Assembly: GCA_963674705.1 (NCBI GenBank)
Contig: OY771506.1
Span: forward strand, 1,696,001-1,760,000
DNA length: 64,000 nt
Reading direction: 5' to 3'
Origin: Phycisphaeraceae bacterium
GTDB lineage: Bacteria; Planctomycetota; Phycisphaerae; Phycisphaerales; Phycisphaeraceae
Below, piece after piece: positions 1-64,000 of this stretch (its first letter is position 1; each line of letters opens with the position of its first letter). The notes below the pieces were generated by a model that saw only the letters and a program-made list of their open reading frames with translations, ran no database searches and had not been told where the DNA came from. The position numbers and the translations under genes were made by a program.

Positions 1-252
1 AAGGATATCCGCTTCACGACCAAGCCCGGCGTGATCTATGCGATCACATTGGGTCTACCTGATGAAGCGATAGAGATTGAGTCGTTCGGTAAAGATTCAC
101 CGTTGCTCGATTCATCGATCCGCAATGTGCGATTACTCGGCAGCAATGAGAAGCTGGACTGGACGCAGGCGGGTGAAGCGTTGACGATTCAAACACCGAC
201 AAAGTACCCGACGCAGCACGCGGCAGTGTTTGTGGTGGAGTTGGGGGATTGA
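1..252 (+). CDS. C-terminal end of a probable alpha-L-fucosidase (GH29-like), truncated by window edge
   Basis: Frame 1 is open from base 1: KDIRFTTKPGVIYAI...VRLLGS..LDWTQ..EALTI..P..HAAVF resembles the fucosidase C-terminal beta domain. Confidence 0.65.
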   Translation, partial: KDIRFTTKPGVIYAITLGLPDEAIEIESFGKDSPLLDSSIRNVRLLGSNEKLDWTQAGEALTIQTPTKYPTQHAAVFVVELGD

Positions 253-275
253 TTGAGCTGTATCAAGCCTGTTCT

Positions 276-435
276 ACTCCCTCTCCCCCTGGGAGAGGGC
301 CGGGGTGAGGGCCGTTTTGCATTCAATCTGCACAAACCAAACACGATGATGACTTGTTTGTTCCACCAGCGTCAGAAGTCTTAACACACAATCAATCCGG
401 CCCTCACCCTCACCCTCTCCCGCGGGGAGAGGGGA
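276..435. repeat. REP-like inverted pair (CCCTCACCC..CCCTCTCCC..GGGAGAGGG type)
   Basis: actccctctccccctgggagagggccggggtgagggcc (276-313) and its inverse ggccctcaccctcaccctctcccgcggggagagggga (399-435), between convergent genes. Confidence 0.8.
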
Positions 436-481
436 TTGGGGCGAGCAAGCTCGCCCGCTAAACGGGGGTGCGGATGTGTTG

Positions 482-1453
482 TTATGCGCCAAGCGCTGAT
501 TGTTCGGCGATGATGCGGTCTTGCAGTGCGTCGTCTTCAGTGTTGTAGTTGTTGGCATCAGGTGGGAATTGTCCGGCGACCAGTTTCATGCCTTGCCAGG
601 GATCGATCGGGCAGTCGAAGTCGCCGACGACTGACTTGATCTTTGTGTTGTCGAATACGAGCGACATCGCTTTGTCACCCATCAAGGGCCCCTCCCAGTC
701 ACGGTTGTAGCGCACGAGCGTTTCAGTCGGTATGTGTACGAGCTTGTAGTCCGTGACGCCGACCGCCTCGGCGACCGCCTGCATGATGACGTTCCACGAC
801 CATGCGTGATTGCTGGTGAGGTGGAAGTCTTCGCCGATGGCGTCGGGGCTGCCGAGTAATTTGACGAAGGGCGGCGCGAAGTCTTTGGCGTGGGTGATGG
901 TCCAGAGCGACTCGCCGTCGCCATGCACGACGACCGGCTTGCCGCGCAGCAGGCGCGAGATGTCCAGGTTCCCGTGCGTGGGTGTGGGCATGTGTGTTCG
1001 GTAGGTGTGGCTGGGGCGGACGATCGTCCAGGAGAGTTTGGATTGTGCCCGTAATAGTTTTTCCATCTCCGCCTTGGCACGCGAGTACGGCCAGTACGGA
1101 TTGTCCAGCGGCGTGCGCTCCGTGATCGGCCAGCGGCGCACCGGCTTCTGGTAGCACGATGCCGAGCTGATGAATACGTATTGCCCGCAGTGGCCGGTGA
1201 AGAGGTTGATGTCGCGCTTGATTTCGTCGGGTGAGAACAGGTGGAACTGGCAGATCACGTCGAAGTTTTCATCGGCGAGCTGGCCGTAGGCCGCGTCGTC
1301 TTGGATGTCGCCGGTGATAAAGCGGATACCGTCGGGCAGTCCGGCGTTGTTGTTGCCGCGGTTGTAGACGCAGACTTCGTCTCCGAGTTTCACGGACTGG
1401 TGGATGCAATCGAAACTGATCTCACCGGTACCGCCGATGTAGAGGACTTTCAT
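482..1453 (-). CDS. NAD-dependent epimerase/dehydratase (extended SDR)
   Basis: N-terminal IGGTGEIS Rossmann motif, FISSA, YSRAK, VRPSHTY. Confidence 0.85.
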   Translation of the reverse strand: MKVLYIGGTGEISFDCIHQSVKLGDEVCVYNRGNNNAGLPDGIRFITGDIQDDAAYGQLADENFDVICQFHLFSPDEIKRDINLFTGHCGQYVFISSASCYQKPVRRWPITERTPLDNPYWPYSRAKAEMEKLLRAQSKLSWTIVRPSHTYRTHMPTPTHGNLDISRLLRGKPVVVHGDGESLWTITHAKDFAPPFVKLLGSPDAIGEDFHLTSNHAWSWNVIMQAVAEAVGVTDYKLVHIPTETLVRYNRDWEGPLMGDKAMSLVFDNTKIKSVVGDFDCPIDPWQGMKLVAGQFPPDANNYNTEDDALQDRIIAEQSALGA

Positions 1454-1480
1454 GGTTTACCCTTGTATCAAGATAAAAAG

Positions 1481-1650
1481 AAACCGCTAAGGTGCAGAGT
1501 TTGCAAAGAAAAAGCCACCGATGAACACGGATGAACTCAGATGAAGAATCGTGAGGGGGTTTTGTCCTCCTTTTCTTATCCGTGTTTATCTGTATTCATC
1601 CGTGGCTGATTGTACTTCCTAACTTCGCGCTCTTCGCACCTTCGCGGTTT
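1481..1650. repeat. Nested 9-mer-based palindromic element
   Basis: Inner arms gccaccgatgaacacggatgaactcagat / atccgtgtttatctgtattcatccgtggc; outer arms aaaccgctaaggtgc / gcaccttcgcggttt. Confidence 0.75.
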
Positions 1651-1669
1651 ATCTACGATTAATCGATTA

Positions 1670-2380
1670 CTACTCGGCGTGGGTGAGTTCCGTGCGGTCG
1701 TACGGGCAGTAGTTGTAATCGCCGCGGAAGTCCCGGCCGCACTTGCTGCAATGCTTGGGGACCAGCAGCGACGGCAGCGGGGTCTGGACCTCGAACGACA
1801 GGTCGTTGAGCTTCATGGTGAATTCACCTTTGTTTACGGCATCTGCGATCACGCGGCCCGTGCTGTCCTTGCGTGGGAAGATGACGAACGACATGTTCTG
1901 ACCCATGGGGCCGAGCATGTTCTGCAGGACCGGACGCATCGAACCGACGAGCATCATCATGTCCGGGGCAACCTTGTTGTCATCCAAAGGCTTGACCTCT
2001 TCGCCGTCGGCGTTGATCAGGATGATCTGTTGACGCACCTGGCTCGGTGGGACGAACCTGACGCCGCCGAACGGGCCCATCTGGCCGTCGACGCATATCA
2101 CCATGGTGTATTGTGAAACCAGGTCGGTGACTTCCTTGATGCCTTCTTCGGTGGTTGTCGGGTCCGAGGCCAGCGAGACTGCCCAGAACTCGTCCGGCAG
2201 CCACCACATCAACGTCATCCGATCCGTTTCATCTGTTGAAAACTGCGTATCCGCAAGCACGTCGTTGATCGATACATCTTTGATCGGCCGCAGATGGATT
2301 TCTTCCTGCGCCCAGGCGGCCTGTGCCGAGAATAAACCAACCAACACTGTCAGGACAACGAGGCGTAGAGCGTGGGACAT
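1670..2380 (-). CDS. Exported hypothetical protein with C-terminal zinc ribbon
   Basis: Signal peptide ending AQAAWA; C-terminal CSKC...YCPYD. Confidence 0.75.
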   Translation of the reverse strand: MSHALRLVVLTVLVGLFSAQAAWAQEEIHLRPIKDVSINDVLADTQFSTDETDRMTLMWWLPDEFWAVSLASDPTTTEEGIKEVTDLVSQYTMVICVDGQMGPFGGVRFVPPSQVRQQIILINADGEEVKPLDDNKVAPDMMMLVGSMRPVLQNMLGPMGQNMSFVIFPRKDSTGRVIADAVNKGEFTMKLNDLSFEVQTPLPSLLVPKHCSKCGRDFRGDYNYCPYDRTELTHAE

Positions 2381-2434
2381 GAGTCGATCCTTTTTTGAAG
2401 AGGATGTTGATGAGTAATCAGATCAATGTGCAGA

Positions 2435-3658
2435 TTAAATCTTCGGCTTCTGCTTCAAGCCGCGTACCTGCATGGGCAGGCCGAACAGGTCGATGAAGCC
2501 GCGGCCGGCGGTGACGTCGAACTTGTCCATGGCGAAGCTGGCGAGGTCCAGGTCGTACAGGCTCTTGGGGCTTTCGGAGGCAACAGCCTGGGCGCGGCCC
2601 TTGTAGAGCTTGACGGTGACGGTGCCGGTGACGACTTTGTTGGTTTCGTCGACGAAGGCCTGCATCGCTTCGCGCAGCGGGTGGAACCACTGGCCGTTGT
2701 AGGTCAGTTCGGCGTAGCGCAGCGCGAGTTGCTGCTTGTAGTGATAGGTGTCGCGTTCAAGGCAGAGCTGTTCAAGTGCTTTGTGCGCTTCGTAAAGGAT
2801 GGTGCCGCCGGGTGTTTCGTATACGCCGCGCGACTTCATGCCGACGAGCCGGTTTTCTACCAGGACGGTGGTGCCGACGGCGTGCTGGCCGCCGATGTTG
2901 TTGAGCATCTGGATCAGGTCGTGGCCGGCGAGTTTCTTGCCGTCGACGGAGATCGGCACGCCCTTGTCGAAGCCGACCTTGACGTATTGCGGCTTGTTCG
3001 GGGCCTTGCTGACGGGCAGCGTCATGACCAGGCACGCGTCGAGCGGTTCGTTGGCCGGGTTTTCGATCTCGGCGCCCTCGTGGGAGATGTGCCAGAGGTT
3101 TCGATCGCGTGAGTAGATCTTCTTCTTGGACTGATCGACCGGGACGTTGTGGGCGTTGGCGTAGTCGACAGCGGCCTCACGGCTGGTGAGTTCGAAGGTC
3201 GGGTCTTTCCAGGGGCTGATGACTTTGAGCTTGGGGTTGAGCGCGCGATAGGTCAGCTCGAAGCGGACCTGGTCGTTGCCCTTGCCTGTTGCGCCGTGGC
3301 CGACGGCATCGGCTTTGGTCTGCTTGGCGACGAGGACCTGGTGCTTGGCGATCAGCGGCCGGGCGATGGATGTGCCCAGCAGGTAATCCGATTCATAGAT
3401 CGCGTGAGCCCGGAGCATGGGGAAGCAGTACTGCTCGGCAAACTCCTTGCGCAGGTCCTTGATGACGACCTCATCGGCGCCGGATTCGTAGGCTTTCTTT
3501 TCGATGCCCTTGAGTTCATCGCCCTGCCCCAGTTCAGCGGCGAAGGCGACGAGTTTGACGCCGGGGTAGCGTTCCTTGAGCCAGGGGAGGATGACGGAGG
3601 TATCGAGGCCGCCGGAGTAGGCGAGGACGATTTTCTTCGGGTCGGCTTGTTTTGCCAT
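2435..3658 (-). CDS. argG: Argininosuccinate synthase
   Basis: LAYSGGLDTS, HGATGKGNDQVRFE, SRGVYETPGG; likely start MAKQADP. Confidence 0.97.
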   Translation of the reverse strand: MAKQADPKKIVLAYSGGLDTSVILPWLKERYPGVKLVAFAAELGQGDELKGIEKKAYESGADEVVIKDLRKEFAEQYCFPMLRAHAIYESDYLLGTSIARPLIAKHQVLVAKQTKADAVGHGATGKGNDQVRFELTYRALNPKLKVISPWKDPTFELTSREAAVDYANAHNVPVDQSKKKIYSRDRNLWHISHEGAEIENPANEPLDACLVMTLPVSKAPNKPQYVKVGFDKGVPISVDGKKLAGHDLIQMLNNIGGQHAVGTTVLVENRLVGMKSRGVYETPGGTILYEAHKALEQLCLERDTYHYKQQLALRYAELTYNGQWFHPLREAMQAFVDETNKVVTGTVTVKLYKGRAQAVASESPKSLYDLDLASFAMDKFDVTAGRGFIDLFGLPMQVRGLKQKPKI

Positions 3659-4264
3659 GGTTGCGATCCTTAACACAGAGGGTGCGAATCCGGCATGATA
3701 ACACGGGGTGTGGGCCAGCTAAAGCGGCGGTTTTGCAGGTGCGTGGTTCTGAGATTCATTGCAGTCCCAGTGGGGTATGTATCTATATAGACAGGAAGGC
3801 GGTGACACTGCTGCAATATTGCGGGCGTTCCATCTTGCCATGTTTGCCTAAACCCACTGTTTCGGGATGCTGGTGGATTTTGATAGGTAGGTAAACTGGC
3901 AAAAAAGGTGATGTTTATAGGGCATTTCGTTTGCCGGGTGGCCGGGTGTGGGGTTTATTTGAAGGTACGGGAAACCGATCTGCGGTTTTCGGTATGTGTG
4001 TGCTCCTGGAGGCGGGGAAAGCCTCGTTGGCGGGATCGGATGTGCTCGGGACTTCACTTGGGCCCACTTCTAATCCGACACCGGGTCAACGACGGAAAAG
4101 CCCCATCAGCATCGGCGTGGATCGTGCGCTTCGGGAGCGTGATTTGTACGCCCGTATTGCCGGCTTGGCCTGTGGGTTAAGCCGGGGCGGGAGAAGTTTG
4201 GCCGAACCGGGATTGACCGGATGGTGTGTTTGCCGATCCGGACCGGCCAGTAAGGAGGAGAGAG

Positions 4265-5011
4265 ATGATCAAGACCGCTGCTTCGTGGATGCTGGGCCTG
4301 GCCCTGACGGCTTCGTTTACCGCTACGGCCAACGCCGCGTATATCAACTACGGCCACTTCGGCCCGGACTTCCCCGGCACGAGCATATACAAGGCTGTGA
4401 CCGAATCCTCCGGCACCGACGCGGTCCCGCTGTTTGATGTGCCCACGATTCATCACGATTCGCTGGACTTCGACCCCAAGTCGTTCGTCGCCAGCGCAGC
4501 CAATGGTCTGGCGGACATCACCGATGGGCAACTGAACTATACGCTTTTGGCGTTCCCCGGCAGCGGCGCTACCTCGATCGAGATCGCTGAGAGCGGCGAC
4601 TTCTCACTGATGGGTATCGGCGACGCGGCAACATTGGTCGCGGCCGGTTTGTCGATCGACATCGATATCCTGGAAGTCGACGGTGTGGCGCTGGTCGATC
4701 CGATCTCCTTCTATGCAAGCAGCAGCATGATCATTGACATGGTCAGCAGCGGCCAGGTTTTACTGGACCCATGGAGCAACGGCCTGGTGGTCGATCTGGC
4801 TGCCGTGCTGGTTGCAAACCAGATCGAGTTTGATTTGGGCGTGACCAAGGCTGAGATCGTCATCGATAACACACTGCAAGCGTTCAGCCAGGTCGGCACG
4901 ACCGCCTATATCGCCAAGAAGGACTTCACGATCACCACCCACATGGTCCCCGAGCCGGCCAGCATGGTGCTGATGAGCATGGGGTTGTTGTGCGTGCTGC
5001 GCCGTCGTTGA
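4265..5011 (+). CDS. PEP-CTERM sorting domain protein
   Basis: RBS aggagg before ATG 4265, signal peptide, C-terminal VPEPASMVLMSMGLLCVLRRR. Confidence 0.93.
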   Translation: MIKTAASWMLGLALTASFTATANAAYINYGHFGPDFPGTSIYKAVTESSGTDAVPLFDVPTIHHDSLDFDPKSFVASAANGLADITDGQLNYTLLAFPGSGATSIEIAESGDFSLMGIGDAATLVAAGLSIDIDILEVDGVALVDPISFYASSSMIIDMVSSGQVLLDPWSNGLVVDLAAVLVANQIEFDLGVTKAEIVIDNTLQAFSQVGTTAYIAKKDFTITTHMVPEPASMVLMSMGLLCVLRRR

Positions 5012-5033
5012 GGACCGCATCAAAAACTAAAAT

Positions 5034-5073
5034 AAAACAAGCCGGCGCTGAGAGGTGCCGGCTTGTTGTTTGT
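5034..5073. terminator. Bidirectional intrinsic terminator
   Basis: aaacaagccggcgc-tgagag-gtgccggcttgttgtttg hairpin with A/T flanks after the PEP-CTERM gene. Confidence 0.7.
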
Positions 5074-5108
5074 TTACAGAACCTGAGCTTCTTGCTTGAC
5101 CATAAATC

Positions 5109-5181
5109 GTCATTCCCGCGCAGGCGGGAATCCACGCGATTAATGAATCCCTGTACGTGGATCCCCGCGGGCGGGAATGAC
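5109..5181. repeat. GTCATTCCCGCG..GCGGGAAT-type REP-like inverted pair
   Basis: gtcattcccgcgcaggcgggaatcca ... tggatccccgcgggcgggaatgac. Confidence 0.8.
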
Positions 5182-5230
5182 AATGCATGCGTAAGTGTTC
5201 ACGCACTCGGCTTTATTAATTCAACCGTAA

Positions 5231-5446
5231 TCAATAGTTCCTGTTGTGACACTTGTTAAGTCGCTCCAGGTAGAGCTGGTGCAGTTCCTGCTCGTTGAGG
5301 TCGGGGAAGCGCCGGCGCAGGCCGTCGCGGAAACGTCGACGTGTGTCTTTGGTGGGTTCGATCGCCTTGGCCAGGCGCTGCTGCGGCGTCATGCGTCGCA
5401 ACGCCTGTATATAGATCGCGTGATTGGGACGAGGTTTGGGGTTCAT
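5231..5446 (-). CDS. Small basic hypothetical protein (antitoxin-like)
   Basis: 71 aa, LRRMTPQQRL...GLRRRFPDLNEQEL resembles small genes preceding nucleotidyltransferases. Confidence 0.6.
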   Translation of the reverse strand: MNPKPRPNHAIYIQALRRMTPQQRLAKAIEPTKDTRRRFRDGLRRRFPDLNEQELHQLYLERLNKCHNRNY

Positions 5447-5520
5447 ATCCAGTTCGGATCATAGAATCCTAAAGCGTTCTCACTACCGCCGAACTATTCT
5501 AGCAGACTATTGGTTAACCA

Positions 5521-8500
5521 TTATTCTGTTTTATTGCCGGGTTTCTGTATCGGCTCCTGGGCTCTACTCTGTATCTGATCCATCGCGCCGACGGGGTCGC
5601 GGAAGAAGTGTGGGGTCCAGATGTGGGTGAACTGCCAGCCGGTCCATTGGAAGATGCTTTGGCGATAGAGTTCCCATTCGATGGGGTCGGGGGCACGGTC
5701 GTAGCGGGTGAAGTCGCAGAGCAGGCCGACTGTGACGTCGTCCGGATTCTGTGGATGGTGAAGCGCGACGTCGATGCAGAAAGCTTCGTTGCCCCAGTGC
5801 ATGTCGCAGCCGATGCGTTTGTGTTCGGCGAGTTGTTGGCCCAGCGCCATGGCGAAGCCGGAGACGGGTGGGATGGGTCTGCGGATGACGGAGGGCTTGC
5901 CGGTGGTGGTTTGTTCGTTGGCCTGTTCGAGGATGCGGTTGTTCTCGTCGTACAACTCGGCAAGTTGCTCGGCGTAACGCAGGTATGCAAAGAGCAGCCA
6001 CGCACCGCTTGGCGCAGCACCGGCGGGCAGGTTTTCAACGGATAGATAGTTTTCGCGCGGGATGGAAGTGACGAGGTGGACCTCTTGCCTGGCGCGAGTG
6101 ACCAGGACGTTCAGTCGACGGCCGCCACCGGTGCGGCCGAGCGGGCCGAAGCGTCGGTAGAACTTGCCTTCTTTGTTCGGGCCGTATGTTGTAGAGATGA
6201 TGATGTGATCGCGTTCATCGCCCTGCACGTTTTCGAGGTTTTTGACGAACAGGCCCTCGTAGGAAGCGTCGCCGACGCGGGCGCGTGCCTTGGCAAGACG
6301 CGAAGCAAAGGCATCATCATCAACCGCGCGATCATCGAGCATGTCGACGATCAGGTCGCGTTGCGTGATGTTGAAGCAGGCGATGCCGATGGAAGGGGGA
6401 TCGGCCCGGCGTAGCAGGTCATCGACGATCTGCACGACGCGCTCCGCCTCGATGCGGTTGCAGCGGTTTTCGTAGATGCCGTCCGCACGATCAATGCGCA
6501 GCGGCGGGACGACGGCGCGGTTCTTCGGATGGCCCGGGATGGATTGCAGGCGGTTTTTGTAGAAGTGCTCGTTGGAGAACTCGATCAGGTCCGCGTTGCG
6601 CGAACGGTAGTGGACATCGAGGTAAGCCTCTTCGACCTGAAGATTCAGCGCGGCGGCGAGCAGGTCTTCGACCTCGGCCTGCTGGGCTTCGAACAAGTCC
6701 TGTTCGGTTTCCAGTTCTTCATCTTCGCTGACACTGATCGCGGCCTCGAAGAAGCGCGTGGGCGGAAGCTGCTTGGGGTCGCCCGCAATGACGACGCGCT
6801 TGGCGCGGGTCAGGACGGGCAGCGCCTCTTCGAGCCGGCACTGTGAAGCTTCGTCGAAGATGACGACATCAAACAACGGCTCACGCGGGAAGACCTGCGC
6901 GACGGTTTCAGGGCTCGCCATCCAGATCGGGCACATATCAAAGAGTGGGTCCGTTTCACCTTCCGCTAGATTGTTTCGGCCGACGGCGATCATCTGGCGC
7001 AGACGCATGGCGCGTTTGCCACGGACGAATAAACGTCGACGCAGGTCCGCGCCGGCGCTATTGAGCCGTGAACCCGTCATGGCAAGCAATCGGCTTCGCT
7101 GTTTTTCGACCCATTGATCGAGCACATAGTCACGAACGAGGACGCGCTTTTGCTCTTCGAGCTCGTGGTAACGTGAGAACAGGTGTGTCAATCGTTGGCT
7201 ATCGAGGCGGTTGAGTTCCGGGTTGGCCTGCAACCTGCGGCGGACTTCGGCTGCGAGGACACAGCGGATCAGAGCGGCGACGGCTTCGCCGGGTTCGATG
7301 CCTGCGGTGAGTGTGATGCGGATGTTTTTCGCGAGGTTTTCAGGTAGTTGCGATACGCCATCGTGGATACGCAGGACGGATTCGAGCGAGTCGAAACGCT
7401 TTTCGAGTTGTGCGAGTGTTTCGCCGGCCTGCTTGCCTTCACGCAGCTGGGTGAACGCCTGGGTAAGCCAAGCGGTGTTGAAGAGGCTGGAAGCGCGCAT
7501 GGATTGTTCAAGAGCTTGCAGCGATTCAGCACGCGCGGGGCTGCGTTTCAGGCCGTCGAGTAAGTTGAGTCTGTCGTCTTCGATTTGAATCGCGCGTTCG
7601 AGGGTGGCGGTCAGGTGTGTATCGTCTTTGACGAGATCGATCGCGCCTAGTGTGCAGGCGTAGCCGTCGAGCGTTTGGATGAGTTCGTCGTCGGGGCGGA
7701 GGGTGCGTGATTGCTGAGTGTTGAGTGTTGAATGCTGAGGGGAAGAAGATACCCGGCCCTTCGCTTCGCTCAGAGCCGGCGTTAGGGGGGCGGTGGTGTC
7801 TGCGGGTAATAGTTGGTTGGTGGTGTGGGTTAGCAGGAGGCGGTCGCGCAGGCCGGTGAAGAAAGCTTCGAGTTTGTTGGCGTCTTCGGTGTTGGCGCCG
7901 AGGCCGAAGCTGCCGAGTAGTTTGCCGGCCTTGCTCTTTAAGCCGAAGGCGAAGATGCGCGTCCAGCTCTGCATCTTTTGCTGATACCACTTCAGCAGGG
8001 TGATGTCTTCGTTGAGTTTGCGCAGGTTGGGCAGATCGCCGCCAAGGACGAGTGAGAGTTCGCCATCAAGTGGTTTATCGAGAGATTGTCTGCGGGCTTC
8101 GCTGTCGCGGATCGTCGCCAGGGCTTTACGGCGCGTATCGTCATCCATCGCAAGGACGTGTTTGCGGATCGCGTCGCTCGTTCGGCCGATGCGCTCGACT
8201 AACGGGATCAGCTTGTTACGCAGTTCGACTTGTTCCGGCAGCGACGAGTCGGGATCGAAGGGTGGGATGTTCTCATGCTTCGCATTGTCGGCGACACGCG
8301 CATCTTCAATACACGAAGCCAGAACACGGCGAAGTTCGTCGATCGGGCGTGCGAGGTAATCGTCGAGCGAACCGCCGGCACAGTTGGACCAGGGGTTGGT
8401 CTCGTAGCTGATGGATTCTGCACGTTGGAAGATGACTTCGATGTCATCGCTGCGTTTTTCGAAGATGTCGAGCGTGATGGTGGCAAGCGCATCCTCATCG

Positions 8501-9987
8501 AGGCCGTCGATCGTGGGCGCGTCGCTGGAAAGCCATTGGCCGACAAGATCATGGAAGCTCGAGCCGTTGTCGGCCGGCTTCATGAGCAGGTTGTAGACGC
8601 TTGTTAACTCGTTGTGGATCTGCGTGAGTTGCTCGTCGATCTTGTACAGCGCTTTGTCAGAGCGGGAGCGCGTCTGGACGTCGTTAAGATCGTCGAGGTT
8701 GGCGCGGATCTTCATGTAGAGGTCGCGCTGGTCGCGCTTGGCGTCGTGGACCAGTGCGCAGAGCCTGCCGAGCCCGAGGTGATCGAGGCGGTTGGCGACG
8801 ACGTCGAGGGCGGTGCGTTTATCGCAGACGAACAGGACGCGCTGATCGTTGGCGAGGTGGTCGCCGATGATGTTGGTGATGGTTTGGGATTTACCGGTGC
8901 CGGGCGGGCCGTGGATCACCACCGCCCTGCCGTTTCGGGCTCTGCCTACCGCTCTTGCCTGGAACGGATCGGCGAGCGAGACAAAACGTTCCTTGGTAAT
9001 GTCGCGCCCTTCCGAAGCGGCGCACTGTTCCTTTTCCGGCACGCTGTGCTCACTGGCTGCAAGGTCTGCGTTGACATCGACGAAAGGCGTGACGGTGGGC
9101 GGGATGCTTTCTTCTTCGAGCATCGCACGCGTGTCGCGGAGCAGGCCTTGGTTTGTAGTGGGGAACAGCCCGAGCACCGCGCCGTTGATGATGGCGACCT
9201 CGTTGGGCAGGTCTTCGGCGCGTGGGATGTTGATTAACTGGAACGTTTGCGGGTCTGTGGTTGCCGGATCGGGCGCGGGGATGTCGAGCGCGGTGCAGAC
9301 GAATTCGATGAGTTCGCGCACTTCGCGCCAGGGTTCAGCGCCTTCTTCATCATCGAAGAATTCGGCTTGTGTTTTGCCGGTCTCCCGTTCGAGCCAGGCC
9401 ATAAGCGCGGGATTGGGCGTGACGCGGTCGACGCCGTCGCCGCGGCAGGCGAGTTTGACGCCCGGGTGTCTGCCGGCAGCGACTTCCATGGACATGGGGA
9501 TAAACGCGATCGGCGCGAGGATGCGTCGTGATGAACCGCCCATCGTAGCCGGGGGCATGGAGAGGATGGGGAACCCGAGTTGCAGCGCGGGCACGCCGGT
9601 GTCTTGTTCGTAGGTGCGGGCATCTTCAGAGAGGTTGCGCAGCTTGGTCATGAGCGACTTCTGCGCGTTCCACGCTTTGATTTCTGCTTTCTGTTCGGGT
9701 GAGAGTTGTTCGGATTCTTCGGTCGTATCGGTGAAGTGCATGCCTCTGGCGTCGGGGCGCGCGGGCAGGTTTTGCGGGGCGGGGACGGAGGCGAGGATCG
9801 AGCTGGTTCGCTCTTCATTAAGCAGGTCGGTGAGGATGTGCCTGGTGTCTTCGATACCGAGTGCGGTAAAGAGCGTGAGGTCGACGCGTTGTCGACTCGA
9901 GTGCGGCCGACAGTTCAGACTGGGCCCGCCGATGAGTGAGGCATAGAGGCGGTCGAGCATTTTCTCGAGGATGTGGTTGGCTGGCAT
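5521..9987 (-). CDS. DUF4011 / SF1 (UPF1-DNA2-like) helicase with C-terminal Vsr/REase-like domain
   Basis: GPPGTGKS, DEASQ, GDPKQLPP, HYRS, NVQGDERD, RRLNVLVTRAR; C-terminal CIDVAL..LLCD..GWQFTHIW. Confidence 0.88.
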   Translation of the reverse strand: MPANHILEKMLDRLYASLIGGPSLNCRPHSSRQRVDLTLFTALGIEDTRHILTDLLNEERTSSILASVPAPQNLPARPDARGMHFTDTTEESEQLSPEQKAEIKAWNAQKSLMTKLRNLSEDARTYEQDTGVPALQLGFPILSMPPATMGGSSRRILAPIAFIPMSMEVAAGRHPGVKLACRGDGVDRVTPNPALMAWLERETGKTQAEFFDDEEGAEPWREVRELIEFVCTALDIPAPDPATTDPQTFQLINIPRAEDLPNEVAIINGAVLGLFPTTNQGLLRDTRAMLEEESIPPTVTPFVDVNADLAASEHSVPEKEQCAASEGRDITKERFVSLADPFQARAVGRARNGRAVVIHGPPGTGKSQTITNIIGDHLANDQRVLFVCDKRTALDVVANRLDHLGLGRLCALVHDAKRDQRDLYMKIRANLDDLNDVQTRSRSDKALYKIDEQLTQIHNELTSVYNLLMKPADNGSSFHDLVGQWLSSDAPTIDGLDEDALATITLDIFEKRSDDIEVIFQRAESISYETNPWSNCAGGSLDDYLARPIDELRRVLASCIEDARVADNAKHENIPPFDPDSSLPEQVELRNKLIPLVERIGRTSDAIRKHVLAMDDDTRRKALATIRDSEARRQSLDKPLDGELSLVLGGDLPNLRKLNEDITLLKWYQQKMQSWTRIFAFGLKSKAGKLLGSFGLGANTEDANKLEAFFTGLRDRLLLTHTTNQLLPADTTAPLTPALSEAKGRVSSSPQHSTLNTQQSRTLRPDDELIQTLDGYACTLGAIDLVKDDTHLTATLERAIQIEDDRLNLLDGLKRSPARAESLQALEQSMRASSLFNTAWLTQAFTQLREGKQAGETLAQLEKRFDSLESVLRIHDGVSQLPENLAKNIRITLTAGIEPGEAVAALIRCVLAAEVRRRLQANPELNRLDSQRLTHLFSRYHELEEQKRVLVRDYVLDQWVEKQRSRLLAMTGSRLNSAGADLRRRLFVRGKRAMRLRQMIAVGRNNLAEGETDPLFDMCPIWMASPETVAQVFPREPLFDVVIFDEASQCRLEEALPVLTRAKRVVIAGDPKQLPPTRFFEAAISVSEDEELETEQDLFEAQQAEVEDLLAAALNLQVEEAYLDVHYRSRNADLIEFSNEHFYKNRLQSIPGHPKNRAVVPPLRIDRADGIYENRCNRIEAERVVQIVDDLLRRADPPSIGIACFNITQRDLIVDMLDDRAVDDDAFASRLAKARARVGDASYEGLFVKNLENVQGDERDHIIISTTYGPNKEGKFYRRFGPLGRTGGGRRLNVLVTRARQEVHLVTSIPRENYLSVENLPAGAAPSGAWLLFAYLRYAEQLAELYDENNRILEQANEQTTTGKPSVIRRPIPPVSGFAMALGQQLAEHKRIGCDMHWGNEAFCIDVALHHPQNPDDVTVGLLCDFTRYDRAPDPIEWELYRQSIFQWTGWQFTHIWTPHFFRDPVGAMDQIQSRAQEPIQKPGNKTE

Positions 9988-10098
9988 GATCGGGCCCCAT
10001 CAACAGGAAAGCATGAGTATACACGAGGTATGTATGGCTCATGAGGGCCGGGGGGTGTGAGGTAAGAGGATGCGTGTGTTGTTTTGATATGCGCAAAC

Positions 10099-10130
10099 AA
10101 AAAGGCGACGGCACGAGTCGTACCGCCGCC
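10099..10130 (-). terminator. Intrinsic terminator
   Basis: Minus strand ggcggcggtacga-c-tcgtgccgtcgcc-ttttt. Confidence 0.7.
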
Positions 10131-10265
10131 CGGAGGGAAAAGAGAGACGCCTATTTTTCGCCGTCGGTTTTTATTTGCCGACGGAGGGCCCATGGGTGCC
10201 GGCGGGTCTGGCCGGGGCGCGGGTGTTGTCAAAGATTGCGTTACACCTGCACCTGCGCCTGGATA

Positions 10266-11195
10266 TCAGGCTGACTGGAACAGTGCCTTGGTTTCTTCCA
10301 TCGCCTCGGGTAGCGCCTGGGCGACCTGCTCGATCTGTTCCTGGTTGATGTTGAGGAATAGCAGCAGTTCCGGATTCAAGTCGGTAGTTTCCGTGCCGCG
10401 GGTGAAGCCGAGTTCGAGCCGGGCGGCGAGCACGTCGGCGATATGGACGAGGCCGGTGAGCATGCGGTTCTTATCGTTGAGGCTCATCGGTTCATGGTGG
10501 AAGCCGGTGACATATTGGAAGCTCTGGGGGAACTTCCACAGTTTGCACAAGGCGGTGCCGAACTGTTCGTGGTTGGCGCCGAGGATCTCGGATTCGACAT
10601 CACGGAGTTTGGCCTCGGGTTCTTTATCGAGCTTTTCCATGACCTGGACGAACTTGGGCCGACGCGCCTGGATCTCGACCATGATGCCGATGTTGTGGAT
10701 CAGGCCGGCAAGGAAGGCTTCATCGGGCAGGCCGAGTCCTGCATGTTGCGCCAGCAGCTTGGTGCCGGTGGCGCAGGCGATGGCGTGTGTCCACAGTTCA
10801 CGAGCGTCAAAGTTGTTGGCGATCTTGCCGCCGCGGAACAGCTTGGCGAGGCTGGCGGCGATGGCAATATTCTTCACGGCGTTAAGACCGAGCAATACGA
10901 TCGCACGGTTGATCGAACCGATCTGACCGGGCAGGCCGTAGAACGCGGAGTTGACGACCTTGAGAATACGAGCGCCGAGCGCCGGGTCGTTGCTGATGAT
11001 CTTGTTCAGATCATTGGCGGTCGAATCGGGGTCTTCGACGAGTTGGATGATCTTCATCGTGACCTCGGGGAGTGTCGCGATGTGGCTGATCTCCTGGACC
11101 GCCGATTGGACGATGGCCTCGATCTGCTTAGCGTCTTGTGCGTCGCTCAGGCCGACGATCGGCGAATCGCCGGATGAGGTTTCGGGTTGGGTCAT
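10266..11195 (-). CDS. HDOD domain signal-transduction protein
   Basis: TLPEV..DPALGARILKVVNSAFYG, AFLAGLIHNIG, W.FP. Confidence 0.92.
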   Translation of the reverse strand: MTQPETSSGDSPIVGLSDAQDAKQIEAIVQSAVQEISHIATLPEVTMKIIQLVEDPDSTANDLNKIISNDPALGARILKVVNSAFYGLPGQIGSINRAIVLLGLNAVKNIAIAASLAKLFRGGKIANNFDARELWTHAIACATGTKLLAQHAGLGLPDEAFLAGLIHNIGIMVEIQARRPKFVQVMEKLDKEPEAKLRDVESEILGANHEQFGTALCKLWKFPQSFQYVTGFHHEPMSLNDKNRMLTGLVHIADVLAARLELGFTRGTETTDLNPELLLFLNINQEQIEQVAQALPEAMEETKALFQSA

Positions 11196-11384
11196 GGGTC
11201 CTCTCCTCCGATCCAAGAAAAACGATCAATCCTCAGCAGATGTATCGACGTTGCTTAGCGATGACTTAAGGGATATCACGGCTTATGAAGTCTGAAGGCA
11301 TATCGAACCGGATTGGCGGCGGAGCGTATAATCATTTGCAGACCCAGCGTTGTCCGGGATGTACCATGAGGCTAGGATTGAGCT

Positions 11385-11687
11385 ATGAGCTGGCAGGTCC
11401 GATTTGAAGAAGAGATGCATCGTCGCGCCCCGGGCGCGGGGGTGTGGTACACGCGGATCAGCCGGCAACCGGGCTGGGTAACCCGTACGGCGCTTATTAT
11501 CGCCATCATGGTCGTAGTCGTACCGTTGCTGCTGCTGACGCTGGCGGCGGTGATGGTGGGTGCAGCGTGCCTGCTGGTGCTGGGGCTGGTAGCCCAGGTA
11601 GTGCGGTTTTTCTCCAATCTGTTTGGTGGCGGGTTGCGGTCCCGCGATGATGGGCGGCGAAATGTCCGGGTGATTGAGCGGCCGTAG
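11385..11687 (+). CDS. Small membrane protein
   Basis: Long hydrophobic stretch; C-terminal DDGRRNVRVI. Confidence 0.7.
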   Translation: MSWQVRFEEEMHRRAPGAGVWYTRISRQPGWVTRTALIIAIMVVVVPLLLLTLAAVMVGAACLLVLGLVAQVVRFFSNLFGGGLRSRDDGRRNVRVIERP

Positions 11688-11823
11688 GCTGCCTGGCCCA
11701 TAAAACCCATTTAACCGTCATAATCGATACAACCGTTACGATCGGCATGGCCCGGCGTTGAAGCGACGCGGGGATGCGGTACAGTAGCCTCGGAGCCGCA
11801 CCTTTATATAGAGCCGAAACGCC

Positions 11824-13731
11824 ATGCTTGAATCACGATTGGTCCGGGTTGTACTACTGATTGCTTTGTTGCTTGCGCCGACGAGCTTGTTCGCGCAGGA
11901 CAGCCCGGCGGTGGATGCCGATGCACAGACCGCTGCCGAGCACGCGGTGCAGCAGACAGAAGCGGCGGAAGCCAAGGATGTGAAGCAAGCAGGTCATGCC
12001 AGCCCGCGGGATGTGATGTCTGCGTTTCTCAACGCGATGAATCGGGTGGATGACGGGCACGATGATGCGTGGCCCGAGGCGCTGGCGTGTTTTGATTTTC
12101 CGGACAGAACTAGTGAAACAGATCAGAAGATACTGGCGGAGAATCTGCTGGATGTGCTGAACCGCTTGGGGAAGATCGAAGTGCTGGCGGTGCCGGGGGA
12201 GGTCTCGGTGAATCCGCCGGCGGATAGTGAGGAAGAACCGATCTCACGGTATCAGTTCTTCCCGGCTCCGCGTTACGCCTGGGTATGGGAGACGCTTGCC
12301 GCTCACAATATGAAGCCGGACGGCAGGATCGTGATGGAGGCTGATGATAAGGGGGATTGGCGCTTCAACCGCAGGACGGTGAACGAGCTGCCCCGGTTAT
12401 ATGCGAGCACCGCTTATCTGCCGCCGAAGTACTTCGATCAGGAGAAGCGGATCGATGCGGATGTCGTGAAGCTGGTCGGGCCGACGTTTACGCGGACCTC
12501 TAATTTGGCATGGGGTATTTTGCTGGGCGCGATTTTTCTGGGGTTGTTGGCGGGCAAGATCGTGCAGTCGCTCCTGCGCTCGGCATCGAAGCGCTGGATC
12601 GAGCATGGCTGGGAGGTACGGGGGATTATGTTCGATAACGCGGCGAGCCCGGCGAGCTTTACGTTGCTGAGTCTCGGTTTGTGGTTCGGCATGAGCAATA
12701 TCTACCGCGAAGAGCGGCTGCAGGAATTCACGAACAACATCATCGAGTTTCTGCTGATCCTGGCGCTGGGCTGGTTCCTGTTCAACCTGGTCGAGGTGAT
12801 CGACGCGGCGCTGCGTCGGTTAAGCGAGAAAACCAAGAGCAAGCTGGACGATCAACTCGTGCCGCTGGTGCGAAAGGCGCTGCGGATATTCCTGGTGGTG
12901 GTGTTTACGCTGGTTGTCGCGCAGAACGTGTTCGGGCTGGACATCACGGGGTGGCTCGCCGGCCTGGGTATCGCGGGCTTGGCGGTGTCGCTCGCAGCCC
13001 AGGATTCGATCAAGAACCTGTTCGGCTCGGTCACCGTGTTGTTCGATAAACCCTTCACCGTCGGCGACTGGATCGTAACAGAAGGATTGGAAGGCACGGT
13101 CGAAGAGGTCGGTTTCCGCTCGACACGTATCCGTACGTTCTACAACTCACTGATTACCCTGCCGAACGCGAACCTGATCAACGCAAGCGTCGACAACTAC
13201 GGCAGGCGCCAGTACCGGCGTTGGAAAACGCACATCGGCGTGCAGTACGACACGACACCCGATCAGTTGTTAGCCTTCACCGAAGGCATCCGCGAACTGG
13301 TGCGCAGCCATCCGTATACACGCAAGGATTACTTCCAGGTCTGGTGCCATGAGTTCGGCGACTCAAGCCTGAACATCCTGATCTACGTCTTCCACGAGGT
13401 GCCCGACTGGTCGACAGAATTGCGCGAGCGAGAACGCCTGTTCCTCGACATCGTCAGGCTTGCCGACAAGCTTGGTGTACAGTTCGCCTTCCCGACACAG
13501 ACGGTGCATCTTTATAAGGAAGAGCATAAGTCATACGAAACCAAGCACGAGAACCCGCAATCCATGACCGACCGCCGCGCAATGATCCAGGGCATCCGCA
13601 ACGCTCAACTGCTCATCAAAGATCAATCCTGGCAAACCAACCCGCCCGGCCCGGTCGAATTCACCAAGGGGCCGACGGATTTAAAGATCGACGAGCATGG
13701 GAATCCGGTGATTGAGAAGGAAGATTCATAA
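11824..13731 (+). CDS. Mechanosensitive channel, MscS family, with periplasmic N-terminal domain
   Basis: GLGIAGLAVSLAAQDSIKNLFG, PFTVGDWI, GTVEEVGFRSTRIRT, FAFPT. Confidence 0.93.
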   Translation: MLESRLVRVVLLIALLLAPTSLFAQDSPAVDADAQTAAEHAVQQTEAAEAKDVKQAGHASPRDVMSAFLNAMNRVDDGHDDAWPEALACFDFPDRTSETDQKILAENLLDVLNRLGKIEVLAVPGEVSVNPPADSEEEPISRYQFFPAPRYAWVWETLAAHNMKPDGRIVMEADDKGDWRFNRRTVNELPRLYASTAYLPPKYFDQEKRIDADVVKLVGPTFTRTSNLAWGILLGAIFLGLLAGKIVQSLLRSASKRWIEHGWEVRGIMFDNAASPASFTLLSLGLWFGMSNIYREERLQEFTNNIIEFLLILALGWFLFNLVEVIDAALRRLSEKTKSKLDDQLVPLVRKALRIFLVVVFTLVVAQNVFGLDITGWLAGLGIAGLAVSLAAQDSIKNLFGSVTVLFDKPFTVGDWIVTEGLEGTVEEVGFRSTRIRTFYNSLITLPNANLINASVDNYGRRQYRRWKTHIGVQYDTTPDQLLAFTEGIRELVRSHPYTRKDYFQVWCHEFGDSSLNILIYVFHEVPDWSTELRERERLFLDIVRLADKLGVQFAFPTQTVHLYKEEHKSYETKHENPQSMTDRRAMIQGIRNAQLLIKDQSWQTNPPGPVEFTKGPTDLKIDEHGNPVIEKEDS

Positions 13732-13821
13732 GCCACCGATGAACACAGATGAACACTGATAAGAACTAACGGATAGATTTTGCCTCTTTTATCTATGTTA
13801 ATCGGTGTTTATCAGTGGCAA
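13732..13821. repeat. 9-mer-based palindromic element (same family as 1513-1607)
   Basis: gccaccgatgaacacagatgaacactgat ... atctatgttaatcggtgtttatcagtggc between convergent genes. Confidence 0.75.
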
Positions 13822-13824
13822 AAA

Positions 13825-14772
13825 TCAAATGGCCGGATAAGTTGGTTCATCGCCCTGCAAAACCTTGACCACATCGCGCGCGACCCAGCTCATGTTGTCC
13901 AGTGCCTGGTGCGTGCGGCTGGCGATGTGTGGGAGGATGCGGACGTTTGGTAAATCGTAGAGCGGGTAGTCGCTCGGGGGTGGTTCGGGGGCGTGAACAT
14001 CCAGGATGATGTTGGCATCCTGATGCGCTTTGGCCCAGTCGGCTAAGGCGTTGTTGTCGACGAGCATGCCGCGGGCGGCGTTGATGAACAGGCAATCATC
14101 ACGCAGATTTTGAAGCGCAGCGGCGTTGATCATCTGTTTGTTGCTGGCCCGGCCGTCCACGTGGATCGTGACGATGTGGCTGTCGCGGTAAAGTGTTTCG
14201 TGGTCGACAAAGTTGAAGGGAAACTCCACGGCTTTGCGCAACTCGGCCTCGGGGAGGATGTCGCAGACCAGCAGCTTCATGCCGATGGCGTGGGCGGCTT
14301 TGCCGAGGCGTTTACCGATCCGACCGAACCCGACGATACCGAGCGTGAGTTGGTCGAGCTGTCGGCCGACTTCGGTTTTGCGCAGTTGATGGAAGGTGTC
14401 GGCGTCGACGTGGTCGGGCATGTCGGTGCGCGGGCGGTAGTGATCGAGCATCAGTGCGATGACGTATTCGACGACAGCCTGCGTGTTGGCATCGGGCGTG
14501 TAGACGACGCGTACGCCTTTGCGCTCGCAGGCCGGCAGGTCGATGTTGTCCAGGCCCACCCCCGCCCTGCCGACGACTTTCAGTTTCGGTGCTCGTTCGA
14601 GGAAGGCTTCATCGACGATGGTGTAGGTGCGGACGATAAGCCCTTCGGCTTCGGCGAGCTCGGTATCGAGTTCGGGTGAATCGAAGGCGCACCACTTGAG
14701 GTCGGTCTGTTCAGCGAGCCAGTCGGCGACGGACTGGGCGAGTGTTTCGGTAATGAGTACGCGGGGGGGCAT
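13825..14772 (-). CDS. D-isomer-specific 2-hydroxyacid dehydrogenase (phosphoglycerate dehydrogenase-like)
   Basis: RAGVGLDNID, GIVGFGRIG, INAARG, LDV..PEP, PHIAS; start MPPRV. Confidence 0.9.
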   Translation of the reverse strand: MPPRVLITETLAQSVADWLAEQTDLKWCAFDSPELDTELAEAEGLIVRTYTIVDEAFLERAPKLKVVGRAGVGLDNIDLPACERKGVRVVYTPDANTQAVVEYVIALMLDHYRPRTDMPDHVDADTFHQLRKTEVGRQLDQLTLGIVGFGRIGKRLGKAAHAIGMKLLVCDILPEAELRKAVEFPFNFVDHETLYRDSHIVTIHVDGRASNKQMINAAALQNLRDDCLFINAARGMLVDNNALADWAKAHQDANIILDVHAPEPPPSDYPLYDLPNVRILPHIASRTHQALDNMSWVARDVVKVLQGDEPTYPAI

Positions 14773-14774
14773 GT

Positions 14775-14912
14775 GGGTAGGGTATAGGGTGTGGGGTTTA
14801 GGGTGTAGGGTCAAAGCACTGGGGTATGGTAGATCAATCCGTGTCTATATAAAACAATAGCCATTAGCTATAGGGTAATAGCTAATGGCTAAAGGCTAAT
14901 GGCTAAAGGCTT
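14775..14912. repeat. Heptamer tandem repeats and a heptamer hairpin
   Basis: gggtata-gggtgtg-gggttta-gggtgta; atagccattagctat / atagctaatggct-aaaggct-aatggct-aaaggct. Confidence 0.7.
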
Positions 14913-14913
14913 C

Positions 14914-15171
14914 TTACGCGTAGTAGGCGGAGTTCTTCTCGATGTATTCCTGCCATTCTTCGGGCAGGTCTTCTTCGGGGAAGATGGCCTTGACCGGGCA
15001 CTCATCCACGCACAGGCCGCAGTCGATGCAGGTCTCGTTGTCGATGTAGAGCATTTCGGAAGTTTCGTATTCCGGCTCGTCCTTGGTGGGGTGTATGCAG
15101 TCGACGGGGCAGACGTCAACGCAAGCGGTGTCTTTGGTTCCGACGCATGGTTCGGCAATGATGTGAGGCAT
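14914..15171 (-). CDS. 7Fe/8Fe ferredoxin (FdxA-like)
   Basis: CVGTKDTACVDVCPVDC and CIDCGLCVDECP. Confidence 0.95.
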   Translation of the reverse strand: MPHIIAEPCVGTKDTACVDVCPVDCIHPTKDEPEYETSEMLYIDNETCIDCGLCVDECPVKAIFPEEDLPEEWQEYIEKNSAYYA

Positions 15172-15342
15172 AACGTAACTCCAGTGTCTTCAAGGCGGGA
15201 TAAGCCCCGCGTGTGTATCGAGTCTAGAGTATAGACGTCAGTCAAACCAATGCAACGCGTGAATAATCGGGTGAATAACGCGTGGACATCCAGGCCAATC
15301 GTCTGTCTGCTGCAGGCATTGTTGTCACGGGAAATACCCGGT

Positions 15343-16707
15343 TTACGGTGCGTCAGGGCCTACATCTTCGGGGGTTAGCCGCTTGGGATCGTAACCATAT
15401 TGCGACAAAGTCTCAGTATCATCAGGGATCAGCAGGCCCTGACCATTGTCCTTAACGCCGATGGCTTTGTAGGTAAGGGCTTTGAGCAAGTCCGGTGGCA
15501 TGGAGCCGGCGACATGGTTGTTGCGACTGACCAGGCCTTGCGGCTTGGCGTGGATGGTGTATTCGCCATCCCCGTCGCGGTTGACGATCAGGTTCTCGAT
15601 CAGTTTCACGTTCTTCGGCGCGAGGGTTCGGTCGCGATCGCCGGCGCCGGTGCCGATGCTCAGTGGGTTGACGCAATCGATGATGACGTTGCCGGCGATA
15701 TCAGGATTCTCGACGCGCTGGTAGCCGGTAAGTTCATTGTCGGGTTGGCCGTTCATGATCGAGATCGCGGCGTAGAAGTCTTTACCGGTCAGGTTCTGCA
15801 TGTGGTTACCTTGGACGACGTGGTCGGGGCCGATGATACGCACCCCCCCACTGCTTTTCTTATCTCGGCCGATGAAGACATTGTTGATGACCTGACAGTG
15901 CCCGCCGTGACGCAGTGTCAGCGTGCCGTTGCAGTTGTCGAAGGTGTTGTTGCGGTAGATGTTGTCGAAGGATTTGTTTGAGATGACTTCGATCTCGCCG
16001 TCGCATTCATCGAAGAGATTGTCTTCGACGATTGTGGCGGAGCTTGTCATGGAGAAGTCGCTGGCGCCGATGCGGATGGTTTCCCCGCCGTTGCGCCCCA
16101 GCGGCGGGCGTGGGCCAAAGTGGTTGTGGTCGATGCGGTGGTGATTGGGTTTGCCGTCGAGCCAGACGACGAGCGTTGCGCCTTCGGTGGTTTTGCCCGC
16201 GAGGTAGCAATGGTCGACGCGGTTGTGTTGGCCGTAGACAGAGACCCACTTACCGCTTTTGCCGTCGGGCGGGTTGAAGTCGATGATCGAGCAACGCGAT
16301 AGTCGGCAGCCGATAGCGTGGTCGTCGGAGTTGCGTCGGAACTGGACGACGTCGGTTGTGCCGGGATGGCCGTTGATGAAGCTGAAGCCTTGGACGGTGA
16401 CGAATTGGCCCCAGATGCGCATGTTGGATTCACCGGTGATTTTGACGCCGCCGACGGTTTGAGCGCGGACAAGGATGGGTTGATCTTTCTCCCCCTTACC
16501 AAAGATGCGCAGTTCAACATCACGGTACTCACCGTCAGCGAGCACGACCTCGTCGCCGGGCTTGGCATTGCGGACGGCGTCGCTGAGCGCGTCGATGGAA
16601 TCAACAGATACCGTTGCAGCCCCTGCTGAGACGACGGCGAGGCCCATGGTCCAAATGACCCAAATCCCGACGTGGGCACAACGTGGTGCGTGTGGATGTG
16701 ATGCCAT
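15343..16707 (-). CDS. Polysaccharide lyase family 6 (alginate lyase / chondroitinase B-like beta-helix)
   Basis: PGDEVVLADGEY, NGGETIRIG, CDGEIEVISNKS, TLRHG; signal-like N-terminus. Confidence 0.92.
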   Translation of the reverse strand: MASHPHAPRCAHVGIWVIWTMGLAVVSAGAATVSVDSIDALSDAVRNAKPGDEVVLADGEYRDVELRIFGKGEKDQPILVRAQTVGGVKITGESNMRIWGQFVTVQGFSFINGHPGTTDVVQFRRNSDDHAIGCRLSRCSIIDFNPPDGKSGKWVSVYGQHNRVDHCYLAGKTTEGATLVVWLDGKPNHHRIDHNHFGPRPPLGRNGGETIRIGASDFSMTSSATIVEDNLFDECDGEIEVISNKSFDNIYRNNTFDNCNGTLTLRHGGHCQVINNVFIGRDKKSSGGVRIIGPDHVVQGNHMQNLTGKDFYAAISIMNGQPDNELTGYQRVENPDIAGNVIIDCVNPLSIGTGAGDRDRTLAPKNVKLIENLIVNRDGDGEYTIHAKPQGLVSRNNHVAGSMPPDLLKALTYKAIGVKDNGQGLLIPDDTETLSQYGYDPKRLTPEDVGPDAP

Positions 16708-16815
16708 GCAGAACCTCACCTATACTGGGTATGTCAGAGAAGGCCCTATTGATCATAACACCTACAAACCGAAATTCTTGCGCCCGAACAGCGTGCCTGG
16801 TACAATCGACAAGTT

Positions 16816-17802
16816 ATGGCTAAAAAAGCAAACTCCATCCCCGTTAATTCCATCGCACAGGGCGATTGTCTGGAACTCATGGCCAAGTGGCCCGAAGACA
16901 GCGTCGACCTGATCTTCGCGGACCCGCCTTACAACATCGGGTTCAAGTACGACCACTACGACGACAACCGCGAGCACGAAGATTACGTCCACTGGACCAA
17001 CGCGTGGATCGACGGCTGCGCCCGGTTGCTCAAACCCAGCGGGAGCCTGTACATCCTGATCGGGGATGAGTATGCCGCGGAAACCCGGCTGCACCTGCGC
17101 AAGCTCGAAGATGAAAAACAACTTGTCTTCCGCAACTGGATCATCTGGCACTACACATTTGGCCAGAACTGCAAACTCAAGTTCAACCGCTCGCACGCAC
17201 ACCTTTTCTATTGTGTCGGTTCTGCGACAGCGAAGATCAAATCGCACGAGAAGATCACAAAGAATCCGCCGTTCACGTTTAACCGTGAAGCGATCGCTGT
17301 GCCAAGCGCCAGGCAGACGACGTACAACGATGCGCGTGCCAACCCCACAGGCAAACTGCCCGACGATACGTGGTACCTGCGCCCGCAGACAGCGGAAGGT
17401 GACTGCTTCAAGCCCGGTGAGGATACCTGGTATCAGTCTCGCTTGGCCGGAACATTCAAGGAACGCCAGGGCTGGCACCCGTGCCAGTTGCCCGAGGCCT
17501 TGCTCGAACGCATCATCAAGGTGAGTTCCAACGAGGGTGATGTGGTGTTCGATCCGTTCGTCGGTAGCGGCACGACACTCGCAGCCGCGGCTAAGCTGAA
17601 ACGCGAATGGACCGGCTGCGAATTAAGCAAAGACTACGCCAAGCGGGCGCTAGAGCGCGTCAAGCATGTTGCCAAGACGGGCGACACGATGAAGACCACG
17701 CAGGCAGATAAGGGCATTGAACGCGGCAAGCCAAAGAAGAAGGCTGAACCACACCGCTCGAAGAAAGATAAAGACGGCAAGCTGCTGTGGAGCGCGGATT
17801 AG
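16816..17802 (+). CDS. Orphan N6-adenine/N4-cytosine DNA methyltransferase (beta class)
   Basis: FADPPYN precedes HPCQLP and DPFVGSGTT; no adjacent endonuclease recognised. Confidence 0.92.
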   Translation: MAKKANSIPVNSIAQGDCLELMAKWPEDSVDLIFADPPYNIGFKYDHYDDNREHEDYVHWTNAWIDGCARLLKPSGSLYILIGDEYAAETRLHLRKLEDEKQLVFRNWIIWHYTFGQNCKLKFNRSHAHLFYCVGSATAKIKSHEKITKNPPFTFNREAIAVPSARQTTYNDARANPTGKLPDDTWYLRPQTAEGDCFKPGEDTWYQSRLAGTFKERQGWHPCQLPEALLERIIKVSSNEGDVVFDPFVGSGTTLAAAAKLKREWTGCELSKDYAKRALERVKHVAKTGDTMKTTQADKGIERGKPKKKAEPHRSKKDKDGKLLWSAD

Positions 17803-17849
17803 TCTGGTTTGCGATGTTTGATGCGTGTCATCAAATACAGGATCGGGGC

Positions 17850-18221
17850 ATGCGGGCGTACTTATTCACACTTGTGCTTTTGCTTACGTTGGTTGGTTGC
17901 GGCAAGGCCGAACAGCCGTCGCTGACAGAGCTGCGCAAGAACGCGCCGGTGAAACGCGTGCAGGTCTTTGATGACAGTACGGTGCTTGTTGAGGGGCAGG
18001 CTCTGGATTCGGCATCGCTTGATGATACGTTCTCACAACTGGCTGAAGCCCACGGAGTGGTGTGGTACTACCGGCAGAATCCGGACGCGGCGTTATCACC
18101 CACCGCGCGGGACCTGCTTGGCCTGATGCTGGATCACGAGCTTGCGATCTGCCTGTCGCTGGAGCCGGATTTTCTTGATATGCCTCAGCCTGACACTGAG
18201 CTGACGGATCATGCGGGATGA
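17850..18221 (+). CDS. Hypothetical lipoprotein
   Basis: Lipobox LVGC after a hydrophobic leader. Confidence 0.7.
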   Translation: MRAYLFTLVLLLTLVGCGKAEQPSLTELRKNAPVKRVQVFDDSTVLVEGQALDSASLDDTFSQLAEAHGVVWYYRQNPDAALSPTARDLLGLMLDHELAICLSLEPDFLDMPQPDTELTDHAG

Positions 18222-18254
18222 CAGATCAAGACGTCAGGCGTTAAACTAAATCTC

Positions 18255-19643
18255 ATGGCTGCATCACCTTCGCCACTGCTTTGGACGATCATTCTGCTCA
18301 TCATGCTCGGGCTGACCGCTGCGATCGGCCTGCTGCTGTGCATCTGGTGTTTGCGTGGTAAACGGATCGACGACCATCCGGTGTGTCGCAAGTGTGGCTA
18401 CGACCTGAGCGGCGCGCCCGAGCCGTATAACAAGTGCTCGGAATGCGGGGCGGACTTAACGACCAAACGCGCAATGCGCAAAGGCAATCGTAAGAAACTG
18501 ATGGGTTCAGCCATGGTAACCGGCGTGGTTGCTTTGGTTGCCGCAGTGTTGTTGGGCATGATGATTTTCAATACGTTTGGTGGCACAAGCATTAATGCCT
18601 ACAAGCCGTTCTGGTTGTTGAAGCTGGAAGCGACATCGACCGTATTGGGGCCGAACGATCAGGCGCTGGATGAATTGTTGTTGCGGGCGGAAAGTGGAAG
18701 TCTTTCATCCGGTCAGCTCGATGATCTGATGGATGCCACGCTCAAAATGCAGGCGGATATGTCTATCCCATGGGACCCGACTTGGGGTGATGTGTTTGCG
18801 GAATTGTTTACGCGGGGTGTGGGTACGCCAAAGCAGCGCGAGCAATATGCTGCAGGCATATATGCTTTTGACATTAAAGTAAGGCCGCGTGTAAGGCTGG
18901 GAGATTCGATCCCTGTTAAAAAGTATGACGCATACAATCGGGGCCACGGCGACAAGGCTGAATACCGAAGCTACAAATTACAAAAACCGATTATCGAAAT
19001 AGACGGCTCTGTTACAGGCAGGCCGTACAGAACAACCTCAACTCTGGGCTTCTCTGATAATCCAAACTGGGAAGATGTCGGTGGAACTCAGGTGCGTTTT
19101 AATGATGAAGAATTAAAATCACTCGCGGCCGGTACGCATACGCTGAAACTCATCGAGACAACAGAGATCCGCTTGGATGGGATGACTGTCGCTACCATCG
19201 ACCGCACTTCGACAAAGAACTTTGAGATCGTCTCAGCGGATACAGATGACATCGAGCGGATTCATGACCCCGCCGCCGCCGCTTTGATGGAGAAAGGCGT
19301 AACAGTTGATCGTAACCTGATTGGTTACCATTACAGATTACGTCGTGATCGATTTCTCGTGAATCTCAAGATTGATGGGACGACGGCTCCATTTGCCTAC
19401 GCGATCAATGCAAAGTCTGGTGAGGATCAATGGTGGTTGGGCACTATCGCGTGTAACAGTCCCACGCACAGTGAAAGCTTCGGCTTTGTAAGAGGCTGGC
19501 CCGACAACTTCGTCGCCGAGCGGGTCGACCTGATCTTCCGCCCCGACCCGGATGCGGCGAGAGAGACGATCGATGTATTTCGCATCCTGGACCATGAATT
19601 TGTTATCAAAGATGTCAGGGTCGATGTGGTGCGTCAGCCTTGA
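18255..19643 (+). CDS. Membrane-anchored zinc-ribbon protein, paralog 1
   Basis: TM - CRKCGYDL..CSECG - TM - large soluble domain. Confidence 0.8.
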   Translation: MAASPSPLLWTIILLIMLGLTAAIGLLLCIWCLRGKRIDDHPVCRKCGYDLSGAPEPYNKCSECGADLTTKRAMRKGNRKKLMGSAMVTGVVALVAAVLLGMMIFNTFGGTSINAYKPFWLLKLEATSTVLGPNDQALDELLLRAESGSLSSGQLDDLMDATLKMQADMSIPWDPTWGDVFAELFTRGVGTPKQREQYAAGIYAFDIKVRPRVRLGDSIPVKKYDAYNRGHGDKAEYRSYKLQKPIIEIDGSVTGRPYRTTSTLGFSDNPNWEDVGGTQVRFNDEELKSLAAGTHTLKLIETTEIRLDGMTVATIDRTSTKNFEIVSADTDDIERIHDPAAAALMEKGVTVDRNLIGYHYRLRRDRFLVNLKIDGTTAPFAYAINAKSGEDQWWLGTIACNSPTHSESFGFVRGWPDNFVAERVDLIFRPDPDAARETIDVFRILDHEFVIKDVRVDVVRQP

Positions 19644-19744
19644 GGTTGGGGTATAACATATATTCAACAGGTATTACGACGCATCAGATTGAGTGAGTCA
19701 TACTTCGTTTAAACAATACCGCAATTCAGTGAAGATGTTCCGGC

Positions 19745-21109
19745 ATGATACTCATTTACCCCATTTTGATTGTGGTTGCATTGGTTGGTCTTATCCGCTG
19801 TGTTCAGTATTGGCGGGGTAAGCCGGTGGATAAGCATCCGGTGTGTCGGCAGTGCCGGTATGATCTGATCGGGACGCCCGAGCCGCGCGAGGCATGTCCT
19901 GAATGCGGTGCGGACCTGACGGCCAAGAAAGCGATCGTCATCGGCAACCGCAGGTGCAGAACGGGCCCGGCCATCTTCGCCGGGGCATTGGGGCTCGCAT
20001 CCACCGCCCTTCTCGTTTTCCTGCTGATCAGTTTTCTGCAGCACACGAATCTTAATCCTTACAAGCCGTTCTGGTTACTAAAGCTGGAAGCGACGTCTCC
20101 AACATTTGGACCGAACGACAAGGCATTGGATGAGTTGTTATTGCGAACGCAAACCGGCAGTTTGTCTGCGGGCCAGCTCGATGACCTTTTGGGAACGGTG
20201 CTCAAGGTACAGGCGGATACTTCGATAGCGTGGGACGAGACATGGGGGGATGTGTTCGGGGAGCTGTTTACACAAGGTGTGGGCACGCAGGCGCAGTACG
20301 ATCAGTATGCGCAGCAGATTTACGATTACTCGGTCATCGTTCGGCCGCGCGTAGTGTTGAGTAAACGGGTCGCGGTGGCAACGAGCCGGTCTGCTGACAG
20401 GGGCCAGGGAGATTCCGCCCACTACTACTTTGTAGAGCACGGCGACATCATCGAGATCGACGGCCTTGTTCTGGATCGGACACAGCAAGGCGGATCGGGA
20501 AGTGGCTTTGTCAGTAGCGCAGGGCATTCCGGCGGTGGGACGAGTTTCGGGACAGACAGTGAGCCGTTTGATCAGCTTCAACCCGGGCAATATGACGTGA
20601 CATACACCGAGCCGACCGAGATACGTCTGGGCAGCAGCAGTGGGCCTTTGATCGCCGAGTTTGATCGTGTGCGCCGATGTCCGCTTGAATTGTTGCCTGT
20701 GGATGCGGAAGAAGTAGCGTTGTTTACGGACCCGCAAGCGGCGGCAGCGATGGAAACGGGAATATCGATCAAGGACAATCGCATCAAGATCAGGCCGCAG
20801 AAGAATCGGCCGCAATACATTAATGCACGGTTTGAGGTTGAGCTGGATGGGACGACCGTGCCGTTCGGCTATCAGATGCTGGTTGAGTGTGAGGGTAAAG
20901 AATACAGGCTGGCGGAGGTCGCACGTTCCGGACCGACCACGAACAGCTCGCACGGCTTTGCGACCCGTTGGCCAAGCGAGGTCGATGCGGATCGCGTTGA
21001 TGTGATCTTCCGTCCACATCCTGATGCCGCCAGAGGCACGGTTGATGTCTACCGCATTCTCGATCATGAGTTTGTTATCAGGGATGTCGAGGTCGTGCTG
21101 GAGCCTTAG
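19745..21109 (+). CDS. Membrane-anchored zinc-ribbon protein, paralog 2
   Basis: TM - CRQCRYDL..CPECG - TM; shares YKPFWLLKLEATS and RILDHEFVI with paralog 1. Confidence 0.8.
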   Translation: MILIYPILIVVALVGLIRCVQYWRGKPVDKHPVCRQCRYDLIGTPEPREACPECGADLTAKKAIVIGNRRCRTGPAIFAGALGLASTALLVFLLISFLQHTNLNPYKPFWLLKLEATSPTFGPNDKALDELLLRTQTGSLSAGQLDDLLGTVLKVQADTSIAWDETWGDVFGELFTQGVGTQAQYDQYAQQIYDYSVIVRPRVVLSKRVAVATSRSADRGQGDSAHYYFVEHGDIIEIDGLVLDRTQQGGSGSGFVSSAGHSGGGTSFGTDSEPFDQLQPGQYDVTYTEPTEIRLGSSSGPLIAEFDRVRRCPLELLPVDAEEVALFTDPQAAAAMETGISIKDNRIKIRPQKNRPQYINARFEVELDGTTVPFGYQMLVECEGKEYRLAEVARSGPTTNSSHGFATRWPSEVDADRVDVIFRPHPDAARGTVDVYRILDHEFVIRDVEVVLEP

Positions 21110-21290
21110 TTGGCGCACTTATCAGGGGCGGCTTGTTAATCTGGGGAAACTGGGCAATTCTATCTAAGGCCTTAACCAACATTTCATACAGAAAAGTCTT
21201 GCAACATAAGATCTAAATATGCTTTAATCATGGTTCTTTGGACATCTGAGCTTGTGTTCTGATCTGAGCGGCGGAGTTTGAGGGGTTTGG

Positions 21291-21710
21291 ATGAGTACAT
21301 TGCACGGGGTGGTCGGCCGATGGGGACGGGCCGAGTCGGCTGAGGTTGTCAGGCGTCGGGTGGTGTTTGCGTTTCATGCGGGTTGCGTGGGGCTGTTTAT
21401 TTGTCTGATGGCGACGGTGTTCGGCATCTCTGATGGTGGAGAGTGGTTGGGGTTGCCGCCGGACTATTCGCGGTTGGGCTGGTGTTTGCGGATCGTGGGC
21501 GCGGCGATCGGGATCGTATTGCTTATCTATCTGTATACGATGCATCGCGCATACCTTGGGCGCAAGTTCAGCAGAACTTTCACCGGGCGCATGGTACGGT
21601 TTGGTCTGGCCGTATGCAGCGCAGCGGTCGTGTGGGAATTCGTGCTGCTGGGCAGCGTGCTGTTTGTGGTATTGATCGTTGGCTACTGCGTGTTCAATGA
21701 CGGCGTGTGA
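21291..21710 (+). CDS. Hypothetical membrane protein
   Basis: Three hydrophobic segments, RBS-like gagggg. Confidence 0.55.
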   Translation: MSTLHGVVGRWGRAESAEVVRRRVVFAFHAGCVGLFICLMATVFGISDGGEWLGLPPDYSRLGWCLRIVGAAIGIVLLIYLYTMHRAYLGRKFSRTFTGRMVRFGLAVCSAAVVWEFVLLGSVLFVVLIVGYCVFNDGV

Positions 21711-21725
21711 TGTAGAGCGGCGCGA

Positions 21726-22463
21726 TCAACTCAACATCTTCTTCAGATTTTCCAGGCCGACTTTTGCAGACTCAAGCGGGCTGACTTTCCAGTTGCTGTC
21801 CTGTTCGACGATGTAGTACTTCACACCGGCGGACCTGGCGGCGGCGATCATGGCTTTGAAGTCCAGCACGCCCGTGCCAACCTCGGCGAAACCCTTTTCG
21901 GGTGAGTCGGCCATGTCTTTGATGTGAAGCAGCGGCAGGCGGCCCGTGAGTTTGTTGATCCAGTCGACGGGGTTGTCGCCGGCTTTGGCGGCCCAGTAGA
22001 CGTCCAACTCGCTGTTAAGCGATTTGTATTCAGGGGTATCGAAAAGGATATCGATGCCGCGCCGGCCATCGTCGGCGGGTTGCCATTCGAAGTCGTGGTT
22101 GTGGTAGCAGACGGTCAGGCCTTGCTCGTTGAGTTTCGCGGCGGCTTCGGTGAGACGTTTGGCGATGGCGACGTAGCTCTTGCGTTGTGATTCATCGAGG
22201 TAGGGGCAGACGATGAACTTGTGGCCGAGGATCTGGGCACGCTCGGCGGCGACTTTCGGATCGTCCACGGCTTCATGCGAAGCGATCGCGGTCAGGTTGT
22301 GCTTATCAAGCAATGCCCGGAACTGCTCAGGCGTCTTGTCGTAGAGCCCGGCCAGCTCGACGTACTGATAACCCATCTTGGCGATCTGCGCGAGCGTCGC
22401 GTCCACATCACGGGCCAGGTCATCACGGACGGTATACAGTTGCAGGCCGATAGGCAGGGGCAT
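21726..22463 (-). CDS. Sugar phosphate isomerase/epimerase (TIM barrel)
   Basis: GLQLYTVRD, YHNHDFE, ELDVYW, HIKD, VEQD. Confidence 0.92.
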   Translation of the reverse strand: MPLPIGLQLYTVRDDLARDVDATLAQIAKMGYQYVELAGLYDKTPEQFRALLDKHNLTAIASHEAVDDPKVAAERAQILGHKFIVCPYLDESQRKSYVAIAKRLTEAAAKLNEQGLTVCYHNHDFEWQPADDGRRGIDILFDTPEYKSLNSELDVYWAAKAGDNPVDWINKLTGRLPLLHIKDMADSPEKGFAEVGTGVLDFKAMIAAARSAGVKYYIVEQDSNWKVSPLESAKVGLENLKKMLS

Positions 22464-22851
22464 GGTCGAACTCCAGATCTATTTTGGGGACAAACGGGTG
22501 AGGAATCACCTACGTTAGCATTTCCTGCTGATGCGACAAGGCGGTTTGGGGGTGAAACGCATTTACATTTGGGCGATAGACTGGCCGTGTCCTCCCCCTC
22601 CCTCCTGTCCGATGTTCTATTTGTTTGTAACGGATGATTGGGCATGGTGATAGCTCGGTGTCCGCCTGATGGGGGTAGGACGTCCGCCCCGGCCTGTCGA
22701 CCTGCCTGCGGTGGTTTTTGTGTCCGCCTTGTGTGTCCGGCTGTGGCCATTATGCGCATCTGTGTATTTCAGGCATGGGCAAATAAAACACCCCTATATA
22801 AGGGAGATGCGGCAGATCTATGCGCATGATGACGGGCGGTGGCCTGGTGGG

Positions 22852-23469
22852 TTATGGTGCTTGTTCGCCCAGAGCATCATTGATGAGCACTTCGGCCGCC
22901 TGTTTGGCGACGGCGGCGGCGCAGCCTCGGTTCTCGCTGGGGCAGACCTGGGTCAAAACGATCGCGCCTTCCATGAGGATGCACAACTGTGCGGCGAGGG
23001 CGGCGGGGTCGGGCGCATGGGCCTGGGCGGCCAACTCACAGACGTATTTTTCGACCAGGCGTTTGTGTTCCGCGGCGGCGGCGTGGATGGGGTTGTCGTG
23101 GTCGGCGTACTCGGCGGAGGCGTTGATGAACATGCAGCCGGCGAATTTGCAGTCCGCAAACCACTCGGCCAGGAAGTCGAATAACGCCAGCAACCGGCCA
23201 CGCGGGGTCTTGGCCTTCTTTTCAATGCTCCGCATGAAGCTGTTGCGCCATCGCTCGTCCCGCAGGCGCAGTGCGGCGAGGATCAGTTCGTCTTTCGACT
23301 TAAAGTGCTTGTATAGCGTCATCTTAGCGACGCCCGCGACCTCCAGCACACGATCGATCCCGGTGGCGTGGAAGCCCTCCTGCTCGAAGAGCTTGAGTGC
23401 GTTTTCGACAAGTTGGTCGCGTTTGGTGGACAAGGGGGAGTCGGGTATCGGGTTTCGGGTATCGGGCAT
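22852..23469 (-). CDS. TetR/AcrR transcriptional regulator (start may be TTG at 23433)
   Basis: LFEQEGFHATGIDRV..AGVAKMTLYKHFKSKDEL; GCMFINA. Confidence 0.93.
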   Translation of the reverse strand: MPDTRNPIPDSPLSTKRDQLVENALKLFEQEGFHATGIDRVLEVAGVAKMTLYKHFKSKDELILAALRLRDERWRNSFMRSIEKKAKTPRGRLLALFDFLAEWFADCKFAGCMFINASAEYADHDNPIHAAAAEHKRLVEKYVCELAAQAHAPDPAALAAQLCILMEGAIVLTQVCPSENRGCAAAVAKQAAEVLINDALGEQAP

Positions 23470-23515
23470 CAGATTACGGAGATCGCTGCATAACGCATTA
23501 TATCGGCCAAATGAA

Positions 23516-23607
23516 TAGACAGAATGGTATGTTTAAAAAGATTGATTTGGATCAAATTAAAGTTAATTGGCAAATATTACGAACAATGGAATAGACAGGT
23601 CTGTATA
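23516..23607. promoter_or_regulatory. Two candidate TetR operators
   Basis: TAGACAGAATGGTATG (23516-23531) and near-palindrome TAGACAGGTCTGTATA (23592-23607) in the AT-rich divergent intergenic region. Confidence 0.6.
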
Positions 23608-23738
23608 CTTGTTGTCTGGGGTGTAGTGAACGCTGATGCGTTTGGAAAGACCACACCCCCGGCCCCCGGCCCCCGGCCCCCGGAAACATATATACCGGGG
23701 GACCGGGGGGTGCCCAGACCTGAGAGGAACAGACGAAT

Positions 23739-24290
23739 ATGGCACGCATTGAACCCCTGGAGATCACTGACGCACCTGAGAAGAGTCGGCCGCTGCTTGA
23801 GGCGGTCCAGAAGCAGCTTGGATTTGTCCCGAATATTTACAAGGCCGTCTCCCATGCCCCTTCGGTATTGGATGGTTTACTTGGGCTCGGACAGAAACTT
23901 GGCGGCGGGTCGCTGTCAGCGAAGCTGCGTGAGCAGCTTGCGCTAGCTGTAGCTGGTATCAATACTTGTGATTACTGTGCCTCTGCACATACCGCGATCG
24001 GCACGAAGCTGGGCCTTTCCGAGGACGAAATTTCGAAGAACCTGCGCGGCGATTCGGATGACCCTGCTACGGCGGCGGCGCTTGGCTTCGCACGATCGAT
24101 CAGCGACCGCAGGGGCCATGTCAGCGATGAGCAGGTCCAAGCGATGCGCGATGCGGGATTCAGCGATCAGCAGATTGTGGAGGTCTTCGCCCAGACGCTG
24201 ATGAATATCTTCACGAACTACTTCAACCATCTGGCACAAACTGAAATCGACTTCCCGCTGGTGCAGACGGGGCAGCCGCAGGCTGTGTGA
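23739..24290 (+). CDS. AhpD/carboxymuconolactone decarboxylase family peroxidase-related protein
   Basis: LGFVPNIY, REQLALAV..NTCDYCASAH, TNYFNH. Confidence 0.9.
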   Translation: MARIEPLEITDAPEKSRPLLEAVQKQLGFVPNIYKAVSHAPSVLDGLLGLGQKLGGGSLSAKLREQLALAVAGINTCDYCASAHTAIGTKLGLSEDEISKNLRGDSDDPATAAALGFARSISDRRGHVSDEQVQAMRDAGFSDQQIVEVFAQTLMNIFTNYFNHLAQTEIDFPLVQTGQPQAV

Positions 24291-24314
24291 ACGGAATTTG
24301 GGGAAACAATATCC

Positions 24315-24389
24315 CTCAGCCCCCGGCTCTGCTGGGGGACCTCGAAGTGGAAGGTGCGAATAAATTCCCCAGCAGAGCCGGGGGCTGAG
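24315..24389. repeat. Perfect 23-bp inverted repeat
   Basis: ctcagcccccggctctgctgggg (24315-24337) / ccccagcagagccgggggctgag (24367-24389). Confidence 0.85.
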
Positions 24390-24440
24390 AGTAGAAATCC
24401 GCTGTACGAATCAAATAACTTCATGAAAGGAGCCATCATC

Positions 24441-24785
24441 ATGGCAGGCAAGAACACACTTGAATTGAACGAACAGAACTTCCAGCAGCAGGTGCTGGAT
24501 CACGATGGAACGGTGCTGGTCGACTTTTATGCGGACTGGTGCGCCCCATGCCGGGCGGTTGGGCCGGTAGTCGACGCCTTGGCGGAGGAGTATGCCGGGC
24601 AGGTGCCGGTGGGCAAGGTGAATGTCGACAACAGCCCGCAATTGGCGGCGCAGTACGGCATCCGCTCGATCCCGGCGCTGCTGGTCTTCCAGAACGGCGA
24701 AGTCGTGAACCAGATGGCTGGTTTCCAATCTAAAAAGACGCTCGCTGCCGCGGTTGAGGCCGCACGCAGCCAGCCGACCGCCTGA
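24441..24785 (+). CDS. trxA: Thioredoxin
   Basis: VDFYADWCAPC, YGIRSIP; RBS aaggag. Confidence 0.92.
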   Translation: MAGKNTLELNEQNFQQQVLDHDGTVLVDFYADWCAPCRAVGPVVDALAEEYAGQVPVGKVNVDNSPQLAAQYGIRSIPALLVFQNGEVVNQMAGFQSKKTLAAAVEAARSQPTA

Positions 24786-24804
24786 CCCCTCATTCCTACC
24801 CCAC

Positions 24805-24843
24805 AAGCCCGCGTCGGTTCTGGATTCCGGCGCGGGCTTTTTT
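24805..24843 (+). terminator. Intrinsic terminator
   Basis: aagcccgcgtcgg..ccggcgcgggctttttt. Confidence 0.8.
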
Positions 24844-24870
24844 CATCACTGACATAACGGAGGACACGTC

Positions 24871-25005
24871 ATGCCGGATGAGCAGCAGAAACCGGATGCA
24901 CAGGAGTCAATCCATAACGACACCACCGAGACGTGGGACCATCTTTGCGGGGCTGACCCGAACTGGTCGGCGATCGTGGGTGAAGATGAGGTGGAAGATG
25001 AGTGA
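24871..25005 (+). CDS. Small acidic ORF (44 aa), not in ORF track
   Basis: RBS ggagg then ATG; MPDEQQKP...WDHLCGADPNWSAIVGEDEVEDE; stop overlaps the next start. Confidence 0.5.
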   Translation: MPDEQQKPDAQESIHNDTTETWDHLCGADPNWSAIVGEDEVEDE

Positions 25006-25900
25006 TGTCTTCCACGAGGGTGAGTTGGCTGTGCAGGCCCGGGCGGGCGTGTCAGATCAGGCGCAGCGGGTCGGGCGGATCATTCAGCCGACCTTGCCGG
25101 AGGGTGCGGCTATGTTTTTAGCCAACCTGCCGATGTTGATTCTGGGCGGGGTGGATGGGCGTGGGGATGTGTGGGCATCGGTATTGGCAGGCCAGGCGGG
25201 TTTTATCCGTGCGGCCGGGCCGAGGGAGGTGGTGATTGATGCCCTGCTGAGGTCGGATGATCCGTTGGCGGGATTGGAAGCGGGGGCGGATGCGGGATTT
25301 CTGGCGATCGAACTGTCGACGCGGAGGCGCTTCCGGTTCAATGGGAAGCTCACGCGAGCTGATGGCGAATTGCATGTGCGGGTCGAGCAGGCGTACGGCA
25401 ACTGTCCGAAGTACATCCAGGTGCGAGAGTTGATTGGCGTGCAGAAGCCTTCGCCGGCACGGTTAACTGTTGTGGACACGCGGTTAAGCAGGTTGGATAT
25501 CGAGCTGATCCGCCGCAGTGATACGTTTTTTATTGCAAGCACGGCGAAGGGTTATGGTGCTGATGTGTCACACCGCGGGGGATTGCCGGGATTTGTGCGC
25601 GCATCGGCGGACGGCACGCTTGTATTTAAGGATTACCCGGGCAACAACATGTTCCAGACGCTTGGGAACCTGACGATCGATCCGCGTGCGGGCTTGCTGT
25701 TCATCGATTTTGAAAGCGGCACGATGCTGCAGTTAACGGGGAAGGCTGAGGTGCGTTGGCCGGGCGGTCAAACGCATGACCGGGCGGACACGGGGCGGGA
25801 GGTGGTGCTCCGGCCGAAGCGGGTGATCCGTTCGCCAAGGGCGCTGGGTTTGCGTTGGGTGCTGCGTGAGAATTCGCCATTCAATCCGGAAGAAAAATAA
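24998..25900 (+). CDS. Pyridoxamine 5'-phosphate oxidase-like FMN-binding protein (tandem domains)
   Basis: FHEGELAVQ, YGNCPKYIQ, DTFFIAS, DVSHRGG.PGF, DYPGNNMFQTLGN. Confidence 0.9.
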   Translation: MSDVFHEGELAVQARAGVSDQAQRVGRIIQPTLPEGAAMFLANLPMLILGGVDGRGDVWASVLAGQAGFIRAAGPREVVIDALLRSDDPLAGLEAGADAGFLAIELSTRRRFRFNGKLTRADGELHVRVEQAYGNCPKYIQVRELIGVQKPSPARLTVVDTRLSRLDIELIRRSDTFFIASTAKGYGADVSHRGGLPGFVRASADGTLVFKDYPGNNMFQTLGNLTIDPRAGLLFIDFESGTMLQLTGKAEVRWPGGQTHDRADTGREVVLRPKRVIRSPRALGLRWVLRENSPFNPEEK

Positions 25901-26112
25901 ACTCAAAAATCGACGATGTGGTGGCCATCGACCCAATCCAAGATCAAACGGAGAGTTATCACGATTGATCGGTAAAACCGGCTCATTTTGGCTATCGACA
26001 GCGTGGGCATGACGCGTTACTTTGGGTGAACGAGCGTATGGCTGAGTTGTCTTGCCATACCTAGGATACTCATGAACCGCTGAACCGACCCAGAGTGAGG
26101 GACCGGCCAGGG

Positions 26113-29100
26113 ATGGCGCCAAGTAACACGAGTAAAAACAAGCCTTTCGTTCACCTGCACGTACACTCGCAGTATTCGCTGCTGGATGGTGCGTGCAAGA
26201 CGGGGGACCTTGTCAAGCGTGCCAAGGCGCTGGAGCAGCCATCGATCGCGATTACGGATCACGGCTGTTTGTTCGGCGTGGTGGACTTCTATTCCAAGGC
26301 GGTGGCGGCGGGGGTCAAGCCGATCGTCGGGATCGAAGCCTACATGGCGGCCGACTCGCGCAAGAACCGTACGGCTACGGGCGTGAAGGACGGCGGGTAC
26401 CACCTACTGCTGCTTGCTCAGAATCAAGTCGGGTATCAGAACCTGCTCAAACTCGGGTCGATCGCGTATACCGAGGGCTTCTACTACAAGCCACGGATCG
26501 ATAAAGAGGTCTTGCAGCAGTTCAGCGATGGGCTTATCTGCACCAGTGCGTGCTTGGGCGGTGAGATCCCCTCGGCATTGATGAAGGATGACCGGAAACG
26601 CGCCAAGGAGATCGCGGAGATCTATCTCGAGATCTTCGGGCCGGACCGGTTCTTCATCGAACTGCAAAAGCACATCCGCGAGCAGGACCAGGTCAATCCC
26701 GAATTGATGGACCTTGCGGACCGGTTGGGGATCGGCTGTGTCGCGACGAACGATGTGCACTTCCTGCTCGAAGGTGATTATGCGCCGCACGATGCACTGT
26801 GCTGTATTTCGACGGGCAAGCTGGTCAGCGACGAAAGCCGGATGAAGTACCCGAAGGAGTTGTTCCTTAAGAGCAGCTCGCAGATGTACTCGGCGATGGA
26901 CCACCCGAAGTGGATTGAGGCGTGCGAGAACACGCTGCACATCGCGAACATGTGCGAGTTGGAGCTGGACTTCAACGCGAACCATGCGCCTGTGGTGAAG
27001 ATTGATGAGAGGGGATTGGGGGTTGGGGATTCGGGATTGGGTAAGAATGCTGAGGGTGACAATCCCCAGCATCCTATCGGTTCCACGGCTTGGTATCAGA
27101 ACTTCTGCTCGAAGTTTGATCTCGAGCCATTCGACTCGATCAACGATACGCACACGACGGCCGAAGATCTGAAGCGGCAGTGCGACGATGCATTACGAAA
27201 ACTCAGTGAAGCGGGATTGCTTTGGCGTTACGGTGAAGACGGGATCACCGACGAGATCCGTGTACGGCTTGATCGTGAACTAAAGATCCTTGCGGACAAA
27301 TCCATCTCGGCGTACTTCCTGATCGTCTGGGACTTCGTCAACGAAGCGCGGCGGCGCGGGATACCGTGTAACGCGCGTGGTTCGGGCGTCGGGACGATGG
27401 TCGGGTATGTGCTTGGTTTATCCAACGCGTGCCCGGTGCAGTACGGCTTGCTGTTCGAGCGTTTTACCGACCCGGACCGATCGGAATATCCCGACATCGA
27501 TATCGACATCTGCCAGGACGGCCGGCAGGAGATCATTGAATATGTCCGTCAGAAGTACGGGCACGTCGCGCAGATCATCACGTTCGGAACGCTCAAGGCG
27601 CGTGCGGCGATCCGCGATGTGGGTCGCGTGATGGATGTGCCTTTGCCGGAGGTGAACAAGGTCTGTGAACTGATCGGTGACGGGCTTGGCGTGACGCTTG
27701 AAAAGGCGCTGGCGCAGGAGCCGGACCTTGCGAAGCTGTACAAGGACAACCCGACACATAAGCGGATGATCGATACCGCGATGCGTCTGGAAGGCTTGGC
27801 GCGGCACGCGGGTGTGCATGCGGCGGGCGTGGTGCTGGCGACGCAGCCGCTGGACAACATCATCCCGCTGTACAAACCGCCGGGGACGGAACAGATCGTC
27901 ACGCAGTGGGACGGGCCTACGGTTGAGAAGGTCGGCCTATTAAAGATGGACTTCCTCGGCCTGCGCACGCTTTCGATTATTGAGCGTGCGAAGAAGCTGA
28001 TTAAGCAGACGCTGGATGAGCAGACCATCAAGAAGTCTGTGGCATCGGGTATCGGGGCTCGGGTATCGGGTATCGGGAAGGCAGAAGAAGCAGATTCTTC
28101 AATCAATACCGAGCACCCCACACCCCACACCCCACACCCCACACCCGACCCCCTCGACCTTGAACGCCTCAAGTACGACGACCCGAACGTGCTTGCGTTA
28201 TTCCAGCGTGGTGAGACCGCGGGCGTATTCCAGTTTGAATCAGGTGGGATGCGCAACCTGTTGATGGCGATGAAGCCGGATAGGTTGGAAGACCTGATCG
28301 CGGCCAACGCGCTGTATCGGCCCGGGCCGATGGAACTGATCCCGAATTACAACAACCGCAAGCACGGCCGGGAAAGTGTGCCGAAGGTTAATGAGATCGT
28401 CGACCGCCTGACGGATGAGACCTACGGGATCATGGTCTACCAGGAACAGGTCATGCAGGTCGTCAACGAGCTGGGCGATATCCCGCTGCGTTCGGCGTAC
28501 ACACTGATCAAGGCGATCAGTAAGAAGAAAGAAAAGGTCATCAACGCCAACCGCGCCCAGTTTATCGAGGGCGCGAAGCAAAAGGGTGTCAGCGAAAAGC
28601 AGTCAAATGAACTGTTCGACCTGATCCTCAAGTTTGCCGGCTACGGTTTTAATAAGTCGCACTCGACGGGTTACGCGATAGTCGCTTACCAGACGGCGTA
28701 CCTGAAGACGTACTTCCCCGTGCAGTACATGGCTGCACTGCTGACGTATGAATCGGTCAGCACGGAGAAGGTTGTCGAGTACATCGACGAGTGTAAGCGC
28801 GTGATGTGGCCTGATGGGCATCGCGGTATCGAGGTGGGGCAGCCGGACATTAATCTTTCGGATATCGGGTTTACGGTTGTCTTTGAAAAGGATGAACCGC
28901 ATGATGCGAACCACGGGCATATCCGTTTTGGTCTGTCGGCGGTGAAAGGGGTTGGCGAGAAGGCGATCCGGGCGATACTCGAAGTACGTGAGAAGGACGG
29001 GCCATTTAAGAGCCTGTACGACTTCTGCGAACGTGTGCCTTTGGGCTCGGTGAACAAGGCGACGATCGAGGCGCTGATCAAATGCGGAGCGTTCGATGAG

Positions 29101-30081
29101 ATCCATGGCATCGAAAACCGCGCGTCGATGGTGGCGGCGATGGAGGGTGCGATCCAGTCCGGACAGCGTGCCGCTGCGGATCGTGATTCGGGGCAGATGA
29201 ACTTCTTCGGCGGCGGGTTCGGTGAGTCGGCGAGCGAAGCGGTTGAAGCGCCTGAGCCGCAGTTGCCGAAGATCGAGCCCTGGTCGAAGCAGGAATTACT
29301 TAAGCACGAAAAATCCGTGCTCGGTTTCTACGTGTCGAGCCATCCGATGGATGAGCACGCCGATGCGATTCAGCGTTACAGCTCGTGCACGATTGCGGAT
29401 GTCGAGCAGTTGCGAGCCGATACGCAGGTGACGATCGGCGGGATGCTGACGCGCGTCAGGCCTACGTTTACACGTGCATCAGGCAAGAAGATGGCGCATC
29501 TGACGATCGAGGACAAGACCGGGCCGATCGATGCGGTTGTGTTCCCCAAGACATACGATGTCGTCGCGCCGCTGCTTGAGAACGACAAGATCGTGTTCCT
29601 GCTGGCCAAGGTGGATCGCAAGCGCGAGACGCCGCAGTTGCTTGTGGATGATGTGATCCCGATCGAGCGTGCGGCGGAGCGGTTGACACGCGCGGTGAAG
29701 ATCACGATGCGCGGTGATGGTGATGCGTTCAACGGCGAGCTGACTCAGTTGCGAGAAGTGCTTCGGATGGCGGCCAACCGTGGCCAGCCGCACGCGGAAG
29801 TTTTGATCGAGCTGCATCAGAACAAGAAGGTCGTGACGCTGCGTTTGCCATCAAGCATGCGTGTGTGTGTCGATGAACACCTGACGCACGGCATCACCGC
29901 CACGCTTAACCGGCACGTCAAGGGGCAGGCTGATTGTGAATTGATCGGCCCGCCGAAGCTCATTACGAATGTTATACCAAGCGAACTGTTGCATGATGCG
30001 AGCCAGGACACGGGCCCGGTGCTTGCGATGACGTCCAACGTGCAGGGCGAAGAAGTCTGCGCCAGCATCGATCGATATTGA
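26113..30081 (+). CDS. dnaE: DNA polymerase III alpha subunit
   Basis: FVHLHVHSQYSLLDG, PDIDID, KMDFLGL, GYGFNKSH; two low-complexity insertions. Confidence 0.97.
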   Translation: MAPSNTSKNKPFVHLHVHSQYSLLDGACKTGDLVKRAKALEQPSIAITDHGCLFGVVDFYSKAVAAGVKPIVGIEAYMAADSRKNRTATGVKDGGYHLLLLAQNQVGYQNLLKLGSIAYTEGFYYKPRIDKEVLQQFSDGLICTSACLGGEIPSALMKDDRKRAKEIAEIYLEIFGPDRFFIELQKHIREQDQVNPELMDLADRLGIGCVATNDVHFLLEGDYAPHDALCCISTGKLVSDESRMKYPKELFLKSSSQMYSAMDHPKWIEACENTLHIANMCELELDFNANHAPVVKIDERGLGVGDSGLGKNAEGDNPQHPIGSTAWYQNFCSKFDLEPFDSINDTHTTAEDLKRQCDDALRKLSEAGLLWRYGEDGITDEIRVRLDRELKILADKSISAYFLIVWDFVNEARRRGIPCNARGSGVGTMVGYVLGLSNACPVQYGLLFERFTDPDRSEYPDIDIDICQDGRQEIIEYVRQKYGHVAQIITFGTLKARAAIRDVGRVMDVPLPEVNKVCELIGDGLGVTLEKALAQEPDLAKLYKDNPTHKRMIDTAMRLEGLARHAGVHAAGVVLATQPLDNIIPLYKPPGTEQIVTQWDGPTVEKVGLLKMDFLGLRTLSIIERAKKLIKQTLDEQTIKKSVASGIGARVSGIGKAEEADSSINTEHPTPHTPHPTPDPLDLERLKYDDPNVLALFQRGETAGVFQFESGGMRNLLMAMKPDRLEDLIAANALYRPGPMELIPNYNNRKHGRESVPKVNEIVDRLTDETYGIMVYQEQVMQVVNELGDIPLRSAYTLIKAISKKKEKVINANRAQFIEGAKQKGVSEKQSNELFDLILKFAGYGFNKSHSTGYAIVAYQTAYLKTYFPVQYMAALLTYESVSTEKVVEYIDECKRVMWPDGHRGIEVGQPDINLSDIGFTVVFEKDEPHDANHGHIRFGLSAVKGVGEKAIRAILEVREKDGPFKSLYDFCERVPLGSVNKATIEALIKCGAFDEIHGIENRASMVAAMEGAIQSGQRAAADRDSGQMNFFGGGFGESASEAVEAPEPQLPKIEPWSKQELLKHEKSVLGFYVSSHPMDEHADAIQRYSSCTIADVEQLRADTQVTIGGMLTRVRPTFTRASGKKMAHLTIEDKTGPIDAVVFPKTYDVVAPLLENDKIVFLLAKVDRKRETPQLLVDDVIPIERAAERLTRAVKITMRGDGDAFNGELTQLREVLRMAANRGQPHAEVLIELHQNKKVVTLRLPSSMRVCVDEHLTHGITATLNRHVKGQADCELIGPPKLITNVIPSELLHDASQDTGPVLAMTSNVQGEEVCASIDRY

Positions 30082-30268
30082 TCGACATTTTCTCATGGTT
30101 AACAAGTTAACACGTGTCATTAACCATCTCTGTGATCGACCGCGTGATATTGAATTAGTCTAAACACCGCAATGGGCGGGATATTACCGGTTTCCTGTTT
30201 GGTGATAGAAGTTATACTGGTTGTCCGTATCAGCCCATCACCTGGAAGCATTCTGCAAAGGGCACGCC

Positions 30269-31504
30269 ATGCGAAAAGTTCTCTACCTGTTACCCATTCT
30301 GGTCGCGTTGGTGCTTGGCGGTGTTTTGTTATCGATCAAGCTGGAAGACTGGAAAGCCAAATCATCAGCCGAGGCCCCGCCTGAGAAGGTAACGGTGCAC
30401 TTCGTGGTGAAGGTTCCACCGGAGACGCCGCGCTATCAGAAGCTCTATCTTTCAGGCAACGTAACGGAGTTGGGCTCCTGGCGTGCCGAGGGGTTGGAGC
30501 TTAAGAAAGAAGACGACGGCCGGTATGCCGTTACGACACAATTGCCGGGTGGTGAAGATATTGAATACAAAATCACACGCGGCTCGTGGAACACGGTAGA
30601 GCGCGGACCGGACGGCGCGGAGATGGAGAACCGTACGCTTACGCCAAAGAAAACCGAATCGGTTGCGATCGAAGTGGCGACGTGGGTCGATCAAGGCAAG
30701 GCCGAACCGGGCAAGAGCACCCTGACGGGTAACATCCGAACGCACGTCGGTTTCCACTCGACCTTACTGGATAACGATCGCACGTTGGCTGTTTACCTGC
30801 CGCCGGGCTATGACGAGAATCCGGACAAGCGTTACCCCGTATTGTACATGCAGGACGGCCAGAACCTGTTTGATACCGCGATGAGTTTTGCGGGCGTTGA
30901 ATGGAACGTGGATGAGACGGCCGAGAAGCTGATCAGTGAAGGCAAGATCGAGCCGGTGATTATCGTGGCGATTTATAACTCGCCTGACCGTACCGAAGAG
31001 TTTACGCCTATCCGCAAGTTCGAATCCGATCCGGTTGCGCGCGGCGTGTACTACGGCTGGTTTGTTGCTTACGAGGTCAAGCGGTTCATCGATAAGACGT
31101 ACCGCACGTTGCCGGACCGCGAACACACCGCCATCGCCGGTTCATCCTTGGGCGGACTGATCGCGTTGGATACCGCACGGGCGCACAATGACATTTTCGG
31201 TGCATGCGTTGCGATGTCACCGGCCTTGTGGTCGGCAGAAGGCGAACTGTTAAGCCAGTGGACTGCCGACAACGACTGGATGACTAACACGAAGTTCTGG
31301 ATCGACATGGGCGAAGGCGAAACCGAAGACTACCCCGCCGGCGAGGCGGTCCCCCACCTGCAAACCCTCGCGTCCACGATGCAATCCGCCGGGCTTGTGA
31401 AAGACAAGGACTATGTCGAACTTGTAGTTGAAGGCGAAGAACAAAACGAAGCCGCTTGGTCGAAACGGTTCGGCGATGTGTTGATGTTCTTGTATGGGAA
31501 GTAA
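30269..31504 (+). CDS. Alpha/beta hydrolase (esterase) with N-terminal CBM20-like domain
   Basis: N-terminal TM, LSGNVTELGSW..EYKITRGSW..VE, YPVLYMQDGQNLF, GSSLGG. Confidence 0.88.
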   Translation: MRKVLYLLPILVALVLGGVLLSIKLEDWKAKSSAEAPPEKVTVHFVVKVPPETPRYQKLYLSGNVTELGSWRAEGLELKKEDDGRYAVTTQLPGGEDIEYKITRGSWNTVERGPDGAEMENRTLTPKKTESVAIEVATWVDQGKAEPGKSTLTGNIRTHVGFHSTLLDNDRTLAVYLPPGYDENPDKRYPVLYMQDGQNLFDTAMSFAGVEWNVDETAEKLISEGKIEPVIIVAIYNSPDRTEEFTPIRKFESDPVARGVYYGWFVAYEVKRFIDKTYRTLPDREHTAIAGSSLGGLIALDTARAHNDIFGACVAMSPALWSAEGELLSQWTADNDWMTNTKFWIDMGEGETEDYPAGEAVPHLQTLASTMQSAGLVKDKDYVELVVEGEEQNEAAWSKRFGDVLMFLYGK

Positions 31505-31521
31505 TCGCATTGACCTTACCA

Positions 31522-31762
31522 ATAGCCCCACGCGGAAGCGTGGGGTTGAGTGTGTGAGAATGCTTGCAGACAGGCCCTTTGCTTTCTGATGAATGACCTC
31601 AACTGCCCCCATGATTTGCGCTGACATCATGTCACGCTTCAATGCGGTGACTTTCAGTTGAATTAATTTCCGGACAAAGGGGGATCCATTCGTAACGAGT
31701 TATCTCCCGTTTAGCCCGAGCGGCTACGCCCGGGTTCCGCCGCGTGTCCGCTGCGGCTAAAC
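31522..31762. repeat. REP-like palindromes between convergent genes
   Basis: tagccccacgcggaagcgtggggtt (~31523-31547); cccgtttagccc...gcggctaaac (~31706-31762), echoed by ccgctaaacggg near 455. Confidence 0.55.
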
Positions 31763-31840
31763 ATGCTCGTTACAGGTGGCTTGGGGATGATCTGAAACTT
31801 GGGGCTCACTATTTGTCGCACTGCGGCTGTGAAAGTGTGT

Positions 31841-32959
31841 TTATACACGCAAATCGATCAGCACATCATCGCCTAATTGTTCGACCGCTCGCAGTGTCAG
31901 TTGTTTTGAATCCGCGATGCTTTCGCAGGACATGCCTGTTACGGCATCTAAGGCATTTGCATCGCCGACGACTTTCGGGGCGATGAAGGTCAGGACCTGA
32001 TCGGCGAGGTTCTGTTGCAGCAATGCGCCGGATAGATGGGCGCCGCCTTCGGTAAAAACATTCATGGCTCGGTGTGTCTGACTGAGGTGCTCGAGCAAGG
32101 GGCGCAGGTCGAGTTGCTTGTCGGTGCCGGGTAACGTGGGCAGGCCGAGCAGTTCGACGCCTTTGTCGGCCATGGCTTTTAGGCGGTCGGATTCATTGTC
32201 GAACAGCTTCTCATGAATCGCGATCGTCAGCGGGGCCTGGTCGAGTGTGTTCAGCAGGTTGCATTCTTCAGGCAGGCTCAGGCGGGGATCGATCACGACG
32301 CGTCTTGCGATGCGTTTGACTTCGACATCGCGTGCGGTGAGAGTCGGGTTGTCAGCGCGGACGGTGCCGATGCCGACGATGATGGCGTCGACGCGGGCGC
32401 GGACCTCGTGGACGCGTTTTCGGGATTGTTCGTTGCTGATCCACTTGCTGTCGCCGGTGCGGGTGGCGGTTTTGCCGTCGAGGGTTTGTGCCCATTTGAC
32501 GATGGTCCAGGGCAAGCCGGTCCGGCCTCGTTTCAGGTACGCCTCGGCAAGTTGCTCGGCTTGCTCACGGCAGATGCCGACTTCGACCTCGATCCCGGCT
32601 TCACGGAGCATCGGCACCCCCCCGCCGGCGACGGGCTCGAACTCGTCCGCTATGGCGATGACGACGCGTTTGATGCCCGCCTCGATCACGGCCTTGGCGC
32701 AGGGCGGCTGCTTGCCGTAGTGGCAGCAGGGTTCGAGTGTGACGTAAATGGTTGCACCTGCTGGATCAATGCCATTTTGCCGGCACTGTTCAAAAGCTTC
32801 GGCTTCGGCGTGCAGGCCGCCGTATCGGCCGTGGAACCCGCGAGCGAGGACTTTATCGTCTCGCACGATCACCGCACCGACCATCGGATTGGGTTCGACC
32901 GAGCCCTGCCCTTGCCGGGCCAGGCGGATCGCTTCGAGCATGAAGTCTTCGTCACGCAT
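31841..32959 (-). CDS. ribD: Riboflavin biosynthesis deaminase/reductase
   Basis: PNPMVGAV, HAE, VTLEPCCH..PPC, KWAQTLDG, EGG. Confidence 0.96.
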   Translation of the reverse strand: MRDEDFMLEAIRLARQGQGSVEPNPMVGAVIVRDDKVLARGFHGRYGGLHAEAEAFEQCRQNGIDPAGATIYVTLEPCCHYGKQPPCAKAVIEAGIKRVVIAIADEFEPVAGGGVPMLREAGIEVEVGICREQAEQLAEAYLKRGRTGLPWTIVKWAQTLDGKTATRTGDSKWISNEQSRKRVHEVRARVDAIIVGIGTVRADNPTLTARDVEVKRIARRVVIDPRLSLPEECNLLNTLDQAPLTIAIHEKLFDNESDRLKAMADKGVELLGLPTLPGTDKQLDLRPLLEHLSQTHRAMNVFTEGGAHLSGALLQQNLADQVLTFIAPKVVGDANALDAVTGMSCESIADSKQLTLRAVEQLGDDVLIDLRV

Positions 32960-33018
32960 GTCGCCATGATATAGTGATAGAGAACTAAAACCATCCAACC
33001 CGGGCGATAAGGGGCTCA

Positions 33019-33972
33019 ATGATGAAGTGGATCGTAAGGATCGGAATCCTGCTGGTACTGGTTGTCGTGGTGCTTGCCGTGGTCGGCTACGTCATGATCG
33101 ACAAGATCACCAAGACCGCGATCGAGAAAGGCGGCACCTACGCGATGGGCGTCGAGACTAAACTCGATGACGTGAGTATGGGCCTGTTTTCCGGCGAGAT
33201 GTCCATGAACGGGCTGTCGGTTGCGAACCCCGAAGGATTCAACGCCGAGCACTTCCTCAAGCTAGGCGATGGCCACGTCAAGGTGACGGTTGGTTCGTTG
33301 ATGAGCGACAAGGTCGAGGTACCCACGCTTAATCTCAACGATATCGAGATCGTGCTGGAAAAAAACAAGGGTAAGGCCAATTACGACGTGATTCTTGAGA
33401 ATCTTGCCAAACTCGGCGGCGAAGATGAAGGGGCCGTGCAAGATACCGAAGAAGGCAAGAAGTTTGTCGTCAATGAGCTTTTGATCACGAACGTGAAGGT
33501 CAAGGCCGAGGTGGTCGGGGACCTGTCTACCACCATCGAGATCCCCGAAATCAAACTCACCGATATCGGCAGCGACAGCGATAAGGGCGTACTGCTGAAG
33601 GACCTGAGCGGTATCGTCGTGGCGGCGATCCTCAAGAGCGTGGCGAGTCTGCCGGGTGACCTGTTGCCCGGTGATATCGGCCAGGGTCTGCAAGGCGGCC
33701 TCGAAGCCATCGGTGGACTGGGCGAATTCAGTGTTCAGGTGATCGGTGATGTCACCAACGCGGCAGGCGAAGTGGTGGCCGAGGCCGGCAAGATTGTAGG
33801 TGAGGCGGCAGAGAAACTCGGCGAAGGTGTCGAAGGCGTCGGCGAAGCAGCCAAAGGCATCGGCGAAGGGGCCGGCAAAGCCGTGGAAGGCATCGGTGAA
33901 GGGATTGGTGGCTTACTCGGTGGCAAGAAGAAAGAGGAATCCAAGGATTCGGACACGGATTCCAAAGAGTAG
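33019..33972 (+). CDS. AsmA/DUF748-like membrane-anchored protein with Gly/Glu-rich tail
   Basis: N-terminal TM, LSVANPEGF motif, repetitive GEG C-terminus. Confidence 0.7.
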   Translation: MMKWIVRIGILLVLVVVVLAVVGYVMIDKITKTAIEKGGTYAMGVETKLDDVSMGLFSGEMSMNGLSVANPEGFNAEHFLKLGDGHVKVTVGSLMSDKVEVPTLNLNDIEIVLEKNKGKANYDVILENLAKLGGEDEGAVQDTEEGKKFVVNELLITNVKVKAEVVGDLSTTIEIPEIKLTDIGSDSDKGVLLKDLSGIVVAAILKSVASLPGDLLPGDIGQGLQGGLEAIGGLGEFSVQVIGDVTNAAGEVVAEAGKIVGEAAEKLGEGVEGVGEAAKGIGEGAGKAVEGIGEGIGGLLGGKKKEESKDSDTDSKE

Positions 33973-34205
33973 CGACCGATTGACCCGTTAAATCCAGGCA
34001 ACTCATCGGGGGAAGCTATCCACTGGTCATGCCTTGGTTTCAGTGATTTATGCACTGGAGACCAGCAATATATTATCACCCGGACCCAAACCCCTTAATT
34101 ACTGAAAACAAACATCTTATGGATTATTATGCAGAATAATATGCATCTGTCGTGTAAAATGGGGCTTTAAGTTATAGAATATTAAGGTATACTTCCTATA
34201 TCTGA

Positions 34206-35342
34206 ATGGATGCAACAGAGTCCAGGTTGATTGCTGGTTGTATGACTGGCACGAGTTTGGACGGATTGGATGCATCTCTGGTCGAGGTGACCGGGCGTGG
34301 CCTGGGAATGTCGGCCAGGCTGATCGGAATGGTCAGCTTCAGTTTACAGGGTTTGGCGGATGTGCTGAGCCCGATGACGGAAGGCAAACCGCACTCACCA
34401 TTGGATTACTTGTGTGCGGCCAGACAATTAGGCGAGCTGCATGCGGACGCGGTCGATGCATTATGCCGTGCTCATTTGCCGGCGGATAGACGTCTAAGCA
34501 TGGTGGTGGCTCATGGTCAGACGATCTGGCATGCACCCAAGTCGGGTGTGAGCTGGCAGTTATTTGACCCTGAGCCAGTCGTTCGACGATTAAGCGTGCC
34601 GGTATGTTTCAACCTGCGACAGGCGGACCTGATCGCGGGTGGAGAAGGCGCACCGATCACGCCGATCAGCGATTGGGTGATGTTTCGTCATCCGGATCGT
34701 GACCGAGTGATTATCAACCTGGGTGGGATCAGTAACGTGACCCACCTGGCTGGCGGAGGATCGCCGGAACAGATATTGGGTGGGGACCTCGGCCCCTGCA
34801 ACCTGCTGATTGATGGTGTGGTACGACGTTTGTACCCGGAACAGCGTTTCGACACGGATGGCAAGATTGCCCGGCAAGGACGTATTGATTCGGAGGTTTT
34901 AGGCTTGATTGAGCGTCATCCGGCATTCCAATCACAAGCCAAGCGCTCATTGGGGCGTGAAGACTTTACCGTCGGCTGGGTAAATGACCTGGTTGATCGG
35001 CTTTCAGTTTCGTTATTACCCGCCGACATTGTTGCATCGGTGGTAGATGCGGTGGCTCGTTTAGTAGGGAAGTCACCTATGGTCCGGGCGGATGAGGCGG
35101 TGCTTGCCGGTGGCGGAGCACGGAATGCTTTTTTAGTTCAGAGATTTGCGGACACTTTGCCTGTGACAAACGTCTTATTGTCGGACAAGCTTGGTATTCC
35201 GATCGAGGCCAGAGAGTCTGCGGGTTTTGCCGTGTTAGGGGCACTATGTGAGGATCGGGTCCCGATCTGCCTGCCACAGATCACTGGATCGAAGTGTCCC
35301 GGTGTATCCGGGCATTGGGTTCTGCCGGGAGTTACAATGTGA
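34206..35342 (+). CDS. anmK: Anhydro-N-acetylmuramic acid kinase
   Basis: GCMTGTSLDGLD, HGQTIWH, DLIAGGEGAP, NLGGISN, GGGARN. Confidence 0.93.
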   Translation: MDATESRLIAGCMTGTSLDGLDASLVEVTGRGLGMSARLIGMVSFSLQGLADVLSPMTEGKPHSPLDYLCAARQLGELHADAVDALCRAHLPADRRLSMVVAHGQTIWHAPKSGVSWQLFDPEPVVRRLSVPVCFNLRQADLIAGGEGAPITPISDWVMFRHPDRDRVIINLGGISNVTHLAGGGSPEQILGGDLGPCNLLIDGVVRRLYPEQRFDTDGKIARQGRIDSEVLGLIERHPAFQSQAKRSLGREDFTVGWVNDLVDRLSVSLLPADIVASVVDAVARLVGKSPMVRADEAVLAGGGARNAFLVQRFADTLPVTNVLLSDKLGIPIEARESAGFAVLGALCEDRVPICLPQITGSKCPGVSGHWVLPGVTM

Positions 35343-36334
35343 TTAAGACTAACGTGAAAGAACTACCCAACCGTGGCCACCTGACGACCGAACAGCGCAG
35401 CCCAGCGTCTGCGGCGTTAGATAACGTCTCGACCGAATCGGCTTTGCGCATCATGAATGCGCAGGACATGGACGTAGCGGTCGCTGTGAAGGAAGCGATT
35501 CCATCAATCGCCAAGACGGTTGATGATATTGTCAAAGGCATGCGCCACGGCGGCCGGCTGGTTTATATCGGTGCAGGCACATCCGGTCGGCTCGGTGTGC
35601 TGGACGCCAGCGAAATCCCCCCCACTTTCCAGGCAGACCCCAATCAGGTTATCGGCATCATTGCCGGCGGCGACACGTCCCTGCGTAAAAGCAGCGAAGG
35701 CAAAGAAGACGACTTTAACGGCGCCGTCCCGGAACTCGAAAAACTTAATCTCGGTCCCAATGATACTTTGATCGGCATCGCTGCCGGCGGAACGACGCCT
35801 TACGTCTGGGGGGGTATCCACTACGCCAAGACATGCGGCGCAACAACCGCGATCATCTGCTGCGTCCCGGTCAAGGCGCTGCTTCGTCGTAAGAAAGCAC
35901 CGGTGGTGACCGGCAACGGTGTCGTCAACACGCCCCCGCCACCGAGTCTGCCGGCTGAAATCGATCACCAGATCGAACTGATCGTCGGGCCTGAAGTCGT
36001 TACCGGCTCGACACGCCTTAAAGCAGGGACCGCGACCAAGCTTGCCCTGAACATGCTTACCACCATCACGATGGTGCAGCTTGGCAAGGTCTGGGGCAAT
36101 CTCATGGTCGATCTGCGTGCTTCCAACGCCAAGCTCACCGACCGCGCGATACGCATCATCTGCTCGCAAACAGATCTGGATCGGCCCAAGGCCGCGGAAC
36201 TGTTGTCTCGTGCCAACGGCCTGGTCAAGACTGCTTTGGTTATGGAACTGCGGAGCATTAGCGCCGAGCAAGCCAACCGCCTGCTTCAAGAGCATAATGG
36301 TCAGCTACGACCGATCCTCGGTCCGCCGCGGTAA
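35339..36334 (+). CDS. murQ: N-acetylmuramic acid 6-phosphate etherase
   Basis: GAGTSGRLGVLDASE.PPTF, GPEVVTGSTRLKAGTATK, GNLMVD. Confidence 0.95.
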   Translation: MIKTNVKELPNRGHLTTEQRSPASAALDNVSTESALRIMNAQDMDVAVAVKEAIPSIAKTVDDIVKGMRHGGRLVYIGAGTSGRLGVLDASEIPPTFQADPNQVIGIIAGGDTSLRKSSEGKEDDFNGAVPELEKLNLGPNDTLIGIAAGGTTPYVWGGIHYAKTCGATTAIICCVPVKALLRRKKAPVVTGNGVVNTPPPPSLPAEIDHQIELIVGPEVVTGSTRLKAGTATKLALNMLTTITMVQLGKVWGNLMVDLRASNAKLTDRAIRIICSQTDLDRPKAAELLSRANGLVKTALVMELRSISAEQANRLLQEHNGQLRPILGPPR

Positions 36335-36368
36335 GGAAGTATGAGTCGTAATTGAATGTGAGTTAAAA

Positions 36369-36466
36369 CGGGCCTTGGGTATCACCAAGGCCTGTTTATC
36401 ATTTCGCTGTGTAACACGGGTCTGCGCAAATGAAAAAGCCGCGTAGGCTATTACGCCGACACGGCT
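36369..36466. terminator. Two hairpins between convergent murQ and response regulator
   Basis: gggccttgg..ccaaggcct-gttt; aaaaagccg..cggct. Confidence 0.55.
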
Positions 36467-36503
36467 CGGTTCTCATTTTCCCGGGATCTTCCCTGAAGAT
36501 CAG

Positions 36504-37082
36504 TTAATAGACAATCGCGGTCACGTCTTCGATGGCTTCAACCACCTGTCGAACGTGGAAGGGCTTCTTGAGGTAGCTGTCGAATCCGTTCTGCACCAGG
36601 TGCTGAGCCTGGCCGTCGGTCAATTTGCCGCTCATGGCGATGACCTTGGTTAGTTGCAGATCGTCGTTACCCCGGATCAGTTTCAATACATCCTCACCCT
36701 TGACGTCGTTGAGATGCATGTCCAGCAGCATGACGTGCGGTCGGAACTTCTCACACTCAACGCCGCAGGCGAAGCCCGAGTGCGCGACGCGCACCTCGTA
36801 GTTGGCTTGCTCGGCCAGCACCTTCTCGAGGACCTCGACCGTTTCGGATTCACCGTCAACGATCAGGACCCGCATCTGGCCGGACTGTAAGCCGTCCATC
36901 GGGATGCTGTGGGCTTTCATGAATTTGATCAGGGCGTTCAGCGGTATCCGCCGGTCCTTCGACCCGGGGATCCGGTAGCCGCGAAGCTGTCCGGAATCGA
37001 ACCACTTGCTGACGGTCCTGGGGGCCACATTACAAATCTTGGCCACTTCACCCGTGGTCAGGATGTCTTTTTGCCTTGGCAT
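36504..37082 (-). CDS. Response regulator with N-terminal excisionase-like (HTH_17) DNA-binding domain
   Basis: LTTGEVAKICNVAPRTVSKWFDSG.L.GYRIPGS.DRRI then receiver LLD..KP. Confidence 0.9.
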   Translation of the reverse strand: MPRQKDILTTGEVAKICNVAPRTVSKWFDSGQLRGYRIPGSKDRRIPLNALIKFMKAHSIPMDGLQSGQMRVLIVDGESETVEVLEKVLAEQANYEVRVAHSGFACGVECEKFRPHVMLLDMHLNDVKGEDVLKLIRGNDDLQLTKVIAMSGKLTDGQAQHLVQNGFDSYLKKPFHVRQVVEAIEDVTAIVY

Positions 37083-37269
37083 GCGCAGATCACCTTTCTC
37101 CTGAAACACTCCTGCCAGACGCTTCACCCGGCGCCCGACAAAGAGATACATCGGTTAGGTGCGCCAGATGATTAAGGTGTCACAAAAGTAAATAATGGAT
37201 ATCCCGGATAACCGCCACCGGACTTACAAACACACATTCGGCCTATAAATACCGAAAAAAACACGCACT

Positions 37270-37515
37270 TCATCCGCCTGATACCGGGGGGATCAATGCC
37301 AGTTCGTCACCATTTTTTAATAGATGGTCTCCTGGCACGTATTCATGATTAACAGCGGTGGCTATCTGTGAAAGACGCGTTTTTAGCGCAGGAAAACGAT
37401 CTGTTAGCTCTCGGATTGCATCACAAACGGTTGCGTTATCGGACAAGTCCAGCGTGTACGAAGCCTGTCCAACATCATGCGCAAGCGCCGCAAAAAAAAG
37501 TACATTCACTTGCAT
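37270..37515 (-). CDS. moaD: Molybdopterin synthase sulfur carrier
   Basis: VLFFA, AVN.EY, C-terminal PPVSGG. Confidence 0.93.
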   Translation of the reverse strand: MQVNVLFFAALAHDVGQASYTLDLSDNATVCDAIRELTDRFPALKTRLSQIATAVNHEYVPGDHLLKNGDELALIPPVSGG

Positions 37516-38762
37516 ACACCACGTCCGATCATACGCAAAAAGGGGACGACTTCGCCTTCGTTGACGATCATTTTTTTCTTTGGCAAGCGTACAAATCCAT
37601 CTGCGTTAGCGGTGTGTGCCAGGTCGCCTGAGTTTTGCCAGCCGATAACGCGTGCCTTACCCGGACAGTCTTTTGCTAGTTGCGCGCATCGGAATGCTTC
37701 GCGATTGGGGTTAGGCTTGACCGTTTCGGTAAGTGAGACTTTGTCCCAGGCAAGCGAGGCATCCATCCCGGACAACTTGAGGATGATAGGCCAAGCAAAC
37801 AGGTGGAATGTTGCTAACACGCTGACGGGATTGCCGGGCAAACCAATAAACAGCGCACCTGTCTCATTTTTCTGCTTTGCAATCAGTACAGGTTTGCCGG
37901 GCTGGATCGCGGCGCCTTTGATAATTGTTTCAAAACCGAGTTCCTTGATTGCCCATGGGACGAAGTCGCGCGCACCGGCACTGACGCCGCCAACCGATAA
38001 CACGAGGTCTGATTTGTCCACGGCTTCACGTAACGCCGAAAGCGTCGCTTCCTTATCATCACAGACATGGACGTGATCCAGCCGTTCAACGTTGAGTTCA
38101 TGTAGAAGCGCATCGAGCATCGGGCCGTTGGCGTTTCGGATCTGTTGAGGGGCTAACGATTCGGTTGCAGTGGCTGCCGGCCGCACTTCGTCGCCGGTGC
38201 TTATGAGTGAAACACCGGGCTTGCGGTAAACGATAGGCATCACGCAGCCGACGGCAGCTGCGATACCGATGTGTTGCGGCGTTAACACCCGCCCCGTTTC
38301 GATCAATACATCCCCGCATCGCGCATCCGAACCACTTACGTGAATGAAAGCCCCGGCATTCACACGGTCCACCTCAAAGCGTACCTTACCGTCACGTTCT
38401 TCCGCCTGCTCCAGCGGGATCACCGCGTCAAACGCATCCGGCACTGAGGCCCCGGTTGCGATCGCAACGACACCATCTCCATAATTCAATGAGGCATCTA
38501 ATTCACTACCCGCCGACACGCTCGCCAACACGTTAAATACAACTTTATTATTGACCTTGCTGCTGCGTACCGCGTATCCATCCATCGTTGAACGATTAAA
38601 CGGCGGCTGGTCCCGGTCGGCCAGGATCGGCTCCGCAAGCACGCAGCCCAGTGCTGAAGCAAGCGGAACCGGTTCGGGTTCCAGTGCTTCAATCGATGCC
38701 AATACTTGCACCAGAGCCTCGTCGTAGCCCGGCAGGTTGTGTGTAGTTGGTTCGTGGACCAT
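37506..38762 (-). CDS. moeA: Molybdopterin molybdotransferase
   Basis: PPFNRSTMDGYAV, STGDE, GGVSAG, QPGKP, GLPGNPVS. Confidence 0.95.
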   Translation of the reverse strand: MVHEPTTHNLPGYDEALVQVLASIEALEPEPVPLASALGCVLAEPILADRDQPPFNRSTMDGYAVRSSKVNNKVVFNVLASVSAGSELDASLNYGDGVVAIATGASVPDAFDAVIPLEQAEERDGKVRFEVDRVNAGAFIHVSGSDARCGDVLIETGRVLTPQHIGIAAAVGCVMPIVYRKPGVSLISTGDEVRPAATATESLAPQQIRNANGPMLDALLHELNVERLDHVHVCDDKEATLSALREAVDKSDLVLSVGGVSAGARDFVPWAIKELGFETIIKGAAIQPGKPVLIAKQKNETGALFIGLPGNPVSVLATFHLFAWPIILKLSGMDASLAWDKVSLTETVKPNPNREAFRCAQLAKDCPGKARVIGWQNSGDLAHTANADGFVRLPKKKMIVNEGEVVPFLRMIGRGVCK

Positions 38763-38847
38763 GCCTACATGATACGCCATCGGGGGCATAATTCTTGCAC
38801 GGATTAGCTGTTTTGCTCATCACACCGAGGGGCCCTAAACTCTGGCC

Positions 38848-39531
38848 ATGCTTAAAGCGATCGTATTTGATTTTGACGGCGTAGTGGTCGATTCCGAGCC
38901 GCTGCATTACCAGGCCATCGTGGAAGTCAGCAAACAGTTGGGGTTTTCGTTTGATTACGAGCAATATCTCAACAAATATATCGGCTACGACGACCGGGAC
39001 GTGTTCCGCGTGATTCTTGAAGCAGCCGGCAAGCCTGTTGAAAACGCCACCGTGGTTGAGCTATCCAAACAGAAACAACTCGTGTTTGAGAAGCTGGTCA
39101 ACAGCGGCGCCGCCGCGATCCCCGGGGCGGTTGAACTGATTGATGAGGCCCACGGCCAGATCCCCATCGCGATCGCTAGCGGTGCGACGATGCTGGATAT
39201 CGAATTGATGCTTCAGTGTCTTGGTCGGCGCGATTGTTTCGAGACGATCGTCTCCGCGGACCAGGTCGAACGATCCAAGCCCGATCCGACGACGTATCGC
39301 ATGGCTGTCGAGCAACTGGCTGAGAAGTATCCCGACTTGAAACTGACACCGGGCGAATGCCTGGCGATCGAAGATACCGCGGCGGGCATCGAAGCGGCAC
39401 GTGGCGCGGGATTAATGACGCTTGGGATTTCAACGACAGGGCCGGCATCGCTGTTGTCACGGGCACACCGTGTAAATCCCGGGCTTGAAGGCGTCACGCT
39501 CGAACAACTGCGCAAGTGGTACGACGAGTGA
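38848..39531 (+). CDS. HAD family phosphatase
   Basis: FDFDGVVVDSE, KPDP, IED. Confidence 0.92.
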   Translation: MLKAIVFDFDGVVVDSEPLHYQAIVEVSKQLGFSFDYEQYLNKYIGYDDRDVFRVILEAAGKPVENATVVELSKQKQLVFEKLVNSGAAAIPGAVELIDEAHGQIPIAIASGATMLDIELMLQCLGRRDCFETIVSADQVERSKPDPTTYRMAVEQLAEKYPDLKLTPGECLAIEDTAAGIEAARGAGLMTLGISTTGPASLLSRAHRVNPGLEGVTLEQLRKWYDE

Positions 39532-39597
39532 ATGTGTTGATCGTTTGATAGACCAAGACCCATTACTGTTGTATTTGATAGGACTGTTTGGAGACAG

Positions 39598-40965
39598 ATG
39601 AGCGATTCAGCCCCTTTAATGTTGAGCGTGAGTGGGATGCGCGGCCTGGTGGGCCGATCCATCACGCCTGATGTTGTTGCACGTTATGCGGCAGCTTTTG
39701 GCAGTTGGTTAAGACAATCCACTGACGCGGCCACGCCGCATGTTGTTCTCGGGCGAGATTCCCGGCCGTCGGGGCAGATGTTTGAGATGGCTGCTGCCGC
39801 GGGCTTGATCGCTGCTGGTTGTCGTGTCACACGCATCGGCATCATCAGCACGCCCGGTGTCGCCATCATGATCGGCCACCACAAAGCCGAAGGCGGTATG
39901 GTTATCACCGCCAGCCACAACCCGATCATCTGGAACGGTGTGAAAGCCCTACGTCATGACGGCGCAGCGCCCCCCGCTGACCAGGCGGCCCAGATCATTC
40001 AGCGTTATAAAGATAGTGACCTGGATTACGTTCCCGTTGAACAACTGCACGCAAGCGGTGAAGACAACACCGGCGTGAAAGTCCACGTCGACAGCATACT
40101 ACCGCACGTCGATGTGCAAGCCATTAAAGATGCGAAGCTCAAGGCCGTGGTGGATAGCGTGAACGGCGCGGGCGGTGATGAAGCGAAAGCCTTACTCAAG
40201 GCGCTGGGAGTTGAGATCGTTCATATGTATCCCGAGCCGACAGGCATCTTCCCGCATACACCTGAACCGACCAAGGAAAACCTTACCGAGCTGAGCGCAA
40301 AGACGGCTGAATGTGGAGCCGCCATCGGCTTCGCACAAGACCCGGACGCAGATCGTTTGGCGGTGGTCGATGAAAAGGGAACCTACATCGGCGAGGAATA
40401 CACGCTGGCGTTATCTGTAATGCACTTGCTCGAATCCGGTGGTACAGCGGTCGCCAACCTGTCCACCAGCCGGATGATCGACGACATCGCGGCGAAGGTC
40501 GGCGCGAAAGTTCAACGCACGGCGGTCGGCGAAGCAAACGTGGCAGCGGGCATGGCACAATGTAGATCGGTCATCGGCGGCGAGGGTAACGGCGGCGTGA
40601 TCTGGAGCAAGGTCAGCGGCGTACGCGACAGCCTCGTCGGCATGGCCCTACTACTGGAACTGCTTGCTAAACGCGGTAAACCGCTCAGCGAACTCGTCGC
40701 TGAAGTCCCCGCATACGCCATCGTCAAGGATAAGGTTGATGCGACTCAGCAACTGATCGATCAGATCAAGCCCATTCTCTCTGAAGCATTCAAAGACCAG
40801 AAGCTCGATACTCAGGACGGCGTGCGTATTGATTGGCCCGACCGTTGGGTCCACGTACGCCCGAGCAATACCGAGCCGATCATTCGCTTGATTGCGGAAG
40901 CTTCAACGCAAGACACAGCCGAGAAGATGATCAGCGATGTGCGTGCTGCACTCGGCTTGGGCTGA
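39598..40965 (+). CDS. glmM: Phosphoglucosamine mutase / phosphohexomutase
   Basis: ITASHNP, DPDADR, GGEGNGG, RPSNTEP. Confidence 0.88.
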   Translation: MSDSAPLMLSVSGMRGLVGRSITPDVVARYAAAFGSWLRQSTDAATPHVVLGRDSRPSGQMFEMAAAAGLIAAGCRVTRIGIISTPGVAIMIGHHKAEGGMVITASHNPIIWNGVKALRHDGAAPPADQAAQIIQRYKDSDLDYVPVEQLHASGEDNTGVKVHVDSILPHVDVQAIKDAKLKAVVDSVNGAGGDEAKALLKALGVEIVHMYPEPTGIFPHTPEPTKENLTELSAKTAECGAAIGFAQDPDADRLAVVDEKGTYIGEEYTLALSVMHLLESGGTAVANLSTSRMIDDIAAKVGAKVQRTAVGEANVAAGMAQCRSVIGGEGNGGVIWSKVSGVRDSLVGMALLLELLAKRGKPLSELVAEVPAYAIVKDKVDATQQLIDQIKPILSEAFKDQKLDTQDGVRIDWPDRWVHVRPSNTEPIIRLIAEASTQDTAEKMISDVRAALGLG

Positions 40966-40997
40966 TCATTTGAATGATAAAAACAGATCGTGATGAA

Positions 40998-41546
40998 TCA
41001 CCAGTCTGAACGGATCATCGCCTCGGCGTTCATTCGTGGTTTATCCACCGGCGTGAAAGCGACCTTCAAGAGCGTGGCCTGCTTGGCGATACGCAGGTTG
41101 TCTACGCCCAGGCGGAACAGGTAGCCGCGTGTGATCGGGTCGTAATGCTCTCGTTGTTGGGCGAGCGTCATCGTTTCCGCATTCCATGTGTATAGCAAAC
41201 GTTGTGGGGCGCTTCCCAGTGATTCATCGACGCTGTATAGCTCGATCCTGAAGGTCCCCGCCGCCTTCATCGGGTCACCCATCTGGTCGAACAACTCGAA
41301 ACGCGCTTCGAGGATCGCTCGGCCGGACTCCTGGATGAACCGCGTTGACGGATAAACCCGGATACTGGTCGGCTCCGGCGTCCAATACACCGCTGGTTGT
41401 CCCGGAGGCTCAGGGCTCTCGTTTATCGCCGGCGTTGTCTGTTGCGCCGGCGGCGCCTCGCAGCCCACAATCAGCAACAACATCAGGCACACCAACCACC
41501 TGATCGATGAAGTCGCTACGCCCGTGATGTTTATCCGTGGACCCAT
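40998..41546 (-). CDS. Hypothetical lipoprotein
   Basis: Lipobox IVGC, Pro-rich linker, beta-rich domain. Confidence 0.7.
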   Translation of the reverse strand: MGPRINITGVATSSIRWLVCLMLLLIVGCEAPPAQQTTPAINESPEPPGQPAVYWTPEPTSIRVYPSTRFIQESGRAILEARFELFDQMGDPMKAAGTFRIELYSVDESLGSAPQRLLYTWNAETMTLAQQREHYDPITRGYLFRLGVDNLRIAKQATLLKVAFTPVDKPRMNAEAMIRSDW

Positions 41547-41581
41547 ATGCTGAAAAAGAATAGATCGCTTACCCGCCTGTA

Positions 41582-41827
41582 TCAAGAACCGCCTGAATCT
41601 TCCACGTTCGTGGCGACACGCTGGGCGTCGATCGATGCCTCGGCCTTCACATATCCCAGCGACGTCGCCAGGATCACGAGCAACGAGGTAATCGACGTCG
41701 ATGCATCCACGATCGCGCTCTCTTGGCCGGGCCAGAACAGCACGATCAGGGCGGTGATCTGGGCGGAGACCGCCAGGATGAACTTCCGGCTGGCCCAACG
41801 GGGTATCGTCGTTTGTGTTTGTGACAT
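41582..41827 (-). CDS. Holin-like two-TM protein
   Basis: SRKFILAV motif plus two TM segments, 81 aa. Confidence 0.55.
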   Translation of the reverse strand: MSQTQTTIPRWASRKFILAVSAQITALIVLFWPGQESAIVDASTSITSLLVILATSLGYVKAEASIDAQRVATNVEDSGGS

Positions 41828-41863
41828 AGGGAATTCCTTGGATTCGTTTTTGAAGGTTTTGTC

Positions 41864-42121
41864 TCAGGACGGAAGGATTTGCTTGATAATCGTCTCGGTT
41901 ATATTCAATAGCCGCGATGCTCGGATCAGGGTTGCTTCGTTGATGCCGGCTTCTCGCATCGCTGCGATGAACTGTGGGTCATCCCGGAGCAACTGCACCG
42001 CGGATTCCACCAGACGCACCCGATCGATCGCCTCGGCCAGGTGAGGGTGCCTCGCCGCCCATTCATTCCAACGGACATCGATCTTCTCGCTGACAAGCGT
42101 ACGCAGTTCCTGGCTACTCAT
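41864..42121 (-). CDS. Small hypothetical helical protein
   Basis: Start overlaps upstream stop; MSSQELR. Confidence 0.65.
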   Translation of the reverse strand: MSSQELRTLVSEKIDVRWNEWAARHPHLAEAIDRVRLVESAVQLLRDDPQFIAAMREAGINEATLIRASRLLNITETIIKQILPS

Positions 42122-42611
42122 TTGTCGTGTTCCTTTGCATGACATCAAATCCATGTAACAGTTGCTCGAGGTTGTCACCGGTAATATCTTCAAGCAGCCC
42201 TTCTTGCTGTTCGATTAGTACGATGGCTCGTTTTGTTGCTGATGCAGCGGTGCGTAAGTTTTCGGCACGACCGCGTTGTGCTTCAGCCAAACTTGCCTGG
42301 TGCGTCAACAGGGTCTCTCTTGCCATCACATACACAGCTGTGGCTTCACTTACCCATTGCGGTGTTAGTTGTTCAGCCCGTTGCAGATCATGCAGGTATG
42401 CATCCTCAAGTGCATCGAGGTTATTTCGTGTATTAGCCTGCTCACGTTCAGCATCGTCTTCGAGCCTTGCGGATTCTTCGGTTAGTGCACGCTCTGTGAT
42501 CTGTAGCAGCGGCACGACGGATGAAGGTGTGCTGCATCCGCAAAGAATAATGATCGCAGAAAGAGCCAGAAACAGCAGACTCCATTCAGATCGTCTTGTG
42601 ATCCATGTCAT
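42114..42611 (-). CDS. Coiled-coil lipoprotein (spanin-like by position)
   Basis: Lipobox LCGC then long alpha-helical region. Confidence 0.6.
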   Translation of the reverse strand: MTWITRRSEWSLLFLALSAIIILCGCSTPSSVVPLLQITERALTEESARLEDDAEREQANTRNNLDALEDAYLHDLQRAEQLTPQWVSEATAVYVMARETLLTHQASLAEAQRGRAENLRTAASATKRAIVLIEQQEGLLEDITGDNLEQLLHGFDVMQRNTTNE

Positions 42612-42855
42612 GATGCATCTTCTCCAGGAGTTCTTTGAGTTGCAGTTGAGTCCGGTCGAATCGCGCAATCGCACGCGTGTTCTGCCTGACGAGCTTGACT
42701 AATGTGTTCAGCTCGTGGTGTTGTTGCTGTAGATGGATGTGGGCCTCATTAAGCTGCGCCTCACGCTTGCGCGACATCAAACGCTCCCACACCCAAAGCA
42801 TACCCATCAGGCCCGCCACGCCGAACTGTGTCAGCGGTTGTATCGCATCCATCAT
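42586..42855 (-). CDS. Single-TM coiled-coil protein (BhlA/UviB holin-like)
   Basis: QFGVAGLMGMLWVWE then SRKRE and coiled coil; RBS gaggtg. Confidence 0.55.
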   Translation of the reverse strand: MMDAIQPLTQFGVAGLMGMLWVWERLMSRKREAQLNEAHIHLQQQHHELNTLVKLVRQNTRAIARFDRTQLQLKELLEKMHHDMDHKTI

Positions 42856-42877
42856 CTTGAACACCTCTTGTGTGGTG

Positions 42878-44653
42878 CTAGTAAACCATCGTTATGGCAG
42901 TGGTTCGGCCACGCGTCGGATGCATGGCAAAACGTGTTTGGACCGAACGGATAGTTCCGCCAGATCGTGTTGCCGATTGGGGGAGCCCGTCGATAGCCTT
43001 GTCTAACCCCTTGACTTCAAGCAACCGATCACCTGGTTTAAGGAAAGGTCTGGTTCCCGTAAGCACAAGCGTTGCACTAGCGCCTCTTATATGGCTACCG
43101 TTGGCGTGCCTTGTAACACGATCGGTCAACCATGCGAACATAGCCTGTTGGTCATCAGATATATCCGCCTGCAAGTTTCCCATCGAAAAATCCGAGTAAT
43201 GAATGCTTTGCGGATCTATCCTGGCAAATCGGAACTGATCCGACACATCTAACACTTTCGGATCAAGCGTGCAGCGGAACGGATTACCAAACCAGCGGCT
43301 TAATTCGATAGGCTTTGGGCTTGTAAGACTGGCTGTTACACGCACGCGTGCAGTGCCGTTCTTCGCTGCCGCCAGGAAGTCCATGGGTAGTGTTTTCGGA
43401 TCGAGATAAATCCCAGCCCGATCGGTCAGGATAGCTGAGGCCATTACAATGCTGACCCAACTACTGCCAGCATTAACGCTGACTTCGATTTCAGGCTTGC
43501 GTGGATCGCCCCACTCATCGAGTGTCAGGTTGTCTTCAAAGCGAAGCGGCTGTGGATTGATACCGCTGGTGCTGAAGAACGCATTCAAGTTGAATGCCTG
43601 GCCACGGTTATATGGTGACAGAGTGTAATAGCCATCTTCATTGAGTACCCAACGCCGATATACGTCGGCATACAAAACAAAGTTCGAGCTGTCATCCTTG
43701 TCGTACTCGTCATCAGCCCGTCCTTCCAGTGCAGGGTCCCAGCCGCCGACCAAATCAAACGTTGATTCCACTCGCCAGCCGTCGGCTCGGGCGATCCAAA
43801 GTCGAGCTGCGGATGTGGGTTGTAGGGTGTTGACCTCGATCACCTCGCCGATGGGGTTGCTCTCACTTGGCCAATTGATTCTGATCGGCCGACCAGCCGA
43901 CGCTGGGCGAACGACGCGGCGCTCGATGATGACACCGCTCTCACATGATAGATCACGTTGAACTACCAGATCGTACGTATCAAGCAGGTCCTCAAGTACA
44001 TCGCGTATCGGTTTGCGTAGATCGACCGTCTCCGACAACACACATTCTGAAAGCTGACGGGGTAGACCAGTTGTTGATAATTCCAAGTTGGCTAATGCAG
44101 ATAAAGTCCTGATCGCCTCGCCCACGGTCCACACTAAGCCTGAATCTTCTTGTAGAACATACACCCACGAGCCATTGAATATGACCTTGTTGGCGGAACA
44201 ATTAGCACTTACGCCGATCTTTAAGATCCCCGAATCCATCGTAAATAAGATTCCGCCTGCCCCGATCCACCAGATATCGGTCATTGATTTGTCTGTCAGT
44301 TCGGTCCATGCATCACGCAATTCAAAATGTAATTCGTGTGTGCCTGCCGCTTCGGAAGTATCAAGCTGATAAAGTCGGCCGTTCGATAATACGGACCATT
44401 TTGTCAGCCCGTCTGATAGCTGTAAGGGGATAGCAATCGTGGCTTGAGCATTGAGCCATCGTGAGCGGGTACATGATGTGATTGTGGCATCGTTTGAGAC
44501 AAGTTGCGATGTACGAATGTCTAATGGGCCGGCGACATGATGCGACGCGACCGAAAGGCGTGGTTCCGGGACGCCATCGATCAGCACGACAGGTTCAGGA
44601 TCGTCGGTGATGGCTGATTTCGCTAATTTGTCAAGAGATGCGCAAGCGGTCAT
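42878..44653 (-). CDS. Putative virion tip/baseplate-hub-like protein
   Basis: 591 aa beta-rich ORF, ATGA-coupled to upstream gene; function inferred from position. Confidence 0.45.
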   Translation of the reverse strand: MTACASLDKLAKSAITDDPEPVVLIDGVPEPRLSVASHHVAGPLDIRTSQLVSNDATITSCTRSRWLNAQATIAIPLQLSDGLTKWSVLSNGRLYQLDTSEAAGTHELHFELRDAWTELTDKSMTDIWWIGAGGILFTMDSGILKIGVSANCSANKVIFNGSWVYVLQEDSGLVWTVGEAIRTLSALANLELSTTGLPRQLSECVLSETVDLRKPIRDVLEDLLDTYDLVVQRDLSCESGVIIERRVVRPASAGRPIRINWPSESNPIGEVIEVNTLQPTSAARLWIARADGWRVESTFDLVGGWDPALEGRADDEYDKDDSSNFVLYADVYRRWVLNEDGYYTLSPYNRGQAFNLNAFFSTSGINPQPLRFEDNLTLDEWGDPRKPEIEVSVNAGSSWVSIVMASAILTDRAGIYLDPKTLPMDFLAAAKNGTARVRVTASLTSPKPIELSRWFGNPFRCTLDPKVLDVSDQFRFARIDPQSIHYSDFSMGNLQADISDDQQAMFAWLTDRVTRHANGSHIRGASATLVLTGTRPFLKPGDRLLEVKGLDKAIDGLPQSATRSGGTIRSVQTRFAMHPTRGRTTAITMVY

Positions 44654-46791
44654 GCGGATGCTCCTTGTACCTGCAGGTATGCTGTCGGCGTCCCTGCAGG
44701 CTCAAACCAATCAGAGAAAGGTGTGTATTGCTCGACACCATCGTGCGAAGCAAACCGCCAGCGATAACGCGTCTTTGTTGTGGGGAGCGGCAAAGAGACT
44801 TCGATAGTATGGCTCAATACGTCGAAGTCAGGCGTGTCAACAACAGTTACCGCTTGACCGGTCACCTGGTGCAGCAGTTCAATCCATTGAATACCTGAGT
44901 CGCCAAGTCTGCTACTCCAGATGGCCGACAGTCGAACCTCACCATTTTCAATACATAATGGCCAAGCTTCGACATCAGGCCAGGCAGGCATCGTGATCGT
45001 TTGAAGTAACGCACCATCCACGCGCTCGACACAGATGCTCCTGCTCGATGCCTCGAGCCTGCCTTCAGAATCACTGCGACGAATCACATAGTGCCAGATG
45101 CTGTTTGAGGCCGGCAGGTCGTTACTCAAATTGATAGAAGTTGAATCGGCCGACAACACATAACTTGGCGACGTTACATCCATCTCTTCCAGTGATGCCA
45201 ATGGCCCGAATAATTCGATCCCCTGCTTGGGCATCATGACCTTCATCAACGGGTCACCCACCAGATAAAAGCCAGATCGCAATACAGGCTGTGCGACATG
45301 CCATGCTTCCGCCAGCGTCCAGCCATGAGTGAGTGCGCCAAAGAACGCATCCACGTCAGGAATCGCCGTAATGGGATTGTCGCGACAGGATGCAATAGCT
45401 GCAGCGTATCCCGCATGAATCGGCGTATCGATCCAGTTACCCGGTGTTTCACTACGTAACGTCGTCGCTGAAGCCCCAAGGTATAGTTGTACGCATACCG
45501 CTCTCTGGCCCGGCGGATCAACAAAGATATTGGGGTCAGGCAATGACGAATCCCAGCCCCAGTAAACGCCATCGCCAGACACATCAGCGAAACTCGCTTC
45601 TTCGTTGCTTGCCGGATCGCCACTTAACACAATCGGTAATCGGGTTTGCATGCTACCCATCCCTGTCGTCCAATCCAGCATGCCGGTAAACGCCTGTTGA
45701 TAAGTTGGCTCATCCCCGACGAACGGATCGAAGTAGATCGTGGATTCTGCACTGTTAAGCCCCGAGTTATTGATTGTTGTCGCGCTATCGAGCACGTTGT
45801 ATGCCTGCTGTAAATCATGCGCATCGAAACGCGCCGTCATTCTGACGCCGGATAGATCGTTAAAAGAGAGCCGTTGGAGTTCGGCCGGGGAGGCATTCGG
45901 ATTGGTTAACATACCTGCAGTTAGATTGTTGGTATGTATGAGCGCAGGAATCGCTTCAATCGGCCCCTGTCCCGTGAAGTCGACGTATCCGGGCGCTCGG
46001 TAACCTATCAATATGCCCATGATCTGGTTCATCAGATGATTGTCAGTCAGATAATCATCAATCTGATTAACCATCGACACATACTCAGCCGCATCAATTA
46101 TCTCTGTTACAGGCAAAACCAAACCAAGAAGATTAGCAAACGGTATGTCGTGTAATTGCCGGTATGCCTCGACCCATAGTGCCGCATCGGCAACCGCCAG
46201 GTTGTACACCACCAGCCAGCGTGCCGGATCTCCTGCGTGCTCTTGCGCAGGCTGCACGGTCACCGGTCCGATGTATTCATCCGCAAGTATCAATTCATCC
46301 AGAAATAACTCACCCGTTACATCGGTCTGCTTATTAATAACACCGAACAGGATGGTCTTGATCCCAACACCGCCCAGATCAGCACTTGGATGATCCACTA
46401 GCACACCATTGACCCAGAGATTCAAGACTCCCCCGCTGCTATCCAACGCGACTTCAATACATTGCCACGAGATCACACCATCCAGGATTGCCGACGCATG
46501 TACAATACCGGGTGTGCTTGCAGTGATAGTGCGAGAAGACGAGTCATAGCTGATGCGCAGTACTTCTTTACCTTGTTGATCCAGTCCTGCAAGCAGCACC
46601 AGGCACCCCCCATTGATCTGTCGGGGGTTCAGGACAAAACGAATATGTAGAAGCGACTTCTCGTTCTCCAAATCATGTCGGATATATCTGCCCTCATCAC
46701 CAGATGACAAAGTCACTTGCAGGCTTCGGCCTCCGTCCTTCGGCCGATCGGGAAATGTGCATGTGTCTGTTTGGTTCAGCATCGTGCCCAT
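44650..46791 (-). CDS. Multidomain protein: lectin-like N-terminus plus TIGR03790-like domain
   Basis: WLVVYN..Y...IP.ANLLGL, ARFD, YWGW, GWTLAEAW..LVGDPL. Confidence 0.65.
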   Translation of the reverse strand: MGTMLNQTDTCTFPDRPKDGGRSLQVTLSSGDEGRYIRHDLENEKSLLHIRFVLNPRQINGGCLVLLAGLDQQGKEVLRISYDSSSRTITASTPGIVHASAILDGVISWQCIEVALDSSGGVLNLWVNGVLVDHPSADLGGVGIKTILFGVINKQTDVTGELFLDELILADEYIGPVTVQPAQEHAGDPARWLVVYNLAVADAALWVEAYRQLHDIPFANLLGLVLPVTEIIDAAEYVSMVNQIDDYLTDNHLMNQIMGILIGYRAPGYVDFTGQGPIEAIPALIHTNNLTAGMLTNPNASPAELQRLSFNDLSGVRMTARFDAHDLQQAYNVLDSATTINNSGLNSAESTIYFDPFVGDEPTYQQAFTGMLDWTTGMGSMQTRLPIVLSGDPASNEEASFADVSGDGVYWGWDSSLPDPNIFVDPPGQRAVCVQLYLGASATTLRSETPGNWIDTPIHAGYAAAIASCRDNPITAIPDVDAFFGALTHGWTLAEAWHVAQPVLRSGFYLVGDPLMKVMMPKQGIELFGPLASLEEMDVTSPSYVLSADSTSINLSNDLPASNSIWHYVIRRSDSEGRLEASSRSICVERVDGALLQTITMPAWPDVEAWPLCIENGEVRLSAIWSSRLGDSGIQWIELLHQVTGQAVTVVDTPDFDVLSHTIEVSLPLPTTKTRYRWRFASHDGVEQYTPFSDWFEPAGTPTAYLQVQGASA

Positions 46792-47478
46792 GAAACCCCC
46801 GATGCCGTGGCGGCTTGGTAGTGTGCGTAAATGCGTTCAGTAGATAGCGCATGGTCATAAATCGCGAGTTCGTCCAATGAACCGTAATTAAAATCACTAT
46901 TGGCGGATTGATTAATCAGAAGTGTTGAATCCGCCGTGTTGATGATCGTGCTGCCGGCTCCTGCTAGTACTGAAGCAGACAACAAAGCACTATCCAAGTA
47001 GAGCGAGAATTCATCACAGCGCGTTGCACCAATAGGGAATGTTAACACCAGGTGATGCCATTGTTCGTCAAGTGAAAGACCCGTGACGCCAAATCGGCAA
47101 TTAACCACTGCTACGGATACTTCATCGGTGGTGTACGTCATTAACAGCCTTGTGCCCGCAGATGTATTTCCGTAGTTGATACCGCGATAGGCCACTGTGC
47201 TGCTATTAGCTTTAAACCATAGTTCAATCGTGCGCTCGCTTGCACCAACCGGGAGCCAACCGGTCTGGCTTACACGCAGCCCGCCTGTTCCATTTGATTC
47301 AACAGCCGTATCGCTATCGAGAATCAGTGGCCCGGTCGTCCCCCATGTCAATACACCATCAACTTGAGCGTCTTGGTTCCCGGTTTCATCATGAGCGGTT
47401 GGGCCGTTTGATCCTCCCAGTCGAAGATACATCAACGGGGAATCCGCCATGACTTCGCCGCGATAACTGAGCCGACTA

Positions 47479-48519
47479 GAGCGTCTTCCAATCTCATGTA
47501 GCATACCCGCAGCTGCGGAAGTAGTTGCGGCACTCGTCCAGTGATACCGCACGCAACGCCCGACCGATCGCCTCAATCAGTTTGTCGCTGGTCCGCGCGG
47601 CGGCGGCACGCAGCAGGGCTTTGACCTTGCTCCACATCTTCTCGATCGGGTTGAAGTCCGGTGAGTACGGCGGTAAGTACCACAGGTCACAGCCCGCCGC
47701 TTCGATCGCTTCACGCACCCCGCGCACCTTATGCGACGCCAGGTTATCCATCACGACGATCTGGCCTTGCTTTAGTGCCGGGGCCAGGCAACGCTCGACG
47801 TAGCCGCGGAACAGCGCCGCATCCGTCGCGCCGTCGAAGGCCAGCGTCGCCCGTTGGATCACACCCTCACAACCGATCGCGCTGAGCATCGTCGTCGTAC
47901 GCCAGTGGCTGTGCGGCGCCGCGGCGTCCAGCCGGCAACCGCGTCCGGCCCAGCCCCGCAGGCGGGTCATGTTCGTCCTCGCGCCCGATTCATCCAGGAA
48001 AACAAGCTGCTTAGGCTCGATGAACCGTGTGGCGATGCGGAAGTTCACACGCTGCTGCTTCACATCCGCGCGGTCCTGCTCGCTGGGCCGTAATGACTTT
48101 TTTTAAACGTCCACCCCAGCTTCCAACGCACCGTCCGCCACATCGTGCCCAGCCCGCAACGGATGCCCAGCTCACGCTCACAACGCACACGCAACGCATC
48201 CAGCGTCGTGTCCGGCTTCTGCTTGAGCATCGCATGTACACGCTGCAGGTCTTTGCCGGCGAACCGGCTGACGTAGTCGCCGCCCTGAGGCCGCGGCGCG
48301 ATCCCCTCGCCTTCACGACGCCGTTGCTTGAGCCGACGCACCCACGAGGCGCTGACCGAGAACCGCTTGGCCACCTCACGCGTGCCGTGCCCGGCATCAC
48401 ACGCCGCCAACACCCGCTTCCGCAGATCCATTGAATATGCCTTCATCAAAGCCTCCTTGCTTGAAGGCACAGCATAATCACTTGTGTACAAGGGCGCTAC
48501 AGTGGCGTGGAAGATGCTC
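47479..48519 (-). mobile_element. IS630 family insertion sequence (1041 bp)
   Basis: TIRs gagcgtcttcca / tggaagatgctc (11 of 12 match), flanking TA at 47477-47478 and 48520-48521. Confidence 0.95.
47494..48446 (-). CDS. IS630 transposase, two ORFs joined by a -1 frameshift
   Basis: ORF A MKAYSMDLRKRV (HTH); slippery TTTAAAAAAAG near 48097-48107; ORF B FLDESG, MDNLASH, LPPYSPDFNPIE. Confidence 0.92.
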
Positions 48520-48612
48520 TAATAGGTGGCGCCTGCAACTCGCCCCATGCAGGCACCTGGAAGTCAATATGTTTATATACAGTCATGCCGCTTCTCGCCG
48601 ATTGGTTAGGGA

Positions 48613-49065
48613 TCAAACACTGAAAATATGTTCGATACGCCGATCGAGTATTTGTGTGATCTGTCCGGATGCGATCGTGACTTCCGCCAGTTTCAGGTGC
48701 GCCGTGCCGGGCCAGCCAATACCATCTAGCCCCGCACCAATACCAGCTTGGCCGGCGTCGTTGAATAGCCACAGGTAAACTGTGTCGTTGTTATAGGCAG
48801 CAAGTTCTAGCGTTTGCCCGGCACATTCGAGCACTACCCCCGAGATACTCGCCCGACCCGGTGCAATCAGCACACTTGTGCCCGAGCCACCGTCACGACA
48901 GACACGCAATGCACCCAAAGAGGATTCGGCCAATAGATGAAGCGTGCGTATCAGCCATTCGTAATAGGGCTGCAGGCCGTTCGGTGGGTACTCAAAACCG
49001 GCAACCGCATGCCGAGTACCGACAAGGCTATCGATTTCGATGCTGGTAAGTTCCTGGATAGGCAT
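48613..49065 (-). CDS. Hypothetical virion-associated protein
   Basis: 150 aa, IAPGRA.ISG..HLKLAEVTI..ILDRR, reminiscent of tail-fibre attachment domains (inference). Confidence 0.55.
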   Translation of the reverse strand: MPIQELTSIEIDSLVGTRHAVAGFEYPPNGLQPYYEWLIRTLHLLAESSLGALRVCRDGGSGTSVLIAPGRASISGVVLECAGQTLELAAYNNDTVYLWLFNDAGQAGIGAGLDGIGWPGTAHLKLAEVTIASGQITQILDRRIEHIFSV

Positions 49066-49099
49066 GTTGTGATCCGATTCTTTATTTGTTGCTTGCTGG

Positions 49100-49831
49100 T
49101 TACGCGATCCTGTCCCACACAAACGTGCTTGGCGAGTTAAGTTGAAGACCTGTTACTGCCGGCGGCAGAAGTTCGGTATTTTGCGTAAGCTCAACTGGCA
49201 ACGCGACCGACTCGCCCACGCCGCTGCCGGCTGAAAGATTCAACGCGTGTTCACCCGCGTCGGTTGCGCATTTCCATCGCCACATCGTCCCGCCATAGCC
49301 CAGTGCACCAGCCCCAAAATCACCGATGCCCAAACCCAAGCCAAACGCATCGTGGAATGTAATACTTCCATCCGCCAACTCCCCGGACTTCATATCAATG
49401 TCAGTCCAAAGAGGACTCTCGCATACGACGCGCCCGTCCAATTCGACTTGGATCAAAGTATCGAACGGCAATGACTCATCACGGATCACATCAATTGAAA
49501 GTGAATCCGATATGCGGGGTTGCCATGCTTTCAATAACCCCGGCTGTGCCCGCCATACTGCGTCCGTTTCATCCATCGGCACCGCAAGCAATTCAACACG
49601 ATGTGGCCGCGTTCGGTCCAGCTCAATCATCACTTCACGCTGAGATACATCCAGTGTCACATCGAATAATGCATCATCCACGTAGATTTGTACCAGACGC
49701 TGCCCCTGCTGCGGCGCCCGCCACCACACGTGCGCCAGGTTTGGATGTTCGCCACCTGTTATCGCAACTGGCCTGGCCAGCACCAGTTCAAATACATCCT
49801 GCGTTGCGTTCGTGGTGATGAAGCTACTCAT
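49100..49831 (-). CDS. Hypothetical protein
   Basis: 243 aa, ATGA-coupled, GLGLGIGDFGAGALG segment. Confidence 0.65.
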   Translation of the reverse strand: MSSFITTNATQDVFELVLARPVAITGGEHPNLAHVWWRAPQQGQRLVQIYVDDALFDVTLDVSQREVMIELDRTRPHRVELLAVPMDETDAVWRAQPGLLKAWQPRISDSLSIDVIRDESLPFDTLIQVELDGRVVCESPLWTDIDMKSGELADGSITFHDAFGLGLGIGDFGAGALGYGGTMWRWKCATDAGEHALNLSAGSGVGESVALPVELTQNTELLPPAVTGLQLNSPSTFVWDRIA

Positions 49832-50196
49832 GGCTTCACCTGCAGATATTCGATCGTGTAGTCACACCTCCACCGGGCACCGATGCGTATAAACGCACCC
49901 GACTTGAAACTGATCATCACACAGTCTGTCCACGCCTTACCATGCTCATCAAATAGAGTGTGTGTCAGACCATCAAGCTTGCTCTGTATCGCATCAATCA
50001 GTGCCTGCAAATCCAATGACGTATCCGCGATTAAACAGCCAACCTGGTCTATCTGCCTGACTTGCTTGCCTTCGATGTCCAGCCGTGCGCCGTAAGAGCC
50101 CGGTGTATTGCGGATCGTATGACGAAGCTTGATCGGCCCCATTTGCAGCACAGCCGTGCCCGAGGCAAATATGGCGTCGTTATCAAGTAGTACCAT
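49828..50196 (-). CDS. Hypothetical protein (distal-tail/tube-fold-like by pattern)
   Basis: 122 aa, position after adaptor; ends YTIEYLQ. Confidence 0.5.
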   Translation of the reverse strand: MVLLDNDAIFASGTAVLQMGPIKLRHTIRNTPGSYGARLDIEGKQVRQIDQVGCLIADTSLDLQALIDAIQSKLDGLTHTLFDEHGKAWTDCVMISFKSGAFIRIGARWRCDYTIEYLQVKP

Positions 50197-50226
50197 GATA
50201 GTGCTCTCAATGGAGTTGCTATTTAT

Positions 50227-50865
50227 TCAGATCCGCGTCATGACGGTGCTGCCAAGCGCGATCCGTCGATCCACGACACCATCACCATCTACATCCAGCA
50301 GCACCGTTGCTTCCGCGCACGCCTCCCTGAAACGTCTGCGGTATTCACTCGCTTTCAGCATCAACGTGTCGTTATCTCCCACCAATGATGCTGCTCCGCT
50401 ATAGATCACTTCGAGTGTGCCCAGTGCCTCAATCCGTGCGAGTAGATCGATCGACATCACTGAAGATTCACCCACTTCACACGCTGCATCTTCATGCTCG
50501 ACACCAATCAGACGCATCAAGCCTGTGTGTACAACTTCGGCCTGGGGGCTGAATGTCCGCGCGATCAGCTCAAGGTTGGATCCGTCACCCCCCGGTATAG
50601 CCGCTTCCATATCCGATGCCCGCGGTAACGACACCTGAAGCGTATTTGCATCAATACGCTCCAGGACTTCATGAACGACACGGTTAAGCAACACAACACA
50701 TCCTGCATCAATACCCGCGGCGACGAAGTCCGCTGAATCGCTGGTCAACGTCGTGCCGGTGAGAACAGCATCTTCCACCTTCAATCGCTGCTGTGCTGCG
50801 AAAGGCACATCCTCAAACACGGCGGGTTCAATCGCCAACAGGTCTCGGTCGGTGGTAAAGCTCAT
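50227..50865 (-). CDS. Putative head-tail adaptor/connector
   Basis: Directly after capsid gene; helical core with beta insert, C-terminal LDVDGDG; RBS gagg. Confidence 0.55.
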   Translation of the reverse strand: MSFTTDRDLLAIEPAVFEDVPFAAQQRLKVEDAVLTGTTLTSDSADFVAAGIDAGCVVLLNRVVHEVLERIDANTLQVSLPRASDMEAAIPGGDGSNLELIARTFSPQAEVVHTGLMRLIGVEHEDAACEVGESSVMSIDLLARIEALGTLEVIYSGAASLVGDNDTLMLKASEYRRRFREACAEATVLLDVDGDGVVDRRIALGSTVMTRI

Positions 50866-50899
50866 GACTTACCTCGATAAATATGAGTTGGATGGAATT

Positions 50900-50927
50900 G
50901 TGTCGGCAGCGTTCAAGCCGCCGACAC
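50900..50927 (-). terminator. Hairpin downstream of capsid gene
   Basis: Minus strand gtgtcggcggc-ttgaac-gctgccgacac with a weak U tail. Confidence 0.55.
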
Positions 50928-50979
50928 TTTGAAATAGAAGGTTGCGATCAAATTCGGGATTAAGATTCAGGGGTCAGCT

Positions 50980-52149
50980 TCAGGCATCCGCAAGCCCATC
51001 GATCAGGCCATGCCCTTGCTCGTTACGCAGTTCGAGTGTGTACTCGCCGATCACCTGGCCTGCCTCGCGGTCACCTGTCGAAGCCAGTTTCTTGAAGCCG
51101 AAGCTCCTGCCGGTCAAAGGCAAGACATCGATCCGAGATGAATCCAAGAGCAAAACGGTATCGGTCGGTACCCACCGCGACAGGACCACCCGACAGACGC
51201 CGAAGTCGGATTCATATGTGCTGACCATGTCCCGATAGCGAGAGCTGCTCTCACTGTATCCTCTGCTGCCGGAGATGAAGCTGTTGATCCGTCGCTTCTG
51301 ATATCCACCAACCAGAATCGTGTCGATGTTGCCGGCCGACTGCTCCCAGATTAGACGCAACGCAGTGTTGAGTTGATCTTCCGTCAGTTGGTTCGATCCC
51401 GTGCCGACACCTTCAGGGAATCCATCGACTCCATTCGTGAAGATGTTGGTTTCCAGGAACGGGATGATCCCCTTCATGGTCCTTCGGGTTGAAGCATCGC
51501 CTTGGGGATTCGCTGAGGGGGCTACGCCGTTGATCACGCAGTTCTCCAGGTCGCGGATCAACTCGCGCAGGCGCTCCTGTTTCTGGTAGTCCAGCTCATC
51601 GCTTAGGCCGATCTGGTTTGCAGCCAGTTGTGAACCCGAAACCTCGACGCTTGCCGTGAAGATTTGTGTGTGGTTGGTTCGCCGTACACGGTTGGTGAAT
51701 CGTGCGCTCGGTGCATCGTCACCTTCCAGTGCCGCGTTGCCTAGAATCCTGATGGGTGAGTCATCAACCAGGCCCTCCGCTGTTGTCCCGCCATAACCAC
51801 GGATGACGGTCAGGTCGTCTGCCGCTACGTTGGTCACGAGCATGACTTCGCCGGACCCTGCGACACGGATCTGATCGCCCACTCGGAAACGATCACCGTG
51901 CCCAACCGTAAAAGTTGCTTCGGTCATCGGCGATGAAATCACCGGGTCCTGAATACTGTCAGTATTCGGAAGCAAAGAGTCTTCCAACCATTCATGCACC
52001 GTGCTGCCTGTCGATCTTTGAGGATCGCCCAAATGATCGAGTAATGGCGTTTCGAACGGGCTGATGATCCCGATGATGTCGGAAATATCTTCGACGATCT
52101 CAGGCAGGCCGGCGCCGGCAGAATAGGTGGCTTTTCCTGTAAACGACAT
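50980..52149 (-). CDS. Major capsid protein, DUF5309/SU10-like
   Basis: EDISDII..ISPFETPLL, HEWLEDSL, N.TQIF...VEVSGS, YESDFG, LASTGD...QVIGEYTLE.RNE. Confidence 0.85.
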   Translation of the reverse strand: MSFTGKATYSAGAGLPEIVEDISDIIGIISPFETPLLDHLGDPQRSTGSTVHEWLEDSLLPNTDSIQDPVISSPMTEATFTVGHGDRFRVGDQIRVAGSGEVMLVTNVAADDLTVIRGYGGTTAEGLVDDSPIRILGNAALEGDDAPSARFTNRVRRTNHTQIFTASVEVSGSQLAANQIGLSDELDYQKQERLRELIRDLENCVINGVAPSANPQGDASTRRTMKGIIPFLETNIFTNGVDGFPEGVGTGSNQLTEDQLNTALRLIWEQSAGNIDTILVGGYQKRRINSFISGSRGYSESSSRYRDMVSTYESDFGVCRVVLSRWVPTDTVLLLDSSRIDVLPLTGRSFGFKKLASTGDREAGQVIGEYTLELRNEQGHGLIDGLADA

Positions 52150-52209
52150 AGTATTTGTCCTTGTTGTTAGATTTTGAGTTCAGTGGTTTGAGACGAGTAG
52201 ATCGGCCGG

Positions 52210-52740
52210 TCAATCACGGGGTCGACGCACCCTCAGGTAACGCAGCAGATCACGTCGATCACCGGTCCTTGCCGCATCCTGAGCGGCGAGTTCGGCCGGG
52301 TCGTGGCCGGGAGTTTCAATCGTTGGCGCCATCGCCGACGATCCAGCCTCCGTTCGACGACGAAACAGGTAAGGTTTGTGACGCTTCAGGTCTTTCACCG
52401 CCATCGTCACATCCGGCTCATCCATCATCAGCACCGCTTGCTCGGTCAACAGCCGCGCCGCTTCAAGGTCAACCGTGTCGGCTTCCATCAGTAGCGCATC
52501 AACCTGCTGGCGCCTTTCCAGTGCCGTGATTACCTGGTCCGCCTCGGTGAGTTTGGTTCTTAAATCACCAAGCTCCGTATTCAATTGCTCGAGCTGCTGC
52601 TCTGCTGTCTGTGCTCGTTTGCGATAGCGGATCGCTTCACTGACTGGCACAAGCTTCTCACCTCCGATCCCTGGTTGTTGTTCGTCAACAATCACACCTT
52701 TCGTTTCAGGCGAAGATGTATCTTCGATCGATTCAGTCAT
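52210..52740 (-). CDS. Capsid scaffolding protein-like
   Basis: Acidic N-terminus, VPVSEAIRYRKRAQ coiled coil, LKRHKPYLF; lies between portal and capsid. Confidence 0.72.
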   Translation of the reverse strand: MTESIEDTSSPETKGVIVDEQQPGIGGEKLVPVSEAIRYRKRAQTAEQQLEQLNTELGDLRTKLTEADQVITALERRQQVDALLMEADTVDLEAARLLTEQAVLMMDEPDVTMAVKDLKRHKPYLFRRRTEAGSSAMAPTIETPGHDPAELAAQDAARTGDRRDLLRYLRVRRPRD

Positions 52741-52791
52741 ATGTCTTCCTGTGGGATTGATTGTGAACGGTGAAGTAAAGCACGCCGGTTG

Positions 52792-54264
52792 TTAAGCCGG
52801 GATCGTGTTTGGCAGTTGTGGCACAGCGCTTTCGGTGTATCCCAGTTCGGTCAGGACCTGTTCACGCGGCACGCCGACTTCCAGTTTCATCAGCGCGTTA
52901 CGCAGTAGCTGCGAATCCGTATCAGGCAAGGGTTCCGCCCAGTCGAGACGCACACCGCGTTCTTCCGGACCGTTCGGGAAGATGCCATAGACATCCGCTG
53001 CGTGAAGCACGAGTTCGCAAATGGATTCGATCCCGTGTCCATAGGTCAGCCGCTTCTTATCAACCTTGGCAAGCAGACCCATCATCACGATGCGTAGCGC
53101 GTTTTCGCTTGTCAGGTTGCCAACCTTTGCCCGCAGTAAACCAGCGGCCAGCGGACTGACCGTACTCGCTTTGTCCATCGCCTCACGGATGTCTGAGATG
53201 TGTGAATCTTCAGATGGGCTTTGTCCGTCCCCGCCGAACTCGATGATCTGCGCATCGGGATTGTCTGTCTGCCACATCTGCCCCGGCCCGACCGGACGCT
53301 CCGTGAACTTCTCGATGCCTTTACCCAGGTACATCTTGAATGACTGGAACGTTACCCGGTTGGCGCGATCCGAAAGGCGCGTGTTCAGTTCATCCTGTAG
53401 CGGGATCAAAGGCTCAACTTCGCTCAAACCTTCATAGAAGAACGGCTGTGAGAGGTTCTGGATATGGATAACCGGAACACGCCCCAACCGGTTCACACTT
53501 TCCGATACCAGCTTGCGACCGCCACCGAACACGCCCGGCCGAGCGCTGTATCGTTGATACATTTCGGTGGTCCACACCTGCGTGTCTTCGATCACCGACC
53601 GTTGCCTACGCCCCACCCCACCAAGCACGCGGTTGCGAACCCGGCTGAAGAAGTGTTTTTGTTCGACCTCTGGTGCCCATCGGCGCAGGTGAAGGGCGTA
53701 GGCATCAAGCCGGCGGTAGTCGCTCTGATTAACAATTGGGATCGCACGCGGTGCTTCGATCGAGTCCAGCACAATCCGGCCTGCATCGTCGCCTTCCACG
53801 ACACGCACCAGCACATCAACCGTGCCATAGACCGCGCCGAGCAACCCCAGGTCCTGGAAGAACCTCGCGCCACCATTGTGCTTGAATACACGACGAATAA
53901 ATGCCTGGATCTGCTCCGCCCGTTTGGGGTCACCCACTGCGCTCTGGATGATCAACGGCTTGCCGAACATGAAGCTGACAATCGTATTGATACGCCAAGC
54001 GATATCGTTCTCGATCACGACCTCACGTGCGGACCTCGCCCCGCCCGGCCCTAGGTCGTGGGGCGTGGTCAATCTTGCCGGCAATCCCTCTGCTTGTGCC
54101 AGTTTGTACCGCGGTCCAGAACGATCTGCACGAACAGGATTCCGGTAGTAGTCCCACAGCCGACGCAAACGTGGCTCGGTTTCCTTCTGATGTCTGTCAA
54201 TCAGCGAATCGAGCAAGGCCGGGGCAATGGTGGCTGGAATCGTTGCGGTTTCGGCGTGTTGCAT
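52792..54264 (-). CDS. Phage portal protein (SPP1 gp6-like)
   Basis: RLWDYY, V.FMFGKP, VPVIHIQN..GLSEVEPLIPLQDELN..SD, SENALR. Confidence 0.85.
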   Translation of the reverse strand: MQHAETATIPATIAPALLDSLIDRHQKETEPRLRRLWDYYRNPVRADRSGPRYKLAQAEGLPARLTTPHDLGPGGARSAREVVIENDIAWRINTIVSFMFGKPLIIQSAVGDPKRAEQIQAFIRRVFKHNGGARFFQDLGLLGAVYGTVDVLVRVVEGDDAGRIVLDSIEAPRAIPIVNQSDYRRLDAYALHLRRWAPEVEQKHFFSRVRNRVLGGVGRRQRSVIEDTQVWTTEMYQRYSARPGVFGGGRKLVSESVNRLGRVPVIHIQNLSQPFFYEGLSEVEPLIPLQDELNTRLSDRANRVTFQSFKMYLGKGIEKFTERPVGPGQMWQTDNPDAQIIEFGGDGQSPSEDSHISDIREAMDKASTVSPLAAGLLRAKVGNLTSENALRIVMMGLLAKVDKKRLTYGHGIESICELVLHAADVYGIFPNGPEERGVRLDWAEPLPDTDSQLLRNALMKLEVGVPREQVLTELGYTESAVPQLPNTIPA

Positions 54265-54304
54265 AATTGGCGGTACTCACAGGGTTGCTTCGTCGCGGCC
54301 AAGG

Positions 54305-54319
54305 GCATCATGCGTGCCC
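54305..54319 (-). promoter_or_regulatory. Sigma54 -24/-12 promoter for the portal operon
   Basis: Minus strand GGGCACGCATGATGC vs consensus TGGCACGnnnnTTGC; exact GG-N10-GC spacing, about 40 nt upstream of the portal ATG. Confidence 0.7.
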
Positions 54320-54522
54320 CACACCCTTGGCGAATCGCCTGCTTTTGAGCGCATGAAGACAGCGGGTAATGAGGGGGCCTGCTAATAAACCTCGTGATGA
54401 TCCCGTACAAGCGATTTGAGATACGCCACCAATAAGGTAAGGAAAATGTTAGGTATTGTGCGCATCAAATTGGCTATTTCGGAGTTGCATTTGAGGTCGA
54501 GTGGTGATTAAATGTGCGTAGT

Positions 54523-56130
54523 ATGGGCCGCGCTGAACAAGAATTAGTCATCTTGGAACAGATCAGCCAAATCCTTGGCGATGGTCTTGAGCTGAGCCAA
54601 GTCTTTCAACGCGCTATGGCGTTGCTGAGCGATCGGCTGCATATCCAGCGTGCAGCACTTGTTTTATGGGATCAGGCAACAGATCAGCTTCGCACGGTCG
54701 CCAGCATCGGGCTTAGTCCCGATGAGCAGAAACGGGGGCGTTACGCGATCGGCGAAGGGGTCACCGGACAGGTGCTGGCTACCGGTGAGCCCGCTATTAT
54801 CCCGGATGTCCTCAAGCACCCCGAGTTCCTCAACCGCACCGGAAGCCGGAACAAGGTCGCTCAAGAGAATCCCAACACCAAGATCAGCTTCATCTGCGTC
54901 CCCGTCCGTGATGGCGGGCAGACCGTCGGTACGATCAGCATCGATAAACCCTACATCGATGAAGAACTCCTGCATTCCGACGCCAGGCTGCTGACCATCA
55001 TTGCCGGCTCGATCGCCCAGACGATACGTATCCACGACCTGATACAGGTTGAAAAAGATCAATGGCTGGAAGAAACCCAGCAACTGCGCGACAACCTTCG
55101 CGGTAAGTACAAGTTCGACAACATCATCGGCTCCAGCCCGGCGATGTTGGATGTGCTCGCCACCATCGGCCAGGTCGCCAGCAGCCGCGCCACCGTCCTG
55201 CTCCTGGGCGAGACCGGCTGCGGTAAGGAACTGATTGCCAAAGCGATCCATTACAACTCACCACGCGCCGACCAACCTTTGGTACGGGTTAACTGCGGCG
55301 CTTTATCCCCGCAATTGCTCGAATCTGAATTGTTCGGCCACGTCAAAGGCGCCTTCACCGGTGCGGTCAAAGACAAGATAGGCCGATTCGAAGCCGCCGA
55401 CACCGGCACGATATTCCTCGATGAAGTCGGCACGCTCGATCCGCAATTGCAGGTCAAGCTGCTGCGCGTTCTGCAGGAACGTGAGTTCGAACGCGTCGGT
55501 GACCACCGCACCATCCAGGTCGATGCCCGTGTGATCGCTGCCACTAACCTCGACCTTGAAGAAGAATGCCGAAAGGGCAACTTCCGCGAGGACCTTTACT
55601 ATCGGCTCAACGTCGTGCAGATCAACCTGCCGCCGCTGCGTAAAAGACGCGAAGACATCCCCAGGCTCATCGACTTCTTCCTCGATAAGTACAACGATGA
55701 AAACCAACGCAACCTGCGCAAGATCAACCGCGAAACGCTCAACACACTCTTGCGTTATCCCTGGCCGGGCAACGTCCGTGAACTGGAAAACGCGATGGAA
55801 CGAGCCGTCGTTCTTTCGACCGGCGAAGAATTTTCCGACGATTTGCTGCCGCTGCAGATCCGCTTGTTCTCCAAACAAACACGCGGCGAAACCACCGATG
55901 CCTCGATCGAATCACTCGCGGCAAGGCTCGCTGAGCATGCCGTCAATGAGTATCAGACCTGCGAGGGCGAGGTCTACGACATCGTGATCGGTGAAATCGA
56001 AAAGCAGCTTATCCGAGAGGCGCTGGACTACAACAACGGCGTCAAGGTGCGCACCGCAGACTTCCTCGGCATCAACCGCAATACATTAAATAAAAAGGTT
56101 AAAGACCTCGGCATTGATCCCGAGGGTTGA
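54523..56130 (+). CDS. NifA-like sigma54-dependent activator (GAF-AAA+-Fis HTH)
   Basis: GAF (GEGVTG.V), [44 protein letters not shown]. Confidence 0.95.
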
Positions 56131-56131
56131 C

Positions 56132-56779
56132 CTAGGCCGCCCGGCGTCGGCGTGATCGGCTGGATCGTCGATGATCCTGACTCACCGGCTGGAAGCGCAG
56201 CTGGCCGTTTCTTTTACTGACCACGGAGTGGCCGCGCCGGTCGTGACGCGACTTACGCCGCCTGATCCGTTGATATTGTGTCGTAATCGACTTGGTCGGG
56301 AAGTAACCGAGGAAACTCGCCACCAGACCCATGGCTATCCCGCCGATCAGCATCGGCACGTACAGACCCGAGCCCATGCTGTACATGTTGTGAAACGCAC
56401 TGAATACCGAGGACACCGTGAAGAATGAATTCTCACTCCCATGGATCGTCGTACTCAATTCTGTGAAGCTGATTTCCGGATGAGCGTACCAGAACGGCCG
56501 ACCGATGAAGTACGCCATCGCATACAACGGCCCCATCGTGATCGGATTGGTTACCCACACGCTCGCGATCGCTGCCGGCCGGGATGCGTTGAACATCCAT
56601 GCGATCACCAGCGCCAGACCCATCTGGAATCCGATCGTCGGCAGGAATGCGACAAACAATCCGATGGATACGCCCAATGCGATCCGTCTCGGGCTTGTGT
56701 GCAATGGAAACGCCAGTCGTAGCCGCCTCTGGTATTCCCATAGATAACCACCACCGGACCGGCCTGGTGCCTGCGCCAT
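56132..56779 (-). CDS. DUF2062 family membrane protein
   Basis: SPRRIALGVSIGLFVAFLP..G.Q, WVTNPIT. Confidence 0.88.
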   Translation of the reverse strand: MAQAPGRSGGGYLWEYQRRLRLAFPLHTSPRRIALGVSIGLFVAFLPTIGFQMGLALVIAWMFNASRPAAIASVWVTNPITMGPLYAMAYFIGRPFWYAHPEISFTELSTTIHGSENSFFTVSSVFSAFHNMYSMGSGLYVPMLIGGIAMGLVASFLGYFPTKSITTQYQRIRRRKSRHDRRGHSVVSKRNGQLRFQPVSQDHRRSSRSRRRRAA

Positions 56780-56954
56780 ATTCTGGGGGTGATTCCCTGG
56801 CATATATCACGCTATCGGCAGGCTGATGCCGGTACTTATGAACTCGCCAGTCGAGAAAATGCGGTCTATCAACATACTCTCAACTAATACCGTTATCCGG
56901 ACACGCTCTAACCGGATCATGACATCCTCACTTTCAACTGTTTATCATGATCAC

Positions 56955-57428
56955 ATGTCTCACCTTTCACGTCAGAACGAGGCCCGGCGTCTTATCGAGA
57001 TCTATGGTCGGGATGATCAACGCCCCATCATGGACGTGATCGAACGCCAGTTCATGGTTCTGCACCACCGCTCGCAGGTTTTGCTGGGTTTGACCGGCAT
57101 CGTCATCACCACCACCGGCTTCTCCGGCAGGCTGATTGCGGGGACCAACGACCTCGCTAAGTGGTTGATTATCTCAGGTGTTATCCTCGTTATGGTCGCC
57201 GCCACTACCGTCTGTTTCGGCGTCCTGCACCTGCGCTGGTTGACCCAGCAGCCCGGTGATGAGCTTGATCACTGGCTGGATCGAGCCCTTGAATATCGCG
57301 ATCGAAAAACCCGTTTCTATCGGGCTGGGATTGTCATCACCATGATCGGCCTGACGCTCTACGTCGGCTCGATCTTCATCATGCTGCTCTTTCCCCATGA
57401 CTTTCCCGGGATTACCTCTGTCCGCTAG
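56955..57428 (+). CDS. Hypothetical membrane protein
   Basis: Three TM segments; GIVITTTGFSGRLIA. Confidence 0.75.
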   Translation: MSHLSRQNEARRLIEIYGRDDQRPIMDVIERQFMVLHHRSQVLLGLTGIVITTTGFSGRLIAGTNDLAKWLIISGVILVMVAATTVCFGVLHLRWLTQQPGDELDHWLDRALEYRDRKTRFYRAGIVITMIGLTLYVGSIFIMLLFPHDFPGITSVR

Positions 57429-57504
57429 CCGCGAACCGCGTTCAGCGTCCGATACAATATCTTGTCCTAACAGGATTTGTCGGTATCAGCCCCCCTTATA
57501 AGGT

Positions 57505-57533
57505 TTGACACCGCCCGGGGGCCCTGTTAGCTT
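57505..57533 (+). promoter_or_regulatory. Sigma70-type promoter
   Basis: TTGACA-17 nt-TAGCTT with extended -10 TG, about 70 nt before ATG 57605. Confidence 0.65.
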
Positions 57534-57604
57534 TACCTATCAGTACGGGTGCTCCCTCCGCACCCGCTCGATCCCTACGATACACGCCGCCTGAGAGGAC
57601 CCTG

Positions 57605-58657
57605 ATGCGAATCCGACGATGCCCCTTTTGGCTCCTGACGGTGCTTTGGGTAGTCATTTGTGGAATTGGTGGGCAGACGCTGTTCGCTCAGGAGTCGATC
57701 CCCCAAGACATCATGGGCGCTCAGACACTGTCTGACTCAAACAAGGATACCATCAACCGTTTTCTTGATTACTGGGTCATGCGCCTGCAAAGTGATGAAG
57801 CGTCGGAAGTCGCAGAAGCCCGCGCCGCTTTGATCGCTCCGATGTCCTTTGGCTCGCAAGCTTTTCTGGATTACTACCGACCGAATCTTGCCAAGCGTGT
57901 CATCCCGTTGATCGGCCCGGACAACCAGTTGATGACACGGCTCAATGTCGCCATTATCAGCGCCAAACTAACGGGCAACGAGCTGGTCGCCCTGCTTCAG
58001 GCCAGCGCCAATGACGAAAGCCCCGCGGTCCGCTACTGGATCGCCAAGTCCGTCGGTGAAGCCGCTAAGGCCAAAGCGTTCGATCAGACGCAACAGCAAG
58101 CCGTACTCACAGTCCTCGCCGATCGCCTTAAGGCCGAAGATTCCTCGTTAGTGCTGGAACAGATCCTGGTCGCACTGGCTGAGATTCAACTGCCCCAGGC
58201 AATCACGACCATCCTCGAAGGTCTGGACGCCCGCGTTGCTTTCCATCAGGCCAACCCGGACGCCCGCTACAAGCCCGTGCAGAACGGCATGCAGCAGCTT
58301 TGGAGCAAGCTCATCGCGCTCCGCACCAATGGGCAGAACGTCACCAAGGACCTGCACGAACTCGGCCGAATCGCTTACCGCTACTACTCACTGATTGCGG
58401 ATCAGATGCCGGATTATGAAAACCCCCAGGAAGGCGACACCGCTGCTGAGCTGATGAAAGACGACAAGGCCCAGATGGCGCGACGCTGCTTCCAAGTCAT
58501 GGAATACGTCGTCACCGATGTCGCTAATGGTGTCGCACCCCAATTGATCAATACCAATGTCGCCGCCGAACTGACCGTTTCCCGCGACCGTTGGCGCGAT
58601 ATCTTCATGGCCTCGCCGTTCAACTTCAACGAGAAGCAGCTATCGGTAACCGAGTAA
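57605..58657 (+). CDS. Exported HEAT-repeat-like protein
   Basis: Signal peptide (LFA-QE), D.SPAVRYWIAKS helical repeats. Confidence 0.75.
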   Translation: MRIRRCPFWLLTVLWVVICGIGGQTLFAQESIPQDIMGAQTLSDSNKDTINRFLDYWVMRLQSDEASEVAEARAALIAPMSFGSQAFLDYYRPNLAKRVIPLIGPDNQLMTRLNVAIISAKLTGNELVALLQASANDESPAVRYWIAKSVGEAAKAKAFDQTQQQAVLTVLADRLKAEDSSLVLEQILVALAEIQLPQAITTILEGLDARVAFHQANPDARYKPVQNGMQQLWSKLIALRTNGQNVTKDLHELGRIAYRYYSLIADQMPDYENPQEGDTAAELMKDDKAQMARRCFQVMEYVVTDVANGVAPQLINTNVAAELTVSRDRWRDIFMASPFNFNEKQLSVTE

Positions 58658-58704
58658 CATCTGCCGGAACAATTGCTTAGATTTAATGTTGGATACTTCG
58701 GGAC

Positions 58705-59109
58705 TTACAGCCCCATCCCCGGCCCGGCTGCGCCGCCCTGTTGCCCTTGGCTGGTCACGCCCACTGCTTCCGCTGCCGTGCTCTGGCCGTACATCGCATC
58801 ATCCAGCTCGCGGACCAGGTCCACGTAATCCATCTGAGCCAATTGGAACTCCCGAAGCACCAGGTTGTGCACCACCGCGTTCTGTAGCTCCTGCATCTTA
58901 TGCTTATCAGAGACCTCGATCGGCTGACCCATCATCTCCTTCTCCGCGATCGCATGCAGGTGGCGGTTCAGGTCGTTCAGGGCCCGCTGAGCCTCGGTAT
59001 CTTCACGGAGCTTCTTCACCGCCGATTCGAGCCGGCTGACCTTGGGATGGTCGTTCAGCATCTTGCCCAACTCTTTCGCGGCCTTGATTACTTGCTCGTC
59101 GTTTGCCAT
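58705..59109 (-). CDS. YlbF/YmcA family regulator
   Basis: AKELGKML..HP, D.EAQ, EFQLAQ.DY..L helical pattern. Confidence 0.7.
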   Translation of the reverse strand: MANDEQVIKAAKELGKMLNDHPKVSRLESAVKKLREDTEAQRALNDLNRHLHAIAEKEMMGQPIEVSDKHKMQELQNAVVHNLVLREFQLAQMDYVDLVRELDDAMYGQSTAAEAVGVTSQGQQGGAAGPGMGL

Positions 59110-59240
59110 CGGTTCCTCACTTATCGTTTCTATCATCAAAAGTTGATCTACGTTAGCATAGCTTGCCCGGGCCTATGATGCTCGGAGAAAGAAAAACAAC
59201 CACGGCAAGACATCGAATCCTGCCGATACCTGAAATAACC

Positions 59241-61598
59241 ATGTCCGACCGATATACCAGTACGATCCTTCGGCACATCGCCGATTCCCGCTACGAACCA
59301 CGCACCCTCCGCCAGCTCGCAAAAGACCTCGGCGTCGAGGATTCGGAGTTCGAGCAGTTCAAAGCCGCCGCCGAAGCCCTGCTCGAGGACGGCGGCGTTA
59401 TCCTCGGCTCGGCCGACACCATCGCCCTGCCACCGCCCGGCAAGGAAATGGTCGGCGTGTTCCGCGCCCATGAAAAAGGCTTCGGCTTCCTGCAGCCCGA
59501 CCAACTCACGCAGCACGGCGACCTGTTCATCCCCCCAGGCGCGACGCGCGATGCTATGAACGGCGACCGCGTCCGCGCCAAGGTCATCCACGAGAAACGC
59601 CGCGCCGGCACGGGTAAGTCACCCTTCGTCGGCCGTATCATCGAAGTTCTGCAACGCTCCGATCAGCAATACGTCGGCACGTTGCTCAAACGCGGTAAGC
59701 TGCATGTCGTGCAGGTCGACGGCCGACTCATGAGCGAGCCCGTCATCATCCGCGACCCGACCGTCAAGAACGCACGCGTCGGCGATAAGGTCGTCATCGA
59801 AATCGTTGAGTATCCACGTGACCGTAACGACGTCGCTGAAGGCGTCATCACCGAAGTGCTCGGGCCCGGCGGTGAACCTGAAATCGAAACGCGCTCCGTC
59901 ATCCGTGCGTTTGGCCTCGCTGAAAAGTTCCCACCCGAAGTCCTCGCCGAAGCCCGCAGTGTCTCACAGGCATTCGATCCCGACATCATTCCCGACGATC
60001 GTGAAGATCTGACCGATGTCCTGACGATCACGATCGATCCGCCAACTGCCAAGGATTACGACGACGCGATCTCTATCCGTCCGTGTAAGCATGGCAAGGA
60101 AGACGCGATCGAACTCGGTGTCCACATCGCCGACGTCGCGTACTTCGTCAAGCCCGGTTCCGCGCTCGATAAAGAAGCGTATGACCGAGGCAACAGCACG
60201 TACTTGCCGCGCCTGGTCGTACCGATGCTTCCCGAAGTATTAAGCAACGGTGTCTGCTCGTTGCAGGAAGGCGTCAACCGTTACGCCAAGAGCTGCTTCA
60301 TCAAGTACGATCAGGATGGCAAAGTCCTCAGTGAACGTTTCGCACGTTCCGTCATCCAGTCCAACAAACGTCTGACCTATCTCGAAGCACAGGCTTTGAT
60401 CGATGGCAACCTGCGCGAAGCACGCAAACACGCCAAGACCGAGCCGAAGTATCCCAAGCCCGTTGTCGCGGCGCTATTACAGATGAACGACCTGGCCAAG
60501 CGCATCCGGGAGCGCCGGCTCGAACAAGGCATGATCGTGCTGGGCTTACCTGAAGTCGAACTGATCTTTGATGACTCGGGCCGTGTCGTAGACGCCGAAC
60601 CAGAAGATGAGGCGTTCACACACACGCTTATCGAGATGTTCATGGTCGAGGCTAACGAAGCTGCAGCACGTCTGTTTGATAGTGCGGATGTGCCCATGAT
60701 CCGTCGCATCCACCCGGACCCCGATGCGCACGGCATCGACGACTTGCGCATGTTCGCACGTGTCGCCGGCTACAACATCCCCGCACGACCAAGTCGCAAA
60801 CAATTACAGACGCTGCTGCAAGCCGTGCAAGGCAAAACCGCGCAACGCTCGGTGAATATGGCAGTACTGCGTACGCTCAGCAAGGCCGAGTATTCCCCGA
60901 TGCTCATCGGGCACTTCGCCCTGGCTAGCGAACACTACACGCACTTCACCAGCCCGATCCGCCGATACCCGGACCTCGTCGTGCACCGCGGTATTGACGC
61001 CTACCTGAGAACTGCTGCTTCTATTACCGGCAAACGCCCGACCAATCGTAAGATCGGCAATCGCCTGATGGATGATGCGCTGGTCCCCGACGAGATGGCG
61101 CTACGCGAACTTGGCCGACATTGCTCCGCCACCGAGCGTAACTCCGAAAGCGCTGAACGCGAACTGCGTAACTATCTCGTGCTCGAACTACTCGCTGACC
61201 ACATCGGTGAAGACTACGGCGGCACCGTGACAGGCGTCACGGGTAACGGCGTTTACATTCAGATCGATAAGTACCTCGTCGACGGCTTCGTCCGCAGCAA
61301 CGACCTGCCCGGCGGCGCTAACGACCGATGGCAACTCAACCCCAAGACCGGCGCGCTGGTCGCCCAACGCTCCGGCCACGCCGTCACCATCGGCAACACC
61401 TTCACCGTCCGTGTCGCCGCCGTCGACCTCGGCCGCCGCGTTATGGAACTCGTTGTCCTCGCCGACCATCCTGCTGGCAAAGTCAAACATCGGAAACTCT
61501 CCCAAGGCAAAGCCAAGGCCGCGACCCGTACGTCGAAGTTGAAAAACAAACGCAACCAGACCAAACGAGCCTCAGGTCGTAAAGGACGAAGAAGGTAA
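59241..61598 (+). CDS. rnr: Ribonuclease R
   Basis: KGFGF, TIDPPTAKDYDDA, VHIADV, HFTSPIRRYPDL, S1 domain, basic tail. Confidence 0.95.
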   Translation: MSDRYTSTILRHIADSRYEPRTLRQLAKDLGVEDSEFEQFKAAAEALLEDGGVILGSADTIALPPPGKEMVGVFRAHEKGFGFLQPDQLTQHGDLFIPPGATRDAMNGDRVRAKVIHEKRRAGTGKSPFVGRIIEVLQRSDQQYVGTLLKRGKLHVVQVDGRLMSEPVIIRDPTVKNARVGDKVVIEIVEYPRDRNDVAEGVITEVLGPGGEPEIETRSVIRAFGLAEKFPPEVLAEARSVSQAFDPDIIPDDREDLTDVLTITIDPPTAKDYDDAISIRPCKHGKEDAIELGVHIADVAYFVKPGSALDKEAYDRGNSTYLPRLVVPMLPEVLSNGVCSLQEGVNRYAKSCFIKYDQDGKVLSERFARSVIQSNKRLTYLEAQALIDGNLREARKHAKTEPKYPKPVVAALLQMNDLAKRIRERRLEQGMIVLGLPEVELIFDDSGRVVDAEPEDEAFTHTLIEMFMVEANEAAARLFDSADVPMIRRIHPDPDAHGIDDLRMFARVAGYNIPARPSRKQLQTLLQAVQGKTAQRSVNMAVLRTLSKAEYSPMLIGHFALASEHYTHFTSPIRRYPDLVVHRGIDAYLRTAASITGKRPTNRKIGNRLMDDALVPDEMALRELGRHCSATERNSESAERELRNYLVLELLADHIGEDYGGTVTGVTGNGVYIQIDKYLVDGFVRSNDLPGGANDRWQLNPKTGALVAQRSGHAVTIGNTFTVRVAAVDLGRRVMELVVLADHPAGKVKHRKLSQGKAKAATRTSKLKNKRNQTKRASGRKGRRR

Positions 61599-61600
61599 TG

Positions 61601-61738
61601 TGGGTCTGGGGTCTGGGGACTGGTCAGAACTAAAAGCATACGATTTATGCCATCAAAAGCGCTATCATTGGATTACTATTATGATTGACCGATCATTGAT
61701 CGGCTTTCCGACTATACCCTAAACCCTACACCCTCCCC
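61601..61738. repeat. Inverted heptamer arrays around an AT-rich spacer
   Basis: gggtctg-gggtctg-gggactg ... tataccc-taaaccc-tacaccc. Confidence 0.6.
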
Positions 61739-61739
61739 G

Positions 61740-62792
61740 ATGACTCTCGCCGCCTGGCTGCACAACCTGGACCCGATCCTGTTCCACGTAGGGCCGATCC
61801 CTATCCGTTGGTACGGCCTTGCCTACCTCGGCGGGTTCCTCGTTGCGTTTTTCCTCATCAAGCGCGTCTGCCGGGTTGGTGTCTCCAGCCTGAAACCGGA
61901 AAACGCGGCCGATCTCGTCGTGTCTGTGGCGATCGGTATCTTCGTTGGCGGTCGGCTCGGGTATGTCCTTTTCTATCAGCCAAGCTTGTTGTGGGAGTTC
62001 GAGTTCAGCAAGGATTTGCCTTTTTGGGGCGCCCCTTTTTGGGGTGCGCTAGCTGTCAACCACGGCGGCATGGCGAGCCACGGCGGGATGATCGGCGGCA
62101 TCATCGGCTGCCTCTACTATGCCCATCGATTCAAACACAGCAGCCTCTACCTTATCGACCTCTTCGCCTTCTCAGGGCCGATCGGCATCTTCTTCGGCCG
62201 ATGCGCCAACTTCATCAACGGCGAACTACTCGGCCGACCCTGCTCCCCCGACTTCCCGCTCGCAGTCAAGTTCCCGCAAGAAATGCTCGACGAGATGCCG
62301 ACCGAGCAGCTTTACCAGATTTACGACCAGTTACCCCCGCCCCAAACGATCGATACGCAACTGCAATACTGGGACCCGACAGCCATCATCGACCTGGTCC
62401 ATCGCGGCAACATGGTCGTCACCCACGCGATCGAACCGTTCCTGACCCCGCGCCACCCGTCGCAACTCTATGCCGCGGTGATGGAAGGCCTGATCGTGTT
62501 TGCGGTGCTCGGCATCCTATGGGCTAAACCCCGCAAGCCCGGGACGATTGCCGGCACCTTCGCGATGGTCTACGCCGTGATGCGCATCCTCGACGAGTTC
62601 TTCCGTATGCCCGATGCGCACATCATGGACCAGGAATTCGCCACCTATCACATCACCCGGGGCCAATGGCTAAGCGCCCTGCTCTTCATCGCCGGCCTCA
62701 TCATGTTCATCGCCGCTCAAAGATCGAAGAAAGAACCGATGGGGGGCTGGCGAACTGGGAAAAAAGATTTGGCCACCGATAAACACGGATGA
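61740..62792 (+). CDS. lgt: Prolipoprotein diacylglyceryl transferase
   Basis: IRWYGLAY, GGRLGYV, GGMASHGG, GRCANFINGEL, HPSQLY, EFFR.PD. Confidence 0.96.
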   Translation: MTLAAWLHNLDPILFHVGPIPIRWYGLAYLGGFLVAFFLIKRVCRVGVSSLKPENAADLVVSVAIGIFVGGRLGYVLFYQPSLLWEFEFSKDLPFWGAPFWGALAVNHGGMASHGGMIGGIIGCLYYAHRFKHSSLYLIDLFAFSGPIGIFFGRCANFINGELLGRPCSPDFPLAVKFPQEMLDEMPTEQLYQIYDQLPPPQTIDTQLQYWDPTAIIDLVHRGNMVVTHAIEPFLTPRHPSQLYAAVMEGLIVFAVLGILWAKPRKPGTIAGTFAMVYAVMRILDEFFRMPDAHIMDQEFATYHITRGQWLSALLFIAGLIMFIAAQRSKKEPMGGWRTGKKDLATDKHG

Positions 62793-62961
62793 ACACAGAT
62801 AAGGCTAAAGGCAAAAAAGAAAGAGTGATCCACAGATTGCGCAGATGACGCAGATTAAGAAGAATTTATTCTTATGAACACTCTCTTATCTGCGCAATCT
62901 GTGTAATCTGCGGATAAACCCTCTTCCTCTTATCCGTGTTTATCCGTGTTCATCCGTGGCT
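62772..62961. repeat. Nested 9-mer-based palindromic element
   Basis: Outer gccaccgataaacacggatgaacacagat / atccgtgtttatccgtgttcatccgtggc; inner atccacagattgcgcagatgacgcagat / atctgcgcaatctgtgtaatctgcggat. Confidence 0.8.
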
Positions 62962-62972
62962 AATTAAAAAAC

Positions 62973-63914
62973 TCACGCCAACTCGATCCGCGGATCGATC
63001 CACGCATAGGCCACGTCGACGATGAGGTTGAACGTGATGAGCATGGAGGAGTAGGTCAGCACGACGCCGAGGATCAGGAAGCGGTCGCCGTTGATGACGG
63101 AGTTGACGAAGTGTTCGCCCATACCGGGGATGCTGAAAAGTTTTTCGACGACGAACGAGCCGGTCATCACGCTCGCTGCGGCCGGGCCCATGAAGCTGAG
63201 CACTGGCAGGTACGCGACCTTCAGTGCGTGTTCGAACAGCGCCTTATGTCGTGATAAACCTTTCGCCCGCGCGGTGCGGATGTAGTCGCTGGACATGATG
63301 TCCGCCAGTCCGAGCCGCACCAGTCGCGCAATGTACGCTGCCGGCATGATACCCAGCGTGATCGCAGGCAAAATAAGATGACTCGGTGAACCCCACCCCC
63401 CGACGGGGAACCACTGCAACAATCCCGCGAACACCGCAAGCAACACAGATCCCGTGACGAAGTTCGGCAGGCTGATACCCACCAGTGCTACACCTAAACT
63501 TGATAAGTCCGTCAACCCCCCGGGCCGAAGCGCACCGATCACCCCGGACACCGTCCCGAGTAATAACGCCACTGCCAGCGCCGCCGACCCCAGCATTACA
63601 CTCACCGGCAGGCTGCCCCCGATGATGGTCGAAACGCGCTCGTCCTGATAGTGCATCGAGGGCCCGAAGTCAGGCCAGGCGTGCTCGCCGCCAAGGACGA
63701 TCCCTTTCAGATAACTCACACCAAAATAAAACGCTCCACGATCAAGGTTGTATTGCCGCATCATCGCGGCGCGGATCTCTGGCGCAAGCTCGCGGCCGTC
63801 CTCCCGGCTAAGCGGATCGCCCGGCGCTACCCAGACAAGCAACAGCGTCACCGTGAATATCGCCGCCAGGATCAGCGGGAACTGCACCAGACGCCAGAAG
63901 ATCAATCGAAACAT
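62973..63914 (-). CDS. Oligopeptide/dipeptide ABC transporter permease (OppB-like)
   Basis: PGDP, DFGPS, DYIRTARAKGLS, VVEKLFSIPGMG, DVAYAWIDPRI. Confidence 0.93.
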   Translation of the reverse strand: MFRLIFWRLVQFPLILAAIFTVTLLLVWVAPGDPLSREDGRELAPEIRAAMMRQYNLDRGAFYFGVSYLKGIVLGGEHAWPDFGPSMHYQDERVSTIIGGSLPVSVMLGSAALAVALLLGTVSGVIGALRPGGLTDLSSLGVALVGISLPNFVTGSVLLAVFAGLLQWFPVGGWGSPSHLILPAITLGIMPAAYIARLVRLGLADIMSSDYIRTARAKGLSRHKALFEHALKVAYLPVLSFMGPAAASVMTGSFVVEKLFSIPGMGEHFVNSVINGDRFLILGVVLTYSSMLITFNLIVDVAYAWIDPRIELA

Positions 63915-63957
63915 ATCACCTCGCCTGTCACCGGTCTTCGACTACACACAATTGTGA

Positions 63958-64000
63958 TTACTTCTTCTTGCCAGCGTTACGGTCGACCGAAATCAACTCA
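63958..64000 (-). CDS. C-terminal fragment of upstream gene (possibly the peptide-binding protein)
   Basis: ELISVDRNAGKKK* directly upstream of the permease. Confidence 0.4.
   Translation of the reverse strand, partial: ELISVDRNAGKKK

Follow-up and report, generated by a model that had tools for sequence, protein, structure and literature searches.

Three groups of independent GTA origin are formally recognised in PMC9662315. There BhGTA is described as vertically inherited, with structural genes clustered in some 15 kb that lack TerL and a single conserved terL elsewhere. Its particle carries a flexible tail of 65 nm, its endolysin has been validated, and it has been described for one genus. 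The locus considered here has a similar division of parts, with a head operon inside the 64-kb window (the whole stretch of DNA that was analysed, from a planctomycete of the lineage Phycisphaeraceae) and a terminase operon beyond it. With slightly better than even confidence, we take it to be a phage particle system that the host has domesticated and passes on vertically, spread over two loci and GTA-like in its working; it is best read as a new, independently tamed GTA-like viriform, with packaging and delivery of host DNA as its predicted functions. No description of this system was found in the literature searched, a search of main texts outside the subscription journals.

The particle operon and its variable tail genes

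Fifteen co-directional ORFs run on the minus strand from 54264 to 40998, and comprise portal, scaffold, SU10-type capsid, head-tail adaptor, tail-tip, baseplate hub and membrane or lipoprotein genes. The features of the locus are as follows.

54514-56130, sigma-54 activator, flank (PF00158)
54436..54455, minus, candidate SOS-type direct-repeat box ahead of the portal operon (PWM score 23.9)
52792..54264, minus, portal protein, 490 aa (PF05133, 3e-18; phrog_64, 2e-26)
52210..52740, minus, head scaffolding protein, 176 aa (PF06810, 8e-6, below cut-off; phrog_2303, 4e-4)
50980..52149, minus, major capsid protein of the SU10/DUF5309 family, 389 aa (PF17236 SU10_MCP, 4e-88)
50227..50865, minus, o4, head-tail adaptor (neck) with an inserted beta domain, 212 aa (AF2 pLDDT 93)
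49828..50196, minus, o5, probable Dit-like ring protein, 122 aa (position only)
49100..49831, minus, o6, probable tail-tip or baseplate component, 243 aa (synteny with o5, o7 and the hub)
48613..49065, minus, o7, perhaps fibre- or collar-like, 150 aa (phrog_31611 tail collar, E 0.026)
47478-48518 (about), minus, IS630 insertion, a passenger in the o7-o8 spacer (PF13358, PF01710)
46776..47450, minus, o8, LamG (lectin-fold) protein (PF13385, 2e-12; phrog_8510 virion structural protein, 6e-8)
44650..46791, minus, o9, TIGR03790-like protein, 713 aa (TIGR03790, 5e-11, below cut-off)
42878..44653, minus, o10, baseplate hub (gp27/VgrG/Tal fold), 591 aa (AF2 pLDDT 82)
42586..42864, minus, o11, small coiled-coil protein, possibly holin- or bacteriocin-release-like (phrog_1625, E 0.006; Rz-like, E 0.011)
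42114..42611, minus, o12, lipoprotein, putatively spanin-like from its form and place in the operon (LCGC lipobox at residue 23)
41864..42121, minus, o13, 85 aa, function not assigned, conserved in 16/59 loci
41582..41827, minus, o14, putative two-TM holin-like protein (two hydrophobic peaks)
40998..41585, minus, o15, lipoprotein (lipobox IVGC)
39598-40965, phosphoglucomutase/glmM-type gene, flank

A preliminary description had placed the operon between glmM and a sigma-54 activator, and both do flank the 15 ORFs; since they are lineage-specific neighbours (the activator at 11/59 loci, glmM at 12/59), they are left out of the parts of the system. The same description correctly noted the lack of a tRNA (none in the window) and of att repeats (the 20 largest families of direct repeats listed include no flanking repeat of att type), as well as a single IS insertion, which lies in a spacer between two genes; this IS630 has 11 copies genome-wide, and the close relative G004 lacks the o7-o8 copy. 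Family searches found no integrase or replication gene at the head locus, no endolysin was recognised in the cluster, scans of the sequence for sigma-70 promoters and terminators gave nothing above chance, and no RNA holder was listed.

The identities proposed for the portal and LamG proteins are borne out by family matches and those of the adaptor and hub by predicted folds, while the scaffold and TIGR03790-like proteins match the expected families below the cut-offs. The scaffold profile also matches scaffolds of related phages, whose proteins are mostly 249-332 aa long. An SPP1-type head had been proposed; the capsid protein is instead SU10-type, matching PDB capsids and, in Pfam, PF17236 only, and the nearest cultured-phage capsid is 32% identical. 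Its carbon cost is not reduced relative to 44 phage homologs. The adaptor model aligned best to the Mu neck in VIA-align (Z 8.7, rmsd 3.5, 101 aligned), with neck proteins making up many of the top rows; Foldseek gave no match for it at E<=0.001, and sequence-profile searches of the PDB with o4, o5 and the tube-like family of relatives gave no useful match.

The o5 gene has no family or PDB match, and in relatives its position is between the tube-like gene and the hub; o6 has no family match. The hub model matches VgrG/hub structures in the PDB (Foldseek E 4.5e-10), and its BFVD matches are phage tail proteins. The o8 protein is likely to serve in receptor binding and o9 is a putative accessory tip protein. 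A hydropathy scan of o11 showed no TM peak above 1.5, and o15, which is inverted in one family (f10), may be a linked host gene. Profiles from relatives found no tube-like or terminator-like gene in this genome, and there is no PF10145 match for a tape-measure gene. Because o5 has no detectable relationship to the tube-like family of relatives, the name of that family rests on position and on an Atlas lead (Phage_tube_2 on 14% of a cluster, score 0.93); that of the terminator rests on phrog_4204 at E 0.002.

Tube, terminator and hub are variably present among loci. The hub is seen at 24/59 loci and the tube-like gene in 27/201 genomes, which leaves delivery unexplained in many lineages. Many lineages keep the head only, and the tail has been lost repeatedly, which is unusual for a GTA. 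This inconstancy, alongside an adaptor kept at 48/59 loci, is what might be expected if DNA-filled tail-less or stub-tailed heads took tails from co-infecting phages, a tail piracy shown for cf-PICIs in bioRxiv 2025.02.11.637232. Such a tail-borrowing GTA seems quite unlikely here: cf-PICIs are described as requiring an adaptor and a connector, and no separate connector or stopper gene is recognised in the cluster, while purifying selection on the tip genes of this genus suggests that the particle has a tip of its own. Tail loss would also take away the usual injection route, as in a DNA-filled particle that does not transduce, whether a PBSX-like by-product, a device for regulated lysis and eDNA release, or a protected store of DNA. 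The membrane and lipoprotein genes are conserved like the head (o11 has a dN/dS of 0.019 against G004), and PBSX is described in PMC12946183 as packaging without injection. However, PBSX kills by means of its tail, the very part that is dispensable here, and the presence of LamG and hub genes implies attachment to a target cell, which makes a non-transducing particle distinctly improbable.

The terminase operon and a shared promoter box

The preliminary description foresaw an unlinked TerL, and one lies 23 kb from the head operon in an operon outside the window (C1:1768801-1774553), co-occurring with the capsid across genomes. A search of the genome for the Terminase_6C family gave no match; it was a weak Terminase_6N match that led to the gene. 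The conserved genes of this operon encode an S24 repressor, an HTH protein, ABC, GNAT and ParB proteins, a TerS-like protein and TerL. The claim that the head operon stands alone holds for integrase and replication genes at the locus itself, but not for the terminase and a repressor, which are just past the window's edge. Host genes separate the two loci, whose spacing ranges from adjacency in two genomes (G115, G049) to as much as about 1 Mb in another (G077).

Walker A, Walker B and the acidic nuclease residues are conserved in 12 host TerLs, so that the ATPase and nuclease motifs are intact. This bears on whether the shell holds DNA at all, a non-DNA capsid device having been offered earlier as an alternative. 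One genome in a single contig (G047, 99% complete) has kept the TerL operon, with no portal or capsid found, and the two loci can therefore uncouple, as an encapsulin-like nanocompartment or protein-delivery shell would allow. Portal and adaptor are nevertheless kept, TerL is intact and present in 113 of the 117 capsid-bearing genomes, and both loci share a promoter motif; a non-DNA shell is accordingly disfavoured and very improbable.

The shared motif was modelled with a PWM trained on terminase promoters from other genomes, and the box upstream of the portal ranks second genome-wide. In this genome the same box also precedes dinB, recA and the terminase operon, and only 11 of 2584 upstream windows reach the recA-level score. 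Since the motif seed was picked by eye after both promoter sets had been seen, the portal match is not fully independent; those at recA and dinB are. Elsewhere the box is less constant, scoring >=14 upstream of the portal at only 7/45 other loci (it is absent in G009) and >=14.7 upstream of recA in 5/11 genomes. Sharing with dinB and recA points to induction of both operons by DNA damage, and gives a candidate SOS box for Phycisphaerae.

On this basis, a GTA-like cycle can be proposed. DNA damage would activate RecA and so inactivate a LexA-type repressor, turning both operons on; the repressor acting at the shared box could be host LexA or the S24 protein beside the terminase operon. Portal, scaffold and capsid would build a small prohead, which TerL and its TerS-like partner would load with chromosomal DNA, the proposed cargo because the element has neither a replicon nor an excision system. 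The adaptor would then close the head, to which a tube-less tip (o5-o10) would be added in this lineage, and the holin-like and spanin-like proteins would free the particles to carry DNA to related cells, where it would serve recombination or repair.

Descent, selection and possible conflict with phages

Across 201 Phycisphaerae genomes, capsid and TerL occur together in 113, capsid alone in 4, TerL alone in 12 and neither in 72; the capsid gene is thus found in 117, mostly as a single copy and at 54-73% identity outside the genus. In a homolog search, 4446 of the 7999 candidates scored reached E<=1e-100, and no cultured strain is named among the 120 matches listed of the larger set. The trees follow that of rpoB, here the one host marker gene: strongly supported splits are shared in 15/15 cases for capsid, 18/20 for TerL and 17/20 for portal, with no strongly supported conflict for capsid and one each for TerL and portal (42 genomes; 39 for portal). 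Against G004, the 21 element genes tested all have dN/dS values of 0.02-0.28 (0.07 for portal, 0.13 for o7), and that of the capsid (0.028) compares with 0.048 for glmM.

The system is therefore vertically inherited and under purifying selection. The IS insertion, and decayed copies in G123 and G157, might be taken as signs of a decaying prophage remnant. Class-wide single-copy retention without scatter to random sites, congruent trees and dN/dS far below 1 refute that reading, which is exceedingly improbable; the proposal of a domesticated particle made in the preliminary description withstands all three of the checks set there (patchy presence at variable loci, relatives with the genes inside complete prophages, neutral decay), and is upheld by distribution, descent and selection alike.

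Phages also appear to have dealings with the system. Three phage records, unrelated to one another and each with its own terminase, bear a stand-alone, full-length host capsid gene among early genes; these copies nest inside the host clade. At least 4 genomes have a mobile element inserted in the capsid gene, and a longest-shared-word test recovered no exact att cores at the insertions. The phage copies and the insertions, together with the repeated loss of the tail from a retained head, would suit anti-phage particles. In that reading damage or infection would induce the heads and terminase, which would capture phage DNA or sequester phage tails and morphogenesis proteins in non-infectious particles, and phages would counter with their own copy of the capsid gene. 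We think this rather unlikely, as there are only three such copies (and one shortened) among 78 viral loci, one adjoins an integrase and may merely replace an integration site, and control in common with recA and dinB fits a repair role equally well. Tail borrowing and an anti-phage role both come into view because of the missing tube, terminator and tape measure, the head-only lineages and the phage capsid copies. They could be combined in an SOS-controlled, class-wide host capsid whose invariant part is a tube-less DNA-filled head, and which is an arena of conflict, borrowing phage tails or trapping phage DNA and parts, with several unrelated phages having captured the capsid gene to jam or exploit it; this is conceivable, though well short of an even chance. 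On that view the ~30-nm particles that have been imaged from Poriferisphaera ZRK32 might be what the system makes.

If the domesticated, GTA-like reading is true, it would add one more GTA origin, old enough to span a bacterial class that is common in marine and sediment samples and includes cultured members suitable for testing it. That the head is under housekeeping-level selection while the tail tube is repeatedly lost also raises the question of what useful particles need, and phage-borne capsid genes may target the system.

Comparison with known particle systems

In the viriform definition of PMC9662315, GTAs are distinguished by particle proteins of caudoviricete origin, full endogenization, often at several loci, and mostly vertical inheritance with co-diversification of the host. 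That definition also has the particle unable to package its complete genome, loaded mostly with random host DNA and able to pass DNA to other cells; bearing on the first of these are the host genes between the two loci and a scaffold shorter than those of phage relatives. Here portal, capsid, adaptor, hub and TerL are of that origin, the genes occupy two loci with integrase-like ORFs at only 2/60 head loci, and the rpoB comparison shows co-diversification. The integrase and att sites, patchy distribution and relaxed selection of a prophage are not found. Nor is this an encapsulin, a stand-alone HK97 shell with a cargo enzyme and without portal or terminase, since portal, adaptor and co-inherited TerL are present.

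Free phages with SU10-type capsids (IMG/VR) hold the TerL, portal, scaffold and capsid families together in canonical order, and differ from the host system in capsid sequence (35-42% identity), longer scaffolds and a separate clade. The cf-PICIs make adaptor-bearing, DNA-filled tail-less heads, a likeness predicted here from the genes; they are mobile integrated islands with integrase and replication genes that package their own DNA, whereas this locus is fixed, vertically inherited and without integrase or replicon. FpGTA of Faecalibacterium, according to PMC12946183, has a similarly compact TerL-portal-scaffold-capsid set and podovirus-like morphology, but belongs to another phylum and its operon I keeps TerL with the head. 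RcGTA-type systems (Rhodogtaviriformidae) likewise have multi-locus head-tail genes kept by, and co-diversifying with, the host; membership would imply an RcGTA-homologous cluster in an alphaproteobacterium, and here there are a planctomycete host, a PF17236 capsid from another phage ancestor, no carbon-cost reduction, a dispensable tail tube and a LexA-type box on both loci. The closest likeness in arrangement is to BhGTA and VSH-1 (Brachygtaviriformidae), which share vertical descent and a TerL unlinked from the structural cluster; in contrast to BhGTA, the present system is class-wide, has an SU10-type capsid and, in this genome, has no recognised tube, tape measure or endolysin.

The head locus and its unlinked terminase

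The head locus comprises 15 minus-strand ORFs read in one direction (54264 to 40998), the co-directional particle operon of the preliminary description. Family scans of the window ORFs bear out its portal (PF05133 and phrog_64), capsid (SU10-type, PF17236, 4e-88) and LamG assignments; its scaffold and TIGR03790-like calls find matches too, weak ones in both cases. The adaptor-like and hub-like genes also hold up: the AlphaFold model of o4, the fourth ORF in transcription order, best matches the Mu neck in VIA-align (Z 8.7), with many further neck proteins among the top rows, and that of o10 matches a gp27/VgrG-type hub in Foldseek (E 4.5e-10), so that on predicted structure we identify them as the head-tail adaptor and gp27/VgrG-type hub. 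As previously noted, there is no tRNA in the window and no att-like repeat flanking the locus among the 20 largest direct-repeat families, and the ORFs look intact, the single IS element, a recent insertion, being intergenic. GC content is about 0.50-0.57 outside IS630, slightly under the flanks.

Window 47478-48518, between genes: IS630, with 11 near-identical genome copies; transposase in two frames

The operon itself lacks a terminase and repressor, as first described, but both a TerL and an S24 repressor lie outside the window. The suggested genome-wide search for an unlinked TerL succeeds through a weak Terminase_6N match.

C1:1773024-1774553 (+): TerL, 509 aa, 23 kb from the portal start, outside the window
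Genome 1769779-1774553 (+): terminase operon (HTH, ABC ATPase, GNAT, ParB-N, TerS-like HTH and, last, TerL)
Genome 1768801-1769670, divergent from the terminase operon: S24 repressor

The HTH gene has two weak sigma-70 region-4-like motifs. Walker A, Walker B and nuclease acidic residues, which we take to be the functional motifs of TerL, are kept in 12 host TerLs; a shell devoid of DNA is very improbable. Gene order in the operon is preserved throughout the order and, in part, the class. Because related free phages carry the same TerL family immediately before portal, scaffold and capsid, and TerL still adjoins portal in two host genomes, gene arrangement argues that both loci derive from one ancestral phage.

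Descent, selection and distribution

FastTree trees of 42 class genomes (39 for portal) were compared with rpoB as one host marker. Splits in common with rpoB number 20/39 for capsid, 27/39 for TerL and 26/36 for portal, rising to 15/15, 18/20 and 17/20 for strongly supported splits, with deep branches poorly resolved; two strong conflicts sit inside a genus or family. The capsid and portal thus follow the host tree at strong splits, a comparison proposed at the outset. Nor is there the neutral decay then considered, since Nei-Gojobori dN/dS, computed with the closest relative, stays within 0.02-0.28 in each of the 21 element genes: 0.028 for capsid, 0.070 for portal and 0.10 for TerL, versus 0.048 and 0.024 for host glmM and mraY. 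Three more distant genome pairs are concordant wherever dS is unsaturated, and a decaying prophage is scarcely credible. An integrase-like ORF occurs in 2/60 head loci, one of them within an inserted element. The system is real, ancient and under selection.

Named records of relatives are from Phycisphaeraceae/Phycisphaerales. The capsid is encoded in at least 509 stretches among the 600 pattern-matched stretches listed, in 28/41 close relatives, in 117/201 class genomes (a count that takes in some split or partial matches) and, at E<=1e-20, in 37/301 genomes of the phylum, including 12 from outside the class. Patchiness had been a concern; presence by family is largely all-or-none (for example 12/12, 20/21 and 11/11 versus 0/9, 0/8, 0/11 and 0/5). 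Scored for both genes, with a TerL profile that included four phage rows, the 201 genomes, which are kin rather than independent, divide into 113 carrying both, 4 with just the capsid, 12 with just TerL and 72 with neither.

Seven of the 12 TerL-only loci were inspected. Five have a sibling contiguous element containing TerL, head genes, a capsid unmatched by the capsid profile, an adaptor and tail-like genes, and one has TerL alone within 8 kb. In the single-contig genome G047 (L389, G047:C1:1170000-1181000) the whole terminase operon is kept and portal and capsid were not found. The sibling terminase-head-short-tail elements, with their different capsid (L398, L399-L400, L401, L402, L403; five Phycisphaerae genomes), may represent additional domesticated elements, or else the ancestral arrangement. 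Planctomycetes outside the class have a related cluster of portal, capsid and adaptor that is followed by other genes (L191-L196, L199; families f65, f86, f48, f53).

Phages and mobile elements

Capsids of cultured phages are at most 32% identical to the host capsid. Among 78 viral loci, three phage records, each with its own terminase, hold a stand-alone full-length host capsid copy among early genes; besides the copy, two of these phages have their own portal and another capsid or capsid candidate, and in L232 the end of the upstream ORF resembles the C-terminus of the host scaffold. One viral 'provirus' record is just a host locus.

L232:6734-8183 (G501), L233:5970-7124 (G502), L262:8616-9785 (G506): host-capsid copies in unrelated phages
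L236:2759-4024 (G505): shortened host-capsid copy, likewise among the early genes of an unrelated phage
L078:4988-16500 (G024), L249:3690-10500 (G059), L251:4721-17600 (G055), L246-L248 (G161): capsid-gene insertions

The phage-borne copies nest within the clade of the Phycisphaerae (SH-aLRT 97), and two group with particular host families (support 96 and 92-94); this phylogeny indicates separate host-to-phage captures. That the system is an anti-phage trap is rather unlikely. The capsid gene is also an integration target for mobile elements, being split by serine-recombinase elements in three genomes and by a 39-kb prophage in a fourth. One serine-recombinase insertion is a satellite that encodes a capsid of its own as well as an AAA_25 helicase. 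Separately, a small element of the source genome with a ClpP-capsid-like fusion gene (G000:C1:2120158-2123162) is probably a phage satellite.

Regulation, particle form and relation to known systems

A direct-repeat motif lies upstream of both portal and terminase operons. We picked the motif seed by eye while viewing both promoter sets, and built a weight matrix on nine promoters of terminase operons in other genomes. In the source genome its 2nd-ranked site is the one upstream of portal; a Y-family polymerase (PF00817) comes 3rd, the spacer between repressor and HTH 10th and recA 15th. Several high scores precede unrelated genes, since 11/2584 upstream windows reach the recA score. The motif scores at least 14.7 upstream of recA in 5/11 genomes and at least 14 upstream of portal in 7/45 other loci.

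G000:C1 2735585, 3721438, 5458753, 1769739: candidate SOS box of the Phycisphaerae (CCnAACA, directly repeated), preceding dinB, recA, a Y1 transposase and the terminase operon

We read the motif as an SOS-type box, and the protein binding it could be canonical LexA or the S24 repressor; PMC3108266 notes that the E. coli motif is not the one used by LexA in planctomycetes. A damage-induced GTA-like particle is the best-supported reading, with somewhat better than even chances.

Tail genes are scarce. Among 59 capsid loci, surveyed as 20-kb stretches of which some were ended by contig ends, 57 have portal, 48 the adaptor family, 30 the tip-like o5 and 24 the hub, and in many lineages the adaptor is directly followed by membrane genes. 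A tube-like gene is present in 27/201 genomes, nearly all from two families, and a terminator-like gene in three loci, all of one family; neither gene, nor a PF10145 tape-measure gene, was found in the source genome. Given this scarcity, we predict a particle whose head bears a very short tail or none. The tip genes of the source genome are under purifying selection (dN/dS 0.10-0.26); heads that borrow their tails are unlikely, as is a particle that does not transduce.

Poriferisphaera strain ZRK32 yields hexagonal particles of about 30 nm, ascribed to a 21.9-kb phage in PMC10945688. The 'Phage-ZRK32' record (OP650935, L426) is marked unverified and partial; its ORFs look early/replication-type by eye, and none matches profiles of the present system. 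A 30-nm head would hold roughly 4-5 kb by an assumed packing density that overestimates RcGTA (4 kb at 38 nm). The phage may not explain the particles, which are a lead only toward the present system.

No description of the system was found in the literature searched, in line with the preliminary description. Of the six viriform criteria in PMC9662315, three apply and two others are decidable only by experiment. The system is not a member of the RcGTA family, and has a strong claim to being a new GTA-like viriform of independent origin, one in which the tail is unusually dispensable.
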